From: a virus
Lineage: Duplodnaviria > Caudoviricetes
Length of the DNA: 64,000 nucleotides
Virus record (IMG/VR): IMGVR_UViG_3300035208_008180
Strand: one strand, 5' to 3'
Made by a program: the position numbers and the translations under genes. Below the pieces are notes generated by a model. It was not told where the DNA came from. It worked only from the letters and a program-made list of their open reading frames with translations, and did not search any database. Positions 1-64,000 of this stretch are shown here, piece after piece (positions within the stretch are counted from its first letter, which is position 1; the number at the start of each line of letters is the position of its first letter).

Positions 1-74
1 AACCTCCATACCGATTGAACGGATTACACGATGTTAACAGCATCGCCGCCTGCCAATTGGCGTACCTCGGAATA

Positions 75-326
75 TTATCGTATCACTTTCGCTTCTAACA
101 ATTTTGTCTGCCGTGGCAGTTGCATCGGCTGCCTTGGCAGCAATCCAGATACTTGTTGCGTCACTGTAATTGATTGTCGCAACACCGCAGCTTGCATAAT
201 GGTCGGAGAAACTACATCCTCAACAAATTGCTCTTCATTAGAATTTAATTCTCCTCGCAAAAGAGCCTCAGCTACAGCTAGTGCTGTCCCGTATTTGTTC
301 AACAGGTCTCTTCCACCAATTCTCAT
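75..326 (-). CDS. hypothetical protein
   Basis: ORF 75..419 trimmed to ATG at 326 because the longer start overlaps tRNA-Asn. Confidence 0.45.
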   Translation of the reverse strand: MRIGGRDLLNKYGTALAVAEALLRGELNSNEEQFVEDVVSPTIMQAAVLRQSITVTQQVSGLLPRQPMQLPRQTKLLEAKVIR

Positions 327-367
327 AGAAACATCCTTATAACAAATACAATTGAATTTGTAAAGAG

Positions 368-441
368 AGGGGGAAGTGAGAATCGAACTCACTACCTTCG
401 GCTTAACAGGCCGACGCATATACCTAATCAGCTTTTCCCCC
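368..441 (-). tRNA. tRNA-Asn(GTT)
   Basis: Cloverleaf GGGGGAA..TTCCCCC; anticodon arm TCGGC-CTGTTAA-GCCGA; T-loop TTCGATT. Confidence 0.93.
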
Positions 442-970
442 GATTATCATAACACCTTTTAAGCAAGTGTTCTGGAACTTCTGTAACGCCATTGCCAACT
501 TCGGCATGGCAATTAGCACACACCAAAACGCATTTATTTGCTTCCGACAACATAACTTCCCAACTTTTGCACAAACCTTGCTGCGAAAGTGAAAACTTTT
601 TATCACAAACATGATGAAACTCTAATGAGCCCTGATATTTGTTGTAACCACAAAGCTCACACCTTCCCCCAAAGTGAGCGACCAATTTTTCTTTTCTTTT
701 TACACGGCTCTTGGTCACAGCTTCCGATCTGCATTTTTTACATCGATATCCCTTGCAATCTCTCACAAACTCCACCGCACCGTGTTTTTTGCATATTGAT
801 GGAACGAACTTGGCAGTTGCATCTATCGTTTCATATTCCAAGTTCTTTGTGTTGTGTCTGCCAAACGGAGAACAAGATAAACAAAACTTACGACGCTGCA
901 AATTTCTTGCTTTTCCATCGACTATTGCTTCGAGCGGAAACTCCTCACCACACTTTTTACATTTTCTCAT
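428..970 (-). CDS. HNH homing endonuclease with N-terminal Zn-finger
   Basis: CELCGY..LEFHH..KCVLVCANCHAEV; start moved to ATG 970 (longer ORF runs through tRNA-Thr); lies between tRNA genes. Confidence 0.85.
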   Translation of the reverse strand: MRKCKKCGEEFPLEAIVDGKARNLQRRKFCLSCSPFGRHNTKNLEYETIDATAKFVPSICKKHGAVEFVRDCKGYRCKKCRSEAVTKSRVKRKEKLVAHFGGRCELCGYNKYQGSLEFHHVCDKKFSLSQQGLCKSWEVMLSEANKCVLVCANCHAEVGNGVTEVPEHLLKRCYDNRGKS

Positions 971-1038
971 ATATAACCTCCATGCTATATATGAGTAATA
1001 AACCAAATGTTTAACAAAAAATATTAAACATTTAGTAG

Positions 1039-1109
1039 AGCCACCAGTGGGAATCGAACCCACGTATCCACTTTACCGAAGTGGCACTCTACCATTGAGT
1101 TACAGCGGC
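1039..1109 (-). tRNA. tRNA-Thr(GGT), atypical C33
   Basis: GCCGCTG..TGGTGGC acceptor; CCACT-TCGGTAA-AGTGG; GTGGG-TTCGATT-CCCAC. Confidence 0.88.
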
Positions 1110-1165
1110 AGACCCGGCCATTATGTTCGTCACCAAAATATGGGAGCGGAACACCGGGTACTTAG

Positions 1166-1238
1166 CGGTGCCAACGAGTGTCGATCTCGTACTTCCTGCT
1201 CGACGGGCAGGTGTGCAGGGCCGCTACACTATGACACC
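1166..1238 (-). tRNA. tRNA-Asp(GTC), atypical C33 and A54
   Basis: GGTGTCA..TGGCACC-G; CCTGC-CCGTCGA-GCAGG; T-loop ATCGACA. Confidence 0.85.
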
Positions 1239-1579
1239 GAATCATCCAAATTCTGAAATGCATAAAGCAATACAAAAAGTTTCAACTTTTGCACTTCATC
1301 AAATTCTTTGTAAGGGATTGCACATCCTTGCTCTTTCATCAACTCCTTTAGTCCTTCAACATCTTCTTCTGGAATTGTGAAATCGCCAAACACATCCTCA
1401 AGCTTCATTCCAACCATCGACATAATGTTGCTGAACGATGGCGGTTCTTCTCGCAATTTCTTTGCGATAACTTGCAAAAGCTTGTCGTCATCAATGGCAT
1501 CTATTTTTGTTTTGACGGTGTGAGCAAACTTGTTTTGGACTGCTTTTTTTCCGCCAAAATATTTGAATACATCAACCAT
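1229..1579 (-). CDS. hypothetical protein
   Basis: 116-aa ORF on the coding strand. Confidence 0.55.
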   Translation of the reverse strand: MVDVFKYFGGKKAVQNKFAHTVKTKIDAIDDDKLLQVIAKKLREEPPSFSNIMSMVGMKLEDVFGDFTIPEEDVEGLKELMKEQGCAIPYKEFDEVQKLKLFVLLYAFQNLDDSVS

Positions 1580-1723
1580 GATTTATACCTTTGGTAGCGG
1601 TATTACAGATGGGTGCTCGTCGTCTATCTCATCCATAATGTCTGGAAATATAATTCGTAACAACAAATTCGCAAACAATATTGTCACCAAAGCCCATGCC
1701 ATGATTTTCCTTCAACTGCCATT

Positions 1724-2065
1724 CTAAATCAACTTCATGCTTTTTTCAATAGCAAGTTCTCGTGATGATCCAATTAATTCGTAAAGCTGATCTGGCAAGG
1801 GGTCGCCCGATTCGGCTTTATTATGGCAACCCTCACAAAGACTAATGCCATTTTCCGCCACATAGCCACCATTCGGCATCGCATCCCTGTCAGTGATGTG
1901 ATGTGCATCCAACTTGGCTCTTGGAATGTCTAAACCTTCAAATTCGCCAGTTTGACTACATTTCCCAGGTTGGCCACAGACCCTACATGCATATCGATCT
2001 CTTTTGAACACAGCTTTACGAAAAACTGATCTTACCGTTTGTTTTTTATGCATGATTTTCTCCAA
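1724..2065 (-). CDS. HNH endonuclease
   Basis: RDRYACRVC..LDAHHI..NGISLCEGCH. Confidence 0.85.
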   Translation of the reverse strand: MEKIMHKKQTVRSVFRKAVFKRDRYACRVCGQPGKCSQTGEFEGLDIPRAKLDAHHITDRDAMPNGGYVAENGISLCEGCHNKAESGDPLPDQLYELIGSSRELAIEKSMKLI

Positions 2066-2068
2066 AAG

Positions 2069-2142
2069 CGAGCGTGACGGGGGTCGAACCCGCTACCCCT
2101 TGATCGACAGTCAAGGATGCAAAACCGTTACACCTCACGCCC
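2069..2142 (-). tRNA. tRNA-Asp(GTC)
   Basis: GGGCGTG..CACGCTC-G; CTTGA-CTGTCGA-TCAAG; TTCGACC T-loop. Confidence 0.92.
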
Positions 2143-2145
2143 AAA

Positions 2146-2369
2146 ATTTGTCATCTCATAAGCGGAATTCTGTTTACAACCATCATTTATCTCACATTGC
2201 TGTGGTCTTTCGACTGCCTCTACCCGACTTCTCAGGGTCACTCACGCCCTCAGTCTGTTTGAGTTGCATCCTCGGTAGTTCGGACGAACAAAGTTCTCCT
2301 ACCTTAAAAGTGATGATGTTCCGACTTTCCTCTACGGATTGCTCCGCAGCGATGGTTCGGATGACAAAT
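2146..2369 (-). ncRNA. rnpB: RNase P RNA, minimal (catalytic domain only, 224 nt)
   Basis: P1 ATTTGTCATC/GATGACAAAT; P2 AACCATC/GATGGTT; P3 CTGCGGA-GCAA-TCCGTAG; CR-I GAGGAAAGTCGGAA pairing with CR-V ACAGAATTCCGCTTA (P4); P5 CATC/GATG; P6 TCACT/AGTGA; P7 GGTAG/CTACC; L15 GGTA; AGATAAAT before the P2 3' strand. Confidence 0.88.
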
Positions 2370-2394
2370 GTATATTAGAGAAAATACGATTTAG

Positions 2395-2467
2395 AGCCAC
2401 CAGAGGGAATCGAACCCACGACAGGCTGATTACAAATCAGCTACTCTACCAACTGAGTTACGGTGGC
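2395..2467 (-). tRNA. tRNA-Thr(TGT)
   Basis: GCCACCG..TGGTGGC; GCTGA-TTTGTAA-TCAGC. Confidence 0.95.
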
Positions 2468-2471
2468 AAAG

Positions 2472-2542
2472 AGCGTCCAGGGAGAATCGAACTCCCAGCT
2501 TGACCTTGGAAGGGTCAGGTATTACCACTATACGATGGACGC
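2472..2542 (-). tRNA. tRNA-Gly(TCC)
   Basis: GCGTCCA..TGGACGC-T; TGACC-CTTCCAA-GGTCA. Confidence 0.95.
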
Positions 2543-2547
2543 AAAAG

Positions 2548-2618
2548 TGGACCGTAGGAGAGTCGAACTCCTGTCTTCGCCGTGCAAGGGCGACGTAATC
2601 CCGTTATACCAACGGCCC
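2548..2618 (-). tRNA. tRNA-Ala(TGC)
   Basis: G3.U70; TCGCC-CTTGCAC-GGCGA. Confidence 0.95.
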
Positions 2619-2972
2619 ATTTCTTTTCCATCCAGAATAATCTCTGGAAGGCTCGCAAAAATGACCCTCTTCATCATAAGGCCATTCTTTATAATAAATC
2701 CAATCCTTTAAGCACTCCTCCCTGATGAATTTGTAGGCAAAAGGTCGAACACGCACCAATTGATCGTAATGTGCTTTGCTCTCAGACCCTGTTCTAATAT
2801 CCTTGATTAAAACAAGTTGCTTCTCATGCTCATGTCCAATTACTTTCCAATATGGACCGTGCAACAAAAAAGCATCCATATCCTGAAACATAAACATTTC
2901 ACCAGTTATCAAATCCTTTGCCTTGACGTGGTATCCTCCCCACCCTGGCTCGTCGCATCGCTTATCACTCAT
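2604..2972 (-). CDS. hypothetical protein
   Basis: 122-aa ORF with GAGGAG RBS. Confidence 0.6.
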   Translation of the reverse strand: MSDKRCDEPGWGGYHVKAKDLITGEMFMFQDMDAFLLHGPYWKVIGHEHEKQLVLIKDIRTGSESKAHYDQLVRVRPFAYKFIREECLKDWIYYKEWPYDEEGHFCEPSRDYSGWKRNGPLV

Positions 2973-2994
2973 TTTTTCTCCTCAGACGCCCATA

Positions 2995-3282
2995 CTAAAC
3001 AACTTTCTTCCAGCCATTCTCGGCTAAAATATTTTCTATTTTTGCAAACTTTCCTTCTTCGTCACATTCAACGTCGAAAGACACTTCAGATAATTTACCA
3101 TCACACGGAGAATAAATAAGCAAATCAGCATTACGAAGACACCAATCCTCCCCAGCCACATCAGGATGCATGCCAGGAAAAACAATGCCATCGCCAGTGT
3201 GCGGAATTATTTCTAATTCCAACTCTTTACTGTAAACTGCATTCTGTGATCCCCAAATAACAACATTGCAATCAATTCTCAT
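2995..3282 (-). CDS. hypothetical protein
   Basis: Start MRIDCN at 3282 after GAGGAG RBS, downstream of tRNA-Val. Confidence 0.6.
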   Translation of the reverse strand: MRIDCNVVIWGSQNAVYSKELELEIIPHTGDGIVFPGMHPDVAGEDWCLRNADLLIYSPCDGKLSEVSFDVECDEEGKFAKIENILAENGWKKVV

Positions 3283-3296
3283 AATTTTCTCCTCAG

Positions 3297-3370
3297 TGGT
3301 CGCAGCAGGGATCGAACCTGCGAGCCTCTCGCACGTCAAGCGAGCGTTCTCCCAACTGAACTATGCGACC
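3297..3370 (-). tRNA. tRNA-Val(GAC)
   Basis: GGTCGCA..TGCGACC-A; CTCGC-TTGACGT-GCGAG. Confidence 0.94.
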
Positions 3371-3374
3371 AAAG

Positions 3375-3448
3375 TCAAGGCGGCGAGAATCGAACTCGCA
3401 ATTTCAAGTCCCCCAGACTTGCGGGATAAACCATTTCCCTACGCCCTG
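3375..3448 (-). tRNA. tRNA-Pro(GGG)
   Basis: CAGGGCG..CGCCTTG-A; CAAGT-CTGGGGG-ACTTG. Confidence 0.93.
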
Positions 3449-4021
3449 TTATTTTCTAACTGCCCAATGGTAATGTATTTTACGATGGCAGTTAGCACAC
3501 AGCACTTTACACTTTGCTATTTCTTTTTTTAAATTGGGCAATCCCCAATCACAAACAGCCCTTGTAATATTGATTTCTTTTTCCCCATCGTGATGAAAAT
3601 CCAAACAACACTCTTCTTTTTCTCCGCACTCTTCACAACAATGCGTTCTTCTATATTCGCTAACAAACGCTCTGTTTCTCTGCCTTTTTACATTACTTGT
3701 TGTGGGTGGACAATCATTGCGATGAATTTTTCTATGACAATTTGCACAAACCACTTCACATTTAGCAATCTCTTTTTTCAATCTTTCTAAACCAAAGCCC
3801 TGAATAGCCGTTGCCACAGAAGTGTCTTTATCTCCAAGATGATGAAGTTGCAAACAAGCAACACACGACTCTCCGCAAGTACAAGCATGTGCTTCTTTGT
3901 ATTGCTCCACATACAGTTTGTTTGCTTGTTTTCTGTTTTTATTTCGATCTCTAAAAATTGCTTTATTTTTCTGAAAATGTTTTCTTTGAAACTCTTTTTG
4001 ATCTTCTTTATTTTTATACAT
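3449..4021 (-). CDS. tandem double-HNH endonuclease
   Basis: Two repeats of C..CGE...CL.FHH...EIAKC.V.CANCHRKIH; stop abuts tRNA-Pro. Confidence 0.87.
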   Translation of the reverse strand: MYKNKEDQKEFQRKHFQKNKAIFRDRNKNRKQANKLYVEQYKEAHACTCGESCVACLQLHHLGDKDTSVATAIQGFGLERLKKEIAKCEVVCANCHRKIHRNDCPPTTSNVKRQRNRAFVSEYRRTHCCEECGEKEECCLDFHHDGEKEINITRAVCDWGLPNLKKEIAKCKVLCANCHRKIHYHWAVRK

Positions 4022-4094
4022 TTGAACCTCACTATATTATATAGTAAGATTCAACTCATTTTAGGTGACTAAATTTATATTTTGTAGAAAAAAG

Positions 4095-4168
4095 TCGGGG
4101 TGGTCGGCTTCGCTCCGACGTTCTTGTGCTCCCGAAGCACATGGGATACTGGACTTCCCCACACCCCG
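4095..4168 (-). tRNA. tRNA-Pro(CGG), non-canonical elbow
   Basis: CGGGGTG..CACCCCG-A; TGTGC-TTCGGGA-GCACA; T-loop AGCGAAG; D-loop has AG for GG. Confidence 0.87.
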
Positions 4169-4171
4169 AAG

Positions 4172-4245
4172 TCAGGGTAGTCGGCTTCGCTCCGACGATC
4201 TCTTGCTCCCAAAGCAAGCGTGATACTAGGCTTCACTATACCCTG
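4172..4245 (-). tRNA. tRNA-Pro(TGG), non-canonical elbow
   Basis: CAGGGTA..TACCCTG-A; CTTGC-TTTGGGA-GCAAG; T-loop AGCGAAG. Confidence 0.87.
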
Positions 4246-4252
4246 CAAACAG

Positions 4253-4323
4253 TCGGTCAGACAAGAATCGAACTTGTTACCCGAGTTCCCAAAACTCGTA
4301 TGTCGCCATTACACCACAGACCG
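4253..4323 (-). tRNA. tRNA-Pro(TGG)
   Basis: CGGTCTG..CTGACCG-A; CGAGT-TTTGGGA-ACTCG. Confidence 0.9.
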
Positions 4324-4326
4324 AAA

Positions 4327-4536
4327 CTAAATCAACGCTTCCATAAAATAATCTTTTTCTTCTGCCACTTTCACAGCGGCAATTTTTATCACATAGCAAT
4401 GCCAAGTCCAAGTGGCCCCACCCCGATCCAGATCAACAGCATAACCAGTTTTCGTGACTTTGATTATTACACCATTACCTGCTCGTATAGGGCACAACAC
4501 TTTAACTCGATCACCGACTGCCAGCAATTTCTTCAT
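4327..4536 (-). CDS. KOW/SH3-like small protein (paralog family)
   Basis: VGDRVKV..G.GVII..; C-terminal DYFMEALI. Confidence 0.7.
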   Translation of the reverse strand: MKKLLAVGDRVKVLCPIRAGNGVIIKVTKTGYAVDLDRGGATWTWHCYVIKIAAVKVAEEKDYFMEALI

Positions 4537-4541
4537 ATCAA

Positions 4542-4811
4542 TTAACTTTGCCAAAGAGGCATCCAGCCAACAATTTCATCATTTTTTATTTTAACAAATC
4601 CATTCATATGATTCAAGGTTTCCCCATTATCCCAGAATCTGACTTCCATTCCTTCGGAATTTTTCATAAAATCAGCAGCATCTTTATCAATTGCATCATT
4701 TAAACCCTGGTCAATATCGATGCCATCTTTTTCCAAGTCGGCTTTGATAAATGCTGCCACATCTTCTATTTTTTGCTTTAGATGTTCTTTTCTCAACCAA
4801 TTATATTTCAT
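4542..4811 (-). CDS. hypothetical protein
   Basis: 89-aa ORF coupled by ATGA overlap. Confidence 0.55.
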   Translation of the reverse strand: MKYNWLRKEHLKQKIEDVAAFIKADLEKDGIDIDQGLNDAIDKDAADFMKNSEGMEVRFWDNGETLNHMNGFVKIKNDEIVGWMPLWQS

Positions 4812-5038
4812 ACAAACGCTTCCATAAAATAATCAATTTCTTTTTCGACCGAAACCAATTCCAACTCATTTTCCCTAAAGCCTAACGACCAGAATTTGTT
4901 ATGCGAATCTTCTATTCTCACGAAAACAAGTGGCAAAGCAACCCCTATAACAACGCCTTGCTGTCCCAGCCACACAAGATTGTTTGGAAATCTCGATGGA
5001 TATTTAACAACAACCCTGTCATCGATTTCAAATTTCAT
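4808..5038 (-). CDS. KOW/SH3-like small protein (paralog family)
   Basis: MKFEIDDRVVV..GQQGVVIG..ENELEL..DYFMEAFV. Confidence 0.7.
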   Translation of the reverse strand: MKFEIDDRVVVKYPSRFPNNLVWLGQQGVVIGVALPLVFVRIEDSHNKFWSLGFRENELELVSVEKEIDYFMEAFV

Positions 5039-5274
5039 ATAAGTGCTTCCATAAAATAATCAATTTCTTCGGCAACCGATGCTAATTCATTTTCTGCAAA
5101 CTGTAAAGAACATGTTCCACTAAAACTTGTTAAATCTGGCAAGACTGTTACGAATTTTAATGAAACCAAATAATAAACTGTCGTTTTTGTGGGCAACCCT
5201 ACAACAACGCCTATAGTGGTTGTCCAAATACTATTTCCAATGACTTTAACTTTATCACCGATTTTGAATTTCAT
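5035..5274 (-). CDS. KOW/SH3-like small protein (paralog family)
   Basis: MKFKIGDKVKV..GVVVG..ENEL..DYFMEALI. Confidence 0.7.
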   Translation of the reverse strand: MKFKIGDKVKVIGNSIWTTTIGVVVGLPTKTTVYYLVSLKFVTVLPDLTSFSGTCSLQFAENELASVAEEIDYFMEALI

Positions 5275-5480
5275 ATCAGTGCTTCCATAAAATAATCTTT
5301 TTTATCTTCAGCTAAAACCAACTCACTTTCTGCAAGTGTTAGTAATGTTTTGGAGCCATCTATTTGCACCAAAAACACAAGCACAGGATTGGTTATAAAG
5401 TCGAGCACGACACCTGTCTCATTTTTCCACTCTGACGACGACGTAACGACTTTAACTCGATCACCTATTTTGAATTTCAT
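5271..5480 (-). CDS. KOW/SH3-like small protein (paralog family)
   Basis: MKFKIGDRVKV..GVVLD..ESEL..DYFMEALI; ATG 6 nt after TGCTATAAT (leaderless). Confidence 0.7.
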   Translation of the reverse strand: MKFKIGDRVKVVTSSSEWKNETGVVLDFITNPVLVFLVQIDGSKTLLTLAESELVLAEDKKDYFMEALI

Positions 5481-5503
5481 AAATTTATTATAGCATAAGA
5501 CGA

Positions 5504-5592
5504 AAAAAAACGAGAGGTGTCCTCCCAATTAGACGACCAGCGGCTTTCGCAACCAAGTGGGACTCGAACCCACATTTCCTCTCTGCTTTCTT
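5504..5592 (-). ncRNA. circularly permuted tRNA-like RNA (YrlA-like topology)
   Basis: 5' stem AAGAAAGCAGAGAGG, T-arm GTGGG-TTCGAGT-CCCAC, acceptor-like stem closed by GAAA, D-arm GTCT-AATTGGGA-GGAC, 3' stem CCTCTCGTTTTTTT; no anticodon loop. Confidence 0.75.
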
Positions 5593-5597
5593 AAAAG

Positions 5598-5671
5598 TAC
5601 CCCGTATGGGATTCGAACCCATGATTTTCACCTTGAGAGGGTGACGACATAAACCGTTAGTCCAACGGGGC
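5598..5671 (-). tRNA. tRNA-Glu(CTC)
   Basis: GCCCCGT..ACGGGGT; TCACC-CTCTCAA-GGTGA. Confidence 0.93.
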
Positions 5672-5676
5672 ATGAG

Positions 5677-5749
5677 TAGCCGCAGGGTGAATCGAACACC
5701 CGTTTCCACCGTGTAAGGATGGCACTAAATACCACTCAGTTATGCGGCC
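5677..5749 (-). tRNA. tRNA-Val(TAC)
   Basis: GGCCGCA..TGCGGCT-A; CCATC-CTTACAC-GGTGG. Confidence 0.92.
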
Positions 5750-5762
5750 ATAAATAATATAG

Positions 5763-5834
5763 TAGCCCGTGACGGTTTCGATCCGTCTTCCGCTGCCTGA
5801 AAAACAGCTATCCTAGCCAGTAGACGAACGGGCC
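5763..5834 (-). tRNA. tRNA-Glu(TTC)
   Basis: GGCCCGT..ACGGGCT; GCTGT-TTTTCAG-GCAGC; T-loop ATCGAAA. Confidence 0.88.
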
Positions 5835-5844
5835 ATAACTAAAG

Positions 5845-5917
5845 TACCCTGTACGGGATTCGAACCCGTAATTTTCAGCTTGAAGGGCTGACGACATAAC
5901 CGTTAGTCCAACAGGGC
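5845..5917 (-). tRNA. tRNA-Glu(TTC), atypical C33
   Basis: GCCCTGT..ACAGGGT; TCAGC-CCTTCAA-GCTGA. Confidence 0.9.
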
Positions 5918-5921
5918 AGAA

Positions 5922-6061
5922 ATGCATGGGATGATTCTTTCACTCTTCTAAGGAACGAAGCCGTAGCCGAATCTAATCAGGTGGCCATCTCCCTTTTGAT
6001 TCTACACCTACTTTATTTCGGAGCAAGCCCCCTAAAAAAGTGAAAGAATCACCCCATGCAT
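5922..6061 (-). ncRNA. putative rod-shaped structured RNA (about 140 nt)
   Basis: About 30-bp closing stem ATGCATGGGGTGATTCTTTCACT.../...AGTGAAAGAATCATCCCATGCAT (G.U pairs only on minus strand); inner helices CCGAA/TTCGG and AGGTG/CACCT. Confidence 0.6.
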
Positions 6062-6087
6062 GTTACATGCATTTGGAAATTTAACCG

Positions 6088-6101
6088 AATTGTCAAAGAT
6101 C
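6088..6101 (-). promoter_or_regulatory. boxA-like antitermination motif GATCTTTGACAATT
   Basis: Resembles rrn-leader boxA; identical 14-mer at 42246-42259 in the other tRNA array. Confidence 0.6.
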
Positions 6102-6158
6102 GGAGGGTTTACGACTACTTGCTTACCAAGCGTATTCGTCGTCCTACACCCACAGGTT

Positions 6159-6443
6159 TTACTTGAGGACTCTATCGAGCCACCAAGCGAAGTCTTTCAA
6201 CTCTGGATCGTTGTAAAGTTCGTGTTTGAAAAGAAGTTTTCGTTTGATGTCTTCTCTCCACATTTTAACCACTACATCCATCCAGTGTTTTCCGACCACG
6301 TATCCATTTATTTTGTTATCAAAAAGGTTGATTTTCATATTGCCTATACCTCGGGTTTCCCAGAGGTAAGCTTCCATCGCCGCCTCATCCGAAAAATCAA
6401 AATGTTCTTCGGAGAAGTAGCGGTAGATCGGCTTGAACTTCAA
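6159..6443 (-). CDS. hypothetical protein, first ORF after attenuator A
   Basis: 94-aa ORF. Confidence 0.55.
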   Translation of the reverse strand: MKFKPIYRYFSEEHFDFSDEAAMEAYLWETRGIGNMKINLFDNKINGYVVGKHWMDVVVKMWREDIKRKLLFKHELYNDPELKDFAWWLDRVLK

Positions 6444-6489
6444 CCAATTTTCACTGATGCCAAACGCATTTTATTTCCCCTTTGTCAAT

Positions 6490-6527
6490 AAAAAAACCCG
6501 GACTCAAGTTTCCTTGATCCGGGTTTT
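6490..6527 (-). terminator. attenuator A intrinsic terminator
   Basis: AAAACCCGGATCAAG-GAAA-CTTGAGTCCGGG followed by T7. Confidence 0.85.
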
Positions 6528-6577
6528 GATTTTCTTCCGGCTCAAGGTTTTGCCCCTGAGCCTTGTCTAGCTCAGGG

Positions 6578-6682
6578 TCAAATGGCGGTATTATCTTCGA
6601 CTTCTGGACGTACCGCCACTGTGGGTATTGTTGTACCCTCAGGTGCCGGTCGTCTTGTTGTTCCGAAGAAATTACTCATCAT
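6578..6682 (-). CDS. leader peptide A (MMSNFFGTTRRPAPEGTTIPTVAVRPEVEDNTAI)
   Basis: 34-aa ORF whose stop abuts the first attenuator helix; composition matches downstream tRNAs. Confidence 0.75.
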   Translation of the reverse strand: MMSNFFGTTRRPAPEGTTIPTVAVRPEVEDNTAI

Positions 6683-6837
6683 TTGACCCTTAAAATAGCG
6701 AAACTTGGATGGGTTGGTTGTCTTAGGCGGTTGGGTAAAACCCAAACCCTCGACCAATGCTCCAAATCTCACTACCTCCTTTATATAGTACGTTCGAGAA
6801 AAAATCAAGCCCAAATTCCGAAAAATTTTTTTCTAAG

Positions 6838-6965
6838 TCCGACGACCCGGAATCGAACCGGCTATTACCCGAATGTTGCAACACCCAAAGTAACTTGAGC
6901 ATCAAGCCATTTCGCACCCAAAATCTACCCATATGTCTCGAATTTGGATACGTGCCTGTCATCGG
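6838..6965 (-). ncRNA. tRNA-like RNA with enlarged arms (128 nt)
   Basis: Acceptor CCGATGAC/GTCGTCGG-A, T-arm CCGG-TTCGATT-CCGG, three internal hairpins; own promoter at 6971-7000. Confidence 0.65.
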
Positions 6966-6970
6966 TCATC

Positions 6971-7000
6971 ATTATACTTCAGATTTCGCCGTTGTAAACC
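6971..7000 (-). promoter_or_regulatory. conserved sigma70-type phage promoter GTTTACA-N16-TATAAT
   Basis: GGTTTACAACGGCGAAATCTGAAGTATAAT; motif recurs at least 12 times in the window. Confidence 0.8.
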
Positions 7001-7007
7001 AAAAAAA

Positions 7008-7251
7008 ATGGCAGGTTGGGCTTGAGTACCAACTACGAACTTTGAACACCAATTTTTCGTTATTTCCCCAACGTATCAAGTGCCGTGTCTTCGTTGGGTC
7101 GGTGCCAGGGTCTAATCGCTTTGTCCTTTCCCTTGCGGGGAAGGCACGAAGTAGTCACCTACACTCACCGGGCACTACCGGATAGCTCGTGTCACCCAGT
7201 AGGCTTTCGCCTACCCTCATTGCGAAGCGTGTCCATCCACGCCGCTGCCAT
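7008..7251 (-). ncRNA. putative structured ncRNA (about 244 nt) with tRNA-like ends
   Basis: Closing stem ATGGCAG/CTGCCAT; D-like arm GCGTG-GATGGA-CACGC; T-like arm GTTGG..CCAAC; GNRA hairpins GTAGGC-GAAA-GCCTAC, GTAG-GTGA-CTAC, CCC-GCAA-GGG; promoter at 7277. Confidence 0.65.
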
Positions 7252-7276
7252 ACACCGAGGTGTATCTGACAATGCC

Positions 7277-7305
7277 ATTATACTTCAGTGCCTGGATTTG
7301 TAAAG
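7277..7305 (-). promoter_or_regulatory. conserved phage promoter
   Basis: CTTTACAAATCCAGGCACTGAAGTATAAT. Confidence 0.75.
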
Positions 7306-7514
7306 TCCGAATCCAGCCATTTGCAACATTCGTCAAAACCCTCAATGTGGAGGGATTGCTCTTCCTCTGTCAGTTCAACCTCTGGCGGTATTTTGACGGG
7401 CATTGGTCCAAAAAACGTATCTCGGAAAATGCCGGAAGAATTGATTTCATAGACAGCCCAAGCACCACCATAACCATCAGAGGTTATCTTGAGAATCCAT
7501 TCTTTTAATTTCAT
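7278..7514 (-). CDS. hypothetical protein
   Basis: 78-aa ORF. Confidence 0.5.
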   Translation of the reverse strand: MKLKEWILKITSDGYGGAWAVYEINSSGIFRDTFFGPMPVKIPPEVELTEEEQSLHIEGFDECCKWLDSDFTNPGTEV

Positions 7515-7535
7515 GATTTAATGTCCTAAAAGAAG

Positions 7536-7709
7536 CGTGGGGGGTAGGCATCGAACCTACGTCTTTGGTTCCGCAAACCACTGTCTTTACGCATCAATAT
7601 CCTTGCATCTTCTTTCCGACCAGCTTTCGTCGGATGTCCAAAACAACAATATCAATGCGTCCTGCCGTAGTATGTACACTTAGGCGGCAGCCAACTAAAC
7701 GACTCCCAC
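7536..7709 (-). tRNA. tRNA-Arg(GCG)-like gene with about 100-nt structured D-loop insertion
   Basis: GTGGGAG..CCCCCAC-G; D-stem GTTT/AGAC split by insert 7590-7690; TGGT-TTGCGGA-ACCA; GTAGG-TTCGATG-CCTAC. Confidence 0.7.
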
Positions 7710-7713
7710 ATAA

Positions 7714-8151
7714 TCAGTTGAAAGTTGCTGAGTCTACAAGTTTGGCAAGGACGCTCATTACGAATTGCTTGCTCATGCCCTCGGAGTCACAATGTGGTTT
7801 TCCATCTTTGAGATAAAAAACCACTTCTCCAAAGCCTGCCGAGACGGTGGCCCAATGTATCCCAAAGCTGCTTTCCAATTCAACTTTAGTTACATTCCAA
7901 TCAGGCTCTTTGCCAGTATTGATGGCATCCAACATGGAATCAAGAGCACTAGGGTCTTTTGCCTCAACTTTACCTTCCCGGCAAAGTCTGGCGATGTTTT
8001 GTCTTTCTTCTTCGCTAGCTTCTTGGGGCGACGGGCCAAAATATGTGTCTACCGTCTCTCTGAGAAATTGTTCGGTGGCTTCTGTGCCAATCAATTTCTC
8101 CAATTCACGCAATTCCTCAATAGGCTCTTCCTCAATAGGTTCATCACCCAT
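7714..8151 (-). CDS. hypothetical protein
   Basis: Acidic ORF overlapping the upstream stop. Confidence 0.55.
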   Translation of the reverse strand: MGDEPIEEEPIEELRELEKLIGTEATEQFLRETVDTYFGPSPQEASEEERQNIARLCREGKVEAKDPSALDSMLDAINTGKEPDWNVTKVELESSFGIHWATVSAGFGEVVFYLKDGKPHCDSEGMSKQFVMSVLAKLVDSATFN

Positions 8152-8410
8152 GATCTTTCCTTCCATATTCATTTAGTGTTCTGCGTCCCCGTGCTCGTTC
8201 TTCATAGTGGTCAAAACACATAGCCAGTGGTTGTTTGTCTTTATTCCACCACAACAACACATCAGCAGCTTTGCCGCAGATAACGGGTTCAGATTTGGGT
8301 CCATTAGAAAAATCAACGACAAACATACAGACATGTTCCTCTTTTGGAGGGACTGAAGTAACCCAATCTGGGTCTCCCGGCACCCGTTTGCGGTATCTGC
8401 GTTGTTTCAT
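8144..8410 (-). CDS. hypothetical protein (leaderless)
   Basis: ATG 6 nt after TATAAT of promoter 8417-8446. Confidence 0.55.
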   Translation of the reverse strand: MKQRRYRKRVPGDPDWVTSVPPKEEHVCMFVVDFSNGPKSEPVICGKAADVLLWWNKDKQPLAMCFDHYEERARGRRTLNEYGRKDHG

Positions 8411-8416
8411 ACAGGC

Positions 8417-8446
8417 ATTATACTTCAGAAAAGCCCGTTGTAAACC
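8417..8446 (-). promoter_or_regulatory. conserved phage promoter
   Basis: GGTTTACAACGGGCTTTTCTGAAGTATAAT. Confidence 0.8.
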
Positions 8447-8480
8447 CGTTAAATCTATGCCCCTACCCCCTAAATACAGT

Positions 8481-8717
8481 ATGGCAGAAGTTAAACCTAT
8501 TTTTGGCAGTGAAATCAAATACAGCAATGCCAATAACCAATTATCAAGATTACAGAATCTATTAAATCAAACAGTCAATATCACTCCTGTTTTGCCTCCA
8601 GTGAGCGGCATTATGGCATTAACAATAATTGAAAAATCAAACAATAAACTATCCCAATTACAAAGTCAATTAGATCACATACATAATATTGCCCAAAATG
8701 GGGCAACCAATGTCTGA
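8481..8717 (+). CDS. hypothetical protein (possible late gene)
   Basis: MAEVKPIFG.. after TAAATA; start trimmed from 8235. Confidence 0.45.
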   Translation: MAEVKPIFGSEIKYSNANNQLSRLQNLLNQTVNITPVLPPVSGIMALTIIEKSNNKLSQLQSQLDHIHNIAQNGATNV

Positions 8718-8731
8718 ATAAGTGGAGAAAC

Positions 8732-9073
8732 ATGGCCGACTACACAGCAACTGGAAAAATAACCATTAAAGGTTGTGCTCTTCCAATTAAAGTCACCGAA
8801 TATTATACATTTCCTTTTGGAATAGGGTCTGTACTCTATGTTATTGCCAAGGCACGAAAAGGCGTTTTAGAAAAAGTGGTAATAAAAAAAGTAAACCTTA
8901 CAGGCTTTGATGGCAAAGCCCCGGTCTACAATTATGTGGATACCACAAACCGAGTATGGTTTGAAAGAGAACTAACATGGCAATCCACAGCAATTGAACT
9001 TGCCACGAATTTTATAGAAACAGAGATCGCACAATATCAATGCGATGAGAATGTAGTAGTGTCCTACTCTTGA
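8732..9073 (+). CDS. hypothetical protein
   Basis: 113-aa ORF with GGAG RBS. Confidence 0.6.
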   Translation: MADYTATGKITIKGCALPIKVTEYYTFPFGIGSVLYVIAKARKGVLEKVVIKKVNLTGFDGKAPVYNYVDTTNRVWFERELTWQSTAIELATNFIETEIAQYQCDENVVVSYS

Positions 9074-10125
9074 TATTCCGGCAGCGGGCGAGCAACATAA
9101 GGAATGTCATAAAGCATCTGCAAACTCGCTGCTCCGTACAAGCTACCGTGTCCCAAAAGATTGACACAGAAGGAGCTACAGTCTGACGGAACAATAGCCT
9201 GAATTTCATTCACTTCTTGCAAAGCTCCACAAGGAACAATTTGTGTTGTTGTAGGAGCACCTTTCACATAAGTGTGGCCATGAAGCATGAAGTTGATGCG
9301 GGGAAACAATTTGTAAAGAGCCAGTTGAATTGGCGTGTCCACAGAGGGCTTATCTGTGCCGTAATAAGCGACATATCCCTCTGCTTTCTCAACGGCAACA
9401 AATCCGTCTCTATCAATCCCTCGCTTATCAATATTTCTTTTAGATACAAAAATTATTTGCTTGTGTCGAAAAGATGGAAATCCATTCAAGCAACGAAATG
9501 ATACATTGCCCAAAAATCTTTCCGTTTCGGCGGCAACAAGCTCATGAAATCTCTGAGCGTGTCTACGCACCATATCAAAAAATTCTGTTTGCCACTCTGT
9601 TTCTGGGAACGGGATGGCTTCGCCAATCCGCATACTGGGCTGTCTTGTAAAGCCTCGTAGCACACTAAGACGTTTGAACAATGCCGATGCCAACACAGCA
9701 ATGGAGGGAGTTTGTTTAAGAAAGCAATTGCCGAGAGGGTCTAAAACAGCGGCAGAAACAAAACCATTGTTCTTTTGAAGCTCTATCAACAAATTACTTT
9801 TTGTTTGCAGGGCTCTAGAAACCAGATGCAAAGGGCCATACTTACTGGCATCGTTTCGCTTGGATGTCACCAACATGCAAGTTGGATGATTCTTTTTGAT
9901 TTCCCTAACCAATTTGGGTTTGTCATTAGGAACATCGGCAAGCCAAAAAATGGTATCAAAATCCCTGAATACAATTCTTTCCAAATCTTCGAACTTGCCA
10001 CCATTGTAGAATTGATACTCTAAAACACTCCCTTGTCGCAAACACTCATCGACAAACTTCCTGCCATAGGAAGATGGCCGTCCACCCGAATCGTCATAGG
10101 TGCCTACAACAAAAAGTGTTTTCAT
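9064..10125 (-). CDS. class II aldolase/adducin-like domain protein
   Basis: C-terminal KPSVDTPIQLALY..MLHGH..NLLGHG metal-binding pattern. Confidence 0.65.
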   Translation of the reverse strand: MKTLFVVGTYDDSGGRPSSYGRKFVDECLRQGSVLEYQFYNGGKFEDLERIVFRDFDTIFWLADVPNDKPKLVREIKKNHPTCMLVTSKRNDASKYGPLHLVSRALQTKSNLLIELQKNNGFVSAAVLDPLGNCFLKQTPSIAVLASALFKRLSVLRGFTRQPSMRIGEAIPFPETEWQTEFFDMVRRHAQRFHELVAAETERFLGNVSFRCLNGFPSFRHKQIIFVSKRNIDKRGIDRDGFVAVEKAEGYVAYYGTDKPSVDTPIQLALYKLFPRINFMLHGHTYVKGAPTTTQIVPCGALQEVNEIQAIVPSDCSSFCVNLLGHGSLYGAASLQMLYDIPYVARPLPEYQE

Positions 10126-10607
10126 CAGAATTCATCAATTATGTCATCAACATCCTTGCCGTATTCATCTGCCACTGCCTGGGCTCGATTGAGGAATTTT
10201 TCCATTTTTGCGTGGAGTGCATCGGCGGCTTTTTTGACTTCTTTGTTATCACGCAAAATATCTGCTGCGTCTGGCATATCGTTTACATTGATATCCAGTT
10301 CGATATCCTCTTCAAAATCGCCCGAGTGACCATTACAATCAATTTGTACCTCAAGCTCTGTGGGGTAAGTAATTGTAAGATATTCCGTATCTTGCGTGTC
10401 ACTCCACAATTCACGCAACTCATCCATTACATTTTCAGGAATTTCCCTCTCTTCTTCACCCGTCGTCAGCACAATCCCACCATCCTCTTCTTCACAGTGG
10501 CATCGATGATCTTTGGGGGTTCCCAATAGTTTTTGACCAGCATCGATAATGGATTGCAATTGATCTTTGGGCAATCCCTTCAATAACGCAAGCAGTGTGT
10601 CGTCCAT
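10125..10607 (-). CDS. hypothetical acidic protein
   Basis: 160-aa ORF with AGGAG RBS. Confidence 0.6.
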   Translation of the reverse strand: MDDTLLALLKGLPKDQLQSIIDAGQKLLGTPKDHRCHCEEEDGGIVLTTGEEEREIPENVMDELRELWSDTQDTEYLTITYPTELEVQIDCNGHSGDFEEDIELDINVNDMPDAADILRDNKEVKKAADALHAKMEKFLNRAQAVADEYGKDVDDIIDEF

Positions 10608-10616
10608 CTTTATCTC

Positions 10617-11801
10617 CTAGTATGACCAACGGCGACCATAGCCACCATTACCTGTCGGGTTATTCTCATCAAATTGATTAAATATTGACCAAGTTGAGCA
10701 ACCAGCCGTAATCAAAAGCGTAACAATGTATGTGGTCCAAATTGACCACATGGGTGGATCAACTGTCAAATAGCTAAAATCTTTGAAATGCTTTCTGGCA
10801 AATTGTTTGCAGGATTCGTTGCTCATATACACGGCTGCATCCATCAAATCCAGCTTCTTCTGCCCCAGTATGTGTTGCCGCACATCGATTTTGAGCCGTT
10901 CACTTTCCGTCCATGAAAAAACATAGCACCATTTGATTTCTTGCTTCGCATTAGTGCCAATGCAAACTACCAATTCATTTTTATTGCCCCCCATCCACAA
11001 CGACTCTTGATCGATGGCGGTTTGCAAAGATTTGTCATTGTAAACTAAAATCCACATTCGAATTTGTTTCTCTTGTCCCAATTCAGCATTACGGGTGCAA
11101 AGAAAACGATTTGCGGGATCGCTCTCGGACACCCCCAAAATGCTGGGCACATTAGTTTCATCTTCTAGGCTGGGATAATCAAATAAGTCTGTTTTATCTT
11201 CTATCTTGGGGAATTTGAAAACAGAGTGCGAGGCTTGCACACGATTTTCATATTGATGGGAAGTTGTCAACACAATCATTGTGTCTCTTTTTTGATCCCA
11301 ATTCGTCCAATTGATTCCACCATCGCCACGGGAAGTTTGATTGACATGAATCACATTTTGATGATGCTTATTGTGCCACAGCTTTGTTAACTGATGGTAA
11401 TAATCACGGCTGATGCTTCGGGTAAGTCCGTTGTTGTCAACCATCCAAAACTCATCAGGGTGGTGGACAATGCGGTGTTCCCAATGAGCGGGAACATCCA
11501 CAACATAACGACTCGTTTGATTCTTGCCACTTCCGCTATATTCAGTATGCCCTTGTTCGGGGATATATTCGTCCCACTCCTCTGTCCATCGCTCTTGGAA
11601 TTTGGCTTGCGTAACATAGCCAGTCCAATATTCCGTATCGGCAGTAAGACAGGTTTCCACACCACATTTCATCAAAGCGATGAAGATGAGGCATACCCCC
11701 ACTGGAATAAGCAATTCCCACCATACAATTAGGTGTTTAAACCCGAAGTACAGGAAAGGGGCAGCCAGAATGGGGATTATCAGGGCAAACCAAATTATCA
11801 T
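10617..11801 (-). CDS. membrane protein (two N-terminal TM, one C-terminal TM)
   Basis: Hydrophobic segments; WMGGNKNELVVCIG motif; ATG 11801 after GGAGGT and promoter 11817-11846. Confidence 0.7.
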   Translation of the reverse strand: MIIWFALIIPILAAPFLYFGFKHLIVWWELLIPVGVCLIFIALMKCGVETCLTADTEYWTGYVTQAKFQERWTEEWDEYIPEQGHTEYSGSGKNQTSRYVVDVPAHWEHRIVHHPDEFWMVDNNGLTRSISRDYYHQLTKLWHNKHHQNVIHVNQTSRGDGGINWTNWDQKRDTMIVLTTSHQYENRVQASHSVFKFPKIEDKTDLFDYPSLEDETNVPSILGVSESDPANRFLCTRNAELGQEKQIRMWILVYNDKSLQTAIDQESLWMGGNKNELVVCIGTNAKQEIKWCYVFSWTESERLKIDVRQHILGQKKLDLMDAAVYMSNESCKQFARKHFKDFSYLTVDPPMWSIWTTYIVTLLITAGCSTWSIFNQFDENNPTGNGGYGRRWSY

Positions 11802-11816
11802 TTTCACCTCCACAAC

Positions 11817-11846
11817 ATTATACTTCAGGAATGGAGGTTGTAAACT
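11817..11846 (-). promoter_or_regulatory. conserved phage promoter
   Basis: AGTTTACAACCTCCATTCCTGAAGTATAAT. Confidence 0.75.
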
Positions 11847-12458
11847 CAATCGTGGTGGTCATCAGGCCCCTTACACGAGCTTTCCGATGATATTTCCATA
11901 CTGATGTCTACAAGCATCCCAGCATCTTCGCAGGCTTTTAATACTGCCTGGGAGAAATTGCCCAAAGCAATTACCAAAAATGCTGGTAAATTTCCGTTTG
12001 AAACCACGTCCTTATTTTTGGCAAATTGACGCACAGATATCGATAATTCTGTTGCTTCCTTCATTTTCATTTCCTTCACGATTAATGCCAATGAGTAAAG
12101 ACATGCAACCCTACATCAAATGGCGGCAAAGTGATGCCCAGTTTCTCGGCTTCTTTTTTAATTGCTGCAATAATTGCAATTCTTTTCACACCAATAACAG
12201 ATTGCAGCGTTTCAACTTCAAAACTAACTTCTATTCCTTCGCTTTCTTCCCTTGCTTTTGCAATCACTTCACCAAAGTAAATATAATTGCCATTCATGCC
12301 ATCCGTCACCAGTGTCAGTCCATTGCAACTAGTGACTTTATCCTGGTATGCGTTGTCATCGTATGGCTCAGTTAGCTCATAGTCGTCATCGGGAGTCTCG
12401 AACTCATTGTATTTGAATTTGGCTCCAAACATCACATATTCACAACGATGGCAACCCA

Positions 12459-12734
12459 TTATTTGACTCCCAGACAAGCACATATAATGTTGGTTATTGT
12501 TGCCAATTGATCGTAAGTCTCTGAGTCCATTGTGAACTCCTCGATCCCACAACCAAGATAACCTTCCTCATCTTTTCTGGGATCATCCTTGAAATAAAAA
12601 TCAATATCTTGATATTCGCCATTATGGTGAAGTACCACCACATCGTGAAGATTTGGGCAAACCTTCAAAATCACATACATGGCGTGTTCGCCCAAATCAA
12701 TCAAATGAGATTTGGTGCAATCATCAAGATTCAT
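12459..12734 (-). CDS. hypothetical protein
   Basis: 91-aa ORF in a coupled run. Confidence 0.5.
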   Translation of the reverse strand: MNLDDCTKSHLIDLGEHAMYVILKVCPNLHDVVVLHHNGEYQDIDFYFKDDPRKDEEGYLGCGIEEFTMDSETYDQLATITNIICACLGVK

Positions 12735-13174
12735 TATCCCAACTCCCCGGCAATGGCTTCCAACTCAAGCTCAGCCCGCAGTTCGGGGCTGATAATTGCA
12801 TTCAATCGCCCTTCAAGTGTTTCTAGAGACTTTTTCTTAGAAGCAATTTGAACCTTGTTGATTCTTGCCTTGATGTCTGCAACCCAGTCCGAAACTGAAA
12901 AACCATCCCACGTAAACAATGGGGCGTCTACCTCCATAGCAGCCGCAGCCGTTGCATACGTGCGTTCTTTGTCCATTAAAAATGCAGCCATACCAATGAG
13001 GTTCTTCACACTCGCCTCAACATGAATATTGGTGCGACCTGCCACATTGCCTTCAATGTAGCCAAATGAACAATTGGTAATCCAATTGGGTTTTTCAATC
13101 TTGGAAATCTCTTCCTTCCTCCGCTTGACTTCCTTGATTAGGTCAAGTGTTTTCTGATCTGTTTTCTTAGCCAT
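12734..13174 (-). CDS. hypothetical phage protein
   Basis: Start MAKKTDQ after AGGAG; coiled-coil character. Confidence 0.6.
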   Translation of the reverse strand: MAKKTDQKTLDLIKEVKRRKEEISKIEKPNWITNCSFGYIEGNVAGRTNIHVEASVKNLIGMAAFLMDKERTYATAAAAMEVDAPLFTWDGFSVSDWVADIKARINKVQIASKKKSLETLEGRLNAIISPELRAELELEAIAGELG

Positions 13175-14279
13175 CTGCTTCTCCTTCTTGTAATAGGCGA
13201 CGTTCTGAAAATCTAAACTGAGAACCACTTTCCAACTCTACATACAAATGCAAATTTGTTGGCTCAATCCAAGACTCACTGCCACAACGGCGTTGATCTC
13301 CTGGTCGGTAAGTATAGCGACTATTCCATTCGTGGTGCAACACACCGTCTTTGAGAAAAACTCTCTCTCTAGTCTCCACATAATCTACTTTTGTGGGATC
13401 ATCATATTTGTAGTGTGTCGCACACTCCACATACTCTTCATTGGGAAGTTTTGCAAACCAAAAATCGTAATCCCAGTAATTTTTTCTGGGTTTTGGAGCG
13501 TATTCTTTTGTAAATAATCTTGCGACTTTGCTGCCGTAGATAGATTTGGCAAACTTGTCCATAAGTTCAGCATAATTCGGCACAGGTGTTGACGAATTAC
13601 AAACTGCCAAAGATTTTACATTATCCAACAGCACAAAATCTTCCTTGCCAACTTTGACAAACACCCACTTCTTGAGAGGTGTTTTATTAGATGGAAAACC
13701 CTTATGGTCCAATTCCACAGTATAATGGCAATCGAACTTGCCCAAATAAATCAGAACCCCCTGTTTCTTCGTTGTGTAAGATGCCCCCGGAATCAAATCC
13801 TTGGCCTTAACACCCTGCCCCTGAAGCTCGGTGAAATTCTGCGAATTTTTATAATCCTGAGAACATGCGGGCAGCAAAACCAACTCCGTCCCATCCCAAG
13901 CAAAAACAAACTTTCCTTCAAGTCCTTTGCCCCGACTACAATCGCATTCCCGCAGAATGAAAAGCAAATTAGCAACTGAAATTTCAAACTCGAAATCTCG
14001 GGGATCATACACCCGAATATATTCATTGCGAGCATTCCAACCATATGAATGTCGGGCTCCTCCTACACCCTTATTCAAAACAAACCCTTCGGTTGGCACA
14101 TTGGAACACTCAATTGGATCAATCTTTTTATCCCGCCAAGACTGCCAAGATTTCTCTTTCCTGAGAACGCCTTTCTGGTCATAATAAATCACATATGCCA
14201 ATTTCTTGGTATAGGTGCCCTCCCTATTTTGGAAGCCCACCTTGATTTTCTCTGGAATGAATAGCTGTTTTTGATCCAT
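13167..14279 (-). CDS. hypothetical phage protein
   Basis: 370-aa ORF with RBS; RVYDPRDFEFEI motif; no function recognised. Confidence 0.7.
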   Translation of the reverse strand: MDQKQLFIPEKIKVGFQNREGTYTKKLAYVIYYDQKGVLRKEKSWQSWRDKKIDPIECSNVPTEGFVLNKGVGGARHSYGWNARNEYIRVYDPRDFEFEISVANLLFILRECDCSRGKGLEGKFVFAWDGTELVLLPACSQDYKNSQNFTELQGQGVKAKDLIPGASYTTKKQGVLIYLGKFDCHYTVELDHKGFPSNKTPLKKWVFVKVGKEDFVLLDNVKSLAVCNSSTPVPNYAELMDKFAKSIYGSKVARLFTKEYAPKPRKNYWDYDFWFAKLPNEEYVECATHYKYDDPTKVDYVETRERVFLKDGVLHHEWNSRYTYRPGDQRRCGSESWIEPTNLHLYVELESGSQFRFSERRLLQEGEADG

Positions 14280-14282
14280 GAT

Positions 14283-14618
14283 TTACTCTCCTTGTGAAAT
14301 TACGCTGGCATATTTTTTACGAAGCTGTGCTATTCGTTCCATTTGCTCAGGGGTCCAGGGCTCCATCGGCTTGCATATTTTCCCCAATACATCCAGACAA
14401 ATAGCCAGCCGTGCCATATCCTCTGTGCATTCGCTGCCAGTAACGGCGGCAACTTCCTTGACATACTGATCGATATCAGCTTGTTTTATATCGGCTTCAA
14501 ACACATCTGTAAGAGCGAGCCAATTGTCAAGAAGGTAGCTCAAGAAAAAATGTTTGGTTTTTTCCCGCAAATCAAAACAAAATCGATCTTGCACCGTTTT
14601 TATAAATGCTTCTTTCAT
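14283..14618 (-). CDS. hypothetical protein
   Basis: ATGA-coupled ORF. Confidence 0.55.
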   Translation of the reverse strand: MKEAFIKTVQDRFCFDLREKTKHFFLSYLLDNWLALTDVFEADIKQADIDQYVKEVAAVTGSECTEDMARLAICLDVLGKICKPMEPWTPEQMERIAQLRKKYASVISQGE

Positions 14619-14929
14619 TTTGCACCTATGTTGTCATCTGCGGCTTGGTAAATACAATATCCGTATTTCCTACCCTTGTATTTCCATGCCTTGCTTTTAA
14701 TTTTCGTTTCGCTCACACAGAATTGTCCAACGTAGCGAGGGCGATGATTCTTGCGATGTTCGATGACTATGAAATTGCCATCATCTTTGGTGTTTCCAAC
14801 AGGATGATACGCTAGACCCGCCAAATCAGTGGAGAACATTTCATGATCGTTAAAAAAATCCGACAACACATCATGGAAATCGTGAACCCAAACATCACCC
14901 TTTTTTGTTGCTTTATGTGGAAATTTCAT
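14615..14929 (-). CDS. hypothetical protein
   Basis: 104-aa ORF with GAGG RBS. Confidence 0.55.
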   Translation of the reverse strand: MKFPHKATKKGDVWVHDFHDVLSDFFNDHEMFSTDLAGLAYHPVGNTKDDGNFIVIEHRKNHRPRYVGQFCVSETKIKSKAWKYKGRKYGYCIYQAADDNIGAK

Positions 14930-14930
14930 T

Positions 14931-15233
14931 TCATACCTCGAAAGAAACAGCCGCCCGTTTGGGCTTATCCATCATATGTCTTCGCTCACAATATTTTATA
15001 TCAAAAGCGTTTGCAATTATTTCTTTTTGTTCTTTCCATTCTAAATGCTCAAGTTTATTTTCTGTGTCTCCCCAAAACTTTGGCCAATCAATATGATAAG
15101 CAACGAATGTTAATTCAGCCAAATGCTGAATTACTCGTTTTTGAATTTTCCACTCGGGCCAAGTTACATGACTTTCATACGAAGTCATCCATGCGTCAAA
15201 TACCCCAAAAATATGTTCCCATTTTTTATCCAT
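14931..15233 (-). CDS. hypothetical protein
   Basis: 100-aa coupled ORF. Confidence 0.55.
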   Translation of the reverse strand: MDKKWEHIFGVFDAWMTSYESHVTWPEWKIQKRVIQHLAELTFVAYHIDWPKFWGDTENKLEHLEWKEQKEIIANAFDIKYCERRHMMDKPKRAAVSFEV

Positions 15234-15841
15234 TAAAATCCCCTTCCCAAGCTTTCCATGATTCTGGTAATTCTTGATGGTGGAATTTTTTTCATTAACC
15301 TAAATTCGCCAGCCCCTTGAATAAAATGATCCTTTTCCTCATCAGCAGTATAGTGCGTAAGTTCCGCCATCCGACGAGCACAACTGTGCATTCTCTGAAT
15401 AAATTCCCCATCATGTTTTTCTAACCAACTTACCGGCAAAACAACTTCTACAACTATTGGAAAACTATTGGGATGCAAATTGGGCAATTTTCTGCGTATC
15501 TTTTTTTCGAGTTTGTATTTTACCAAATCATTCAATTCTCCACCATTTTTATAATGTCGAGAATATCTAGCTGCACTGATCTGTGAAGGGTGAAGACAAA
15601 TTGCTCCTTCTTCGTTCCAAAACACAGTATCCACACAAGCTTTCAACAGCTTTTCATCTGCCTCAAAACCATACATGCGAATTGCGTCTGCCACTCGTTC
15701 TGACAAACTTTTCAATGGCGGCAACAAACCATATTTTGTAATTGATGGTATAAAAACACTGGATGTGCCGTGGTATAATCTCAAGTCATTGTCAAAATTA
15801 TACCACCGCTTCGTGCCCAGCATTCTCCAAGGTTTGTGCAT
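15233..15841 (-). CDS. putative ADP-ribosyltransferase-fold (Tpt1/KptA-like) protein
   Basis: LYHGTSS..I..YGL N-terminal motif and GEF....IPPSRI tail. Confidence 0.45.
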   Translation of the reverse strand: MHKPWRMLGTKRWYNFDNDLRLYHGTSSVFIPSITKYGLLPPLKSLSERVADAIRMYGFEADEKLLKACVDTVFWNEEGAICLHPSQISAARYSRHYKNGGELNDLVKYKLEKKIRRKLPNLHPNSFPIVVEVVLPVSWLEKHDGEFIQRMHSCARRMAELTHYTADEEKDHFIQGAGEFRLMKKIPPSRITRIMESLGRGF

Positions 15842-15844
15842 TTT

Positions 15845-17026
15845 TTATCGAATGGCCTCCATAATCATGCCAACCGTTGTCCAATCACAAAGATTGCTCT
15901 CCAGTATTTCGTGGACGGTTCTGACTTCCAAGTAGGTCTGCTCTGAATCCGTCACATTATTTCCGTGAACTTCTCCAAGCCCGGCATTCATCTTTGCTGC
16001 CGTGATTTCCATCTTTGTCAACTCAACAGTAAACAAAGTGGCTTTGTGGGTGCTAAAGGTTCCCGCCAATTGCCGACTTTTGGCTTCCACAAAGCGATTG
16101 GGACTAATGGAAATACCTGTTTCTTCTTCCAATTCCTGAGCAGCAACCTCTCGTGGATTATCATTACCAAATGATGAGCCACTCGGCAATTCGTGGACAA
16201 ATCCATCAATTGTGCGATTTGGCGAACGGAATTCACGCACCAAAAGAATTTCCGTATCCAGCCAATCCTCGGCTTCGCCAACTCGGCCTTCCCCCTTGTA
16301 ATAAGCACAAATGGAGGAAATATCAGTGCGAGAAACAATGATTTCGTTTTCTTTGTGCCGCTGTTCTGCCTCGACCCATACATTCACCCAAATTGAAAAA
16401 CAAAATGGAAAATTGTTTTTCAACAGAAAATTCCATAGCACCTTGGCATCATCCAAACGATTGCCAACTGCCTTCAGTTGCTTTAGCCAATCTTGAAAAT
16501 GTTTAGTGGTCCAAATATGTCGAGGGATACAACGTTCACCACCTGTGCGGGAAATACCCTCTTTCAGAATGTCAGAAACCTCTTGGGCCAACTCATCTAT
16601 GTTTTTGTGTGGATAGGAATGAGTAATTTTATGATACATGTAATCCAGATAAGCGGTATGTGGAGACCCATCAGGACGACCATAAAATAATTTGCCAGAA
16701 TTAACCAACATCCCAAATTCGATGTTGGTGGTGAGTGCTGGCATATTGTGCATTTCACGGGGCACCCACATCAAAACAATGTCCGACATATTCATGGACG
16801 ATTGTTCCCACTCAATCTGTCCCATGTAATCAGTTAGCCAAACTCCATCCCGTGATTCAGGGACAAATACTACGCCATCGTAGCCTGCCTTCTCCAGGGC
16901 TTCCAACATTTTCGGTCGCCACGATTCTATGGCTAACGCCGGGGATTGGCGTGGAGTGGGACCGGCAAGAAAAATCGACTTGCTGAAAGATTCGGGAGCA
17001 GCTTCGCCAGCATAAATTACTTGCAT
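15845..17026 (-). CDS. nucleoside 2-deoxyribosyltransferase-like domain fused to Nudix hydrolase
   Basis: SIFLAGPTPR..WR..EWE..TTNIEFG plus ELPSGS..AAQELEEETG Nudix box. Confidence 0.8.
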   Translation of the reverse strand: MQVIYAGEAAPESFSKSIFLAGPTPRQSPALAIESWRPKMLEALEKAGYDGVVFVPESRDGVWLTDYMGQIEWEQSSMNMSDIVLMWVPREMHNMPALTTNIEFGMLVNSGKLFYGRPDGSPHTAYLDYMYHKITHSYPHKNIDELAQEVSDILKEGISRTGGERCIPRHIWTTKHFQDWLKQLKAVGNRLDDAKVLWNFLLKNNFPFCFSIWVNVWVEAEQRHKENEIIVSRTDISSICAYYKGEGRVGEAEDWLDTEILLVREFRSPNRTIDGFVHELPSGSSFGNDNPREVAAQELEEETGISISPNRFVEAKSRQLAGTFSTHKATLFTVELTKMEITAAKMNAGLGEVHGNNVTDSEQTYLEVRTVHEILESNLCDWTTVGMIMEAIR

Positions 17027-17195
17027 GTTTGATACTTTCTTGTTAGTTCAACTATTTTTTCTGGACGCCGCTCTCCATTCAACTCTTCAAGCAAATCTTC
17101 TGGATATGCTTGATAAAAATTTCCCCAAGGACGTTTGGTTTTTCGATTCCAAATCTTCCAGCCCTTTCCAGCCTCGGCCCTAGCAACAAATCGGT

Positions 17196-17933
17196 TCATT
17201 GCACTGGTTCTTCTGGACGTTTCTTGGAAAACTCTTTTTCTCCCCACACCTCAATGTAATACTCTTGTCCACTTGGTGTAAAAACAATCAGGAATGGGTC
17301 TTGTATCTTCGGTCGCTTTTTTACATCAAATTCTTCAACAATAAAATTTGCTTCTGGGCATCGCTTCTTAATATCCACCGCTGTTTGCAAAGCAAACTCT
17401 GGCATATCATTTTTGTATTGGTCAAGCGAATAACGAACCCATTTTGCCACCAACTGTTCTGGGGCTATGAAATTATAGATAATCAAATAGGGCAACAACG
17501 CACAAAGGAATGAGCCACCCAGCACACAGCCCACAACAATGGCCCAAACTGGCAAAGAGACACCAAAACGATTGCAAATTGCTGCTGTAATGCCAGCCAC
17601 TATCCAATACGCAATCGTTGCAAGCAATGTAGAACCCATACAATTGTCCAAAAAATGCAACATTTTAAATGTTGTTTTGTACTCAGGTGGCCTTTCTACA
17701 TTGCTGATTCTTGCTTCTTTGTAGGCTTGCACCGACTCTTGTGTGAATGGTCTAACATCCAAGGCGTTCAGAGCCACAATAAGCCTCCGAGCGGGGCTAT
17801 CGGCAAGCTGTGCTTCTATCTTTTTCTTCATTCGGCCATAGCCCAACAATTCATCTGCCGCCTTAGCCAAATCCAAATCTGATTTTTCACACTCTTCCGG
17901 CAGCCGCACTTGTTCTTTTACTAACGTTTGCAT
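17196..17933 (-). CDS. hypothetical membrane protein
   Basis: Two central hydrophobic helices; DPFLIV C-terminus. Confidence 0.6.
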   Translation of the reverse strand: MQTLVKEQVRLPEECEKSDLDLAKAADELLGYGRMKKKIEAQLADSPARRLIVALNALDVRPFTQESVQAYKEARISNVERPPEYKTTFKMLHFLDNCMGSTLLATIAYWIVAGITAAICNRFGVSLPVWAIVVGCVLGGSFLCALLPYLIIYNFIAPEQLVAKWVRYSLDQYKNDMPEFALQTAVDIKKRCPEANFIVEEFDVKKRPKIQDPFLIVFTPSGQEYYIEVWGEKEFSKKRPEEPVQ

Positions 17934-17944
17934 AATTTTTCTCC

Positions 17945-18361
17945 CTATTGTACGTCGCAAGCAGGAACACCAAACTTATGAAAATAACGCAATGGACGCC
18001 ACAGGTGCCCATTGACCCAAAATCCCCATTTGCGATATGGTCTGCCGCAAAACAGGATTGTCCACGCCCCGCCCTTGGGAATATCCAAGTAATGTCGTTT
18101 GTCAGCCTTGGATACCCACCACGAACCAGCTTTGACTTCAAATCGCCCTTCGGGAGTCACATTCGTGTAATGACCCTTGAGGATGATCGACACAAAATCG
18201 CAAGCATGATCGTGAAAATATCGTTTATCGTCGCTTCTGATCCAGTGATGGATTCGGATGGAAAAATTAAAAAAAATGAATGTCCAACGATAAAGGTAAG
18301 GACACTCAGATAAACCAAGGGGCTCCCTCCATCGAATTTGGAAATAGCGAAATGGTTTCAT
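17945..18361 (-). CDS. cupin-like phage protein
   Basis: RIHH..D..YFHDH..F.SIILKG.Y..H pattern. Confidence 0.6.
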   Translation of the reverse strand: MKPFRYFQIRWREPLGLSECPYLYRWTFIFFNFSIRIHHWIRSDDKRYFHDHACDFVSIILKGHYTNVTPEGRFEVKAGSWWVSKADKRHYLDIPKGGAWTILFCGRPYRKWGFWVNGHLWRPLRYFHKFGVPACDVQ

Positions 18362-18572
18362 TGTAAAAAAAGTCTATCTGCCCCTTGTTCTTGCAACCAT
18401 CGAGTCACCACCAAATGAAACACTCGGTGTATTTGCTCTGAAGTTAGTGGCTCCCCAGGTTTTTCATAATTAAAAAAACCTGCTTCCTTTAATTTGGCGA
18501 ACTCCAATTTTTCCAACAAAGATTTGGCGTCTTTGTCTTCAATGAGAATTACTTTCATCATTTCCTCCTAAG

Positions 18573-18649
18573 TCAGCGGGGCAGGATTCGAACACTGCGA
18601 CCTTCAGCTTGTTTATGGCTGATGCTCTGGCCAACTGAGCTACCCGCCG
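18573..18649 (-). tRNA. tRNA-like gene with 9-nt anticodon loop (undetermined or pseudo)
   Basis: CGGCGGG..CCCGCTG-A; canonical D-arm; TCAGC-CATAAACAA-GCTGA; bulged T-stem. Confidence 0.7.
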
Positions 18650-18653
18650 CAAT

Positions 18654-19019
18654 TTATTTGCCTTCTAACACTCTTGATGCCGCCTTTTTCAATTCCGAGG
18701 CAACCTGACTTTGAATGACGCCCGGAAGCTGTTTTTGCACCTCCTCTATAATCATAGGCCGAATGACAGGGGCCTCAATCCGCAAGTAATTACCCACTTC
18801 GTTTCTGATTTGGGCACGCACCAATTCATTCACGGTGACATTGCCAATGTGCATTCCCTGCAAATCAATGCCTTCGGTAATGCTTTTGGAAATCCTATCC
18901 TTCAAGCTATCTGCAAGATTGGTTAGAAGTTGTTCACCAACAATAGCCTCCAACTGGGCGTCATCTTGAAGCAACCGTTCCAAAACTGCTTGCGTCAATT
19001 TGAGTTGAATTTTAATCAT
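18654..19019 (-). CDS. hypothetical protein
   Basis: 121-aa ORF with RBS. Confidence 0.55.
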   Translation of the reverse strand: MIKIQLKLTQAVLERLLQDDAQLEAIVGEQLLTNLADSLKDRISKSITEGIDLQGMHIGNVTVNELVRAQIRNEVGNYLRIEAPVIRPMIIEEVQKQLPGVIQSQVASELKKAASRVLEGK

Positions 19020-19154
19020 GTTACCACCTTTCCAGCCATTCCAAAAACTTTTGGAATAACTTCATAGCAAGCATCATACCACAAATCGCCAACATTCCCA
19101 AGACGATTGGGCCAAATGGTTTGCTTGCCTCCCACAAATGTTGTATTGTGTCCA

Positions 19155-21149
19155 TTATCCTACTCCCCACAAAGCAAGGTCTGCTTCACTCGGCATACGC
19201 CAATCTCCCCGAGGGCTCAAGCTCACCGTTCCAACCTTGGGACCATCGGGTACACAATTTCGTTTGAATTGATTGTGGAAAAATCGCTTCAAAAATGTGC
19301 GAAGTGTGTTTTTGATAAACTCTGGCGAGTAATCCACATCAAACTTGCACTGATTTGCTAAATACAAAATCTTTTCTGGACTAAAGCCATTTCGCACAAA
19401 ATGATAGAGAAAGAAATCGTGCAATTCATATGGACCCAGGAAGTCCTCACTCGACTGTACCTCTCCGTTCGGTCCAACGGGAAGCAACTCAGGCGAAATA
19501 ACAGTGTTGACAATATCCATCAAAACTTCGGCTACGCTTCCGGGGATAGCAATATCACCTTTGGAATACCGATTCCTGGCAATCCATCCCACCAAAAATT
19601 TTACCAAAGTCTTTGGGACACCACAGTTTACATTATAGCTGGACATGTGATCGCCGTTATATGTGCTCCAGCCTAGAGCCATTTCGGACAAATCACCAGT
19701 GCCCAGAACAAATCCACGGGAGAACAATTCCAGTGTCCGCACTCGGGCTTGAATGTTTTCAAACTTCAAGTCTTTGCTGTTGGGTGGTATTTCTTGGAGT
19801 AATTCTTGAAATTCATCCACAGCTTCAGGGAAAAGCAACAAATGGTCAACATCAATGTCAAAGGGTTTGTAATTTTGGTCCTTGAAAATATTCAAGCAAG
19901 TTTTCCGAATGTCGATGGTTTCACAAGGCACATCTAGTAGTTTTGCCAATCGTTTTGCATTATTTAGCGTTTTGTCGGTAGTGCCAAAACCGGGCATAGT
20001 AATAGCTCGTACATCAACCCCAGCAGCCTTGGCAACCAGCAAAGCCAATGTGGAATCCAAACCACCGGACAGCCCAAGATACATCGGGTGTCCACACATC
20101 TGATCCCATCGTTTCTGCAAGCCCAGAACCTGAATCTTGAAAATTGTTTCACAACGATCATTCAATTGAGCATTGTCGGCGGGGACAAAGGGATGAGCAT
20201 CAACGTGCCGCTTCAATGGACGACTATCACTTGAGTCACGTAAATTAAAATCAATAAAGCGATAGGTCTGGTCGGGTTCCAAAGTGGCAAAACTGATGGT
20301 CTGTCGTCGCTCGTTCTGCAACTTCTCAACATCAACATCAGTAATGATAGAAGCGTGGGGCTCCAATCGCACCCGTTCCAAAATCGATCCATTTTCCGCA
20401 ATGATGCAGTCACCGGCCATCACAATATCACTGGTGGATTCTGTGGGACTGGCACAAGCGTAAATATAAGCGGCAATACAACGTCCCGACTGGGCTTGCA
20501 CAACCTGATGGGCTCGATAATCACCCTTGCCCACCACTTCATTGCTGGCAGACAGATTGAGCAGAATGTTCGCCCCAGCAATTGCTTGATGAGAAGATGG
20601 AGGAATAGGCATCCAACCATCTTCACATATCTCGACTCCTACAACCACTTCCCCAGCACGGAATAAAAGGTCGGTGCCAAATCGAGTATTTGGCATATAT
20701 TGTCGTCCCTCACAATACCTTGGGAAAGGAATGAGGGTTGAAATATTTTTTGCAGCTTTGAACCAACGGGATTCATAAAACTCTTTGTAATTGGGAATGT
20801 GCTGCTTGGGCACAATGCCCAAAATTTGTCCATTGGAAAGAACAGCCGCACAATTATAAAGAGCGTTGCCTACACGGAAAGGAAGACCAACCACAACCAA
20901 TTGGTTTTTTTCGACGCTGTTGGCTATTTCCCACAACCCAGCTTCGGCAGCATCCAGAAGTTTGGTTTGCCCAAACAGATCGCCGCAAGTGTATCCTGTA
21001 ATGGATAATTCGGGGAAAACAATGATTTCGGCAGGATCAGTTTTCGTAAAATAGAATATCGCCTGCTTGATTTCGGCAACATTGGCAGCAACATTGCCTA
21101 CTTTAACTTTAGGGGATACAGCGGCGACTCTGACAAGTCCAAAATTCAT
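19155..21149 (-). CDS. nadE: glutamine-dependent NAD+ synthetase
   Basis: Nitrilase domain (VFPEL, PKQHIPNYKEFYE, EICED) plus synthetase domain (GLSGGLDST, ENIQAR, GTGDLSE, SPEL, FKR..PDGP). Confidence 0.96.
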   Translation of the reverse strand: MNFGLVRVAAVSPKVKVGNVAANVAEIKQAIFYFTKTDPAEIIVFPELSITGYTCGDLFGQTKLLDAAEAGLWEIANSVEKNQLVVVGLPFRVGNALYNCAAVLSNGQILGIVPKQHIPNYKEFYESRWFKAAKNISTLIPFPRYCEGRQYMPNTRFGTDLLFRAGEVVVGVEICEDGWMPIPPSSHQAIAGANILLNLSASNEVVGKGDYRAHQVVQAQSGRCIAAYIYACASPTESTSDIVMAGDCIIAENGSILERVRLEPHASIITDVDVEKLQNERRQTISFATLEPDQTYRFIDFNLRDSSDSRPLKRHVDAHPFVPADNAQLNDRCETIFKIQVLGLQKRWDQMCGHPMYLGLSGGLDSTLALLVAKAAGVDVRAITMPGFGTTDKTLNNAKRLAKLLDVPCETIDIRKTCLNIFKDQNYKPFDIDVDHLLLFPEAVDEFQELLQEIPPNSKDLKFENIQARVRTLELFSRGFVLGTGDLSEMALGWSTYNGDHMSSYNVNCGVPKTLVKFLVGWIARNRYSKGDIAIPGSVAEVLMDIVNTVISPELLPVGPNGEVQSSEDFLGPYELHDFFLYHFVRNGFSPEKILYLANQCKFDVDYSPEFIKNTLRTFLKRFFHNQFKRNCVPDGPKVGTVSLSPRGDWRMPSEADLALWGVG

Positions 21150-21189
21150 GTTTTTGACCCTTTCAATCCCTCAATGTACAGGAAAACTA

Positions 21190-21504
21190 TCACCAGGGCG
21201 TTTTCTTCAAAATCGTCACTTTGGGGTATCCATCAAAGCCTTTAATCTCCATCCCTTTAATGGCTTTTATCATATCCCAGTTATGGTTACACTCCGTTTG
21301 TACTTCCTGTTCGGCATTGTCCAGGTCTCGCACCGCCATCTTGCCGCTGCCTCCGACATTTGTTTTAAACTCAACTGTGCCCGGCTTTGCACCATATTGT
21401 TCGTGCCATTGAAGATGGGCACTTATGGCCACATAGGTTACAAGGGCAATCACAATAAGCAAAACCGCACTCACAGGAATAATCCATTCCTTGATGATGT
21501 TCAA
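21190..21504 (-). CDS. hypothetical membrane-anchored protein
   Basis: N-terminal TM helix. Confidence 0.55.
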   Translation of the reverse strand: MNIIKEWIIPVSAVLLIVIALVTYVAISAHLQWHEQYGAKPGTVEFKTNVGGSGKMAVRDLDNAEQEVQTECNHNWDMIKAIKGMEIKGFDGYPKVTILKKTPW

Positions 21505-21830
21505 TGTGGTTCTCCTTCGGTTCTAGATATGGTTGGGTCTATTGGTCCTAAGCTGGGCCATTTTTCCCAGTGATGTGCCCTGCGTTCTTGTAACTGTTCT
21601 TGAATATTCAATCTCAGGTCATAACACTCATCAGCAGCATAAGCTGCCTCGGGTGGTTTCCGACCTTTGATATATTTTTCATGAAATACTTCCGTTGGGT
21701 CTTCCCCAGGCATAATGTAAAGCGGAAAATTATCACCATCAAAAGTATCGTGAACTACGACAACGTGGGATGCTCCCTTGTTTTGAGCAGTTTTAATCCA
21801 CCATTCAATATCTTGTCGAGTAGCGGTCAT
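21501..21830 (-). CDS. hypothetical protein
   Basis: 109 aa; HDTFD motif similar to WDTFD in the neighbouring ORF. Confidence 0.55.
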   Translation of the reverse strand: MTATRQDIEWWIKTAQNKGASHVVVVHDTFDGDNFPLYIMPGEDPTEVFHEKYIKGRKPPEAAYAADECYDLRLNIQEQLQERRAHHWEKWPSLGPIDPTISRTEGEPH

Positions 21831-21832
21831 AA

Positions 21833-22039
21833 TTATCCTACTGAAAACTTTTTGACAATATTGCCTTTTTTGTCCACAATATCGACCTGATCGGCACCTA
21901 TAGATCGAATGCGGTCTCCATAACGCTTCTGCACCTTATCCTCTGCTTCCTGCTGCGTGTTGGCCTCATCGATCAAAATAGTTTCATTATCAAAGGTGTC
22001 CCAATGATAAATGCCAAACTTTTTTTTGTGTTTAATCAT
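21833..22039 (-). CDS. hypothetical protein
   Basis: 68 aa with AGGAGGT RBS. Confidence 0.6.
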   Translation of the reverse strand: MIKHKKKFGIYHWDTFDNETILIDEANTQQEAEDKVQKRYGDRIRSIGADQVDIVDKKGNIVKKFSVG

Positions 22040-22200
22040 GGCTCACCTCCTTTCCTTTATTACTTTAATGCCTAGAAATGGATGTTGGTTTTGTTCGCCC
22101 AAATATCTGTTCAAAGCATCTTCGTCGGAAAAATCCTTGTCAAAAGTGCTGTGAACAATCTCTTCGTTATAGGCTTCATAAACTTGGAGAGTGGCAGTTA

Positions 22201-22524
22201 TCATTTTACTTCAAACCAAATAGACAAAAGATAGGCACATCCGGCAATTTTCCATTCATGATCGGGATCAAAAGACATTAGGCAAGCCTTGATATGAGCA
22301 AGGGCACGACTTTGATTGATGCCTTCTTTCACTATAAATACAACATCCTCTGCCCCGGAGAAAAACCACTTGTGGACAATTTTTGTGTATTTGTTTTCTC
22401 CCCAAAACTCTTTGGGAATATCTTCTCTTTTGGGCAGCCATTCAGCAATATGTTCTGGGCCTGCCCAAATATCCATTTGTGTAATATGTTCTTTTGGAGT
22501 CATTTTGGCTTCGCCCGTTCCCAC
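22201..22524 (-). CDS. hypothetical protein
   Basis: 107-aa ORF. Confidence 0.55.
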   Translation of the reverse strand: MGTGEAKMTPKEHITQMDIWAGPEHIAEWLPKREDIPKEFWGENKYTKIVHKWFFSGAEDVVFIVKEGINQSRALAHIKACLMSFDPDHEWKIAGCAYLLSIWFEVK

Positions 22525-22654
22525 TCTAACAGAAGTGATTTCGCCTTGCTGATAGAGGATACAACCTCTGCATCTTCCTCAACTTCATAATATGCTTCCA
22601 CAGTCTCAATGAGATCATTTAAAGCATTTGCTAGTTTTTCTTCCATGTTGCACC

Positions 22655-23548
22655 CTACAAATTTTCGAGATCATAAATCCCGTATAATTCATGCTCTCTA
22701 ATGTATTCCAACACCTTTTCATCCAATAATTTTTGATTTAGGCTTATGCCATTTTTCAAACATTCCCGCACCATCGTGGAAGATACTTCACCAATCTTTC
22801 CATCCGTATGACCCAAAAAGATGTGCGGTGGCTTCAAATACCAACCCATATCGGGGTCTCGCTCCACACCATCCCTTGGCACCACTATGAAGCGAATCAT
22901 TTTCTCAAGGTGTTCGTAATTAACCCACCTATCGAATTCATTGGCATTATCCATGCCAATGATCCAAGAAAAATCATATTGGTTTTTGGCAAAATCTTCT
23001 TCCAACAATAACTTAACAGTTTGGTAAGTTTCGCCACTGAGTTTGTTTCTAATCTCATAATCAAATGGTTTGATACGACCATCTGCCTCGCAAGCAATTT
23101 CCACCATGTTTAGGCGATGCTCGGCAGAAGCCATTTCCTTGCCAAACATATGGTGTTCACCGCACGGCATCAACCACACTTCATCAAAAGTCCGACTGGT
23201 ATTCAAAACAAACTGGGCAATGCGAATGTGGGCTTTTGTAACTGGATTGAAAGCTCCACCAAGAATAGCAACCTTGATCTTTCTTCCCAGGGAACGATAT
23301 TGCAGTTTGCGATCTTCAATCTTTGCCAATGTAGCCTGAATTAAATGTCCCGCATCCCAGCCACATTCATTGCATAATTGAATCAGGCTACAAAGGGCAT
23401 CACCAGCTTCTTCCTTCAGATTGCGAAGATCGGTGAAACGAACCAACTCCCTGACTTCACCCTCTATATCATCCAATCGCTGACGCAATGGAGTGCGACC
23501 AAAAGCACTGTCAAATGCCTCTTCGATTTGTGACTGATATGGTTCCAT
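22655..23548 (-). CDS. nadD: nicotinate-nucleotide adenylyltransferase with N-terminal MazG-like domain
   Basis: GGAFNPVTKAH, HRLNM, IIGMDN, VSSTMVR, YIREHELY; N-terminal EGEVREL..LKEEAGD pattern; start at MEPYQ. Confidence 0.88.
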   Translation of the reverse strand: MEPYQSQIEEAFDSAFGRTPLRQRLDDIEGEVRELVRFTDLRNLKEEAGDALCSLIQLCNECGWDAGHLIQATLAKIEDRKLQYRSLGRKIKVAILGGAFNPVTKAHIRIAQFVLNTSRTFDEVWLMPCGEHHMFGKEMASAEHRLNMVEIACEADGRIKPFDYEIRNKLSGETYQTVKLLLEEDFAKNQYDFSWIIGMDNANEFDRWVNYEHLEKMIRFIVVPRDGVERDPDMGWYLKPPHIFLGHTDGKIGEVSSTMVRECLKNGISLNQKLLDEKVLEYIREHELYGIYDLENL

Positions 23549-23549
23549 T

Positions 23550-24011
23550 TTACGCAACCTCTTCTTCCTCAATTTCTTCGGCATAACAATCATCGAGAGT
23601 TTCTTCAAGAACCTCTTTAATTGCTTGTTTGCTTTCTTTTTCTTTGTCTTTTTCTTTCCTCGGCTTTGGCAAATGCCTGAGTCGTATTTTATCAACAATA
23701 AAATTATTGATAAGAATGGCAACCGTCCTGGCTTTTTCGCCAAATTCCACCTTCAAAGCCTCTGGAAATTCCTCCACAGTAAGTGCTGGATTTTCTAACA
23801 CATGATAAGCAAACAATTCAACTCGCAAACCTTTCGTGTTGTCGGGCATAACCAAATCAAGATTTATGCCCAACTCTCTCAATGCCTTACAATGAGTGGC
23901 ACGAAGGGATGCATTCTTGAGAATTGTTTTAGCCAAGGGAGAAAGCTTTTGCCGCTTTTTTGCAGGCGGCTTCAAAGTAGTTTCATCTAATGGGGACGAT
24001 TCTGATGTCAT
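23550..24011 (-). CDS. hypothetical protein
   Basis: ORF upstream of nadD. Confidence 0.55.
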   Translation of the reverse strand: MTSESSPLDETTLKPPAKKRQKLSPLAKTILKNASLRATHCKALRELGINLDLVMPDNTKGLRVELFAYHVLENPALTVEEFPEALKVEFGEKARTVAILINNFIVDKIRLRHLPKPRKEKDKEKESKQAIKEVLEETLDDCYAEEIEEEEVA

Positions 24012-24183
24012 GATGTTTTCTCTAGGTATTCTATCTTCGTACAATCTTCTCCCGCCATAGCACGCCGCTCTCGAAGATGATTTTCACACAAACAAGTAGT
24101 TTTGCCATAGGCTGTCAATTTAGCCACAGCCTCACTTTGGCAGTGGTGCTCCATAATCCAGGCTTTGTAAAAATACTGACACT

Positions 24184-24423
24184 TCATGGTTCCACCGTGA
24201 TAACTACTTCTTGGGCAACAAACCTGATTAAACGAATAGTTTTTTTATAAGCCTTGGATTGGGTTTGCATTTGATTTGCGATGAGCGGCTGAGCAATCTT
24301 ATTGACATCAACCGACACCAACGGAATCAAGCCACAAGGCGTAAATCCCTGTTTAATCCCAACATCACCACTGCCTAATTCGTCTTCACCCATCCAAGCA
24401 AACAAGTCTGGTATTTTGTCCAT
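24184..24423 (-). CDS. hypothetical protein
   Basis: 79-aa ORF. Confidence 0.5.
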   Translation of the reverse strand: MDKIPDLFAWMGEDELGSGDVGIKQGFTPCGLIPLVSVDVNKIAQPLIANQMQTQSKAYKKTIRLIRFVAQEVVITVEP

Positions 24424-25149
24424 TATTCTTCTTTCTTCAAATCCCGCTTTGCGATAGCACGCTCTCTTTGATGTGTGACGACTTTGGTTTTCTTGCCGGG
24501 TTGGTCGCCTTGCCGTTTCAATCGGGATTTCCAGTGTTCGTATCCCGGTCCCTTGCTACCTTTTTTCGTTCGGCTCATATTCTCGCTCCAATTGTTTCAA
24601 CATATCCCCAAGCTGCCGACTTGCATTCAGGGCATCAATGGTCAAGCTAATTGGGCTACCCATCGGCAAACCAGGGAGCATAAAAGGATATTGATCTTGC
24701 CAATCATGCAACAAGCTAATTATTCTTCTGAGCTTGTTGAGGGAAGTCTTCGTGACCTTTGGAGTAACCCGGTATTCATTGCTCATCTAAAAACCTCCCA
24801 TTTTCATCCATTTTATTATCCCAAACAATAATAAATGGATCGCCGTTGGGTGTGTCGTTTTCCTTGTAAAGCACAATACAGTCTGATCGTCTTCGGCGGC
24901 GGGCTTCAAAATCATCTTTTGCCCTAAATTGACCAGAACCAGAATCGGCTTCCCAGTAATAAGTGGTCATACCGATTCGTCCTGCTCTTCCAACTTTCGC
25001 AACAACCGCATCAATTGGCTTTTGGCAGCACCAGCCAAGTCCCAATCGTCCATATCATAGGTGCCTTGCCAAACTTCCAAATCAGCAATGATCTTGCTCA
25101 GTTTACGCACGGCAACCTTGGGAACTTTGGGAGACTTCATGGCAACCTC

Positions 25150-25809
25150 CTATTTCACTGGCCCTTGGCCAGGAGCAAACATGCCATTTTTCTCGGCCTT
25201 CTTTTTGCCACCATCCAGGCCAAGATCGGTATCGTCTTCCTTGCCCGTCTCGGAAGTTCGCTGGGTGTCGGAAGATGTAATAAAGATGTATTGGTGGTCG
25301 GCAGGCGTCCCATCGGCTTCGGGATGTCCCTTTCGCTTCATAGGCATAGTATCACCGCCAAACATCTTCAACATCGGGCGAGACATAAACCCAGCAATAA
25401 GCGATTCCCGCTCAGCCACCATATCCTGAATGGATTTTTGGTCACGCAGAAAAGTCTTGCGTTCCGCTTCCACAGAATTCATCAAATCCTTCCAAAGAAA
25501 CATGGCTTTTTCAGGATCGGGATATTGCTCAGAAACGGTCTTGAAGAGTGCCCCACCCTTGCGACCCTCAATCAAATCGGCGTAAATCTCTTTCAACTGG
25601 GCTTGCCCAATATTGGCGATTTGCACCTTTTGGCTGAGAATCTTCTTCATCGTGTCAAACGATGCTTCATTGGAATTGGATTTTCCCTGAATTCCCTTAC
25701 GCAACCTCACCTCATTGTCGAAGTTCGACCAGCCAGAAATAAAGGTGCAGCCCCCCATCAGTAGCAGAAGACCACAAAACACCAGGAAAAAAGCCATCGG
25801 ACGGGACAT
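25150..25809 (-). CDS. membrane-anchored hypothetical protein
   Basis: N-terminal hydrophobic anchor, helical body; AAGGAG RBS; promoter 25861-25890. Confidence 0.65.
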   Translation of the reverse strand: MSRPMAFFLVFCGLLLLMGGCTFISGWSNFDNEVRLRKGIQGKSNSNEASFDTMKKILSQKVQIANIGQAQLKEIYADLIEGRKGGALFKTVSEQYPDPEKAMFLWKDLMNSVEAERKTFLRDQKSIQDMVAERESLIAGFMSRPMLKMFGGDTMPMKRKGHPEADGTPADHQYIFITSSDTQRTSETGKEDDTDLGLDGGKKKAEKNGMFAPGQGPVK

Positions 25810-25827
25810 GAAGTTCTCCTTTTCGAG

Positions 25828-26373
25828 TTAGAACGGCAAATTATCTGACCTAGTACCCTCATTATACTTCAGAAGTGGCGGTTGTAAATCTCTATTCTCA
25901 AATCTGCCGAAATGAAACTCCAAGGATACGTCGTCAAGCCCCCGAATGGAATCACACATCTCTATGTCATGTGGTTTAATATCGTGAAAAATCCACACTT
26001 TTTTGATGACGTTGTTTTCCCGCTTGCGAAAAACAAAGGTTACAGAACGGGTATATTTAATCCACTGATGCCATCGCAATAAGTTGGATTCCTCTTCATA
26101 CTCATAACCAATCACCAATGTGCCGTGCTTAGAATAGCACTCATCAAAAAGACCTTGCTGAATCTCTAGCTCGGGTATTGAAGCCAATTCGTCAAAACCA
26201 ATACAATCCCCATCATCATCGCCGTAGAAAGGAACACACAGATGTTCCTCTGCATAGCCAGGAATTTCTAATGACCAGCAATTTCTTTGATCTCTTAGCA
26301 GTTTTTTGATGGTCATTGATGCATAATATGCACCATCAGAAAACAGAGGGCCGCCTATTAATGTGTATTCCAT
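25828..26373 (-). CDS. hypothetical protein
   Basis: 181 aa; ATG 7 nt after TGATATAAT. Confidence 0.55.
   Translation of the reverse strand: MEYTLIGGPLFSDGAYYASMTIKKLLRDQRNCWSLEIPGYAEEHLCVPFYGDDDGDCIGFDELASIPELEIQQGLFDECYSKHGTLVIGYEYEEESNLLRWHQWIKYTRSVTFVFRKRENNVIKKVWIFHDIKPHDIEMCDSIRGLDDVSLEFHFGRFENRDLQPPLLKYNEGTRSDNLPF
25861..25890 (-). promoter_or_regulatory. conserved phage promoter
   Basis: GATTTACAACCGCCACTTCTGAAGTATAAT. Confidence 0.75.
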
Positions 26374-26403
26374 GATACGTATTATATCACTATAATATAG
26401 AAT

Positions 26404-26691
26404 ATGCTACCGAATTACGTTCACAAAGAAGACTTGATTGACCGCATCGCCAAAGAGTATTTTGGAGATGGCAGTATCCCCATTGCCATCAAACGAATCA
26501 ATGATCGTTGGTGCGAATTTGTTCAAGTTTTTCGTAACAGCAACTCGGCACATGCTGCCTTTGCTGGCGATTATGAAGGCCAACTCTACAAAATCTATTT
26601 ACCCCAGGAAAATCAGCTAAAATCCGTCAATGAGTTATTGGAAGAATATTGTGCGGAAAATAATATTCCGTTCGTAAATATGGTATGCTAA
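26404..26691 (+). CDS. hypothetical protein
   Basis: 95 aa, first of a plus-strand trio. Confidence 0.55.
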   Translation: MLPNYVHKEDLIDRIAKEYFGDGSIPIAIKRINDRWCEFVQVFRNSNSAHAAFAGDYEGQLYKIYLPQENQLKSVNELLEEYCAENNIPFVNMVC

Positions 26692-27242
26692 CCTTTCAAG
26701 AATATGTGCTCCAAGAAGGTGCCTACAACAACAAGCGTGGTTGCCGTTACTGGGGAGATGCTGGATCGGGTGTTTTACCCTTCTGTCAAAGCACCCGTCG
26801 ATTTGGTGCCAACCATCGGGGAGCATTTGTCAATGAAGGAGGCACATTTGGAATCTTTGGTGGCGGTATTTTCCTTGATGAATATGGCTTAAACGATGTG
26901 GAGGAATTAATAAATAGCACAATTCCCCAAGATCACGCCAAACAAGAGTTGCGTGAAGAAACAGGCTATAACGGACCCATTCGGCTTCAAGAAATCTATG
27001 TTTACAAAGACAGTAAAATAGGACCACAGGGACAACCTTGCAATTTCTTTTATTGGAATTATATTGGTATTGTTCCTCACGAATTCCCTATAAGCCCAGA
27101 AGCAAACAGTCAGTGGGAAGAAGGCGGGCAATCGGGTTGGCTAACTTTTGAAGAACTCATGCGAGTAACGCCCAAACACTTTGGCCTCAAAGCACTTCTG
27201 GATAATGCGGCGGCAAAACTCCAACAACTATCGAGGAAATAA
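26685..27242 (+). CDS. Nudix hydrolase
   Basis: WGDAGSGVL..GTFGIFGG..AKQELREETG..HFGL. Confidence 0.8.
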   Translation: MLTFQEYVLQEGAYNNKRGCRYWGDAGSGVLPFCQSTRRFGANHRGAFVNEGGTFGIFGGGIFLDEYGLNDVEELINSTIPQDHAKQELREETGYNGPIRLQEIYVYKDSKIGPQGQPCNFFYWNYIGIVPHEFPISPEANSQWEEGGQSGWLTFEELMRVTPKHFGLKALLDNAAAKLQQLSRK

Positions 27243-27478
27243 TGATTACTTTTTCAGAATTTTGTATAAAAAACTTGGCCAAACAAGCAAAAGTAGATAT
27301 TGCTTGCTTAGACAAAAAACAACTAGAAATGGGTGTAAAAGTAGAGCGAGAACACAATGGCAAAATGGGAAAAGATACCAAAGTCATCAAAAACGATGCT
27401 GAGGCTCTTAAAATTGCTGTTGCCCACCTGAGAGAAGACCCCAAGTATTACACAAAATTAAAGAAAATAGAACACTAA
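27242..27478 (+). CDS. small conserved phage protein (DUF5661-like)
   Basis: LEMGVKVEREH..IAVAHLREDPKYYTKL. Confidence 0.65.
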   Translation: MITFSEFCIKNLAKQAKVDIACLDKKQLEMGVKVEREHNGKMGKDTKVIKNDAEALKIAVAHLREDPKYYTKLKKIEH

Positions 27479-27729
27479 TCTGGAATCTTCCAAATATTTA
27501 TCTTTGTATCGCCCCTCGTAGTATCTTTTGGATCAATAAATCCAGGCTTCAAAGATTTTAGTGGCTTCTTGTCATATTGCATAGCAAAATAAGTAATAAA
27601 ATCAGCCGAAGAAGGAGTCACATATAAGGGAGGATATTGACCCAACGCATCATAAATAGAAGGATATAATCCAAGCTTGGCACCTGTGCGTAGATCATCC
27701 TCTTTTAACAACCACTCTCTGAATTGCAT
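27475..27729 (-). CDS. hypothetical protein
   Basis: MQFREWLLKE N-terminus. Confidence 0.55.
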   Translation of the reverse strand: MQFREWLLKEDDLRTGAKLGLYPSIYDALGQYPPLYVTPSSADFITYFAMQYDKKPLKSLKPGFIDPKDTTRGDTKINIWKIPD

Positions 27730-27736
27730 ACATTAT

Positions 27737-28039
27737 CTATGCATTCAATTGCTGATATCCTTCGCCTGTGGTCGATGAAGGAAGAATAGTTCCAGCGGGC
27801 AACAAAAATGACTTACATTTATAAGTCATATTGGGCAGAACATATTCCACTTCCACCAACTTGCCTTCGGCAATCATTTCTTGCAACAAATCTGGAAAAT
27901 CGAAATTGTTGTCAAAAACTTGTTGTCGCACTGTTGGGTTTACATGATTTGCAATGTGAACTGGAAGTTCTGTTGCTTTGCAGCCTTGAATATCGGCTAC
28001 AATTCTAGCAATCAGTTCCTTGACTGCATCCTTGTCCAT
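27737..28039 (-). CDS. hypothetical protein
   Basis: 100 aa with GAGGT RBS. Confidence 0.55.
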   Translation of the reverse strand: MDKDAVKELIARIVADIQGCKATELPVHIANHVNPTVRQQVFDNNFDFPDLLQEMIAEGKLVEVEYVLPNMTYKCKSFLLPAGTILPSSTTGEGYQQLNA

Positions 28040-28060
28040 TAAAACACCTCTTGAACAAAG

Positions 28061-28477
28061 TTATTTGGTTTCAGTTTCGTCCACAAACTCTTGCACTTCT
28101 TGAATAGATCGATATCCCATCAATCTTGTTCTCAACCAACCCTTGACCTTCGGATCATATCTGTATCTGATGATTTGTGGAATTGGCTGTTCATTGGATA
28201 GCTGCTTGGCGAGTGCCTGATCCTTGTCAGCATCCACCATTACCAAAACTTTTTTTCCAAACTTCACCTTAGGAATAACTTCTTTTTTCAATTTTTCACA
28301 ATAATGACACCAAGGGGCACCGAGAATTACAAACAACGGTCTCTTAGAAACCGTTATGACTTTATATGCTTCTGCATAAGTCATTTCTTTCGATTTGGGA
28401 GATTCCGCTTTTTTGGCAACTTCTGCGGCTTGCACAGGAACCACGCACAACAACAAAACAAATAGTAAATACTTCAT
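28061..28477 (-). CDS. secreted thioredoxin-fold protein
   Basis: Signal peptide; GAPWCHYC; IPQ cis-Pro loop. Confidence 0.8.
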   Translation of the reverse strand: MKYLLFVLLLCVVPVQAAEVAKKAESPKSKEMTYAEAYKVITVSKRPLFVILGAPWCHYCEKLKKEVIPKVKFGKKVLVMVDADKDQALAKQLSNEQPIPQIIRYRYDPKVKGWLRTRLMGYRSIQEVQEFVDETETK

Positions 28478-28526
28478 AACAACTCCTTTGGTTAAGGTTC
28501 CACCTATATTTACTCTTCACAAAACA

Positions 28527-28901
28527 CTAAAGTCCTATGAATGTCAAAAGCCTGCGGAGCAGTGATGGCTTTTCCGTAACATACGACGTGCGAATAATTT
28601 CTCCATCAATTTCATTCCACAACGTATTTTTTTCAGGATCGTAATGCCATTCTCTGTTAAAGTCTTCCATGAATTTTTTTGCAAACTCACGAGCCTCAGC
28701 ATCTCTTCTGGCTATTTCTTCTAGCCATTTTTCTCGATCTTCAGAAGTCGGATATTGAGCAACGAATTTTTTGAAGGACTTGTAAAGAATGACTAAGGAA
28801 TCTTCCTTGGCATCACTGGGAAAATCGGCACAAAGCCGTTTGACATAGCCATGCACTATCGCTTTATATTTTTTGTGGTCACTACGTGCATCTTCACTCA
28901 T
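28527..28901 (-). CDS. hypothetical protein
   Basis: 124-aa ORF. Confidence 0.5.
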   Translation of the reverse strand: MSEDARSDHKKYKAIVHGYVKRLCADFPSDAKEDSLVILYKSFKKFVAQYPTSEDREKWLEEIARRDAEAREFAKKFMEDFNREWHYDPEKNTLWNEIDGEIIRTSYVTEKPSLLRRLLTFIGL

Positions 28902-29167
28902 GATTTAACAATAATTTAATCTAAGCTTTGGATTGTTTTTTTCTGCTTCACGTCTAATCTCTATGGGATATTCACCATAATTTCGTCCTCGATGATCCCA
29001 AATCAAAACAGTGCCATCATCGGGCAAATGAAGCAAAGCAGTCATATCGCCGGGGTGCGATGTGCCAATATGGCCATGCCCATCAACATAATAGAACTGC
29101 CCCTTGTCATCCCTCCAAAAGGAACAATCGCCAGTGGCATTCTTACGCCTTTCAAGACATTCTACCA

Positions 29168-29893
29168 TTATAGTGGTTTTGGTGTAAGCAAATTGCCCAT
29201 GTCATCAAAATCTACATAGCCCATATTATGACCCCACGACGGCATATGTCCATCCAAACACATAAAAGTAGTACCCTTATACTCTTGTACCCAATTGATG
29301 TGATGATGTCCAAAAAGCCAAAGCCTTGGTCGGTGCCGCTCTAAACAGGATTGCAAAATCCTATTGGTAACACTAGGTCGGAAGTCCTGCAAGAAACGAT
29401 CCTTGCCAGTATGGGCCAATAAATAGATTATCTCTTCTGCACAATCATGTGTCAAGACTATTTCTGGCTTTGCTTTCTCATAAGCCAACACACATTCATG
29501 CCCCTGTGTCCAACTCAATTCTTCATCTGCCCACCAACTAATGCCGGGAATACGTTCTGCTCGATCAATACTGCGGGCTCCACGAATATAGAAGAACTCA
29601 AAATTCCCCTCTTTGAGCGGAAAAGAATGAGTGCCATAATCGCCAAGAGCGTGTTGAACACGATGGTCATAATCATCATGATTGCCAAGAACCACAACAT
29701 GATGGGCTTTATCAATGTTGGCTACTTGTTGGTGAAAATCTGGCTGCCCGCTCCAAGCAAATCCAAAATCACCAAGCTGCACTGAGTATTCGGCAGCACC
29801 CATTAAGTTAAAATAACTACGACTACCACCTCTATAATTGAGATAGCCGTGTATGTCGCCAATAATACGAATATAAGGTTGCGGTTTGCTCAT
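29168..29893 (-). CDS. calcineurin-like metallophosphoesterase
   Basis: GDIHG, GDFG, GNHD, THD, FGHHH. Confidence 0.88.
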   Translation of the reverse strand: MSKPQPYIRIIGDIHGYLNYRGGSRSYFNLMGAAEYSVQLGDFGFAWSGQPDFHQQVANIDKAHHVVVLGNHDDYDHRVQHALGDYGTHSFPLKEGNFEFFYIRGARSIDRAERIPGISWWADEELSWTQGHECVLAYEKAKPEIVLTHDCAEEIIYLLAHTGKDRFLQDFRPSVTNRILQSCLERHRPRLWLFGHHHINWVQEYKGTTFMCLDGHMPSWGHNMGYVDFDDMGNLLTPKPL

Positions 29894-30249
29894 TTTTTTA
29901 TCGGTGATTTTTCCATCGTAAAGAGAATAACCTCTTCGCCGGTTATTGTGCTAATATCATGGTGCATGCTCAAAACCCTGACGCCAGTTATTTCTGCAAG
30001 CAATGCTTCCAAAAATGGCCGAGCCGTTTCAAGCAAATGAACCCGCACTTGTTTGAGTAAAATAACTCCTTTTTCTTTCTGCTTTTCTACCAAATGTTTT
30101 TCAGAAGCAGTAAGCACCCCTGTAAGCCGGATTACAAAAAAATCACCCAATAAATGAGTGTGAATTTCTTTTGGTCCCCGTCCCATGAATTCCTGTTCAA
30201 ATCGGGTAATTCCTCCACAAACAGCAGCTTCAATTTCGCCTTGAGTCAC
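29890..30249 (-). CDS. DUF2294 / MpsC-family protein
   Basis: FEQEFMGRGP..L.GVLTASE..LKQVR..SMHHDISTITGEEV. Confidence 0.82.
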   Translation of the reverse strand: MTQGEIEAAVCGGITRFEQEFMGRGPKEIHTHLLGDFFVIRLTGVLTASEKHLVEKQKEKGVILLKQVRVHLLETARPFLEALLAEITGVRVLSMHHDISTITGEEVILFTMEKSPIKK

Positions 30250-30415
30250 ATTTGTGTTCCTTTATCCATTTAGCATGACATTGATCTGGATCGTATTTAA
30301 GCAATTCATCAGCCGTCTTTTGGATTGCATCTTCTGCATTTGTGAGCCTTGCTTGGGCACAAATAGAAGCCAGGGCGTCTCTAAATCCAATTGAATAATA
30401 TATGTGTTGATCCAT

Positions 30416-31822
30416 CTAATCCTCCGAGGGGCTGTTATCGCCACACATTTTCACAATCTTCGGATTAAAGGTTGCAACAATTTCAACCAAATCCGATTGA
30501 GCCGCCATAACTGTATCAATATCTTTATAGACCCCAGGGCTTTCGTCTGCCGTGGCGTCCAAGACAATGACACCTTGCCGATCCAAGTTACCTTGGACAG
30601 CTTTCCAAACATATTTTTCTTTGGCTTTTTTACGAGACATCAATCGCCCCGCCCCGTGAGAAGCAGAACAAAGACTCGCCGGATTACCTTTGCCCACCAC
30701 AATATAAGCAGGCGTGCCCATCGAACCAGGAATTACACCCAGCATACGATGGCTTGCAGGGGTTGCTCCCTTACGATGCACCACTACCTCGCCTTGATTC
30801 GGATCATGCGTTTCAAGGAAAGCGAAATTGTGATGATTCTCTACATTAAATAAAACTTTGGCTCCCAAATTCTGAGCCATAGCCTTGTGAATCAATTGAT
30901 GATTGGCTTGAGCGAATCGACCCATCAATTGCATTGCGAGCCAATATTCCTGCCCATCATTGGATGCCAAATCCAACCATGCCAGATTTTTCAAATCGTC
31001 ATATTTCTTCGGCAACTTGGATTGAGCAACCCCGTGATACATTTGGCATACTGCTGCCCCCGGTCCCCGAGAACCTGAATGAGTCATAATTGCCACATAC
31101 TCACCAGGGAGCAGCCCAGCAATATCTGCAAGCGATGGCGAATTTTGTATTTGCAGAATGCCGACATCAATAAAATGATTTCCGCTACCCGAAGTTCCTA
31201 GCTGCTTCCAGGCTTTGTCTTTTTGCTGTTTGGTGACTCTGGTAATTCCCCAATCCTCATCCATAACCGGATGATTTTTGGGCTGATCGAAGACCGCATT
31301 TCCGCCGTCGCCAATACCAAAACGAGTGCTCTTGGCAATCGCTTCCCTGTACAAATTAAATTTCTTTTCCAAGGAATTGACTGGCATATCTAGGATTGAC
31401 AAGCTCATACGGCAAGCAATATCGACGCCGACCGCATTCGGACATACGGCTCCTTGCAAAGCCAAAACCCCACCAATGGGCAGTCCGTAACCAACATGAC
31501 AATCTGGCATAACGGCGGCAGTAACCGCCATCGGCAATGAACAAGCTTGCTGCATTTGTCCGTCACAACCCTCTTCCAACGACCCCCATACCTTGTAGGG
31601 GATAGCAGCAGATCGAACAAACTGTTGCTCTTGAATTAGAAGATTGGCTAAATCTCCGAAGTGTTTATCTCCGACATATTCCTGAGGGTTGGTGAAGAAA
31701 GTCTTCATGATAGCCTTGATATTGCGATCATCGCCGCCCTCTCGGGCTACACGAATAGCATCGACCGCAAGACGGGCACAATCCTCAGGACATCCAAGTT
31801 TAACAAGCTGTTTGCCGTTCAT
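30416..31822 (-). CDS. rtcB: RNA 3'-phosphate/5'-OH ligase RtcB
   Basis: MPDCHVGYGLPIGG, VGVDIAC, GTSGSGNHF, HSGSRG, HHNFA, HRKGAT, PGSMG, SHGAGR, DESPGVYK. Confidence 0.96.
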   Translation of the reverse strand: MNGKQLVKLGCPEDCARLAVDAIRVAREGGDDRNIKAIMKTFFTNPQEYVGDKHFGDLANLLIQEQQFVRSAAIPYKVWGSLEEGCDGQMQQACSLPMAVTAAVMPDCHVGYGLPIGGVLALQGAVCPNAVGVDIACRMSLSILDMPVNSLEKKFNLYREAIAKSTRFGIGDGGNAVFDQPKNHPVMDEDWGITRVTKQQKDKAWKQLGTSGSGNHFIDVGILQIQNSPSLADIAGLLPGEYVAIMTHSGSRGPGAAVCQMYHGVAQSKLPKKYDDLKNLAWLDLASNDGQEYWLAMQLMGRFAQANHQLIHKAMAQNLGAKVLFNVENHHNFAFLETHDPNQGEVVVHRKGATPASHRMLGVIPGSMGTPAYIVVGKGNPASLCSASHGAGRLMSRKKAKEKYVWKAVQGNLDRQGVIVLDATADESPGVYKDIDTVMAAQSDLVEIVATFNPKIVKMCGDNSPSED

Positions 31823-31851
31823 GATTTTTCCTCCAATAGACTATCTCCCTC

Positions 31852-31881
31852 ATTATACTCCAGAAATGCCAGAATGTAACC
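31852..31881 (-). promoter_or_regulatory. conserved phage promoter of rtcB
   Basis: GGTTACATTCTGGCATTTCTGGAGTATAAT. Confidence 0.7.
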
Positions 31882-31960
31882 CCAAAAAACTGCAATTCTT
31901 GCTCTAATAAGGCATTAGATTGTTTTAAAATAAGGACAAGTCGCTGCATATCTATCAATC

Positions 31961-32617
31961 ATGCAATCATACCAAAACTGGAAAGCGAACGAACAGTTAT
32001 TGACCGAAGCAGTCGAGCTTCTGGAGGCTGTTCGTGTCGATGTTGGCGAATTAGAAAAAATTCTCTCTAAGGCCCAGAGCGGCGATCCAGAAGCCAGTGA
32101 ATATTGGCCAATTTTAGTAAAAGCTTTCTTGGAAGGCTATTTGAATAAATTTGGCTTCCAAGCTGGCTTAAACCATCAGGAAAAAGAAGAGGTTATGCAA
32201 AACGTCCTAATGCAACTCACTCGTAACCTTAGAGGCTCATTCGGCCAAGCAATGGAAATTGGAAGAAACACAAGAGGATGGTTGGTCACCATTTTGAAAA
32301 ATGCCATTATAGATCGACAAAGAAAAACAATTAAAAACAAAAAAACCAAAAGTCTTACCTTAGACTTTGATGACGATCATCCAAAATCTTCGGAACCAAA
32401 TCCACACGACGTTATGAGTCGCATGGAAACTGCGGAAAAAGTGCGAAGTGCCATCGCTTCTTTGGACCCAATCCATCAAGAGGTTTTGATAATGTTTTAT
32501 CAAAATGGCATGAAGTATGATGATATAGCTCAGACGCTACACATTCCGCCAGGAACCGTCAAAAGTCGAATAGCTGCGGCTAAAGACAGATTGCGAAAAA
32601 AGATAGAAGAAATTTAA
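31961..32617 (+). CDS. ECF-type RNA polymerase sigma-70 factor
   Basis: Region 2 (EEVMQNV..GWLVTILKNAIID) and region 4 (MKYDDIAQTLHIPPGTVKSRI). Confidence 0.88.
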   Translation: MQSYQNWKANEQLLTEAVELLEAVRVDVGELEKILSKAQSGDPEASEYWPILVKAFLEGYLNKFGFQAGLNHQEKEEVMQNVLMQLTRNLRGSFGQAMEIGRNTRGWLVTILKNAIIDRQRKTIKNKKTKSLTLDFDDDHPKSSEPNPHDVMSRMETAEKVRSAIASLDPIHQEVLIMFYQNGMKYDDIAQTLHIPPGTVKSRIAAAKDRLRKKIEEI

Positions 32618-32863
32618 TGCAAGAGCCGCCCTTTTGGGACGGCTCTCGATCTGTCTCTACGCATGGCAGAGCAGGCTATTCGACTACAAGCAGCATTGCT
32701 TCGACAGAATCACCGAGAGGAATAAAAACAGCATCAAAACTCTCTGATGCCAGTGGTTCTGTCCATTTGTCGTCCTCAAAACCATTGCATTGAACGTCAC
32801 GCATCACTTCTGCAAATTGATGAAGAGCGGCAGTAAATTCTTTGACTTTCATCTGGTAGTTTC

Positions 32864-33703
32864 CTAGTCCAAGAAAGCAACGTGTCGCATTGCTCTGGCT
32901 TTGGTTTCCTCATTCGGCAAAACTCGATACCAACCATCCAAGAGAACGGTTTTGTGGTCACTGTGGCGGATTTTGCCCCGCACATAAACCTCGGGGTCAC
33001 GCACCATCGTTCTCCACAACACACCCTTGCGTTGATCCAGCGGCAGAGCAGCGTAAGCCTTTGCGGTAATTCCATTGGGGTGACTGCCATTGACATAAAC
33101 GGTGGTGCCACCGATGCGATACAACTCCTCAGCCATGTGCGGCTTGCCACGTCCACGCTGCAAGGGTTCGTTTTTCAAAATGAGGCTTTTGTCTACCTTC
33201 AAGTTTTTGGCGGGCATAAAAAACCATTCACCTTGACGAATATAAGCTTCGGTCTTGCGACGTTTCTTGTCCCTGGCCTTCATTTTCTTGGTCGATTGAG
33301 CCTGCAAAACCTGTGCGGGTTTCAGGGCCTCCATCGCTTGGGGGACACTCGACGCACCGGAGGTCTCGGGAATGGCAGCGGTGAACCAATCCCGCTCATC
33401 GTGACCACAGAGGAATTTGCTCTTCGTATCGTGGCCTTTGCCGTCGTCAATCTTCGTGAGCAGAAGCAGGTGGCGGTCCTTGGGACGAACATCCAGAACC
33501 TGCAATTCGACATCGTTCCCCACTTGGAGATCGAAGTAAGTACCTTCTTTGTCCTTGCGAACATCGACTCTTACCGACTGATTGCGTGGCAATCCTGCGG
33601 TGAATCGCTGACCAGCCCGCAAGCGGGGGTCGTCGCCCAAAGTCGCAACCTTGACCCGTGCCCCCATCGCTTCAAATTTTTTGGATAATGCCGTAGTGTT
33701 CAT
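32864..33703 (-). CDS. conserved hypothetical protein (leaderless, higher GC)
   Basis: 279 aa; FLCGHDERDWF, IRQGEWFF, VRGKIRHSDH; ATG 6 nt after TATAAT. Confidence 0.7.
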   Translation of the reverse strand: MNTTALSKKFEAMGARVKVATLGDDPRLRAGQRFTAGLPRNQSVRVDVRKDKEGTYFDLQVGNDVELQVLDVRPKDRHLLLLTKIDDGKGHDTKSKFLCGHDERDWFTAAIPETSGASSVPQAMEALKPAQVLQAQSTKKMKARDKKRRKTEAYIRQGEWFFMPAKNLKVDKSLILKNEPLQRGRGKPHMAEELYRIGGTTVYVNGSHPNGITAKAYAALPLDQRKGVLWRTMVRDPEVYVRGKIRHSDHKTVLLDGWYRVLPNEETKARAMRHVAFLD

Positions 33704-33709
33704 GCCCTT

Positions 33710-33739
33710 ATTATACTCCAGATTCTTTGTTTGTAAACC
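33710..33739 (-). promoter_or_regulatory. conserved phage promoter
   Basis: GGTTTACAAACAAAGAATCTGGAGTATAAT. Confidence 0.78.
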
Positions 33740-34410
33740 ATCATTTCCAGAATTTCCAGACGGTTTTTAATTCCTCATCTGGGGATGCTTTCCACTCAGG
33801 AAGACTACATCCATGTTCTCGGCTAAAAGACAGATACAAACTCTCTTCCCTGCCGCAACGATGACACTGCTTTCTAGTAGGGCTCATCATAACCCAACTA
33901 TGACCAATAAGTTTGCAAAATAATTTCATTTAAGTAGGCGAAGCATAATCGTGAAATTTCTTCTGATCGGCTGGATTTATTCGAACCTCTTTGACCATCA
34001 CTGTGTTTTTCAACAACATCGGCAAAGAACCATTTAATATCTCCAATGCCGTCAAAGCATCCAATTCTGTACCATACCAATTACCCTGCAATACCGTATC
34101 ATCGTCATATGTGCTGGCATCTTGGCGGAACAATCCCCATTTAGTAGTACGATCAGCAACTGTAGGTGTTCGTTGTGTCATACATTATTTAGTTGTTGTA
34201 AAGCCAAAACTATTTTGTCAAAATCTAAAACAACAATATGCTTGGCTACTTTGCATTCCACACCTTCCTTAGTAATAGCTGTTACTACAGCCGGGTGTCC
34301 AGAAACCTCCAAAGTAGTACCAACACCAATCAACGGCGTTACTGGCTCTTTGTCTTTCATGTTTTTAATATAGCAACTTTTATAAAAAAATGCAACTATG
34401 ATAAAAAAGA

Positions 34411-35487
34411 ATGTACGATTATTTAATAGTGGGAAGTGGTTTGTTTGGAAGCACTTTTGCCAGAAAAGCCAAGGATGCAGGACAATCTGTGCTTGTAATC
34501 GAGAAAGAAAAACATGTTGGCGGGCATGTACGCACAGAAATTATGGATGGAATCATAGTCTCACTATTCGGACCCCACATTTTTCACACCAAACACAAAC
34601 ATGTGTGGGATTTCGTCAACAAATTTAGTGAATTTAATCATTATCGTCATCAAGTCAAAGCTAATTACAATGGAAAAATTATTTCTTTGCCATTTAATAT
34701 GATGACATTCCACCAATTATGGGGGTGTATCACACCTGCTGATGTTGAGGCTGAATTAGCAAAACGTCAAATTCCTATCGACAACCCACAAAATATGGAA
34801 GAATGGTGTTTAAGCCAATTGGGAGAGGAAATTTACCATACATTAATATATCACTATACCAAAAAACAATGGAATCGTGATCCCAAGACACTTCCTGCCT
34901 CTATTATTAAAAGGCTGCCAATTCGTATGTCGTATGATGAATCATACTTCGATGATCCCTATCAGGGCATGCCCATACATGGTTATACGCCACTAGTGGA
35001 AAAAATGTTAGATGGTATAGCCGTGCAGTTGGGAACTGATTTTAAAGAAATAAAAAATGATTGGAGGAAAATAGGAAAAAAACTTGTATACAGCGGAAAA
35101 ATAGACGAATTCTTTGATTTTTGTTATGGAGAATTGGATTATAGGACTATAGATTTCCAAACTACCGTTTTAGATGGCAATTTTCAAGGCGTAGCTCAAA
35201 TGAATCACACTGGTGAATTACCAGTTTATACAAGAACCATAGAACACAAACATTTTTATTTTATAAATTCACCAAAAACAGTCATCACCTACGAGTTTTC
35301 GCAAGCCGCAACAAACACAAGTGCTCCAGATTATCCTGTGATTGATGATAAAAATAAAAAAATATCTGGACTCTACAAGGCTATGCAAAGTCCAGATATT
35401 CTATTTGGAGGAAGATTGGGCACCCATAGTTATTTAAACATGGATGACTGCATTGATATGGCTTTAAGACTGTCCAGCTTCATATAA
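34411..35487 (+). CDS. glf: UDP-galactopyranose mutase
   Basis: YDYLIVGSGLFG, FGPHIFHT, YTKKQW, YQGMP..GYT, TRTIEHKHF, GRLG...YLNMD. Confidence 0.93.
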   Translation: MYDYLIVGSGLFGSTFARKAKDAGQSVLVIEKEKHVGGHVRTEIMDGIIVSLFGPHIFHTKHKHVWDFVNKFSEFNHYRHQVKANYNGKIISLPFNMMTFHQLWGCITPADVEAELAKRQIPIDNPQNMEEWCLSQLGEEIYHTLIYHYTKKQWNRDPKTLPASIIKRLPIRMSYDESYFDDPYQGMPIHGYTPLVEKMLDGIAVQLGTDFKEIKNDWRKIGKKLVYSGKIDEFFDFCYGELDYRTIDFQTTVLDGNFQGVAQMNHTGELPVYTRTIEHKHFYFINSPKTVITYEFSQAATNTSAPDYPVIDDKNKKISGLYKAMQSPDILFGGRLGTHSYLNMDDCIDMALRLSSFI

Positions 35488-35662
35488 ATAAATTATTTTT
35501 TCCAATTCCACAATATCACGACATCTCTGACAAGTGATATTATATCGCCAACAAGCCGTTGGATTCGTGGCCAAACTATGTGAACACCCACAAGGCTGCC
35601 AAGCTAATTCCTGCCTCTTTTTCCAAGCACGCAAATATTGCAATTCAGCTATTGATTCCATT

Positions 35663-35914
35663 TTAGCCTTGCGGTCCAGTCTGACCTGTAGCATTGCTTT
35701 CGGAAACAGAATTGGCGGGTCCAGAGCCCTCTATGACTATTGGTTTGCTCATACAACATTTGCCAAATTTCTTGCCCGAACCACACTTGCAGGGCTCAGT
35801 ATACATTTTAGCATACCTTTCTTTTTGCAATTGCTCTGCCAGTTGTTTGGGCAAACAACATTTTTTGAACTTTATATTGCTTCCGCACGGACATGGACTG
35901 TTTCTAACACTCAT
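35663..35914 (-). CDS. double SEC-C motif protein
   Basis: RNSPCPCGSNIKFKKCC and EPCKCGSGKKFGKCC. Confidence 0.8.
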   Translation of the reverse strand: MSVRNSPCPCGSNIKFKKCCLPKQLAEQLQKERYAKMYTEPCKCGSGKKFGKCCMSKPIVIEGSGPANSVSESNATGQTGPQG

Positions 35915-35920
35915 AATTAT

Positions 35921-36235
35921 TTACCTATGAAAGTGATGTGGTTGATATGATGGACGATAATAATAGGATGGATATGGTTGATAATATCGATAATAATATG
36001 GCTGATACACTGGGCGAGACCAGAACATTGGTGGATAATTATCAAAGGGCCTTGCATAACTTTGTCGAGCTAAGCCTGGATAATAATCATAAAGCGTCCT
36101 GGGCGTTCTCACAGCCCTATTTCTTTCCATATCTCCATATACTTGATCGATCCTCATCTGTGGAGTTGGTGTAAAACCCATGCTCGGTGGCTGGGCGGAT
36201 ACAAGCACTACGCTTAATAATAAAGCTGAAATCAT
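35921..36235 (-). CDS. secreted Tyr/Pro-rich protein
   Basis: Signal peptide; YQPYYY-type repeats. Confidence 0.6.
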   Translation of the reverse strand: MISALLLSVVLVSAQPPSMGFTPTPQMRIDQVYGDMERNRAVRTPRTLYDYYPGLARQSYARPFDNYPPMFWSRPVYQPYYYRYYQPYPSYYYRPSYQPHHFHR

Positions 36236-36304
36236 AATAATACCTCATAAATGTTTATATTTTAAATATAGCGTAAAATAAATTAAATTGCAATATGAAT
36301 CAAT

Positions 36305-36341
36305 AAAAAAAGGAGAGGCAATTTTGCCTCTCCTTTTTTTT
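36305..36341. terminator. bidirectional intrinsic terminator
   Basis: A7-GGAGAGGCA-ATTT-TGCCTCTCC-T8. Confidence 0.85.
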
Positions 36342-36356
36342 ATTCAGTTTGTTTAG

Positions 36357-36686
36357 TTATTCATCGTCATCGTCTTCCCAATCCTCTTCGTCGTCGTCAT
36401 CATCGTCATCGTCTTCCCAATCCTCTTCGTCGTCATCATCGTCATCGTCGTCTTCCCACTCCTCTTCATCGTCATCGTCGTCTAAATCGTCATATTCGTC
36501 GTCGTCATCGTCATCGTCGTCATCGAAATCCTCATCCTCATCATCGAAATCCTCATCGTCATCTGCCATAGAGCAATTTGCTTGATTGGATTGGACTCGT
36601 TCCCACGCACAAGCAGCCACCCGTCGAACTTCTCGCCGGGCTTCTTCCGACAAGCCACTGTCGAATACTTTCAATCGAATACTCAT
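36357..36686 (-). CDS. extremely acidic protein with D(n)EEDWE repeats
   Basis: AAGGAG RBS; C-terminal 70 aa almost all Asp/Glu. Confidence 0.7.
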   Translation of the reverse strand: MSIRLKVFDSGLSEEARREVRRVAACAWERVQSNQANCSMADDDEDFDDEDEDFDDDDDDDDDEYDDLDDDDDEEEWEDDDDDDDDEEDWEDDDDDDDDEEDWEDDDDE

Positions 36687-36727
36687 GGATAATCTCCTTT
36701 AAAAATAAATCCTTGGTATGTAGCAAC

Positions 36728-37030
36728 CTATGTTGGTTTTTTCTTTTGTTGTACCTTTTTTTTCAGCACTAATTCTGTAAACTCCAACAAATCAGACCGC
36801 ATCAGAAGCATATCTCTGTGCATTTCCTCTAGTTTTTCTTCTGTGTTAAACTCTTGCACTTCTTCCCCAGCTTTTACAACAGATCGCTCGCCATTACACA
36901 CCAACTCCAACCAATCACCCCACTCCTCATCAAAAAAAGCTACGTGTCCCCGAATGTTTACTGCGTGTTCCTTACATAGGCGGTCAAGTTTCCGTAAGAA
37001 TGACCCCACCCGTTGTTTGTCGGTTATCAT
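36728..37030 (-). CDS. hypothetical protein
   Basis: 100-aa ORF. Confidence 0.5.
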   Translation of the reverse strand: MITDKQRVGSFLRKLDRLCKEHAVNIRGHVAFFDEEWGDWLELVCNGERSVVKAGEEVQEFNTEEKLEEMHRDMLLMRSDLLEFTELVLKKKVQQKKKPT

Positions 37031-37583
37031 AACGCACCACTGTGTCCTTGGTTAATTCAACAATGTTTCGGATTTCCAAGCCCAAACTCCACGGTGTACT
37101 TCCCCGGCAACAAACTGGTTTCCAAGAACCCTACCCCTTTCTGCACAAAATTTCCCTTATCATCCCCGATCCATATCTCTATGTCGGAAACCCCAGCATC
37201 AATCGTCAATTTGCAATAAGGATTACTCAAGGTTCTGAACATCTGATTAGAAGATTCGCCCCACCCAACCGGCCCACAAATCACACCATTCATAGTTGAT
37301 ATCCACTATATTTGCCGTAAGCTGGCAACACGTCTGGTTTTTTCTTGGCACGGCGTCTTTCAGTGCGTACTTTGAGCTTCTTCAAAGCAGTTTTAACTTT
37401 TCCAGAATATCCATCAGCCTGTTCTGCCAGTCCCATGCTTTGTTACCTCTATCTTCCCGTTCTTTCGCCTCAATGTAGTGCAACGAAACTTTTTTGTCAA
37501 ATCGTCGCCATTCTTTAAGGCTTCGTTGAATTCCTTCAACCCCTTGATGATCTTTTTGCCTACTTTACTCATTTGGTTTACCC

Positions 37584-38027
37584 TTACCCAGGCGAGAAAC
37601 CACCAAAAAGCCCGCCGAAAAGCTGTCGCAACATGTCGTTGGGCTCTGCTGATTTATCAGAAGCAACAACCATGAAGCCTTTTCTAATCCCCACTCGGGC
37701 CTTGTTCACCGCTTCGGGATACTGCTTGTATATAGCCTGCCAAAGCATCCCATCCCAGAGATTCGCCATAGTTTTATAGTTTCCTGCTTTGTGGCACAAG
37801 CAAATTGCTTTCTCTTTATCTCTTTCGTATTTTGCCGACAACATCAATTCGTCAGCGTTGCGATGACAAAGGTCTCGCAAAGTATACATTTTCTTTGCCT
37901 CATCATTGGCAACTCCGATTTCTATGTCGCTAGGGTCCACTTCGGCAACGGGATCATTGAAATCTTCAGGGCCAATGCTGTCTAGCTCATGCTGCAACCA
38001 CGACAAAAATGTTGTAGGATTATCCAT
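37584..38027 (-). CDS. hypothetical protein
   Basis: 147 aa with AAGGA RBS. Confidence 0.6.
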   Translation of the reverse strand: MDNPTTFLSWLQHELDSIGPEDFNDPVAEVDPSDIEIGVANDEAKKMYTLRDLCHRNADELMLSAKYERDKEKAICLCHKAGNYKTMANLWDGMLWQAIYKQYPEAVNKARVGIRKGFMVVASDKSAEPNDMLRQLFGGLFGGFSPG

Positions 38028-38038
38028 TTTATTGTCCT

Positions 38039-38359
38039 TTATCGAAAATCATCAGGTCCACTTGCCACAACTTCACCAAAATCACACTTGCGTTCCTGTG
38101 TCGGCTGTGTCGGCTCTGTGCGAAAACGCAAATAGGTTGTCATGCCCTTGGTTTCCCTCACATCAACAAACCACCCAGCTTTCTCAAACTTCCTCACCAC
38201 CCTTGTAAGCAATTTAGCATCCTGCAAATTGCTTATAGCCCTGTTTTCAGAGCCCGAAATCTTGATGAGACACTTTTGCTGCCGCAATTCCTTGTTAATT
38301 GCTTTAACAGCCTCTTTGACACCAAGCTTATGCACTCTTTGGGGGGTAGTTGCTTTCAT
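38039..38359 (-). CDS. hypothetical protein
   Basis: 106 aa; GGAG RBS; promoter 38381-38410. Confidence 0.6.
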   Translation of the reverse strand: MKATTPQRVHKLGVKEAVKAINKELRQQKCLIKISGSENRAISNLQDAKLLTRVVRKFEKAGWFVDVRETKGMTTYLRFRTEPTQPTQERKCDFGEVVASGPDDFR

Positions 38360-38611
38360 ATTTCTCCCTGGGCTGCTCCTATTATACTTCAGAAACAGAG
38401 GTTGTAAACTCTTTTCGTTTAAACCAATAAAAACCCCTGTGTTTTACCCAGCCGCCTACGGAAATGTAGAAGAAATACTTCCACAACATCGCAAGCCACC
38501 CAACCCCATAAATATAGGCAACCCACTCAGAATGGTTGCTGAACATCAACAACAATGGCAGAATGATGAGAATAGTTAAAACAATCACAATCTGTAGCGT
38601 TGTTTTCATAG

Positions 38612-38683
38612 GGTGGCCGACGAGAATCGAACTCGTATACCCGGATTCACAGTCCAGTTCCTAAGCCATTCGGACACGGCCAC
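38612..38683 (-). tRNA. tRNA-His(GTG), no encoded G-1
   Basis: GTGGCCG..CGGCCAC-C; CTGGA-CTGTGAA-TCCGG. Confidence 0.92.
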
Positions 38684-38685
38684 AG

Positions 38686-38758
38686 TGAGACCAGACGGAC
38701 TTGAACCGTCACCTACTTCCTTAAGAGGGAAGAATGCTGCCGCTAACACCTTGGTCCC
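38686..38758 (-). tRNA. tRNA-Lys(CTT)
   Basis: GGGACCA..TGGTCTC-A; CTTCC-CTCTTAA-GGAAG. Confidence 0.9.
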
Positions 38759-38763
38759 AAAAA

Positions 38764-39045
38764 TCATTCAAAATCCACAATCTGACAACGACGATCAGAG
38801 TGATATTTTCCCAACACAACTTCCAACATTTCTTTATCAGAAAGAATTCCCTTGTCCGACAAAGTAGAAACTAAATTGCCGAGCACTTCGGCAAGTCTTT
38901 TGATCCTATCTTCGATTCCATTGTGCCTGTCGTAGAAGTCATCCTTTCCTTCCATGACAAAATGCTCAACAAATTGTTCAACAGAAAATTCCTCAACAAA
39001 TTCACCAGTGCTTGGGTGCGGAGTACCAAATCTTACTGTTTTCAC
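38764..39045 (-). CDS. hypothetical protein
   Basis: 93 aa with GGAGGT RBS. Confidence 0.55.
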   Translation of the reverse strand: MKTVRFGTPHPSTGEFVEEFSVEQFVEHFVMEGKDDFYDRHNGIEDRIKRLAEVLGNLVSTLSDKGILSDKEMLEVVLGKYHSDRRCQIVDFE

Positions 39046-39260
39046 GATTCACCTCCTCCAAATAACGCTTCCAAATCTTCAGCGTCAATCACTCGCTGTC
39101 CATCGCTCAGTTGATAGACTTTCAGCTTCACGCCACCTAAATCCAAAACGCCTCTGTGTGTGGCGAATGGAACTTCACCATCCAATTCTGGCGGTTCGGC
39201 AGGAAGAGACTCCCACTCCACCCCATCCAACAAAATTTGTATTGGAGATTTGGATTCCAT
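39042..39260 (-). CDS. hypothetical protein (resembles N-terminus of P63C/antirepressor-type proteins)
   Basis: GVLDLGG..LKVYQLSDGQRVI; promoter 39270-39299. Confidence 0.45.
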   Translation of the reverse strand: MESKSPIQILLDGVEWESLPAEPPELDGEVPFATHRGVLDLGGVKLKVYQLSDGQRVIDAEDLEALFGGGES

Positions 39261-39880
39261 ATTGCCCTCATTATACTTCAGAAATTGACGTTGTAAACCA
39301 ATTCATTACCACGGCTTTCATTTGATCGCCAAACTCTTCAATAGCTGCCTCAACCTCCCTGAAATCATCCCCTTCCTGCCACAAAACATCAGAACACTCC
39401 ATCATCCCCTTCGGACTAAAATCAAACAAACGCTCAACAACTTCAAGTTTCTGCTCTCTTGTTAGTTGCATCTCATCCTCCACAACCACAAGGACTAAAA
39501 TCCATATTTCGTTCTTTGGATAATTTATCAATACTTCCGTCTTCTGCACATGTTTTACAAATTACCACATGTTCTTGACCATCGTGATATAATCGACAAC
39601 CAACAAATATTCCGCACGACTCACAAGGAAATCCATCTCTGGCTTCGTTGGCTAAATTCCAATTACTCATTTTACATGTCCCCAATTTGCTATAGCAAGT
39701 GATTCTGTCCAGCGTCCAAACAGTGGATGCTCCCAAAACCACTCGTTATTCACCAATGGCGGATTTAATATCCTTTTCCATCCATTGGCCCTCAACTTTG
39801 CACGCCTTTGCCAACTATCTGTCAGCATTTCAGCAACTTCTGTCAGTGCTTTTTCACCAATAGTCATGATTATTCTCCAG

Positions 39881-39953
39881 GGTGACTAACGGGAGTCGAA
39901 CCCGCTAAAACCTGATCCACAGTCAGGCCCCTAACCGTTCGGGATTAGCCACC
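39881..39953 (-). tRNA. tRNA-His(GTG) with G-1
   Basis: G-GTGGCTA..TAGTCAC-C; CCTGA-CTGTGGA-TCAGG. Confidence 0.9.
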
Positions 39954-40174
39954 ATATTTCGTAATCCTAATCGACACCCACTCTGACTCTCCTCTTGGAA
40001 GAATACCAACCTGAAGCACGTTGTCCATTTTCCAATCAACAACGGAATCATCGCAATATAACGAAAATTCCGATATAATGTCCTCAACATACAATCCTAA
40101 ATCTTCCCAAAAAGCTGCTGATTGGAAAGCAATTCTCTGAATTGACAAAAGCAATCGTCTTATTTGTACTCTGG

Positions 40175-40333
40175 TTATATTTTTTCCACATAACAATGCC
40201 AAGTCCATGTCACACCTCCATGATCTAAATCGATGTTATAGCCAGTTTTAGTGATTTTGATTATAACACCATCACCCGCCCGTTTGGGACACAACACCTT
40301 AACCCTATCGCCAATTTCAAGTAATTTTTTCAT
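40175..40333 (-). CDS. KOW/SH3-like small protein, paralog of 4327-4536
   Basis: MKKLLEIGDRVKVLCPKRAGDGVIIKITKTGY..WTWHCYV. Confidence 0.7.
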   Translation of the reverse strand: MKKLLEIGDRVKVLCPKRAGDGVIIKITKTGYNIDLDHGGVTWTWHCYVEKI

Positions 40334-40336
40334 AAG

Positions 40337-40407
40337 CAGGAGTGCTAGGATTCGGACCAAGATCGACGGTTTTGGAGACCGTTATGCTACCATTGCACCA
40401 CACTCCT
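40337..40407 (-). tRNA. tRNA-Trp(CCA)
   Basis: AGGAGTG..CACTCCT-G; ACGGT-CTCCAAA-ACCGT. Confidence 0.92.
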
Positions 40408-40413
40408 TCGCAG

Positions 40414-40488
40414 CAGCACCGCCAGGACTCGAACCCGGATCGCCTCGATTTGGAATCGAGTGCCCTAAGCCATTTGGACCACGGTGCT
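40414..40488 (-). tRNA. tRNA-Trp(CCA)
   Basis: AGCACCG..CGGTGCT-G; CTCGA-TTCCAAA-TCGAG. Confidence 0.92.
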
Positions 40489-40565
40489 GTATTTGAATGC
40501 TGTGGGTCGTGTGGGCGTGGCATTGCTAGGCAACGGCGTTTCCTCGGAACACCACAGCATTCAAG

Positions 40566-40644
40566 AGTCGGCAGGCGGAATCGAACCACTTAACATCTGA
40601 TTTGCAATCAGACCCCCAGCCTTCGGAGATTAGTTTCTGCCGAC
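40566..40644 (-). tRNA. tRNA-Cys(GCA), atypical acceptor-D linker
   Basis: GTCGGCAG..CTGCCGAC-T; TCTGA-TTGCAAA-TCAGA; about 8 extra nt before D-arm. Confidence 0.8.
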
Positions 40645-40651
40645 AATTCAG

Positions 40652-40728
40652 TGGAGCTAGAGGGAGTCGCACCCTCAGTTACCAACGTACCCATTGTAGG
40701 TTTTACGTTAGACTCGCTTTGTAGCCCC
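40652..40728 (-). ncRNA. mini tmRNA-like RNA (tRNA-like domain only, 77 nt)
   Basis: GGGGCTA..TAGCTCC-A with G3.U70; no D-stem; helix CTAACGTA/TACGTTGG closed by a 14-nt loop; T-arm GAGGG-TGCGACT-CCCTC. Confidence 0.72.
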
Positions 40729-40956
40729 TTATCTTTTTGGACCTTGCCAATCATCCCTGTATTTATATGTAAATTCAGCATCAATTGGCGTGTTCAATCC
40801 TTCCTCTCGCAACATTTCCTCAAGAGCATCAGCCACTTCATCATAAACATCACAACGCTCTTGTTCTACGGCCCAAGTCCATGTGCTGCCGGTAGGCGTA
40901 TGACTTGCTTTTTCCCTTAATTGAGCAATATATGCTCTAATCTTTTCCGACTTCAT
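40729..40956 (-). CDS. hypothetical protein
   Basis: 75-aa ORF inside array B. Confidence 0.5.
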   Translation of the reverse strand: MKSEKIRAYIAQLREKASHTPTGSTWTWAVEQERCDVYDEVADALEEMLREEGLNTPIDAEFTYKYRDDWQGPKR

Positions 40957-41155
40957 CTTTCTTTCCCTTTTTCTTCTTTTCTTTTGGTGCTGATTTCAAA
41001 CTTTCAATCAAAACTTTTACCTCAGCATTTTCCGCAAGTTTAGTTATCAACTCATTCAATCCATGAATCTCCAAACCTTGCCTTGTCGTTTGTTTCACAA
41101 GGTCTTGTATTACACCCTGTGGATCAGTTTGACAGCGTTCTTCAAAGGTTATCAT
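40937..41155 (-). CDS. hypothetical protein
   Basis: 72-aa ORF with GAGGT RBS. Confidence 0.5.
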   Translation of the reverse strand: MITFEERCQTDPQGVIQDLVKQTTRQGLEIHGLNELITKLAENAEVKVLIESLKSAPKEKKKKGKKDEVGKD

Positions 41156-41524
41156 TTTACCCTCTCACAACATCATGGATTTTTGACGGAGCTTGAACAA
41201 CATCTATGATTTCAAAACCAGGAGGCATATATTTTTGTGCCTCATCCCAAGCTTCGCTCACACAAGCGGCGGCTACACTGATCTTTGGTGTCTTAACCTT
41301 TTCCTTGATGTTTTTCTTGAACTTTACAAGATATTGCATGTTTCATCCTTTGCATCAAAATTTACACAATCACATTCCCAGCAGCAGCCTTCTTCGTCAT
41401 GTGCTTCTGAAAGATGCCCACAGGAACATATCATTTTCTTATATCGACTGCAAGAGGGGTCGTGACCACCTCTCAAATCCCTTTCGCATTCGCTACATTC
41501 GATGCTCATATCATTCTCCTTTAG

Positions 41525-41595
41525 CTGCCCCGTAAGGAATCGAACCTTATCTTTCTCGTTCAGAGCGAGACGTGCGGCCACTACACCACGGGGCA
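41525..41595 (-). tRNA. tRNA-Gln(CTG)
   Basis: TGCCCCG..CGGGGCA-G; TCTCG-CTCTGAA-CGAGA. Confidence 0.94.
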
Positions 41596-41601
41596 AAATA
41601 G

Positions 41602-41673
41602 CTGGGCTGGAAGGATTCGAACCTTCACGAACAGATTCAAAGTCTGTCAGGCTAACCGTTACCTCACAGCCCA
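41602..41673 (-). tRNA. tRNA-Gln(TTG)
   Basis: TGGGCTG..CAGCCCA-G; ACAGA-CTTTGAA-TCTGT. Confidence 0.94.
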
Positions 41674-41781
41674 AAAATTTGGTAAATATTTCGGTGTTCC
41701 ACAGCTTAAACTGCCGAGGTTAGAGGCTGTCCATCCTCACCGAGGTTATCGGCCACCGTATCGCCAACTTGGGACATTTAG

Positions 41782-41866
41782 CAGGGGCAGAAGGAATTGA
41801 ACCTCCGAGTGCTTTCGCATGCAGCTTCAAAGACTGCCGGGGTCTGCCAACAACCCCAATACCCCC
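41782..41866 (-). tRNA. atypical tRNA with TTG (Gln) anticodon, 6-bp D-stem and variable arm
   Basis: GGGGGTA..TGCCCCT-G; GGGGTT/GACCCC; GCAGT-CTTTGAA-GCTGC; TGC-GAAA-GCA; GGAGG-TTCAATT-CCTTC. Confidence 0.78.
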
Positions 41867-41871
41867 ATGTT

Positions 41872-41994
41872 TGCAACCAACTGGAATCGAACCAATATTT
41901 CTCCGGTGTCGGGAACGTTTTGCCTTAGGCCGCTTTTTGCCAACCCTTGTTCTAGAATTGAATTAGTTATTACGACCCCTTAAACTATAGTTGC
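41872..41994 (-). ncRNA. tRNA-like RNA with hairpin insertion in D-loop
   Basis: GCAACTA..TGGTTGC acceptor; D-stem GTTT/AAAC split by about 50-nt hairpin; ATTGG-TTCGATT-CCAGT; degenerate anticodon arm. Confidence 0.6.
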
Positions 41995-41997
41995 AAG

Positions 41998-42070
41998 TGA
42001 GACCGTTGGGATTCGCACCCAAAACCTACGGCTTAAAAGGCCGTTGCTCTACTAATTGAGCTACGATCCC
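41998..42070 (-). tRNA. tRNA-Lys(TTT), A18/G55 elbow
   Basis: GGGATCG..CGGTCTC-A; ACGGC-CTTTTAA-GCCGT; T-loop TGCGAAT. Confidence 0.9.
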
Positions 42071-42160
42071 ATATAAGGAAAAGATTGCCAATCTTTATTA
42101 CAGCAGCACAACCTTTGCAGGAAACCCTGGGAAAAGGATTTTATGGCCACAAACCTTGAG

Positions 42161-42232
42161 TGGGTCCACTCGGAATCGAACCGAGGTCAAAACATTAAGA
42201 GTGTTCTATTCTAGCCGCTGAACTATGGACCC
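42161..42232 (-). tRNA. tRNA-Lys(CTT)
   Basis: GGGTCCA..TGGACCC-A; GAACA-CTCTTAA-TGTTT. Confidence 0.93.
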
Positions 42233-42245
42233 AAAGGATAAACCA

Positions 42246-42259
42246 AATTGTCAAAGATC
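42246..42259 (-). promoter_or_regulatory. boxA-like antitermination motif GATCTTTGACAATT
   Basis: Identical to 6088-6101. Confidence 0.6.
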
Positions 42260-42264
42260 ACAAG

Positions 42265-42335
42265 TGGGTCCACGGGGAATCGAACCCCGATAAACTGGGT
42301 AAAAGCCAGTTATTCTGCCATTGAATTACGAACCC
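42265..42335 (-). tRNA. tRNA-Lys(TTT)
   Basis: GGGTTCG..TGGACCC-A; ACTGG-CTTTTAC-CCAGT. Confidence 0.92.
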
Positions 42336-42985
42336 TACAACCACTCTTCATTCACAAAACCACAATATTCTTGAATTGCTCCATAAATGTGTTGCACCAT
42401 ATGAGTGTCGCACACCCTTAAAGAACAAACTCCAAACTTATGCTTATTCTTTTTATACCCGCCACCTTCTCCCTCTTTGAAAACTCCCTTTCGCAAACTG
42501 CTATGGTCTAATTTCAAAATTCCAAGCCAATAATCTTCAATCTCTTTTTTTGATAGACCATTGTTTAAATAACAATTGATGCATATTGTATACTTTTGTT
42601 TTGGGAAGTAGGTATCCACAAATTTTTTAAATGCACAAATGACATTCGCATCCGTATTCGCCAAGCTTGCCACATTTCTACTTTTTGTTCCTTCTGCCCA
42701 ATACAGCGTACAACCCAACAAATGCTGCAACTCTCCCTTTTTCGCCTGCTCCCTCCCCTCTTGCTGATATTGTTTCCTAATTGCCAAATATTTTTTTCTT
42801 GTTCCTTCTTTGCCAGCAAACCCTATTCTTCCATCTAAATTCTTGCGTTTCGTTTGCGACATTTTTATGGGGCGTGTCCATACACTTGCTGTTGATTTAG
42901 ACACACCCAACAAATTCACTATTTCACCAAGCGACTTACCTTCTTTCCTCAATTGTTTGGCTTTTTCTTTTAACTCTTTTTTCAT
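42335..42985 (-). CDS. HTH plus LAGLIDADG-like putative homing endonuclease
   Basis: N-terminal HTH (KSLGEIVNLLGVSKSTASVW); GCTLYWAEGTK..LANTD; stop abuts tRNA-Lys. Confidence 0.65.
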   Translation of the reverse strand: MKKELKEKAKQLRKEGKSLGEIVNLLGVSKSTASVWTRPIKMSQTKRKNLDGRIGFAGKEGTRKKYLAIRKQYQQEGREQAKKGELQHLLGCTLYWAEGTKSRNVASLANTDANVICAFKKFVDTYFPKQKYTICINCYLNNGLSKKEIEDYWLGILKLDHSSLRKGVFKEGEGGGYKKNKHKFGVCSLRVCDTHMVQHIYGAIQEYCGFVNEEWL

Positions 42986-43040
42986 AATAGAACCTTGCCT
43001 TTCTACCTATATATAATAGCAAAGTTCTATTTTTTTCAAG

Positions 43041-43114
43041 TCGTGGCTTTGAGAGTCGAACTCAACACGGAATCCTTATCAGGGATTCCAGGGCAAACCG
43101 GCCCGTCAGCCACG
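43041..43114 (-). tRNA. tRNA-Ile(GAT), atypical 7-bp anticodon stem
   Basis: CGTGGCT..AGCCACG-A; GGAATCC-CTGATAA-GGATTCC; TTGAG-TTCGACT-CTCAA. Confidence 0.8.
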
Positions 43115-43119
43115 TATTT

Positions 43120-43689
43120 TCAATTCAAACTCGGATCGCACTTTGGAAACATATCAAAGAACGAACTTTTCCTTTCTTTCAATGGTTTTGATTCATACTT
43201 ATACTTTTCATCAAGAGACCCCAGTCCCCTGGGATAACCCTCCAAAACTGTCAAACAACCTACAGCATCGCCCCAGGTCCAGTTGTTGGCAAGAGACTCT
43301 TTTGCAAACTCTGCCATGTAAGCTCTTGCTCTTGGAACCAAGCCATCATCCATCTTGTCGTTATACAAATCTTTTGCATAACTTAGAAGCCTGATAGCTT
43401 CCATAAGCACCAACAAATAACTTTTTTTTCCAAAATCCAATGGCACACCCAGAAGCATGTTACCTTCTGTTGCCACAACGCAAACAAAGGAAAAATCACC
43501 CAAAGCCACAGGAGTCACACCTGAAAGCATCAATTTTGAACTAAATTGTGACAATTCCTTCAAAGCATCGAGTGGTATAGTATTAAATTTATCAAACAAA
43601 TGTTGAAGCAACTTCATTACCCTCCGTCCTTGCAAAGCAACAGGATCATCGGGTGGCAAATTATCAATCCTTGGAATTGTGTCCATCAT
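43120..43689 (-). CDS. hypothetical protein, first ORF after attenuator B
   Basis: Start MMDTIP after AGGAG; the longer ORF overlaps the attenuator. Confidence 0.55.
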   Translation of the reverse strand: MMDTIPRIDNLPPDDPVALQGRRVMKLLQHLFDKFNTIPLDALKELSQFSSKLMLSGVTPVALGDFSFVCVVATEGNMLLGVPLDFGKKSYLLVLMEAIRLLSYAKDLYNDKMDDGLVPRARAYMAEFAKESLANNWTWGDAVGCLTVLEGYPRGLGSLDEKYKYESKPLKERKSSFFDMFPKCDPSLN

Positions 43690-43707
43690 AATGCTCCTAA
43701 AGCCAAT

Positions 43708-43748
43708 AAAAAAAGCCCTGTCCAGTTTTTTACCTGAACGGGGCTTTT
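43708..43748 (-). terminator. attenuator B intrinsic terminator
   Basis: AAAAGCCCCGTTCAG-GTAAAAAA-CTGGACAGGGC followed by T7. Confidence 0.82.
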
Positions 43749-43793
43749 CAATACCAACCCGGCTCAGGCATTTGTCCTGAGCCACGGTGCAAC

Positions 43794-43862
43794 TCAGAAC
43801 AGATCGCCAGTAATGCAGCAATGCTGCCACTTTTGTTTCTGTTGTTTTTGTTGCTTCGACAT
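43794..43862 (-). CDS. leader peptide B (MSKQQKQQKQKWQHCCITGDLF)
   Basis: 22-aa ORF with AAGGA RBS, below the ORF-track cutoff; stop lies inside the first attenuator helix. Confidence 0.78.
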   Translation of the reverse strand: MSKQQKQQKQKWQHCCITGDLF

Positions 43863-43879
43863 TATTCTTTTTCCTTCAG

Positions 43880-43953
43880 TGGCGGGAGTAGGATTTGAAC
43901 CTACGGCCTCAAGGTTATGAGCCTTGCGAGCTACCAGACTGCTCCACCCCGCA
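43880..43953 (-). tRNA. initiator-type tRNA-fMet(CAT)
   Basis: TGCGGGGTGGAGCAGTCTGGTAGCTCG; 1:72 mismatch; CAAGG-CTCATAA-CCTTG. Confidence 0.92.
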
Positions 43954-43973
43954 TCATGTTTTCAAAAATTAAG

Positions 43974-44046
43974 TGGCAGGGGCGGGGGATGATCCCGCTT
44001 TCATTTGGTTATGAGCCAAATAAGATAACCGTACCTACCCCCTGCG
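43974..44046 (-). tRNA. atypical tRNA-Met(CAT)
   Basis: CGCAGGG..CCCTGCC-A (C1:C72); TTTGG-CTCATAA-CCAAA; T-loop ATCATCC. Confidence 0.75.
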
Positions 44047-44063
44047 TCATGTTCATATATATG

Positions 44064-44091
44064 AGTATAGCTTGAAATTTTTTTCTGTCAA
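44064..44091 (-). promoter_or_regulatory. sigma70 promoter at the head of tRNA array B
   Basis: TTGACA-N16-TATACT. Confidence 0.7.
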
Positions 44092-44233
44092 TCCCTATTT
44101 TTCGGATTTTTTTCGGCGTAAACCAAAAATGGCTCCGAGTCGCCTTGCCACTATTCCCGCTCCAATGGAGACATTAGCTTATCGGGGTTTGCTGTCGCCG
44201 TTTCTCGGAGGTTGCCAGCTTGCTCTTCCATTA

Positions 44234-44332
44234 AATTTGTCAATCAACAACCCTTCTGATTCCGAAGAATCCGCACATGGTTAAGAGGCGTGCCGTGCGT
44301 AGCAAAACCCTCATATTGTTGATTGACAAATT
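44234..44332 (-). ncRNA. putative structured RNA
   Basis: 17-bp perfect closing stem AATTTGTCAATCAACAA/TTGTTGATTGACAAATT; inner GATTC-TTCG-GAATC and CGCAC/GTGCG. Confidence 0.5.
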
Positions 44333-44338
44333 GACAAA

Positions 44339-44971
44339 TTATCCCAATGGTCCATCAATGTGCTTGACATCCTCAGCACGAATTCGTTTGCCAAAACAAG
44401 ATTCCCGCCCAAAGCCATCCATCAACTCATGTGCCCGCTTTTCTCCATAGCACCACACCATTTCCTGTTCTCTGGAAATGTCCTCCACCTTCATCATACG
44501 CATCAACCAAATGAAGTGTTGCAGATAGCTGATCCACGGGTCGATTTGTTCTTGCAGTTGCTCTCTTGAATATCTTACCAACGTTGAGGGCAACATCGAC
44601 TTTTCAAGTTTTGTCAACTCCCGATCTTTCGTAATACGCAAAATCTCCAACTCTTGTTTTACTTTTGCGAAACCCTCAGCAAGATGATGCCAAATAAAAT
44701 GAGCATCGTCCTTGTCCAGCTTCAACATCACAATCGTTTCTGCCAATGCGGCCTCGGCGGCTTCTTTTGTGCTAAACACACTCAGTCGCCAATCCTCCCT
44801 TTCCTCGTTCTCAAACCTCAAAGTTCCTTTTCTACATATGCCGTCAGGGCTGGGAAACAGCATTTCAACGGTTGCTTTTGCTGGCTGCTTATCTATGGCA
44901 GCACAGTCTCCACGTAAAACCCAAACGGTATCTCCACGACCAAATTCAACACCGTCAATTGTGGTTGGCAT
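44339..44971 (-). CDS. hypothetical protein
   Basis: 210-aa coupled ORF. Confidence 0.6.
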   Translation of the reverse strand: MPTTIDGVEFGRGDTVWVLRGDCAAIDKQPAKATVEMLFPSPDGICRKGTLRFENEEREDWRLSVFSTKEAAEAALAETIVMLKLDKDDAHFIWHHLAEGFAKVKQELEILRITKDRELTKLEKSMLPSTLVRYSREQLQEQIDPWISYLQHFIWLMRMMKVEDISREQEMVWCYGEKRAHELMDGFGRESCFGKRIRAEDVKHIDGPLG

Positions 44972-45708
44972 TATTTCCCCAGGGCTTTTGTCAAAATGTC
45001 ATTTGATTCAATGCTCTCAACCGGCGTCTTAGGTTGCCCACCCCTTTTATCAGCGATACTCGCTAATAATTCTTCCAATTCTTTGTCGGAAATCTCCGAT
45101 GTATTGGTTTCCAACTGCTCTATCCCACGGTCTATTTCATCAAGCTTCGTGGAAATAATTTTTTTTGCTTTGTCAAGATTGTCCCGATCCTTTGTCATAG
45201 CGACCAAATCTTGAGCAAGCTGTCTGGTTTCGGTGTCTTTTATATCTGCGGAGGATTTAATGCCCAAACTTTTTAGTTTTTGTGTTTTAGTTGCAATTTG
45301 GGTACTCATCGTCAACAACACCGTATCCAATTTCTCCAGTTTCCCCGCACACACTTTTCTTTTGATTTTTAATTGTTTTAATTCATCTATTGGCACCGGC
45401 TTTGTGCTGTTATCGTCCTTGATATAAACCCCCGAAAGATCATTGTGGCCGATATTTGTTTTGGCTGTTAAAACAAATTTAGTGGAACTCGGCACTTCCA
45501 CATAATAGACGACTTCTACTCCATCCACAGTAGCTTTCAAAGTCTGTTCTGGATGCGTGGTATAATGAATGCAATCCTTTCCATCAACCTGCAAAGTGGC
45601 ATCGCTGGCAACTTCGATGGTATGCTTGTCGCTGACATAGACCCCCTTGTGCAAGTCTGGGGCACAACCACAAAAGCACAGCAATGTCAAAATAATTGTC
45701 TTATTCAT
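44971..45708 (-). CDS. putative lipoprotein with C-terminal coiled coil
   Basis: MNK..LLCFCG-C lipobox-like signal; AAGGAG RBS. Confidence 0.65.
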   Translation of the reverse strand: MNKTIILTLLCFCGCAPDLHKGVYVSDKHTIEVASDATLQVDGKDCIHYTTHPEQTLKATVDGVEVVYYVEVPSSTKFVLTAKTNIGHNDLSGVYIKDDNSTKPVPIDELKQLKIKRKVCAGKLEKLDTVLLTMSTQIATKTQKLKSLGIKSSADIKDTETRQLAQDLVAMTKDRDNLDKAKKIISTKLDEIDRGIEQLETNTSEISDKELEELLASIADKRGGQPKTPVESIESNDILTKALGK

Positions 45709-45805
45709 GGTCTACTCCTTTTAAGAGTGCAAAAGAACCACTGACCGTGCCCTCTTCTGCCTAGATGATGTTATTAAACCGCATCCGGTCAGTGGCTCCT
45801 GTTAC

Positions 45806-45835
45806 ATTATACTCCAGAAACTTGCCTTGTAAACC
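45806..45835 (-). promoter_or_regulatory. conserved phage promoter
   Basis: GGTTTACAAGGCAAGTTTCTGGAGTATAAT. Confidence 0.78.
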
Positions 45836-45870
45836 AAAAAAAAATGCCGGATTTTATGGATAATCCGGCA
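45836..45870 (-). terminator. intrinsic terminator
   Basis: TGCCGGATT-loop-AATCCGGCA followed by a T-run. Confidence 0.75.
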
Positions 45871-46182
45871 AAAACCTCTGGTGGTTAGGACGACCAGATG
45901 CGTCCCAGTGTGTTGAGGAACAACTGACAAATCCCAGATGTTGTGGAGACACCTGACAAAACCTCTGGCTAGGTAGGCGAAACCAGTAATGCCCAGGTGT
46001 TGTGGTGACACCTGCTGAAACCTCTGATTTATAGGCAATCAGATAAAAGCCTCGGGTTTATGTGGAGAAAACCAGATGAAAACCCCCACTTTATAGTCGA
46101 GGGAAGACCGCCTTTTAAGTTAAAAAGACTAACCCCGCTTTAAGGGATAGCAGTAACCCCCTTTTAAGGAGAAAGGGAAACC
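45871..46182 (-). repeat. array of degenerate 30-nt hairpin units
   Basis: At least 7 clear units, e.g. CAGGTGT-CACCACA-ACACCTG-GGC and TCTGATT-GCCTATA-AATCAGA-GGT, plus degenerate ones. Confidence 0.7.
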
Positions 46183-46184
46183 TC

Positions 46185-46739
46185 CTATGCGGCTCCCACA
46201 GGAAGGAGCCGGTTCACACATGATTTGTTTCTGCAAATTAGGAAAATTGCACCAATGCCAAGCAGAACGATAGTAGATGGTTCGGGACAATCCGTGGCAA
46301 CATCAATTCCAGTGACACCAGCCCACGAAAACGAGTTGGGGAATTGAATAATCTCTGCACCCGACTGGGGTGTGATAATCCACTCCCAGACATAAGTATT
46401 AGCAAAATGAACAGAATCACTACCCGTAACAGTAAATCCTTGAGGCACCCACACAATAGGATCGACTACATTGGAATCACTCTGCCACTCTACTTGCAAC
46501 CACAAATGCTTTACTCTGTCCAACTGTTCGTTATTCGGAATAAAAAGCCACTTATCTTGGTTGGAAGGAATTGTAAACCACTCGGGCATTCCATAACCAG
46601 GATCAGTAATTTTTGTCCACGTCCACATCGATCCATTCAATTCGCCATGATATTGATAATCAACGACAGCAGGAATGATATCAGCAGACGCACAATTGCA
46701 GATCGACATTGCCAGCAAAATCAATAATGTTCGTTTCAT
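46185..46739 (-). CDS. PEP-CTERM surface protein
   Basis: Signal peptide MKRTLLILLA..; C-terminal PEPSTIVLLGIGAIFLICRNK; leaderless ATG 6 nt after TATAAT. Confidence 0.82.
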   Translation of the reverse strand: MKRTLLILLAMSICNCASADIIPAVVDYQYHGELNGSMWTWTKITDPGYGMPEWFTIPSNQDKWLFIPNNEQLDRVKHLWLQVEWQSDSNVVDPIVWVPQGFTVTGSDSVHFANTYVWEWIITPQSGAEIIQFPNSFSWAGVTGIDVATDCPEPSTIVLLGIGAIFLICRNKSCVNRLLPVGAA

Positions 46740-46763
46740 GTTCCCATTATACTTCAGAATCAA

Positions 46764-47444
46764 TCAAGTGTAAACCACCGTTTTCAGAATTTTAATCAGC
46801 TTTTCCATATCCACATCTGCGGGCAACGAACGATATTCCACCCGCCCATCGTGCTTGATCTCGTAGAAACCCGGTCGTCGCTTAGCTTCTTTGATTTCTT
46901 CGGCAAATGCAGCATCCAACTTCAAGAAAATTTGTGGCCAATCAAAATTGACGTTGTAGATACGTTCTTTGCAATGTCCGCATGACTCACAAGCATCTTC
47001 TGTAAAACTGGTCTCTTGGGTGAAGCTGACATGTACGCCCGCTGTGCCTTCCAGCATTGCATTTTTGTGTGTTTCGTATCCATAAAAGTTTTGATACTTC
47101 ACCAACGGCTTAGTGAAATATCTTGCGGATTGCAACCTTACGGTCTTAGGAACCTTCATGATTGGCACATCTGACAATCTGAATGGTAATCCAGCAAAGA
47201 AGGTTTCGGCGTTAATTTCTGCCAGCGTCTGCTCAATCTTGTAAATTTCTGCCTTTAAGCTAAACACGGCATCAACAGGGTTGCTAAAAGGTTCGCCCCT
47301 TGCTTCAACCAACCAGCCGCAATCATCGTGTGGTAAACGAAGTAAGGAATGCCCGCCAGTCCCGGTCGGATTTACAGCAGCCAGAGAAACAGGCTCGCCG
47401 TCTTTTGTTAAAAGAAAAAATTCTTTTTCTAAACCAATTCTCAT
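46764..47444 (-). CDS. COOH-NH2 ligase (glutamate-cysteine ligase-like amidoligase)
   Basis: IGLEKEF, DDCGWLVEAR, AGVHVSF, VEYRSL. Confidence 0.72.
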   Translation of the reverse strand: MRIGLEKEFFLLTKDGEPVSLAAVNPTGTGGHSLLRLPHDDCGWLVEARGEPFSNPVDAVFSLKAEIYKIEQTLAEINAETFFAGLPFRLSDVPIMKVPKTVRLQSARYFTKPLVKYQNFYGYETHKNAMLEGTAGVHVSFTQETSFTEDACESCGHCKERIYNVNFDWPQIFLKLDAAFAEEIKEAKRRPGFYEIKHDGRVEYRSLPADVDMEKLIKILKTVVYT

Positions 47445-47476
47445 ATTTGTTCCTCCATGACAAAACTATAACTAAA

Positions 47477-48181
47477 TCAGCCCTGCAATGCAATACCAAA
47501 CTTCTCTCGCATCAACAGCTTTGCTTTTTGAAGCAATTGATGGATATACGGACTTGATACCCCCAATTGCTTGGCAATCTCTTTCAGTGTTTTTCTTTCA
47601 ATATAATGTTCGTGAAGAATTTGTTTTGCTCTTGTTGTAAAAAATGTATCGCCAGAATGCATGGTGAACAATTCATCTACCAAGTCTGCGTTTGAAGACC
47701 GTGGATCAACAATTTGCATTTCAGTGAAGTCTACCAACTCTTCATGATATTTTATTTTTCTTTGTTTATATCCATCAAGAATGGCATTTCGCATACAGCG
47801 AATAGCATAACTAGACCATGTGCATTCATGTTGCTGGGCTAAGTCTGGTGTCCAGCTTTCCACGGCTCTCCACAAGCCCATCAAAGCATCGGAATATTCT
47901 TCGCTATTTTCTACATCTTCATTAGACTTGAGAAAAGTTAAAGCCGAAGAGCGAGCCAGCTTCAAATTGGCCTCGACGGTTGGCTTGACGAACCTTAGCT
48001 CTTGTGTGCTTTGGTCGTCTTGCAGTCCCGATGTAGAAATAGGGGACGGAAGAGTGAACGATTTTTTCTTCAAAGCAATTGTCATAAAGCCCTCGCAGAC
48101 CAAAGTGTTTTTGCACTTCGGACCAACTTGCTTACACGACAAGCACTTCGGACCAACCTGCGTTGATGATTTAATAGACAT
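47477..48181 (-). CDS. RNA polymerase sigma-70 family factor (start may be 48085)
   Basis: Region 2 (EANLKL..DALMGLWRAVESW..SSYAIRCMRNAILD) and region 4 (TLKEIAKQLGVS). Confidence 0.82.
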   Translation of the reverse strand: MSIKSSTQVGPKCLSCKQVGPKCKNTLVCEGFMTIALKKKSFTLPSPISTSGLQDDQSTQELRFVKPTVEANLKLARSSALTFLKSNEDVENSEEYSDALMGLWRAVESWTPDLAQQHECTWSSYAIRCMRNAILDGYKQRKIKYHEELVDFTEMQIVDPRSSNADLVDELFTMHSGDTFFTTRAKQILHEHYIERKTLKEIAKQLGVSSPYIHQLLQKAKLLMREKFGIALQG

Positions 48182-50379
48182 TACAACAAATTCTTCAAGG
48201 TGTCAACATCAATGATGGGAATTCCTAACGCCGTTGCCTCAGCCGACTTATCACCACTACCATCTCCAGCCACCAGATATTTTACTTTTTTGGATACACT
48301 TCCAGCACACTTGCCACCCAATTCTTCGATCTTTGCTTTCCAGAATGTTTTACCTTGCGGCAAACTACCACTGAGGCAGAAGGTCACGCCTGTTAGTTTT
48401 CCGATTTTGGGAAGTTGCAAGTCAAAATGTTGCAGCAGCCGGTTGATTTCTTGCGAATGCAATTGCAGGTAAGAATAAATGATTTCGGCTGTCTTTTTAC
48501 CAACCCCATCCGTGCCCTCAAGTTCATTAACGCTAGCTGCCTGTATCTTGTCAATACCCCGAAAGTGAGAAATTAAAGATTTTCCCGAATCCTCCCCTGC
48601 TGTGGGAATACCCAGGGCAGCAAAGAACTTCCAGGCATCCACCTTCTTGGGGGTTTTAATTGCTGCTGTTATTTGTGTCGCAAGCTCTTTATCATCAATA
48701 TGTTCGGGATCGTGAATCATATGAATGGCAGCCACGGTCAACAGTGATTCTCGCTCCGAAAGCCCTGCCGCCATGCAATCTGCGGCGGAAAGAGAATAAA
48801 AATCGGCTCTGGTGGTAATTTTACCACTGGACATGAGCATTTCAACAGTTGCCTCTCCCAATCCCAGGCAACCCAAGACCTTAAACCAATGACAATAATT
48901 GCTCAATTGCTTCGCTGGACAGTCGGAATTCTCACATCGAAGTTCCCACATTTCCTCCCTATTACCTTTGGCGGGGGTGTGAATACTGGCCGTAGGCTTG
49001 CCACACGATGGGCAAGTTTTGGGATAGGTTGGGTCACACGAATTAGATTTGACACCCACCACCTTGGGGATAATGTTCCCGGCTTTTTGGACAAGTATTT
49101 CTGTGCCCAGGCCAATTTTCTTACGAATCATAAATCCGAGATTATGGAGCGTGGCACGGGCTACATTCGTGTCGGCCAAGCGAATGGGAGCAAAAATAGC
49201 AACGGGTTTAATGACCCCAGTGCGACCCACATTCCACTCAATGGCTTTAATGATTGCAGGCTCACGTTCCTCAGCGAATTTCCAAGCAATCTTGCCCCGT
49301 GGATTACCATCGGGTTTATCACCGTGGGTGCCCAAGTGACTCTGTTCATCCAAGCTTTCTACACCAATCACAATCCCGTCAACCCGATAATCCAGAGAGG
49401 GGACTTCTGCCTCCATCTTTGCCAAATCAAAGAAATTAAAGCTTCTGCTTTGCACAAATCGAATGCATGGCTCATTCGGATGTGCTGAATCGTAGCCCAG
49501 ATTTTTATTGACCCAAATAGCCTTTTCGGTTTCGGTACTGTAAGGAATAGGGGAACTATCATTCCACGTAATCCCATGAGCAATGCAAGTTACCAAATGA
49601 TATTTGGTTTTCTCGGGATCATTGAATTGTCGGATACCACCGACTGCCGCTGATCGTTGGTTAGAAAATTCTTTTTCCCCCTGTTGTCGCTTCCAATCTT
49701 GAACCTTGGGGAAATCGGAAGTCAAAACAATCAATTCACCCCGAATGGCACATGTGATCGGAACTTTGAGCTTTGTGGGAATGCCCTTCACATATTTGGC
49801 TTGCTCTGTGACATCTTCCCCATATTCTCCATCCCGTGGACGCAAACCAGCCGAAACCAATTCCCCCTTCTCATAATAGAATTGAATAGAAACTCCATCC
49901 AATTTCCATTGCTGATAAAAATAGCCACGGGGATAAGTTACGTTGCTGCCCTTGTATTTCTCTCCATCCAGAACATAAAACTTGCCTTCCCGAACCGACT
50001 TGGGGGCTTTCTCTGTGCAATCTGAAATCCACTTCCAAAGTTGTGCTTTTTGGATTTCCAAATCCTCATGGCTTGCTTTGTCGATGGAGGTCAGCAATGG
50101 GACGTGTTTTACCTTCTTTGTGGAAATTACCCGCTTTGAAGCCGTAACAGTTTTGAAGATTTTGGAGTCAGAACGATTAGCCTGGAGGGTGCCCTTGAGC
50201 ATATCGTATTTTGGGTCGGATACGGGGGTTGCAGCATCCAACCCCAAGAGTTTCAACATATCATCCGATGTATCGGCGGGGATTAGGCAATCTTCGCCGT
50301 CATCAAATCGAGTATCCAACTCAGCAATAATGGCTTCCAACTCATCGCACTGACTGGCATTCAATTTCGGGTAATTCAT
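48181..50379 (-). CDS. ligA: NAD-dependent DNA ligase
   Basis: SDPKYD, KLDG, GEDVT, RGEL, DGIVI, AWKF, VGRTG, RATLHN, AGNIIP, C4 Zn finger, HhH, BRCT. Confidence 0.95.
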   Translation of the reverse strand: MNYPKLNASQCDELEAIIAELDTRFDDGEDCLIPADTSDDMLKLLGLDAATPVSDPKYDMLKGTLQANRSDSKIFKTVTASKRVISTKKVKHVPLLTSIDKASHEDLEIQKAQLWKWISDCTEKAPKSVREGKFYVLDGEKYKGSNVTYPRGYFYQQWKLDGVSIQFYYEKGELVSAGLRPRDGEYGEDVTEQAKYVKGIPTKLKVPITCAIRGELIVLTSDFPKVQDWKRQQGEKEFSNQRSAAVGGIRQFNDPEKTKYHLVTCIAHGITWNDSSPIPYSTETEKAIWVNKNLGYDSAHPNEPCIRFVQSRSFNFFDLAKMEAEVPSLDYRVDGIVIGVESLDEQSHLGTHGDKPDGNPRGKIAWKFAEEREPAIIKAIEWNVGRTGVIKPVAIFAPIRLADTNVARATLHNLGFMIRKKIGLGTEILVQKAGNIIPKVVGVKSNSCDPTYPKTCPSCGKPTASIHTPAKGNREEMWELRCENSDCPAKQLSNYCHWFKVLGCLGLGEATVEMLMSSGKITTRADFYSLSAADCMAAGLSERESLLTVAAIHMIHDPEHIDDKELATQITAAIKTPKKVDAWKFFAALGIPTAGEDSGKSLISHFRGIDKIQAASVNELEGTDGVGKKTAEIIYSYLQLHSQEINRLLQHFDLQLPKIGKLTGVTFCLSGSLPQGKTFWKAKIEELGGKCAGSVSKKVKYLVAGDGSGDKSAEATALGIPIIDVDTLKNLL

Positions 50380-50415
50380 GATTTTGTCCTTTCATCTTCC
50401 CAATGTACAGGAAAA

Positions 50416-50709
50416 CTATGTTCCCGGCTTTTTCTGGGCTTCTTCGATTTTCTCAAGAGCATTGTTCATCCTGTCTATTCTAATTTCGATGGCAGGCTTG
50501 ATATTGAGACAAATCATGGAAAAATGTTGAGCAAGGGTATCGTTTCCGTAGCCATGTTGGGGGTCATTTTTTATTGCCCTAAGAAACTCACGGGCTTCGT
50601 GAATCTCTATAATTTCTCCGCAGAGAAACAAATCGGCTGACTGCATATAAAGCCAGTCAATAATTGCCCTCAACTGTTCGCACTGTGTTTTTTCTGTATC
50701 GTTCATCAT
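50416..50709 (-). CDS. hypothetical protein
   Basis: 97-aa ORF. Confidence 0.5.
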   Translation of the reverse strand: MMNDTEKTQCEQLRAIIDWLYMQSADLFLCGEIIEIHEAREFLRAIKNDPQHGYGNDTLAQHFSMICLNIKPAIEIRIDRMNNALEKIEEAQKKPGT

Positions 50710-51004
50710 GACCTTTGGAGTTTGATAACAGAAAGTTGCCCCAACAAATAAGCCTTATACAGAGCCTGAGTTGATCGGTCGCATCATCCTTGATTGGCTC
50801 AGGAAAAAAAAGACCAATATTTTTGGACAAGGATGTGTCTTTAAATTCATCCCATACCAACGCAAGTTGTGCCTCCAATGCAGCTTCTTCGCTGCCGCCC
50901 AGCACCAAACATTCGGTACGTTTTTTGGCAAACTCGACTGCCCTTGCCATAACCTCAGCGGCATTCTCTGGCTCTTTGGGCTCTTTTCTGGTTTCAATAT
51001 TCAT
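50657..51004 (-). CDS. hypothetical protein
   Basis: 115-aa coupled ORF. Confidence 0.5.
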   Translation of the reverse strand: MNIETRKEPKEPENAAEVMARAVEFAKKRTECLVLGGSEEAALEAQLALVWDEFKDTSLSKNIGLFFPEPIKDDATDQLRLCIRLICWGNFLLSNSKGHDERYRKNTVRTVEGNY

Positions 51005-51369
51005 TTTTCCACCTTTGTTATCTTCCCAAAAATGTTATCGGCACCAATGGTGCCATTGGTGTGTTTTTTGTTATTGCCGATTTGATAAAGCACACAACCC
51101 ATTTTTTGTTTAACAGCTTCTACCAAGTGAATATAATAATGCCCCTTCACCTTGCAGAATACTATATCACCTTTTTCAACAATTGCAATACGGTGGTCTT
51201 TTTCTTTGATTGGCTCGATAGTCACCAAATCACCGCTGCTGATCTTTGGCTCCATTGAATTACCTTTGGGTCGAATCTGGACTCTTTTTCCAGCCTTCAG
51301 GTCATCAACGTGTTTTAACCAATCCATTATTCTACATCTTTCAGAAAAACTTTTCACTTTGATTCCCAC
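51001..51369 (-). CDS. S24/S26 peptidase-like protein
   Basis: KGNSMEPKISSGDLV..GDIVFCKV..IHLV. Confidence 0.7.
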   Translation of the reverse strand: MGIKVKSFSERCRIMDWLKHVDDLKAGKRVQIRPKGNSMEPKISSGDLVTIEPIKEKDHRIAIVEKGDIVFCKVKGHYYIHLVEAVKQKMGCVLYQIGNNKKHTNGTIGADNIFGKITKVEK

Positions 51370-51737
51370 CCGTGGTGCCCAAACCCAGTCACATCCTCTC
51401 GGTGGTCGGGATCGGGCACCATTTTTGCCGTAAGATGTTCTCCCTCATGCACAATTCGCACTTCGCCTTCAAATGTATCGGCAACTACATCCATCATTTC
51501 AATGTATCCCAAACCTCGCATGTATGTGTGAAATTCATTGAGCAAATCGTCTTCGGAAATAAATTTACTTTCAAAAAATGCAGCAACATCCAGACGCCAT
51601 TCCTGCACGGTCTGGCTGGGATGTATCCAATACTCCGTTTCCAATCCATAGCTGCTTTGTATCCGCACAGAAAAAATGCGAACACCTTGATCCGACAACA
51701 ATTTGTGAATTTCTTTTGCGTTCATGCTGTTTGCCAT
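51354..51737 (-). CDS. hypothetical protein
   Basis: 127-aa ORF. Confidence 0.5.
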   Translation of the reverse strand: MANSMNAKEIHKLLSDQGVRIFSVRIQSSYGLETEYWIHPSQTVQEWRLDVAAFFESKFISEDDLLNEFHTYMRGLGYIEMMDVVADTFEGEVRIVHEGEHLTAKMVPDPDHREDVTGFGHHGWESK

Positions 51738-51911
51738 GTATCATCGAGAATCACGCTCTCATCCACAACCAAACACTGTCCTTTTTCTGGCCCTTCGGAA
51801 AACACCAACACCCACCCTTGCGTTGGATCGTTTATCCATTCAACAATCCCAATAATGGGATGTTGCAGTTTGCACGGCTCTTGGGTGGTGATAATTTCAA
51901 AAATCTTCATT

Positions 51912-52352
51912 TTAGCCCACCTTTGTCAAGTATTCCCGCACTTTTTGTTTTCTATTCAACAACTCAACCTTGTCGTTCAAACGACGCATGACCACAAGCC
52001 AATTCTCTAATTTCTTTTTTCTTGCTGCTGCCACTTCCTGCAAATGCTTTAATTCCTCCGCTTGCCTTTTCACTTGGGCCTTCAGCTTTTCGTTTTCGGC
52101 CAACAGTGCTTTTTCGTCTTTTGATTTCTTTTCACCATAATAATATCCCCAAAACCAATCTACGAATTTTGCCACATCCGAGAGACAGTTGACCAATGGC
52201 ACAAATCTATCCAAGGCACGACAATTACGCTGGGATACATCCTGGGGTGATTGGCTGGCATTGGATTTTGCAATCAATTCTGCATCCACACGTAGGTGCT
52301 TGCGTTGCCCAGAAAGTATGTTGTCTAGCTCTTGTTTTAAGCTTTGCATCAC
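51912..52352 (-). CDS. hypothetical coiled-coil protein
   Basis: 146 aa with AGGAGGT RBS. Confidence 0.6.
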   Translation of the reverse strand: MMQSLKQELDNILSGQRKHLRVDAELIAKSNASQSPQDVSQRNCRALDRFVPLVNCLSDVAKFVDWFWGYYYGEKKSKDEKALLAENEKLKAQVKRQAEELKHLQEVAAARKKKLENWLVVMRRLNDKVELLNRKQKVREYLTKVG

Positions 52353-52360
52353 TACCTCCT

Positions 52361-52858
52361 CTATTGTTCGACAATTTCAACTATGTCTCTATACCAATCA
52401 AACCCAGGATATTTACTTTCAAACTTTTTTGCCTTTTGGCAACAATCTTTGACTCTCTTGTTAAAATCCTTGAATAATTTTAATTGCCATATTGCATCCT
52501 CGACCGTACCGTTGTGCCCAACCATATCATCAAATGCTTGCTGCTGTTCCTGAAAAAACGTTTTTTCCAAAAATGTTGGATCAATGATGTTCACGCCCTC
52601 AATTTCAAAACTGGCGTAGTCGTCTTCTTCCCAATAAATGTGCAGATGCAATCTTAGTTTTAACGCAGGAAAATCAACCTTCTGTTGTATTCCTTTGCTT
52701 AAAAACTTGTACTCTTTTCTCATTGCCGACAATTCGACCACGGAAGGCATCAACGCACAACCTTTTAAAGCATTTGATACTTCCGGTGGTTCAGCAACAC
52801 CTGCTGCTTTGCAACGTTTTCTAATGTCCAAAAATTCTTTAATTTTAACGCTATTCAT
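52361..52858 (-). CDS. hypothetical protein
   Basis: 165-aa ORF. Confidence 0.55.
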   Translation of the reverse strand: MNSVKIKEFLDIRKRCKAAGVAEPPEVSNALKGCALMPSVVELSAMRKEYKFLSKGIQQKVDFPALKLRLHLHIYWEEDDYASFEIEGVNIIDPTFLEKTFFQEQQQAFDDMVGHNGTVEDAIWQLKLFKDFNKRVKDCCQKAKKFESKYPGFDWYRDIVEIVEQ

Positions 52859-53077
52859 TTGTCTGTTTCTTTTTGCGAAGTGCCAATAAAACCATCACAC
52901 CAATGATGGAATAAAGAACTAAAATCGATGCTACAAACGCTGCTCCGAAAGCACAAAGCAAACACAAAAACGCATTATGTGGCTCAAATAACTTGACCAG
53001 ACCTATATAAAGCAACAGTCCAATCGGCGTAGCCGGAATAAGCACTATTAAATACACCGTTATTTTAGCAATGCCAC

Positions 53078-53878
53078 TCATTCGTCTGTCCCCGGCTCAA
53101 TTGCTAAAGTAAGTCCCACAATCTCTTTTACGGACTCTTTCCATTTAACAACCTTGCGATCCTGCAAGGCTTCATAAATTTCCCATATTTTATCATCGGT
53201 CTGTCCAGCCTCAATACGGGCGACCTGCCGCTCGTCTTCCTCTGTTTCAATGATTACTCTCTGTCTGACTTTGTTCATCTTCCCGATCCAAATGCTATCG
53301 GTGACAAACAACTCCAACGTGTTGAATAATTCAACCATATTGGGAGCATCCAACATGGGCTCACAACTTACGCTTGTTTTGAACCCAGCTACAAATGCGT
53401 ATTTCAGGGCAGCCATACGCTCAAAGAAATTCGGGGCTCCTGGTTCCCAATATTTTAGGATTGCATCGTCAAATGCCCCAATAGTAAATCGGAAAAGAAT
53501 GTGATCCTTATACTCTTCAAACTCATGGCAAAGTCGTTTAATGCACTCCAAATGAGGCTTGGACACAATGAGAATATCGTTGCCAGCTTCCAGAAGTTTT
53601 CGCAACACAATGACGCAAGGCTCAATCATTTCTGGAACAATGTCATGCGTGGTGGGGAACATCACTGTTCCATCTTCTTTTTTTCGATTCTTTTTGACAT
53701 CATGCTCTCGGACTTCCGGCTTAGTCCAATCCTCGGGAGTGTTGATTTGCTTGAACCGCATAGCTCGGGAGCGTGCGTAGCAATAGCGGCAATTGTGGCT
53801 ACAGCCTTTGATGCAATTCACATTTGCCACTGCCCACTCCAAGGTGCCACTAATTTTTTTTGGCTTGCTTGACATCAT
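53078..53878 (-). CDS. radical SAM protein (SplB/DUF5131-like)
   Basis: GCSHNCRYCYA CxxxCxxC; VSKP; WEPGAP; SCEPM. Confidence 0.85.
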   Translation of the reverse strand: MMSSKPKKISGTLEWAVANVNCIKGCSHNCRYCYARSRAMRFKQINTPEDWTKPEVREHDVKKNRKKEDGTVMFPTTHDIVPEMIEPCVIVLRKLLEAGNDILIVSKPHLECIKRLCHEFEEYKDHILFRFTIGAFDDAILKYWEPGAPNFFERMAALKYAFVAGFKTSVSCEPMLDAPNMVELFNTLELFVTDSIWIGKMNKVRQRVIIETEEDERQVARIEAGQTDDKIWEIYEALQDRKVVKWKESVKEIVGLTLAIEPGTDE

Positions 53879-54027
53879 TTGCTTCCTTCATTGCTCTGCC
53901 ATTTGGACAAATACAAAAAAACTCACCGCCCGCAGGAAAACCCGCTGGTGAGGTTACTTTTCCCACAGTATCGATACGACCTGTGTTGCCACACAATCCG
54001 CATAAATTATTTTGCCCTATAAATTCA

Positions 54028-54423
54028 TCAAACCACAAATCCGTCAGAAACTTCTTCTGCTTGGGTGTCATTTTGTTCCTCGTCTTCGGCCAACTTCTCC
54101 AACGCTATATCTTCTGCTGTGTGAATCTTATCAATAATTTTGATAAATTCAAACTCACCATTGGCATGCTCTTCCCAAATATTCCAAACTATTTGGAATT
54201 TATTTTCATCTTCCAGATCATCCACAGCATCATTGAATGCTTTGATAAATTCTGGCATATAGGACCAATCCAAATCATCTTGATACCACTCTGCCATATA
54301 GGCTAGAGCTTGCTTTCGAGCCGTCGCCTTATCCTTGCACAAGATCAAATCAACATTGCTTTGCAGAGCAATAATACATGGACACTGACCTACTGGTGCA
54401 GTTTGCTCACCCACGTTCATCAT
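54028..54423 (-). CDS. hypothetical acidic protein
   Basis: 131 aa with AAGGAG RBS. Confidence 0.55.
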   Translation of the reverse strand: MMNVGEQTAPVGQCPCIIALQSNVDLILCKDKATARKQALAYMAEWYQDDLDWSYMPEFIKAFNDAVDDLEDENKFQIVWNIWEEHANGEFEFIKIIDKIHTAEDIALEKLAEDEEQNDTQAEEVSDGFVV

Positions 54424-55102
54424 CTTCTCCTTTTCTCAACAATCCAAACCCAGATCGGGTGGACATTATGGATTCAATTTCATCAAGGGAAAAAGGTCGA
54501 TATTCACCCAGAAGTTTGAATGCATTGTCTATGCCCACATCCATTGAAAATCGACCGGGCATAATGGAATCAAGCCAAGCCTCAGCACGGGCATGAGAAT
54601 GTCCGTATAGGTTTCTTGCTCCGTGGTGGCGACGATCCCAAATCGCATAAGCATAATGGGACGCTACATAATTTTTGTCCCCAATTCTCAAAGACAACAT
54701 ATCGGCATGCGTTCGAAAATACCCGGACGCATCAATTGCCTCTCTGCCCGCAGAAAATTGCTTAGGATCATGGTTTCCCCAAACCAAAACAACATTGCGA
54801 CATTTAATCTGCTTTCTGTAATAGATGAAAGCACCAGCTATTCGGTGGGGGTCGCCACGCACCCAACAGAAGTCTCCCACATGAATAAGTCGATCCTTTT
54901 CCCCCACCACAGAGTTAATGTGGTCAAGCATTCCCCGATCCATTCGGCTAATGCTTTCTTGGCTTATCCTCAACTGGGATATAGCTTTATGATCGCCGCT
55001 TGCCATAACAGCCCGTTCGGAATCTGTCATGAATTGCAGCCGGTGGCAATATTTCAGAATATTGCCGTGTCCAAAATGAGTATCTGCTGTGAAATAGTCC
55101 AT
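54407..55102 (-). CDS. calcineurin-like metallophosphoesterase (leaderless)
   Basis: DTHFGH, HVGDF, GNHD, SHY, YGHSH; ATG 6 nt after TATAAT of promoter 55109-55138. Confidence 0.88.
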   Translation of the reverse strand: MDYFTADTHFGHGNILKYCHRLQFMTDSERAVMASGDHKAISQLRISQESISRMDRGMLDHINSVVGEKDRLIHVGDFCWVRGDPHRIAGAFIYYRKQIKCRNVVLVWGNHDPKQFSAGREAIDASGYFRTHADMLSLRIGDKNYVASHYAYAIWDRRHHGARNLYGHSHARAEAWLDSIMPGRFSMDVGIDNAFKLLGEYRPFSLDEIESIMSTRSGFGLLRKGEDDERG

Positions 55103-55232
55103 GCCCCTATTATACTTCAGAAGGGATTTTTGTAAACCTAAGAAAGGTAGTATTCTACCGTCTTTTGTAGCCCCTCTTCAAGATTAAATTGAGGCTTCCA
55201 TCCGAGCGACATAATTTTGCTGATAGTATTGT

Positions 55233-55820
55233 TTATCTCCAAAGGCTGCCTTGGCCTACTACAGAAGGTTCGCTGACCTTCTTTGAAACCAACGCCCTTC
55301 TGACTTCTTCTGTTGATTTATTCACAAAAGTAGCCCACCATCCTGTGCTCCAATCGGGGCCAGCACTTGGAAATTCTGTAAAACCGAAAAGAAACCGCAT
55401 AACAGCCGGTTTGCTGTCTTTAAGGTATTTGTTGGAATACAAGGCTTCCTCATAATTATCAGTTTTTGGATCATAGGCAGTTCCAGCCCGCAGCAACAAA
55501 GTAAGCAAAGACCGTCGAATAAAATTATCTTTCCAGAATAAAGATGGAGCAATCCAAGTAATATAATCTCGATTAGTGGGGGCAAACTCAGAATATGAAA
55601 CACCCAATATTACTTCCGTTTTATACATAAAAGCAGAAACTTTTACAGCATCGCCAGCCAAATGAGACACGTAAAAACCTTCTGTATCTTCTGTGAAATA
55701 ACACGTATTAAAACGATCTCTGCATGCTATCCAAACCAATGCGTGGTTGGCTTGTGGTTCAATGGCAAATTGACCAGGATTTGGGCGTTTTAAAGATTCT
55801 TTAATTATACGAGTTAGCAT
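55233..55820 (-). CDS. hypothetical protein
   Basis: 195-aa ORF. Confidence 0.6.
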   Translation of the reverse strand: MLTRIIKESLKRPNPGQFAIEPQANHALVWIACRDRFNTCYFTEDTEGFYVSHLAGDAVKVSAFMYKTEVILGVSYSEFAPTNRDYITWIAPSLFWKDNFIRRSLLTLLLRAGTAYDPKTDNYEEALYSNKYLKDSKPAVMRFLFGFTEFPSAGPDWSTGWWATFVNKSTEEVRRALVSKKVSEPSVVGQGSLWR

Positions 55821-56781
55821 GGGCAGAGCAACGAGCGTTCCTTTCGTGTGAATTGCAAACTATTATTCGATTATCTACAGTTTTAATAATTTTGTTTTCG
55901 CCAACATATTCTACAGTTTCACAATCTTCAAATTCACCACCTATTTCTTCTAGTATAACATTTTTACAATATGGAACAACTGTATTTTGAACAGATGGAA
56001 TAGATAGTCCTTTGTTTTTTGTGTCTTTTCTTCGCAATTTGAGATTTAAATTAATTTGCCCTTCATTTTCTACTCCTTCGCAATAAATCCTTCCAGCATT
56101 ATAGGCACCAGCGGGCCAATTAGCACCAGCAAGAAAATTTCTATACCAAGAATGCATTGCACATCCTGTTACCTTAGGCATCACTCGCACCGGCTCTTGA
56201 TCGCTGCCAATGTTGACCGTATAGATTCCCTCTGCCTCTTTAGTGCCATTGCATTTCATGCACTCTTCATTTATTTCCATTGAGGCACAAGCAACTTTAT
56301 GATAAAAACACTGCGAGCTTGAGAGTCCAGTTGCACAATAATGACAAGTTCCCTTATTGCCCGATAAAACTATTTCTAAAATTTGTTTTGGACGTAATGT
56401 GAGGGTGATATTGTCTGGGTCGATAATTGTAAGTATATCATTGACCTTGGGTGTAGATTGTTCTAAAACAACCACCATGTTAGATTGTCCGTGCTGTCGC
56501 ACAACACATATTTCGCCCAACACGACCGAAGAATATTTCGCCCAATCATCCATGATATCTGGATATAATTGACGAAAACGCATATCAACTGGTCCATCGG
56601 GACGATCTTTGTTTAAATTTTCCTCACACTCCAAATATTCACTATTCCAAGTAAAATCCAGAATCTGCTCTGCTGGATTATTGCCAAATATGGAGGAAAA
56701 ATGGAGGAAAAATTCCTGATGCGGCTTTATTTTAATGTAGGAAAAGCTCGACTTAGGATTGCGAATTTTTAGTATTTCCAT
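55801..56781 (-). CDS. hypothetical protein
   Basis: 326-aa ORF. Confidence 0.6.
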   Translation of the reverse strand: MEILKIRNPKSSFSYIKIKPHQEFFLHFSSIFGNNPAEQILDFTWNSEYLECEENLNKDRPDGPVDMRFRQLYPDIMDDWAKYSSVVLGEICVVRQHGQSNMVVVLEQSTPKVNDILTIIDPDNITLTLRPKQILEIVLSGNKGTCHYCATGLSSSQCFYHKVACASMEINEECMKCNGTKEAEGIYTVNIGSDQEPVRVMPKVTGCAMHSWYRNFLAGANWPAGAYNAGRIYCEGVENEGQINLNLKLRRKDTKNKGLSIPSVQNTVVPYCKNVILEEIGGEFEDCETVEYVGENKIIKTVDNRIIVCNSHERNARCSAHANSYN

Positions 56782-57328
56782 GTACTAACTCCGCTAACCA
56801 ATTGGCATATTCCTTTGAATATCTTCTCATATCCATGTTTAACGCCTCTACAAACAACGGCAACTTATTTTGAAAATATATCAAAATTTTATCTAAAGAT
56901 TCTAGTCGGGATTCAACAGACAAACTCGGGTCTATAGTGGAAAGAAAGTCCTGTTTTGACACATAACTTGCCAACAAACCATCATAACAATAGAGGCAAA
57001 TTTCCCATGTAATTAATCGTAATTCTTTTTGCCAAGGCAGTCTTACAACATTTTTTCTCCATTCGAGAAAAAAATCTTCATATTCATCCAAAAACAATTT
57101 ATTTTCAGTTAATTGTTCAAACAAAACACCATCTCTGTATCCGTTATGTATTGGCTCGTAAGTTTTTATATAATATACCCCCGGACGCCATGTTGGCTCT
57201 TGCCAATTAATGGTCAATAAATACCAATTGTTGTCGGCGGGCTTGAAAAAAGCACATCCTGATCGGATGTGTTTAACATAAGGTATATCGATACCGTGCC
57301 GTTTAAGATATTCTTCGCAGAGATACAT
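56753..57328 (-). CDS. hypothetical protein
   Basis: 191-aa ORF. Confidence 0.6.
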   Translation of the reverse strand: MYLCEEYLKRHGIDIPYVKHIRSGCAFFKPADNNWYLLTINWQEPTWRPGVYYIKTYEPIHNGYRDGVLFEQLTENKLFLDEYEDFFLEWRKNVVRLPWQKELRLITWEICLYCYDGLLASYVSKQDFLSTIDPSLSVESRLESLDKILIYFQNKLPLFVEALNMDMRRYSKEYANWLAELVHGNTKNSQS

Positions 57329-57545
57329 TACTTTTCTACAATTTTTTTCAATTCATTTAATCGAATAGGATCAGCCACAGCCCAGCAACGAGTTTGTTCG
57401 TCCCAAGCCACAGGGTATTTTTTAGGAAAACTTTCTAAAATTTCAAAAAGCTCTCCTGTGTCTTTGGCATGCTCCACTGATCTCAAAAAAATCAAAGGAT
57501 GCAAATCAACATATCTTTCTCTTAGCTTATCAATCACTTCCTGAT

Positions 57546-57824
57546 TCATTTGCCATTCCAAAAACTAACACCAGCTTGTTGCGTGTTCCACCATCGCCAT
57601 ATCCACAGGGCAACAATGCCGCCAACGATGCCAAGAATGATGCCAGAAGTTTGTCCAAATTCACCTCTACCAATCAGGAAATTAATAAGCCCTCCAACAT
57701 AAGAGCCAACAACACCAACCACAATTGTTGATAATAGCCCTACAGGGGCAGCCGCAGGCATGATAGCTTTCGCAATCAATCCCACAATTATAGCATAAAA
57801 TAAAAATCCAATCAACCAAAGCAT
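57546..57824 (-). CDS. GlsB/YeaQ/YmgE-family membrane protein
   Basis: IIVGLIAKAIMP..TIVVGVVGSYVGG..GIILGIVGGIV; three TM helices. Confidence 0.85.
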   Translation of the reverse strand: MLWLIGFLFYAIIVGLIAKAIMPAAAPVGLLSTIVVGVVGSYVGGLINFLIGRGEFGQTSGIILGIVGGIVALWIWRWWNTQQAGVSFWNGK

Positions 57825-57878
57825 AACTCACCTCCCTTTTTAATTATATATGATTCACAAGTGGCAAACCTCTTGTGT

Positions 57879-58925
57879 TCATAGCTCCATAAATTTCAAC
57901 TTCTTTTGTGCTTCTTTTTTGTGCTTCAAATTACCCCATTGAACCATACGATTCAATATCCACTTTTTTAATTCAAATAACTCATCCGACAATAAATAAA
58001 CACCTTTATCTTTTTCTAGTCCCAAATACCTCAAAAATTCCTCCAAAGTAGGTACTTGGGAAAAATCAGTCGGCATAATTTTGTTTTTTGAAAAATCCAC
58101 AAACCACAAATATAAATATGTCCAATTAATAATTTCCGAACTGGTTAATGTGCCCTCTGGCATCCGTAATTCTACTGTTTTACGACTCGTATCATATCCC
58201 CCATGCCCTGCTTCACCCCTTATGGCAGCCGCATAGTTCACCAAATTTATTGCCAATTTTTTTTGAGGATTCTCATGTACATTGAGATTTGAAGGCTTAA
58301 TATAACGCCAATAATCTTCTGGAGTTTCAAATACTCCTTCATACTTAAAATGTTTTCCCAATAATTTGCAATATTTATTTGTGCGGCGATGTGGTGGAAG
58401 CATTTGGCATATCCACGGCTCTATTTTAATCCATCGAGCAACAAGAACGGCAACTTGCTCTGGGGCAAAATCTTTAACTTCTGCGTGAATATGAAGCCCA
58501 CAATTATTGTTGACTTCTACACCAGCTTTTCGCAAAGCATCTGCCACATTACCTATGTGCAAAAGATCACGCTGGCCCTGGGCGATAAACGAAGCAACTT
58601 CCCATCCACCATTGTCTTTTTTCTTGCCGAGCGGACCACAGGTGCTGTCATACTTGACATGCCAATAATCATTTTGGCTGGTTTGTGCCCATCCTGGGCA
58701 ATCGTCACCAAAAATACCATCTGTTACCACAATGTGCCGAGAAGATTTTTTGGCAATAATATCTCTAATGTATTGTTTGCTAATACATGGATGACGATAG
58801 CCAAACTGATCGGTCCACACTGATTCTTTGGAAGAACCACGGATAACTTGATTTTTTACGCTGCTGACTTCTAATTCAATACCAAAACGACGCTTGCTAT
58901 TAAATTTTTTGTATTCTATGAGCAT
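57879..58925 (-). CDS. putative amidoligase (COOH-NH2 ligase family)
   Basis: RRFGIELE, WHVKYDST, WEVAS, VNNNCGLHIH, TVELR. Confidence 0.82.
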   Translation of the reverse strand: MLIEYKKFNSKRRFGIELEVSSVKNQVIRGSSKESVWTDQFGYRHPCISKQYIRDIIAKKSSRHIVVTDGIFGDDCPGWAQTSQNDYWHVKYDSTCGPLGKKKDNGGWEVASFIAQGQRDLLHIGNVADALRKAGVEVNNNCGLHIHAEVKDFAPEQVAVLVARWIKIEPWICQMLPPHRRTNKYCKLLGKHFKYEGVFETPEDYWRYIKPSNLNVHENPQKKLAINLVNYAAAIRGEAGHGGYDTSRKTVELRMPEGTLTSSEIINWTYLYLWFVDFSKNKIMPTDFSQVPTLEEFLRYLGLEKDKGVYLLSDELFELKKWILNRMVQWGNLKHKKEAQKKLKFMEL

Positions 58926-59181
58926 GATTATAGGATAGCATAAAACTCAGACAAAAGTCAAGATTGATCCCTGTTTTCATCGCCCACGCCACCAACCCAA
59001 TTCATCAATCGACTAACGTTCGATCTTTGGGCTTGCACAACTTCCCACAATTCGCCCAATTCGTTAGAGAGCTTGACCAACAAAAAGCATGCCGCAACTA
59101 AAAGAGCCAATGTTATCAACACCAAAACAAGAATAACAACCAATAAAATAACCATATGTGCCTCCGAATACATTATAGCAT

Positions 59182-62100
59182 TTAAGCCGTAAAAATAGAA
59201 ACTGGAATTGACGGAATCGATAGATTGACTATTTGGCTACCAATATAAATCCTAAGGGCGGTATTACCCTCCCAAGCAGAAGCATCAAACAAGCCTATAT
59301 TATCTACTAGTTGTGCGTCTACTGCTGCTTCTCCGGTAATAGGATTGATGGCTGTTCCACCACCATAATAGAAGAATTCAAACTTTATTCCAAATTGTAA
59401 TGTTTTGTTGCAATACGGATTGATCGCAAAATTTACTCTCAATTTCGCTGATGTGTTCTTGGTTGTACCAAGCAAATTCTGCAACCTGTGTGCTGTTAGC
59501 ACATATTGCCAAGTCCAATCAGCTATGCTGACATCTCCTATGACACTTGTGCAATTCCACTCATATTGCAATGTCCATTTTTCAGTGGTGTGTTCTTCCA
59601 ATCCTACGCCAGCAAAATGACTTGTTCCCCGCCAATAGGGATCAAAATTCCCACCATACAATAAATTGACAACATTAGGAAACACTAAATTATTTTTAAG
59701 CAAGAAAAACTTTAATTTAGACAATCTATTAAAATCGTGCTGCATATACAAAATCTGTGGAATTGGCTGGCACTCACAAGAAGTGGATACATTCTCTTGC
59801 GGCAACCAAATAATTGGCTGTGAATTGTACAAATCTGAATCAGGGTACTTTGGAGCTTCTACAATTGCAACGTCTGCACCGCCGAAAGTATCAAACTCAC
59901 CCTTGTAGCTACAATCTGTTTCGGACAAACCTTCAACATCTATCTCCCCCAAAGCATGCCATGTATATGCTGAACTTATCACAAGGGATGTTCCACCTAT
60001 TGTTATGCCACCTTCTGCCCTAATATCCAATAATGAATTTCCGCCAATCACTAAACTTCCAGCAGACACATGAGTAAATGTACCAAAATATCCCCCCTCT
60101 AATGTTATTGTTCCACTTGCAGTAGCTGCCCAAGCAGAAGAAACTACTATAGCACTCCCGCCCAAGGAGAAAGGTGTTGGAACAACCACATACGGCACAG
60201 GATAAGCAAGAGAAGTGCCTTTTATTTCCAACTCGCCAGAAGATGTGTATAAATAATCCATTGTGACAATGTTGGAATTTGCAGAGCCAATTAAAGCGAC
60301 CACTCCTTCAGCAAGATGAATATATGTTGCTTTTTCAGAAGATACGCCACTTAGCCCTAAACCACCTGAGGCTTCCCACTCCCACACGGGTGACACTACA
60401 CTCGACATTCCTGTAATCAAAACCGTTCCATTGGCCACTGCTTCCCATGCACTACACGCCAACAGAGATAAGCCATCTATGCTTAAAGACCCAGAAGCCA
60501 CACAATCATAGTGGCTGCTAATCACAGGTGAAGTCCCAGTAATTAAAATACCACCAATTAGCTCACATACGCCACTGCTGTCAAATTCTAAACTGAATGC
60601 ATTTGAAAAAGCCCCAGGAGGCAAACACCACTGTGCAGGTGAAGTGCCGCCTATTTCAATTTTGACAACACTCTCAACAATATCGACAGTTAAGAAAAAT
60701 GTTTTTATACCACCGCTAACATTAGGAGCAACAGCTATTGAAGTAGTAGTAATTGATGCTGGGGGTATTGTGTAACCAACAGGTCGATGAAAAATAGGTG
60801 CAACAGCAGTATCGACACTTGTAGTGGTGGTTACTGTTCCTGCCCCTAATCCGGTAGAAAGTGTGAACTCTAAACATTCGGGCACTGTTTGCCATCCGAC
60901 TTGATCTTCGCAAACTATCCAGGGTCCAGTTTGCCCCAATATTACATCATTTTTTGAATCCAGCGGCTTTAAATATTTTTTAATAGATTTAACACGCCAA
61001 TACAACAATGGACGATCTGCCTGTATTTTCTTTAATTTGGTGCATACATCCTGAATGTTTGCGGCGGTCAAATACCTAATATAATACATGCCACAAGTGC
61101 CAGTACAAACTGGTCCCCACACTGTCCCTGGAAAACCACCACCACCACCACCACCTGAACTTGACGTTGAGCTACTTGAACTTGATTTTGAGCTACTTGA
61201 ACTTGATTGTAAAAAGTTCAAGCTCAAGTAGTTCGAACTTGAACTTGAATTTTTTGAACTTGAACTACTTGAACTGCTACTTGAACTTAACTTTGAACTA
61301 CTTGAACTTGGAATTGGTGGATAATCCGCCACTATCGTAGGAAGTGGATTTCCTATAGTCCCTGGCATAGGGTCATAATAATTCCCAAAGGGTATCCACG
61401 GAAAATAGGGTGGTTGTGTGGAATCACAAATTCCAATGCCATAACCTGGGTCACGCCACTCTGGATTTGCATGTATACCAACTTGTGTGCTAAGATTCCA
61501 TTTACAAATTTCGGGATCATACCAAAATACAAACGCCCCATCATCTCGTGTGTATGTCAGTCCCTTGCCATACTTACCAGAACAATAATAATCACCCATG
61601 CAATTTGGCTGAGGGCTTACATGTCCACTGGCTCCCAATACTCTAATATGCTCGTAAGGATTTAAACCACTACACTCTTGTCCATCTGGTCCGTAAAGGA
61701 ATGATCTAAGAGCCTCTGGTGGTATCAATCCTAAATTCACAACCTCACCATCAGTTGTTTCTTTAGAAATATTTGAATCTACGAAAGATACATCCACATC
61801 AAGAGGCAACTCTTCGGCAAATAATAAATGTGGGCTTTCTACCCCTCCTAAAATAACAATAAAACCATTAAATCTATAGTCAGGAGGAGCAAGAGGAATC
61901 TTAATCCTTATGGTGTCAGAATCAATATGCTCAACACTTTGAACATCCACTAATGTTGCTGGCGAAGTAGTTTCATCCCAAATCTCGACAACAACCCCAT
62001 TAGAGTGAAGATTGTGAACAAATGTAATTTCATACATGCCCCCACTCGAAACCCAATCAGATATGGAAAATGCATGTCTATAATAATATAGATTTACATA

Positions 62101-62577
62101 AGACTGTGATGAACTTGAAGAGCTACTACTGCTACGGCTTGAAGAAGAGCCCGAAGTAGAGCTAGAATGTCCTCCAGAGCTTGTGGATGGCACTGTGCCG
62201 TCACAACATGTGACAGATGGGCCACAATTATCTATATAAACAGTTTCTAAATTCTCAACTACTTCGCTTTCTACTCGCCACCAAAAAAGCACTGGATCAT
62301 TGTTGTGAACATTCTTTCCATAACCATCCCAATAAAAGTCTATGGATCGAGATGCAATACCGGGCACATCCCAATAAACCTGCAAAGTTGGAAAATACAC
62401 AGCCTCTAATCCTGTTGGATCAAAGGGGTTTGTTTTAATGTATATTGCACCTGTTGCCACATAGGAATAATCTGATGTTTCGGAGCTTGAGCTTGAGCTT
62501 GAGCTTGAGCTTGAGCTTGAGCTTGAGCTTGAGCTTGAGCTTGTAAACATCATTTTGCTTAAAACTGAATCGAACAT
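59182..62577 (-). CDS. large Ser/Gly-rich putative virion or surface protein
   Basis: About 1130 aa; poly-Ser tracts; repeated A(S/T)G.(I/L).(I/L).G.S units; TAATG-coupled to phoH. Confidence 0.6.
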   Translation of the reverse strand: MFDSVLSKMMFTSSSSSSSSSSSSSSSSSSSSETSDYSYVATGAIYIKTNPFDPTGLEAVYFPTLQVYWDVPGIASRSIDFYWDGYGKNVHNNDPVLFWWRVESEVVENLETVYIDNCGPSVTCCDGTVPSTSSGGHSSSTSGSSSSRSSSSSSSSSQSYVNLYYYRHAFSISDWVSSGGMYEITFVHNLHSNGVVVEIWDETTSPATLVDVQSVEHIDSDTIRIKIPLAPPDYRFNGFIVILGGVESPHLLFAEELPLDVDVSFVDSNISKETTDGEVVNLGLIPPEALRSFLYGPDGQECSGLNPYEHIRVLGASGHVSPQPNCMGDYYCSGKYGKGLTYTRDDGAFVFWYDPEICKWNLSTQVGIHANPEWRDPGYGIGICDSTQPPYFPWIPFGNYYDPMPGTIGNPLPTIVADYPPIPSSSSSKLSSSSSSSSSSSKNSSSSSNYLSLNFLQSSSSSSKSSSSSSTSSSGGGGGGGFPGTVWGPVCTGTCGMYYIRYLTAANIQDVCTKLKKIQADRPLLYWRVKSIKKYLKPLDSKNDVILGQTGPWIVCEDQVGWQTVPECLEFTLSTGLGAGTVTTTTSVDTAVAPIFHRPVGYTIPPASITTTSIAVAPNVSGGIKTFFLTVDIVESVVKIEIGGTSPAQWCLPPGAFSNAFSLEFDSSGVCELIGGILITGTSPVISSHYDCVASGSLSIDGLSLLACSAWEAVANGTVLITGMSSVVSPVWEWEASGGLGLSGVSSEKATYIHLAEGVVALIGSANSNIVTMDYLYTSSGELEIKGTSLAYPVPYVVVPTPFSLGGSAIVVSSAWAATASGTITLEGGYFGTFTHVSAGSLVIGGNSLLDIRAEGGITIGGTSLVISSAYTWHALGEIDVEGLSETDCSYKGEFDTFGGADVAIVEAPKYPDSDLYNSQPIIWLPQENVSTSCECQPIPQILYMQHDFNRLSKLKFFLLKNNLVFPNVVNLLYGGNFDPYWRGTSHFAGVGLEEHTTEKWTLQYEWNCTSVIGDVSIADWTWQYVLTAHRLQNLLGTTKNTSAKLRVNFAINPYCNKTLQFGIKFEFFYYGGGTAINPITGEAAVDAQLVDNIGLFDASAWEGNTALRIYIGSQIVNLSIPSIPVSIFTA
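62483..62542. repeat. (GAGCTT)x10 tandem repeat encoding poly-Ser
   Basis: Perfect 6-mer x10. Confidence 0.95.
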
Positions 62578-63221
62578 TAACTCTCCAATTTGGCCAACAT
62601 CGCTGATACTAATGGATGCCTCACAATAGAGTCCTCTTTGAATCGCACGACACAAATACCAGGAACTACATCTAAACGACTTACAACATCCATCAATCCC
62701 GAGCTTTCTCCGATATCGCTTTGACTGGGGTCACCTGTAATGATAATTTTGCTATTTTCTCCCAGACGAGTTAAAAACAATTTTAATTGCATACGACTGG
62801 CATTTTGGGCTTCATCAAAAATAGCAATAGCGTTATCAAATGTGCGACCTCTGAGATATGCTAGGGGAGCAACCTCAATAGCAGCAGCTACTGTATCGTG
62901 TTGGAGAGGATTTGGAGCAAGCTTCTTCATGGAGTCAACCAAAGGAAGCATATAAGGCCCAGTTTTTTCATGCAAATCTCCAGGCAAATAGCCCAAAGAT
63001 TCACCAGCTTCTACAATAGGTCTGGTGAGAATTATTTTTTTATGACTGCCTTGTAGCAGTTCATGAATGGCAAAAGCCATCGCAAGATATGTTTTGCCAG
63101 TACCTGCTGGACCTATCATAAACATTACATCATGTTGTTGAAATCCAGCCCATGCCAGTTTTTGTGCGGCATTGAGAAATTCAATATGGAATTTCCCCAC
63201 ATTTTTCTTAATTTTACTCAT
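62577..63221 (-). CDS. phoH: PhoH-family ATPase
   Basis: GPAGTGKT, LTRP.VEAGESLGYLPG, PLAYLRGRTF, DEAQN, TGDPSQSD, VRHPLV. Confidence 0.95.
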   Translation of the reverse strand: MSKIKKNVGKFHIEFLNAAQKLAWAGFQQHDVMFMIGPAGTGKTYLAMAFAIHELLQGSHKKIILTRPIVEAGESLGYLPGDLHEKTGPYMLPLVDSMKKLAPNPLQHDTVAAAIEVAPLAYLRGRTFDNAIAIFDEAQNASRMQLKLFLTRLGENSKIIITGDPSQSDIGESSGLMDVVSRLDVVPGICVVRFKEDSIVRHPLVSAMLAKLES

Positions 63222-63600
63222 AATGATATTTATACTCCGTCTGCAAATAAAGAAAGCCCTGTCAAAGAAGAAATCCTCAACAGGGCCAAAATGCAGGACA
63301 CACTCTCGAAATTATGGCTTGTTTGCAGTTCGCTACCCCCACGCATCGGGAAGAACTGGGAACCTATGCTTACACAAGTGATTTTTACCCCAGATAATTC
63401 CAAAGTTTAGTGTGAATTATGAACACAAGCTTGAATTTTAGCAAAAATATACAATTGTGAAACCAGTATTACACCATGCATGGATTTAGTGCCCACACCG
63501 GATAGGGAACTTGTGCCACAGGTCTAGAATTGTAACATTTACGCATATATTCAATGTCTTGCATACAAATATTATAGATAGAAAACATAGATATTACAAC

Positions 63601-64000
63601 ATGGAATTCAGGCAATTTGTAGAAAATTACGAAAAAGACATCAAAGAAACATTAGGCAAATTGCCTAAAAAATATCAAAAATTGATACATGGCTATAAAT
63701 TCAAGTTCCAATCTGGAAATACTCTTAGCGGCGATAACGATCACATCGGTGTTATGGATGAAAAGAAGAAAACAATTACTATAGCAGCACCCTGGAATTA
63801 TGGAAGAGAATTCACTTTCCTGCATGAATTGGGGCATCGATTATGGGAAACATTGCCTTCAGAGTTGAAAAACGAGTGGGCGAAAATGGTAAAACAAACC
63901 AAGATGACACACAAAGATCGTCAGAACCCCGAGGAATTATTTTGCCACGGATTTGCCAACCAATATGCTAAACACAAGCATGTAATGTTTACTCATCCCG
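63601..64000 (+). CDS. zincin-type metallopeptidase (truncated by window end)
   Basis: Manual translation MEFRQFVENYE...FTFLHELGHRLW...NPEELFC: HExxH plus downstream Glu. Confidence 0.7.
   Translation, partial: MEFRQFVENYEKDIKETLGKLPKKYQKLIHGYKFKFQSGNTLSGDNDHIGVMDEKKKTITIAAPWNYGREFTFLHELGHRLWETLPSELKNEWAKMVKQTKMTHKDRQNPEELFCHGFANQYAKHKHVMFTHP

What the first reader, a model, noticed from the sequence alone, without database searches (positions are those of the whole stretch)
40652..40728. 77-nt tmRNA-like RNA with no mRNA domain
Seen: GGGGCTA/TAGCTCC-A acceptor with G3.U70, an unpaired D region, an 8-bp helix in place of the anticodon arm closed by 14 nt, and a T-arm. Known: this matches the tRNA-like domain of tmRNA (alanylated, SmpB-bound); some mitochondrial tmRNAs lack the tag region. 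Inference: it may be an SmpB/EF-Tu decoy that blocks host trans-translation, or a tag-less ribosome rescue RNA. It lies under attenuator B, so it would be induced when ribosomes stall.
Basis: partly seen in the sequence, partly recalled or inferred. Interest (0 to 1): 0.8.

Follow-up and report, generated by a model that had tools for sequence, protein, structure and literature searches.

The report
Divergent phage mini-tmRNA (tag-less) gene
A giant phage carries, among its tRNA genes, a conserved 77-base RNA that is a stripped-down relative of the bacterial ribosome-rescue RNA (tmRNA): it keeps the alanine-accepting end and has no coding part, a kind of phage RNA already known from mycobacteriophage DS6A.

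Summary
Window 40652-40728 (minus strand) encodes a 77-nt RNA. It has a perfect 7-bp acceptor stem (G3:U70, A73), a T arm, no D stem, and one long hairpin where the anticodon arm would be.

It is a real gene. An orthologue is 76/77 identical, as conserved as the neighbouring tRNA-Cys, while the flanking protein genes are 85-91% identical. Across relatives, 15 of 20 base pairs covary and G3:U70 never changes.

Typical members pass Rfam's tmRNA threshold with the central ~300 positions missing. The published DS6A "TLD only" tmRNA is a member. A model built only from other members scores the window RNA 46.5 bits; the best ordinary tRNA scores 34.

This scan has already reported the same kind on other DNA (83 notes). 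It is therefore a new, divergent member of a known kind.

- **Departures from type:** it lacks the tmRNA D-loop/neck signature, and the phage also encodes a full tmRNA but no SmpB.
- **Mechanism (inferred only):** most likely an alanine-charged competitor in trans-translation. Tag-less rescue or an SmpB-independent role remain open.

The parts
40652..40728 (-). Whole 77-nt mini-tmRNA (TLD-only) gene. CCA is not encoded.
   Evidence: CM hits: R2 53.4 bits and R3 46.5 bits. 76/77 identical in L009.
40722..40728 (-). Acceptor stem, 5' strand (RNA positions 1-7), with G3.
   Evidence: 7/7 pairs. G3:U70 is present in 10/10 distinct relatives, and 5 of the 7 acceptor pairs covary.
40712..40721 (-). 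Unpaired D-region (positions 8-17). It has AG where the family and tmRNA have GG, and no UUCGAC signature.
   Evidence: CM alignment. GG is present in 88/88 other members. The phage's own tmRNA also has AG in its D loop and G at T-loop position 55.
40706..40711 (-). P2a-like stem, 5' strand (positions 18-23).
   Evidence: All 6 pairs of this helix show double changes across relatives. The single difference from L009 turns a U-G pair into a C-G pair.
40688..40705 (-). 18-nt cap (positions 24-41): the UAAAR motif, a small CC-N6-GG hairpin, then 3 nt.
   Evidence: The motif is shared with the syntenic relative L010, the metagenome members, 88 distinct viral-contig members and DS6A, which has G in place of the first U.
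40682..40687 (-). P2a-like stem, 3' strand (positions 42-47).
40677..40681 (-). Linker before the T arm (positions 48-52), UAACU. Typical members have G-G-A-C here.
40660..40676 (-). T arm (positions 53-69): 5-bp stem and a 7-nt loop, UGCGACU, with G at position 55.
   Evidence: 4 of the 5 pairs covary.
40652..40659 (-). Acceptor stem, 3' strand with U70, plus discriminator A73.
40729..40956 (-). Context: upstream 75-aa ORF (P0001). Its stop codon abuts position 1 of the RNA.
   Evidence: Homologues lie upstream of the RNA in L009 and L010.
40565..40644 (-). Context: tRNA-Cys(GCA), 7 nt downstream on the same strand.

Best explanation
**Shown.** This is a functional RNA gene. It is a divergent member of the phage family of TLD-only (CDS-less) mini-tmRNAs, which includes the DS6A 'TLD only' tmRNA.

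**Inferred.**
- It is co-transcribed with the surrounding tRNA genes and cut out by RNase P and 3' processing like a tRNA.
- It then receives CCA and is charged with alanine by the host AlaRS through G3:U70 and A73.
- Because it has neither an anticodon nor a tag reading frame, it cannot decode or tag.
- The most likely role is a competitor in the trans-translation pathway. It would occupy factors that tmRNA needs (SmpB, EF-Tu, AlaRS, vacant A sites), so that fewer proteins made during infection receive the host degradation tag.

**My odds.** Family membership and functionality about 0.85. Competitor or decoy of trans-translation about 0.4.
For: **Conservation**
- The element is 98.7% identical to its L009 orthologue. 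tRNA-Cys is also 98.7%, while the flanking protein genes are 90.7% and 85.1%.
- The only change converts a U-G pair to C-G.

**Covariation**
- 98.5% of cells are paired, and 15/20 pairs carry double changes.
- No shuffled control (0/500) and no slid control reached the observed values.
- G3:U70 is present in 10/10 distinct sequences.

**Family**
- Pattern scans gave 10/10 tRNA-shaped hits in metagenomes and more than 119 viral contigs.
- Features not in the pattern are universal in the 88 distinct viral-contig sequences parsed with a full 7-bp acceptor stem: GGG at the 5' end, hence G3:U70, and GG in the D-loop.
- The tmRNA-type UUCGAC/GGAC neck is the family consensus but is not universal.

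**Link to tmRNA**
- Rfam tmRNA scores typical members 72, 67, 72.9 and 52.1 bits against a threshold of 47, with about 303 central positions deleted.
- DS6A (JN698994.1:28478-28557) scores 43.2 bits on Rfam tmRNA and 62.9 bits on my model R3, and it has the same cap.

**Independent model test**
- R3 was trained on 90 viral-contig members, none from the window's lineage.
- It scores the window RNA 46.5 bits (E 5e-7 genome-wide). The best true tRNA scores 34.1.

**Function by precedent**
- A TLD-only molecule inhibits endogenous tmRNA in E. coli, perhaps by titrating SmpB (PMC4131195 and PMC11915505, citing Mao et al. 2009).

**Charging**
- G3:U70 with A73 is the established AlaRS identity set (textbook knowledge).

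**Not a recent copy**
- It is not a recent duplicate of the phage's tRNA-Ala(UGC) or of its tmRNA.
Against: - No expression, charging or binding data exist for this RNA.
- The window copy lacks the D-loop GG and the UUCGAC/GGAC neck shared by tmRNA and typical members. That region contacts SmpB in tmRNA (from memory of the TLD-SmpB structures), so SmpB binding is doubtful.
- It does not reach Rfam's tmRNA threshold. The orthologue scores 18 bits.
- The phage encodes a full-length tmRNA (tag ANDYVALAA) and no SmpB. A pure SmpB sink would therefore also hurt the phage's own tmRNA.
- The same co-occurrence holds for L031, L037 and probably L079's record.
- The syntenic relative L010 has a canonical D arm and scores as a tRNA (47.4 bits). 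This sub-lineage may work in tRNA geometry without SmpB.
- The body evolves faster than true tRNAs over longer distances: 71% identity to L010, against 94-96% for tRNA-Trp.
Confidence: 0.5

Rival explanations
1. **Tag-less ribosome rescue RNA.** The charged RNA, with SmpB, enters vacant A sites of non-stop ribosomes and accepts the nascent chain, adding one alanine. With no tag frame, the chain is later released by drop-off plus Pth, or by an ArfB-like factor. Ribosomes are freed without marking phage proteins for proteolysis.
For: - It has the same anatomy as the CDS-less mitochondrial and plastid tmRNAs, which are retained together with SmpB and are thought to help with incomplete mRNAs (PMC11915505).
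- Acceptor identity and the T arm are strictly kept.
- It sits in an operon proposed to respond to slow translation (note e1-5710335; position checked).
Against: - No release mechanism is evident. In-frame stop codons after the cap's RCC occur in only 39/88 members, so there is no conserved mini-frame.
- The reported effect of a TLD-only RNA in E. coli is inhibition, not rescue.
- The SmpB-contact neck is missing in this copy.
- The phage already has a full tmRNA.
Confidence: 0.2
2. **SmpB-independent tRNA mimic.** In huge phages that carry their own tmRNA, the mini-tmRNA has become tRNA-shaped. It now works through its conserved cap, which sits about where an anticodon loop would be. Possible roles are an alanyl-RNA that probes or blocks ribosomal A sites, a decoy for a tRNA-targeting host defence, or a ligand for an unknown phage or host protein.
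For: - Neck-less, more tRNA-like members lie in tRNA arrays of huge phages that also encode a full tmRNA: the window's contig, the L021/L031 type, L037 and L079.
- Four phage records with neck-bearing minis show no full tmRNA, and two of those genomes are complete.
- L010 has a canonical D arm, a 4-5-nt variable loop and a normal T loop. Its UAAAR falls at anticodon-loop positions 33-37.
- The cap is kept while the rest of the body is remodelled.
Against: - The sample is small and not independent.
- L079's record is classed as a provirus, so its tmRNA may belong to the host.
- Cap invariance is partly forced by my search patterns.
- No partner gene is conserved next to the RNA.
- No antisense target for the cap exists in the phage contig.
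Confidence: 0.25
3. **Decaying relic.** It is a remnant of a tRNA-Ala or of a tmRNA gene and has no function.
For: - The D arm or D-loop signature is lost, and the T loop is non-standard with G55.
- Scores with Rfam tRNA and tmRNA models are low.
- Divergence from L010 is fast.
Against: - All 18-20 stem pairs are intact. G3:U70 and A73 are kept.
- It is 98.7% identical to L009, where neighbouring coding DNA is 85-91% identical.
- Helices are maintained by compensatory changes across ten distinct sequences.
- G55 with AG in the D loop also occurs in the phage's own full tmRNA, so this is a house style, not damage.
Confidence: 0.04
4. **Protein-coding sequence or chance hairpin.** The stretch would be the C-terminal extension of the upstream small ORF, as a gene caller annotated it in L009.
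For: In L009 the called gene P0004 (96 aa) runs through the element.
Against: - In the window the ORF stops exactly before position 1. In L010 the ORF ends about ten bases into the element.
- The frame is not conserved.
- Substitution patterns are RNA-like, that is compensatory.
Confidence: 0.01

Closest known systems
'TLD only' (CDS-less) tmRNA of mycobacteriophage DS6A (tmRNA Website; Mao et al. 2009, as cited in PMC4131195 and PMC11915505)
   Same: - Phage-encoded and about 80 nt.
- G3:U70 acceptor with A73, and a T arm.
- One short helix in place of everything between P2a's two strands, and no tag frame.
- The same cap layout: AAAR, a CC-N6-GG hairpin, then 2-3 nt.
- Hit by the same covariance models.
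   Different: - DS6A keeps the tmRNA D-loop (GG, UCGAC) and nearly reaches Rfam's tmRNA threshold (43.2 bits). The window RNA has AG, no such signature and G55 in the T loop.
- DS6A is a 60-kb phage with no tRNA array. The window RNA sits in a tRNA operon of a 340-kb phage that also has a full tmRNA.
Mitochondrial (jakobid, oomycete; Rfam RF02544) and plastid CDS-less tmRNAs
   Same: A tmRNA reduced to its tRNA-like domain with no tag reading frame (PMC11915505).
   Different: - They are organellar, co-occur with an imported SmpB and are presumed to aid rescue.
- No sequence relationship was tested beyond the Rfam scan, which gave no RF02544 hit.
Standard bacterial or phage tmRNA (Rfam RF00023), for example this phage's own at C200:132589-132933
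   Same: - Alanine identity, a T arm and no anticodon.
- This phage's tmRNA shares the unusual D-loop AG plus T-loop G55.
   Different: The standard tmRNA has 4 pseudoknots and a tag ORF over about 345 nt. The element has none of these.
tRNA-Ala (Rfam RF00005)
   Same: - Acceptor stem with G3:U70 and A73; T arm.
- Overall length.
- Location in a tRNA array.
   Different: - No D arm and no 7-nt anticodon loop or NGC anticodon.
- Rfam scores it 17.8 bits, below the 29-bit threshold, and ARAGORN is silent.
- It is unrelated in stem sequences to the phage's own tRNA-Ala(UGC).

Membership tests
Phage TLD-only (CDS-less) mini-tmRNA, DS6A type | 7-bp acceptor stem with G3:U70 and discriminator A73 | tested here: met
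   Read directly from the sequence. Invariant in relatives.
Phage TLD-only (CDS-less) mini-tmRNA, DS6A type | T arm (5 bp, 7-nt loop) directly abutting the acceptor 3' strand | tested here: met
   The loop is UGCGACU, a G55 variant.
Phage TLD-only (CDS-less) mini-tmRNA, DS6A type | One short helix (P2a-like) with a small cap in place of the pseudoknots and mRNA-like domain; no conserved tag frame | tested here: met
   Structure and covariation. In-frame stops occur in only 39/88 members.
Phage TLD-only (CDS-less) mini-tmRNA, DS6A type | Cap motif UAAAR, CC-N6-GG hairpin, 2-4 nt | tested here: met
   Caveat: most members were found with a pattern that demands this motif.
Phage TLD-only (CDS-less) mini-tmRNA, DS6A type | Significant score against a covariance model built from other members only | tested here: met
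   R3 scores it 46.5 bits (E 5e-7 in the 6.2-Mb assembly). True tRNAs score at most 34.1.
Phage TLD-only (CDS-less) mini-tmRNA, DS6A type | tmRNA-type D-loop (GG, then UUCGAC) and GGAC neck before the T arm | tested here: not met
   The window RNA has AG, then CGAGU, and UAACU. GG is present in 88/88 other members. Related huge-phage members also lack the neck.
Phage TLD-only (CDS-less) mini-tmRNA, DS6A type | Alanylation; SmpB and EF-Tu binding; inhibition of trans-translation | not testable with these tools
   Known only by precedent for a DS6A-like molecule (PMC4131195, PMC11915505).
Standard tmRNA (Rfam RF00023) | Score at or above the gathering threshold (47 bits); pseudoknots and a tag ORF | tested here: not met
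   No hit in the window. The orthologue scores 18 bits. ARAGORN -m finds nothing.
tRNA / tRNA-Ala (Rfam RF00005) | Cloverleaf with D arm and a 7-nt anticodon loop; score at or above 29 bits | tested here: not met
   17.8 bits. ARAGORN makes no call except a forced mitochondrial pseudo-call.

The most novel reading that the evidence does not exclude
In huge phages that encode their own full tmRNA, the mini-tmRNA may have shed its SmpB-contact neck and become tRNA-shaped. It would then act without SmpB. Its rigid, elongated arm presents the conserved UAAAR cap where an anticodon would sit. That would make an alanyl-RNA able to enter only codon-free A sites: an all-RNA stand-in for tmRNA-SmpB, or a ribosome-directed weapon.
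Probability: 0.12. Interest if true: 0.8.

Novelty: new member of a known kind. Interest (0 to 1): 0.4.

Why it matters
Tag-less mini-tmRNAs appear to be a common phage tool aimed at the host's ribosome-rescue and protein-tagging system, yet they go unannotated. The literature held here names only the DS6A example.

This copy adds three points:
- **Spread.** The family reaches into the tRNA operons of giant phages.
- **Co-existence.** It can sit in the same genome as a phage-encoded full tmRNA, which argues against a simple SmpB sponge in those phages.
- **Shared cap.** A short cap motif is shared from DS6A to rumen megaphages and has no assigned role.

There is also an annotation trap. ARAGORN calls some members tRNA-Phe(AAA), and gene callers run ORFs through them.

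Tried and rejected
**Searches that found nothing useful**
- Exact 25-nt T-arm/acceptor pattern in viral contigs: no hit.
- Flanking proteins P0001 and the 216-aa ORF in viral contigs: no relatives.
- blastn of the region against isolated phages: only tRNA-Trp matches.
- First loose viral pattern: only chance coding hits, because its T-loop part was too strict.
- Genome-contig scan: one chance hit, which is not a member.
- blastn of typical members against isolated phages: only DS6A itself, plus the 3' ends of ordinary or permuted tmRNAs in Kumao, cr10_1 and Tunturi_5. These are not minis.
- Final viral scan meant to sample caps without bias: I mis-specified the spacing, so its zero hits mean nothing.
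- Corrected pattern over 400 genomes of the host phylum: one hit, a tmRNA 3' end at a contig edge. Minis were not found in those genomes.

**Ideas rejected**
- The cap as a mini tag ORF: stops are not conserved.
- The cap hexaloop as a specific motif, a 16S-like 9-mer or an anticodon ACA: the hexamer varies freely in the wider family.
- An antisense target for the cap in the phage: none found.
- ARAGORN's alternative 'tRNA-Phe(AAA) with long variable arm' fold: not supported by covariation.
- A BHB-type or other intron in the anticodon loop: the loop is too short for that motif, and there is no mature anticodon consistent with Ala.
- A conserved neighbouring protein: none found.

**Not obtained**
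- Mao et al. 2009 is not held in the library.

Full report
**Setting.** The window is G000:C200:32001-96000. C200 is a 340,072-bp contig of 40% G+C inside a 64% G+C assembly. It carries 65 tRNA genes and its own tmRNA (C200:132589-132933, tag ANDYVALAA), so it is a huge-phage genome binned with a bacterium. All 32 tRNA genes in the window are on the minus strand. The element lies between a 75-aa ORF, whose stop codon abuts it, and tRNA-Cys, 7 nt downstream.

**The observation.** On the minus strand, 40652-40728 reads as a 77-nt RNA:
- a perfect 7-bp acceptor stem with G3:U70, and discriminator A;
- about ten unpaired bases in place of a D arm;
- a long hairpin;
- a T arm next to the acceptor.

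ARAGORN does not call it. Rfam gives only 17.8 bits for tRNA and nothing for tmRNA. The fold alone is only moderately better than shuffles (z -2.67). The case therefore rests on relatives.

**Relatives by synteny.**
- Homologues of the two upstream small proteins led to L009 (ENA) and L010 (JGI).
- In L009 the element is 76/77 identical, and the one change turns a U-G pair into C-G. tRNA-Cys is equally conserved (98.7%), while the two protein genes are 90.7% and 85.1% identical.
- In L010 the homologous RNA is 84 nt. It has a canonical D arm, a normal T loop and different stem sequences. It keeps G3:U70, A73 and a 15-nt loop motif shared with the window.

**Relatives by pattern.**
- That motif plus a generic T loop found ten metagenome contigs. 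All ten hits were tRNA-shaped RNAs with G3:U70 inside phage tRNA arrays.
- A covariance-model alignment of ten distinct sequences shows 98.5% pairing, double changes in 15 of 20 pairs and an invariant G3:U70. This is far above the shuffled and slid controls.
- Those gave 88 distinct RNAs of 76-83 nt that parsed with a full 7-bp acceptor stem. All start GGG, hence G3:U70, and all have GG in the D-region. Neither feature was in the pattern.
- The consensus of these RNAs also carries the tmRNA hallmarks, a UUCGAC D-loop and GGAC before the T arm.

**Link to tmRNA and to the literature.**
- Rfam's tmRNA model scores typical members above its threshold (72, 67, 72.9, 52.1 bits), with the ~303 central positions replaced by 10-13 nt.
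- Hudson, Lau and Williams list 'Mycobacterium phage DS6A (TLD only)'. They state that a similar molecule strongly inhibits tmRNA, perhaps by titrating SmpB (PMC4131195).
- Nawrocki, Petrov and Williams repeat this and place it beside the CDS-less organellar tmRNAs (PMC11915505).
- I located the DS6A gene at JN698994.1:28478-28557. It has the same cap layout and scores 62.9 bits with my family model.
- Model R3 was built from 90 viral-contig members and none from the window's lineage. It scores the window RNA 46.5 bits (E 5e-7 over the whole assembly), against at most 34.1 for any true tRNA.
- The element is therefore a member of this family, and there is one copy in the phage.
- After reaching this conclusion I found that the scan holds 83 earlier notes on phage mini-tmRNAs with the same DS6A precedent.

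**How this copy differs.**
- It lacks the D-loop GG (it has AG) and the UUCGAC/GGAC neck. Its T loop has G at position 55.
- The phage's own full tmRNA shows the same AG plus G55 combination. This looks like a lineage-specific form of the D-loop/T-loop contact rather than damage; that reading is inference.
- The contig has no smpB. The only copy is on the bacterial contig C206.
- Huge-phage members that lack the neck co-occur with a full tmRNA: this contig, L031, L037 and L079's record, which is classed as a provirus.
- Four phage records with neck-bearing minis show no full tmRNA, and two of those genomes are complete.
- This sample is small and not independent. It does suggest that the tRNA-array forms are not simple SmpB sponges.
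- L010's version even scores as a tRNA in Rfam (47.4 bits), while L020, which has the window's exact cap, scores as tmRNA (48.3 bits). The family therefore forms a continuum.

**The cap.**
- The six central bases vary and usually form a third pair with a tetraloop (57/88). The window's particular hexamer therefore has no special meaning.
- What recurs is UAAAR on the 5' side and GG followed by A-rich bases on the 3' side.
- Most of that constancy was imposed by my patterns. The unbiased cases are the window lineage and L010 (found by synteny), DS6A (GAAAA) and L152 (UAAGG).
- There is no conserved reading frame (stops in 39/88) and no antisense target in the phage.
- The cap's role is unexplained.

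**Expression.**
- A near-consensus promoter lies at 44091-44064, and the hairpins of the reported attenuator lie at 43784-43720, all on the minus strand.
- No terminator-like site is predicted from there down to the element.
- Co-transcription with the tRNA block is therefore plausible but not shown.

**Verdict.** It is a new and divergent member of a known, under-annotated phage RNA family. The mechanism remains inferred: most likely competition within trans-translation. Tag-less rescue and an SmpB-independent role are live alternatives.

Noticed in passing
window 40489-40564 (minus strand): The 76-nt spacer between tRNA-Cys and tRNA-Trp folds into one long, very stable hairpin (-29.9 kcal/mol, z -5.56). 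It is 95.6% conserved in L009. It may be a processing element or a separate small RNA.
   Followed up: partly
window 18572-18649 (minus strand): ARAGORN calls a 78-nt tRNA-Phe with anticodon AAA. The anticodon loop is oversized, about 9 nt. It is not a member of the mini-tmRNA family.
   Followed up: partly
C200:22657-22807 (minus strand), about 9.2 kb before the window start: A second alanine-type acceptor RNA of 151 nt, with G3:U70, A73 and a T arm, has a structured interior. It is not hit by the mini-tmRNA model R3 at E <= 0.01. Together with the full tmRNA, the phage may therefore carry three Ala-acceptor non-tRNA genes.
   Followed up: partly
L021, L022, L024, L025, L029-L031 (for example L031:5442-5527); L010:1560-1644: ARAGORN annotates family members in rumen huge phages as 86-nt 'tRNA-Phe(aaa)', and annotates L010 as 'tRNA-?(aa)'. 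The covariation does not support that fold. This is a likely source of false tRNA-Phe(AAA) calls in phage genomes.
   Followed up: yes
L009:383-673: The gene caller extended the homologue of the upstream small ORF (P0004, 96 aa) straight through the RNA gene. In the window the ORF stops just before the RNA.
   Followed up: yes
window 40565-40644 and 41781-41866 (minus strand): The neighbouring tRNA-Cys (80 nt, anticodon at position 40) and one tRNA-Gln (86 nt) are unusually long. Rfam scores them poorly: 15.5 bits for a partial match and 30.2 bits.
   Followed up: no
L163 (MT774382.1, crAss-like phage cr10_1) and L164 (PP885688.1, Tunturiibacter phage Tunturi_5, 157.6-158.7 kb): In cr10_1 a tmRNA-type T arm and acceptor 3' end lies about 60-90 nt into the annotated 386-nt tmRNA, which suggests a permuted form. 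Tunturi_5 has a similar end that is not annotated.
   Followed up: partly

Follow-up and report, generated by a model that had tools for sequence, protein, structure and literature searches.

A 22-codon open reading frame (ORF) that precedes an array of 13 tRNA genes, in what is likely a giant phage, probably forms with the RNA behind it a working leader-peptide attenuator that senses how the codons served by the array are being decoded; this function is inferred, as there are no RNA data. The phage probably makes this set of tRNAs only when ribosomes read those codons slowly, a statement that has no experiment behind it. The unit is referred to here as unit B, and two sister units, A and C, are encoded on the same contig. 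A ribosome-mediated attenuator had been proposed for this locus in an initial annotation, and the proposal has met every sequence-level prediction tested in silico, with translation of the leader and regulated read-through remaining inferences.

Genomic setting

The window, that is the whole stretch of 64,000 nucleotides that was analysed, corresponds to bases 32001-96000 within a 340,072-bp contig (40.5% G+C), and positions refer to the window unless the contig is named. The contig had been assigned to genome bin G000, probably by mistake, because the other large contigs of that bin are about 70% G+C. Twenty contigs of the bin are below 50% G+C, with a sum of 1.08 Mb, and two of these carry terminase genes; with this much low-GC DNA, terminase contigs included, amid sequences of about 70% G+C, the bin is a mixture of a bacterium and one or more giant phages. 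It is likely, yet not proven, that the contig is part of a giant phage genome. This assignment is based on strong matches of several window proteins to phage protein families (PHROG), on the terminase genes of two other low-GC contigs of the bin, on the tRNA content of the contig (65 genes, every one on the minus strand), and on genes for RtcB RNA ligase (30416-31822), NAD-dependent DNA ligase (48181-50379) and glutamine-dependent NAD synthase (19155-21149), which are all on the minus strand and sit between tRNA arrays. The presence of RtcB in the window fits a tRNA-repair theme. Near-identical DNA is present in groundwater and landfill metagenomes.

Organization of operon B

All elements of operon B are on the minus strand, in the order promoter, two tRNA-Met genes, Shine-Dalgarno element, leader B, terminator hairpin with seven T, a protein gene and 13 tRNA genes. 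The promoter (44064-44091) is sigma-70-like, with 11 of 12 consensus positions and a 16-nt spacer, and is followed by two tRNA-Met(CAT) genes (43879-44045) which, being transcribed ahead of the leader, lie outside attenuator control. A Shine-Dalgarno-like core (43872-43876) is placed 9 nt 5′ of the ATG of leader B, a spacing that is inside the range of this genome’s genes, yet in its upper tail. The leader, located directly 3′ of a tRNA end, is the 22-residue ORF of the initial annotation and was recovered at 43794-43862 (22 codons and a stop) with a peptide identical to the one quoted there; that it is translated is an inference. The first gene beyond the attenuator (43120-43689), between the terminator and the first tRNA, encodes a protein of 189 residues (P0001) that has no Pfam or PHROG family and whose AlphaFold model, at a mean pLDDT of 57, could not support a fold search. 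Neither this gene nor the two tRNA-Met genes between promoter and leader had figured in the first account of the locus.

Codons 3 to 17 of leader B (43812-43856) are the putative regulatory codons, and their composition (four Lys, six Gln, one Trp, one His, two Cys and one Ile) agrees with the earlier count. Behind them stand five spacer codons for other amino acids, just the distance that keeps segment 1 of the attenuator (see below) uncovered when a ribosome stalls at codon 17. The regulatory codons occupy only positions at which a stalled ribosome leaves this segment unmasked.

Correspondence between leader B and its tRNA array

Array B (38611-43114) consists of 13 tRNA genes with interleaved small ORFs. 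According to ARAGORN the tRNAs are Ile-GAT, Lys-TTT (two), Lys-CTT (two), Gln-TTG (two), Gln-CTG, Cys-GCA, Trp (two) and His (two); 11 of the 13 are also above the Rfam tRNA threshold, with Ile-GAT and Cys-GCA being called by ARAGORN only and having somewhat unusual cloverleaves. The list given in the initial annotation is thus exact as to these 13, and its addition that the array holds nothing else is nearly but not strictly right, because a tRNA-like element (Rfam, 33.5 bits) is found at 41872-41994 on the minus strand between tRNA-Lys and tRNA-Gln genes. Its D-loop region contains a 58-nt insertion, the triplet in the place of the anticodon is ACA, and default ARAGORN does not call it.

Every one of the 15 regulatory codons of leader B can be decoded by array B anticodons, and conversely each of the eight anticodon species of the array is polled at least once by the leader. 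Among 300,000 mononucleotide shuffles of the 45 bases, which preserve composition, none reaches 15 of 15, and the other two frames of the same stretch yield only 3 decodable codons of 14 each. When the 2138 ORFs of 18-45 codons that begin with ATG on either strand of the whole 340-kb contig are ranked, leader B comes first for the longest run of residues belonging to the set (15, the next best being 8). The match between leader B and array B is not a product of chance. Part of the leader’s composition could have a cause at the RNA level, since the Lys/Gln run is A/C-rich and of low complexity and the Trp-Gln-His-Cys-Cys stretch overlaps a small palindrome.

Attenuator helices and the predicted switch

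The RNA of attenuator B can be divided into five segments, each able to pair with its neighbours. Segment 1 (43789-43801) includes the stop codon of the leader, as had been claimed, and has two possible partners, segment 2 and, on RNA that carries no ribosome, the 5′ portion of the ORF; segment 2 (43773-43785) has segment 1 or 3 as its partner; segment 3 (43756-43770) pairs with 2 or, as antiterminator, with 4; segment 4 (43731-43748) is the 5′ arm of the terminator and pairs with 3 or 5; and segment 5 (43708-43725) is the 3′ arm of the terminator together with the seven T (43714-43708). The four mutually exclusive helices named in the initial annotation all fold as described, with predicted energies of -15.2 (1:2), -17.6 (2:3), -20.2 (3:4) and -20.1 kcal/mol (4:5), and for each of them none of 200 dinucleotide shuffles folds as well. 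The 4:5 hairpin and its T run (43748-43708) bear out the terminator that had been suggested. Summed over helices, the on state (1:2 and 3:4) amounts to -35.4 kcal/mol and the off state (2:3 and 4:5) to -37.7 kcal/mol, which is nearly equal.

At equilibrium the full-length RNA adopts the terminator state (z = -4.2). The terminator is always preferred in such folds and no switch is visible, and for this reason only the RNA 3′ of the ribosome was folded, ending before the 3′ arm of the terminator; for the same reason, the case for read-through is a kinetic one, as with trp. In these co-transcriptional folds, a ribosome with its A site on the stop codon leads to formation of 2:3 and leaves segment 4 mostly free, and a ribosome with its A site at least five codons upstream of the stop allows 1:2 and 3:4 to form, with segment 4 sequestered. 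In ribosome-free RNA, pairing of segment 1 with the first part of the ORF is predicted, and the terminator forms. The same position-dependent switch is obtained for attenuators A and C. Shuffling of the intervening RNA gave sequences that switch as well in 20 of 1000 cases for A, 26 of 1000 for B and 70 of 1000 for C.

Sister units A and C

Leader ORF A (6578-6682, minus strand) has 34 codons, and 25 of its codons 7-33 are decodable by array A (Gly, Thr, Arg, Pro, Ala, Glu, Val, Asp, Asn and Ile-ATA). It is followed by attenuator A (6490-6577, minus strand), which has the five-segment layout of unit B; the two attenuators align over their whole length (about 97 nt) with the same segment order and, based on this alignment, look like paralogues with rewritten leaders. 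Leader C is located 145 kb past the window, at contig positions 241259-241179. Downstream of leader A, and likewise of leader C, come a terminator with seven T at its end, a single protein gene and a tRNA array.

The core of leader C is made up of Ser, Leu, Tyr and Phe codons plus a single Thr codon, and this lone Thr codon is decoded by the sole Thr tRNA that array C encodes, with anticodon CGT. The gene for this tRNA is missed by default ARAGORN and scores 54 bits with Rfam; relaxed ARAGORN settings gave 44 extra calls, mostly implausible, from which only the Rfam-confirmed Thr-CGT was used.

When the residues of each leader are compared with the amino-acid set of each array, the three-by-three table has 29/33 (A), 15/21 (B) and 17/25 (C) on its diagonal and 2 to 5 in all other cells. 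Among the 2138 small ORFs leader A ranks first and leader C second for their own sets, the ORF above leader C being a dinucleotide repeat, and shuffles that match the decodability of the leader number 5 in 300,000 for A and 0 in 300,000 for C. The anticodon species polled come to 8 of 8 in unit B and to 18 of 21 and 12 of 12 in the other two units. Each of the 20 amino acids is served by the three arrays or the tRNA-Met genes, and the 19 other than Met are split among the three leaders just as they are among the arrays. The peptides of the three leaders have no common sequence, and the match to a tRNA set is all that they have in common. Independent replication is provided by the sister leaders and also by the homologues of leader C that are conserved elsewhere (see below).

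Some further elements were noted around unit A on the minus strand. A perfect 22-bp inverted repeat (6061-6040 and 5943-5922), enclosing about 96 nt, immediately precedes the tRNA with which array A begins. After the promoter at 6998 and ahead of leader A, a stretch (6900-6835) that neither ARAGORN nor Rfam calls resembles the T-arm and acceptor end of a tRNA, a parallel to the tRNA-Met pair ahead of leader B. Further upstream, about 260 nt (7270-7010) between a promoter at 7304 and a T run at about 7005 are GC-richer and apparently non-coding; this region may be a structured RNA, and it has no Rfam match at the gathering threshold.

Promoters and the extent of control

The phage has its own conserved promoter class, with about two dozen copies on the contig, all on the minus strand, each composed of a -35-like hexamer, about 10 variable bases and a fixed block of 12 bases ending in a perfect -10 element. 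Copies in the window are at 45833, 39297, 38408, 33737, 25888, 11844, 8444, 7304 and 6998. Promoters of this class stand in front of leaders A (6971-6998, minus strand) and C, and leader B instead has the plain sigma-70-type promoter described above. A phage-type promoter inside array B (39270-39297, minus strand) is ahead of the last two tRNAs only; no consensus promoter was found from terminator B to the 11th tRNA gene of the array, tRNA-His (39880-39951). The relevance of sigma-70 promoters, like that of transcription-translation coupling, is an assumption, inferred for a phage whose host is not known. Array C also includes the gene for a sigma-70-like protein that carries a long additional region at its C-terminus.

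Past terminator C, a -10-like element, preceded by TG but lacking a -35 element, is located at positions 241113-241105 of the contig (C200; 11114-11106 in L002). The same element occurs in one relative (L004, near 160-170) and is absent from another (L006). It may be a bypass promoter, and on account of it some bypass transcription at unit C cannot be excluded.

Relatives and conservation

For the coding part of leader B no homologue was found by pattern scans, blastn or neighbour-protein searches, and comparative support therefore comes from sister unit C. Against GenBank phages, blastn of locus B matched only a tRNA-Met gene, and tblastn of two neighbouring proteins found nothing; IMG/VR pattern scans with P0001, the sigma factor and a 156-residue neighbour, and a scan of JGI metagenomes with a P0001 alignment, likewise recovered no relative. 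A first scan with degenerate codon patterns for leader B had no matches, and a degenerate pattern for the Trp-x-His-Cys-Cys stretch gave 25, all of them out of frame or without a start and a terminator and hence treated as chance. The attenuator itself is partly covered by a 175-nt contig from a pond metagenome that spans 43727-43804 (78 nt) and has its only differences, a single substitution and an insertion of 4 nt, in the 3:4 loop.

Homologues of P0001 are few and distant and are found in phage-like contigs; the closest (P0025) has 38% identity and a 297-nt gap upstream. Three more distant homologues (on L012, L013 and L014) were rejected as B-type units, having no leader or tRNA-array context. 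One of these, on an unrelated GC-rich contig (L014, 114-1165), is preceded by about 1 kb of non-coding and apparently highly structured sequence that ends in a terminator; no tRNAs were found on this contig.

The protein after leader C, on the other hand, has relatives in ENA and JGI metagenomes, and their contigs carry homologous leaders. These are 26 codons each, stand ahead of Leu/Ser/Tyr/Phe arrays and have the same 14-residue core at the amino-acid level, with synonymous differences only. Differences in their terminator arms are accompanied by corresponding changes in segment 1, and two of the homologues are predicted to switch in the same manner. In one relative the array also includes a tRNA-Thr(CGT), and its leader retains the matching Thr codon. 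Conservation of the leader ORF together with its helices is thus observed for unit C. The contigs of three further neighbours of leader C have suitable upstream gaps, and a degenerate pattern for the leader C core had no match in GTDB genomes or IMG/VR.

Proposed mechanism

Transcription would begin at the promoter at 44091, cross the two tRNA-Met genes and enter the 22-codon leader, where a ribosome is thought to translate closely behind the polymerase (both translation and coupling are inferred). If the 15 Lys, Gln, Trp, His, Cys and Ile codons are decoded quickly, the ribosome would reach the stop codon and mask segment 1, with the result that segment 2 is paired with 3, segment 4 remains available for the 4:5 terminator, and transcription stops at the T7 run. 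Shortage of any of the eight tRNA species would stall the ribosome within codons 3 to 17; the exposed segment 1 could then pair with segment 2, segment 3 would take segment 4, no terminator would form and the polymerase could enter the array. If the leader is not translated, the beginning of the ORF is predicted to take up segment 1, and the terminator would again form. The operon gated in this way would comprise a single protein gene together with the tRNA block. Because its products are the tRNAs being tested, the loop would act as a homeostat of their supply, and units A, B and C would represent three modules of sensor and array that divide among them all amino acids except Met.

What would trigger read-through is also inferred. 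The signal could be demand arising from phage codon usage, loss of host tRNAs, or tRNA-cleaving defences; a trigger by anticodon nucleases is plausible, and there is no test of it.

Alternative explanations

Unit B could be a real attenuator that acts as a general sensor of elongation rate or of amino-acid starvation, placed ahead of a late or stress operon that merely holds tRNAs. Leader-peptide attenuators sense charged tRNA, so that starvation for an amino acid would stall the ribosome too, and operon B includes protein genes as well. Such a sensor would nevertheless have no need of three non-overlapping sets of the code, each matched to its own array, of leaders that poll 8 of 8, 18 of 21 and 12 of 12 anticodon species, or of a Thr codon matched to the sole Thr tRNA of array C, and this reading is regarded as unlikely. 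Even less credence is given to the possibility that the ORF is translated for a purpose other than control of termination, such as shielding from Rho, processing after tRNA-Met or production of a functional peptide, with a terminator that is leaky or constitutive. The position of leader B directly after a tRNA 3′ end and the constant presence of the terminator in equilibrium folds are in keeping with it, but it leaves unexplained why four exclusive helices of similar strength are present with the stop codon in segment 1, and why a position-dependent switch is predicted in three units and two homologues; moreover, the three peptides share only their match to a tRNA set.

The remaining explanation, that a chance frame in an A/C-rich spacer is followed by an ordinary terminator that ends the tRNA-Met unit, with the array being transcribed from an unrecognised promoter, is scarcely tenable. 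The low complexity of the Lys/Gln run and the partly palindromic remainder could be cited in its support, as could the 25 matches of the degenerate Trp-x-His-Cys-Cys pattern in unrelated DNA, which mark this stretch as a common word. A chance frame, however, does not account for the absence of any shuffle in 300,000 that reaches 15 of 15, for the first rank of the ORF among 2138, for the fact that the best-ranking ORFs of the other two sets likewise precede their own arrays, or for the conservation of a sister unit, and an unrecognised promoter is opposed by the lack of a consensus promoter past terminator B as far as the 11th tRNA. An attenuator that responds to the decoding of the array’s own codons remains the preferred interpretation of unit B.

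Relation to known regulatory systems

Enterobacteria have multivalent leader-peptide attenuators, among them those of ilvGMEDA, whose leader contains Ile, Val and Leu codons, and of thr, with Thr and Ile codons. These resemble unit B in having a short leader with codons of several amino acids, in the choice between antiterminator and terminator by ribosome position, and in that stalling leads to read-through and absence of translation to termination. They control biosynthetic enzymes, whereas unit B controls tRNAs; their leaders have runs of one to three amino acids, whereas leader B presents a panel of six amino acids and eight codon types with at least one codon per tRNA species; and they are built from four segments, whereas unit B has five, is phage-encoded and is one of three units that cover all amino acids but Met. 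The pheM leader of Escherichia coli pheST senses one amino acid and controls a synthetase. Like unit B it is part of a leader-peptide attenuator ahead of a gene of the translation apparatus that senses the cognate charged tRNA, but its product is a synthetase, whereas in unit B the product is the sensed tRNA itself and the loop is closed directly. T-box riboswitches bind uncharged tRNA directly and do not require translation; they too tie tRNA status to terminator read-through by way of an antiterminator, yet they sense tRNA by binding, and the sensor of unit B is a putatively translated ORF with its stop codon in segment 1.

Scans with Rfam leader families (Trp, His, Leu, Thr and Phe) gave no match, the window yielding nothing but tRNAs at the gathering threshold. 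With E values up to 1, the region 38500-44150 had tRNA matches and weak antisense matches of an unrelated plastid 5′ UTR family on tRNA genes, and no leader family. The T-box model had no match in the Rfam scans at the same thresholds.

Phage tRNAs have been discussed as a counter to host defences that target tRNAs, which gives a reason for a phage to have tRNAs of its own when those of the host are cleaved (PMC10264068, PMC11555353). These papers appear to concern what phage tRNAs do. No paper on leader-peptide control of phage tRNA genes was found in full-text searches, which do not cover the older subscription literature, and the earlier remark that no such attenuator had been described for a tRNA array stands within that limit. 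What is known is the classical mechanism of leader-peptide attenuation; what is new is the tRNA-gene target, the panel of several codons and the division of the code over three units.

Biological significance

The purpose of tRNA genes in phages has been a matter of debate for decades, and the regulation of these genes has, as far as could be found, remained unaddressed in the literature. If the interpretation is true, the phage gauges the sufficiency of tRNAs directly and expresses its own on demand. The logic of the attenuator would join classical attenuation to current work on tRNA-cleaving defences and the counter-measures of phages. A more far-reaching and tentative proposal, which is given somewhat less than an even chance, is that the three units, as paralogous attenuators that each poll nearly all anticodon species of their own array, together form a three-channel homeostat of tRNA supply that doubles as a counter-defence sensor, in which loss of one species to a host anticodon nuclease or to tRNA shut-off would induce exactly the replacement set and expression would cease after recovery of decoding. 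Leader B would provide a simple reporter assay for the tRNA losses that a phage undergoes, as well as a compact natural part for synthetic biology by which several tRNA species are sensed at once. In uncultured phages the regulated tRNA set would be predictable from the leader alone, and, if this arrangement is general among giant phages, phages would have at their disposal a level of control over the translation apparatus that is widespread and has so far gone undescribed.
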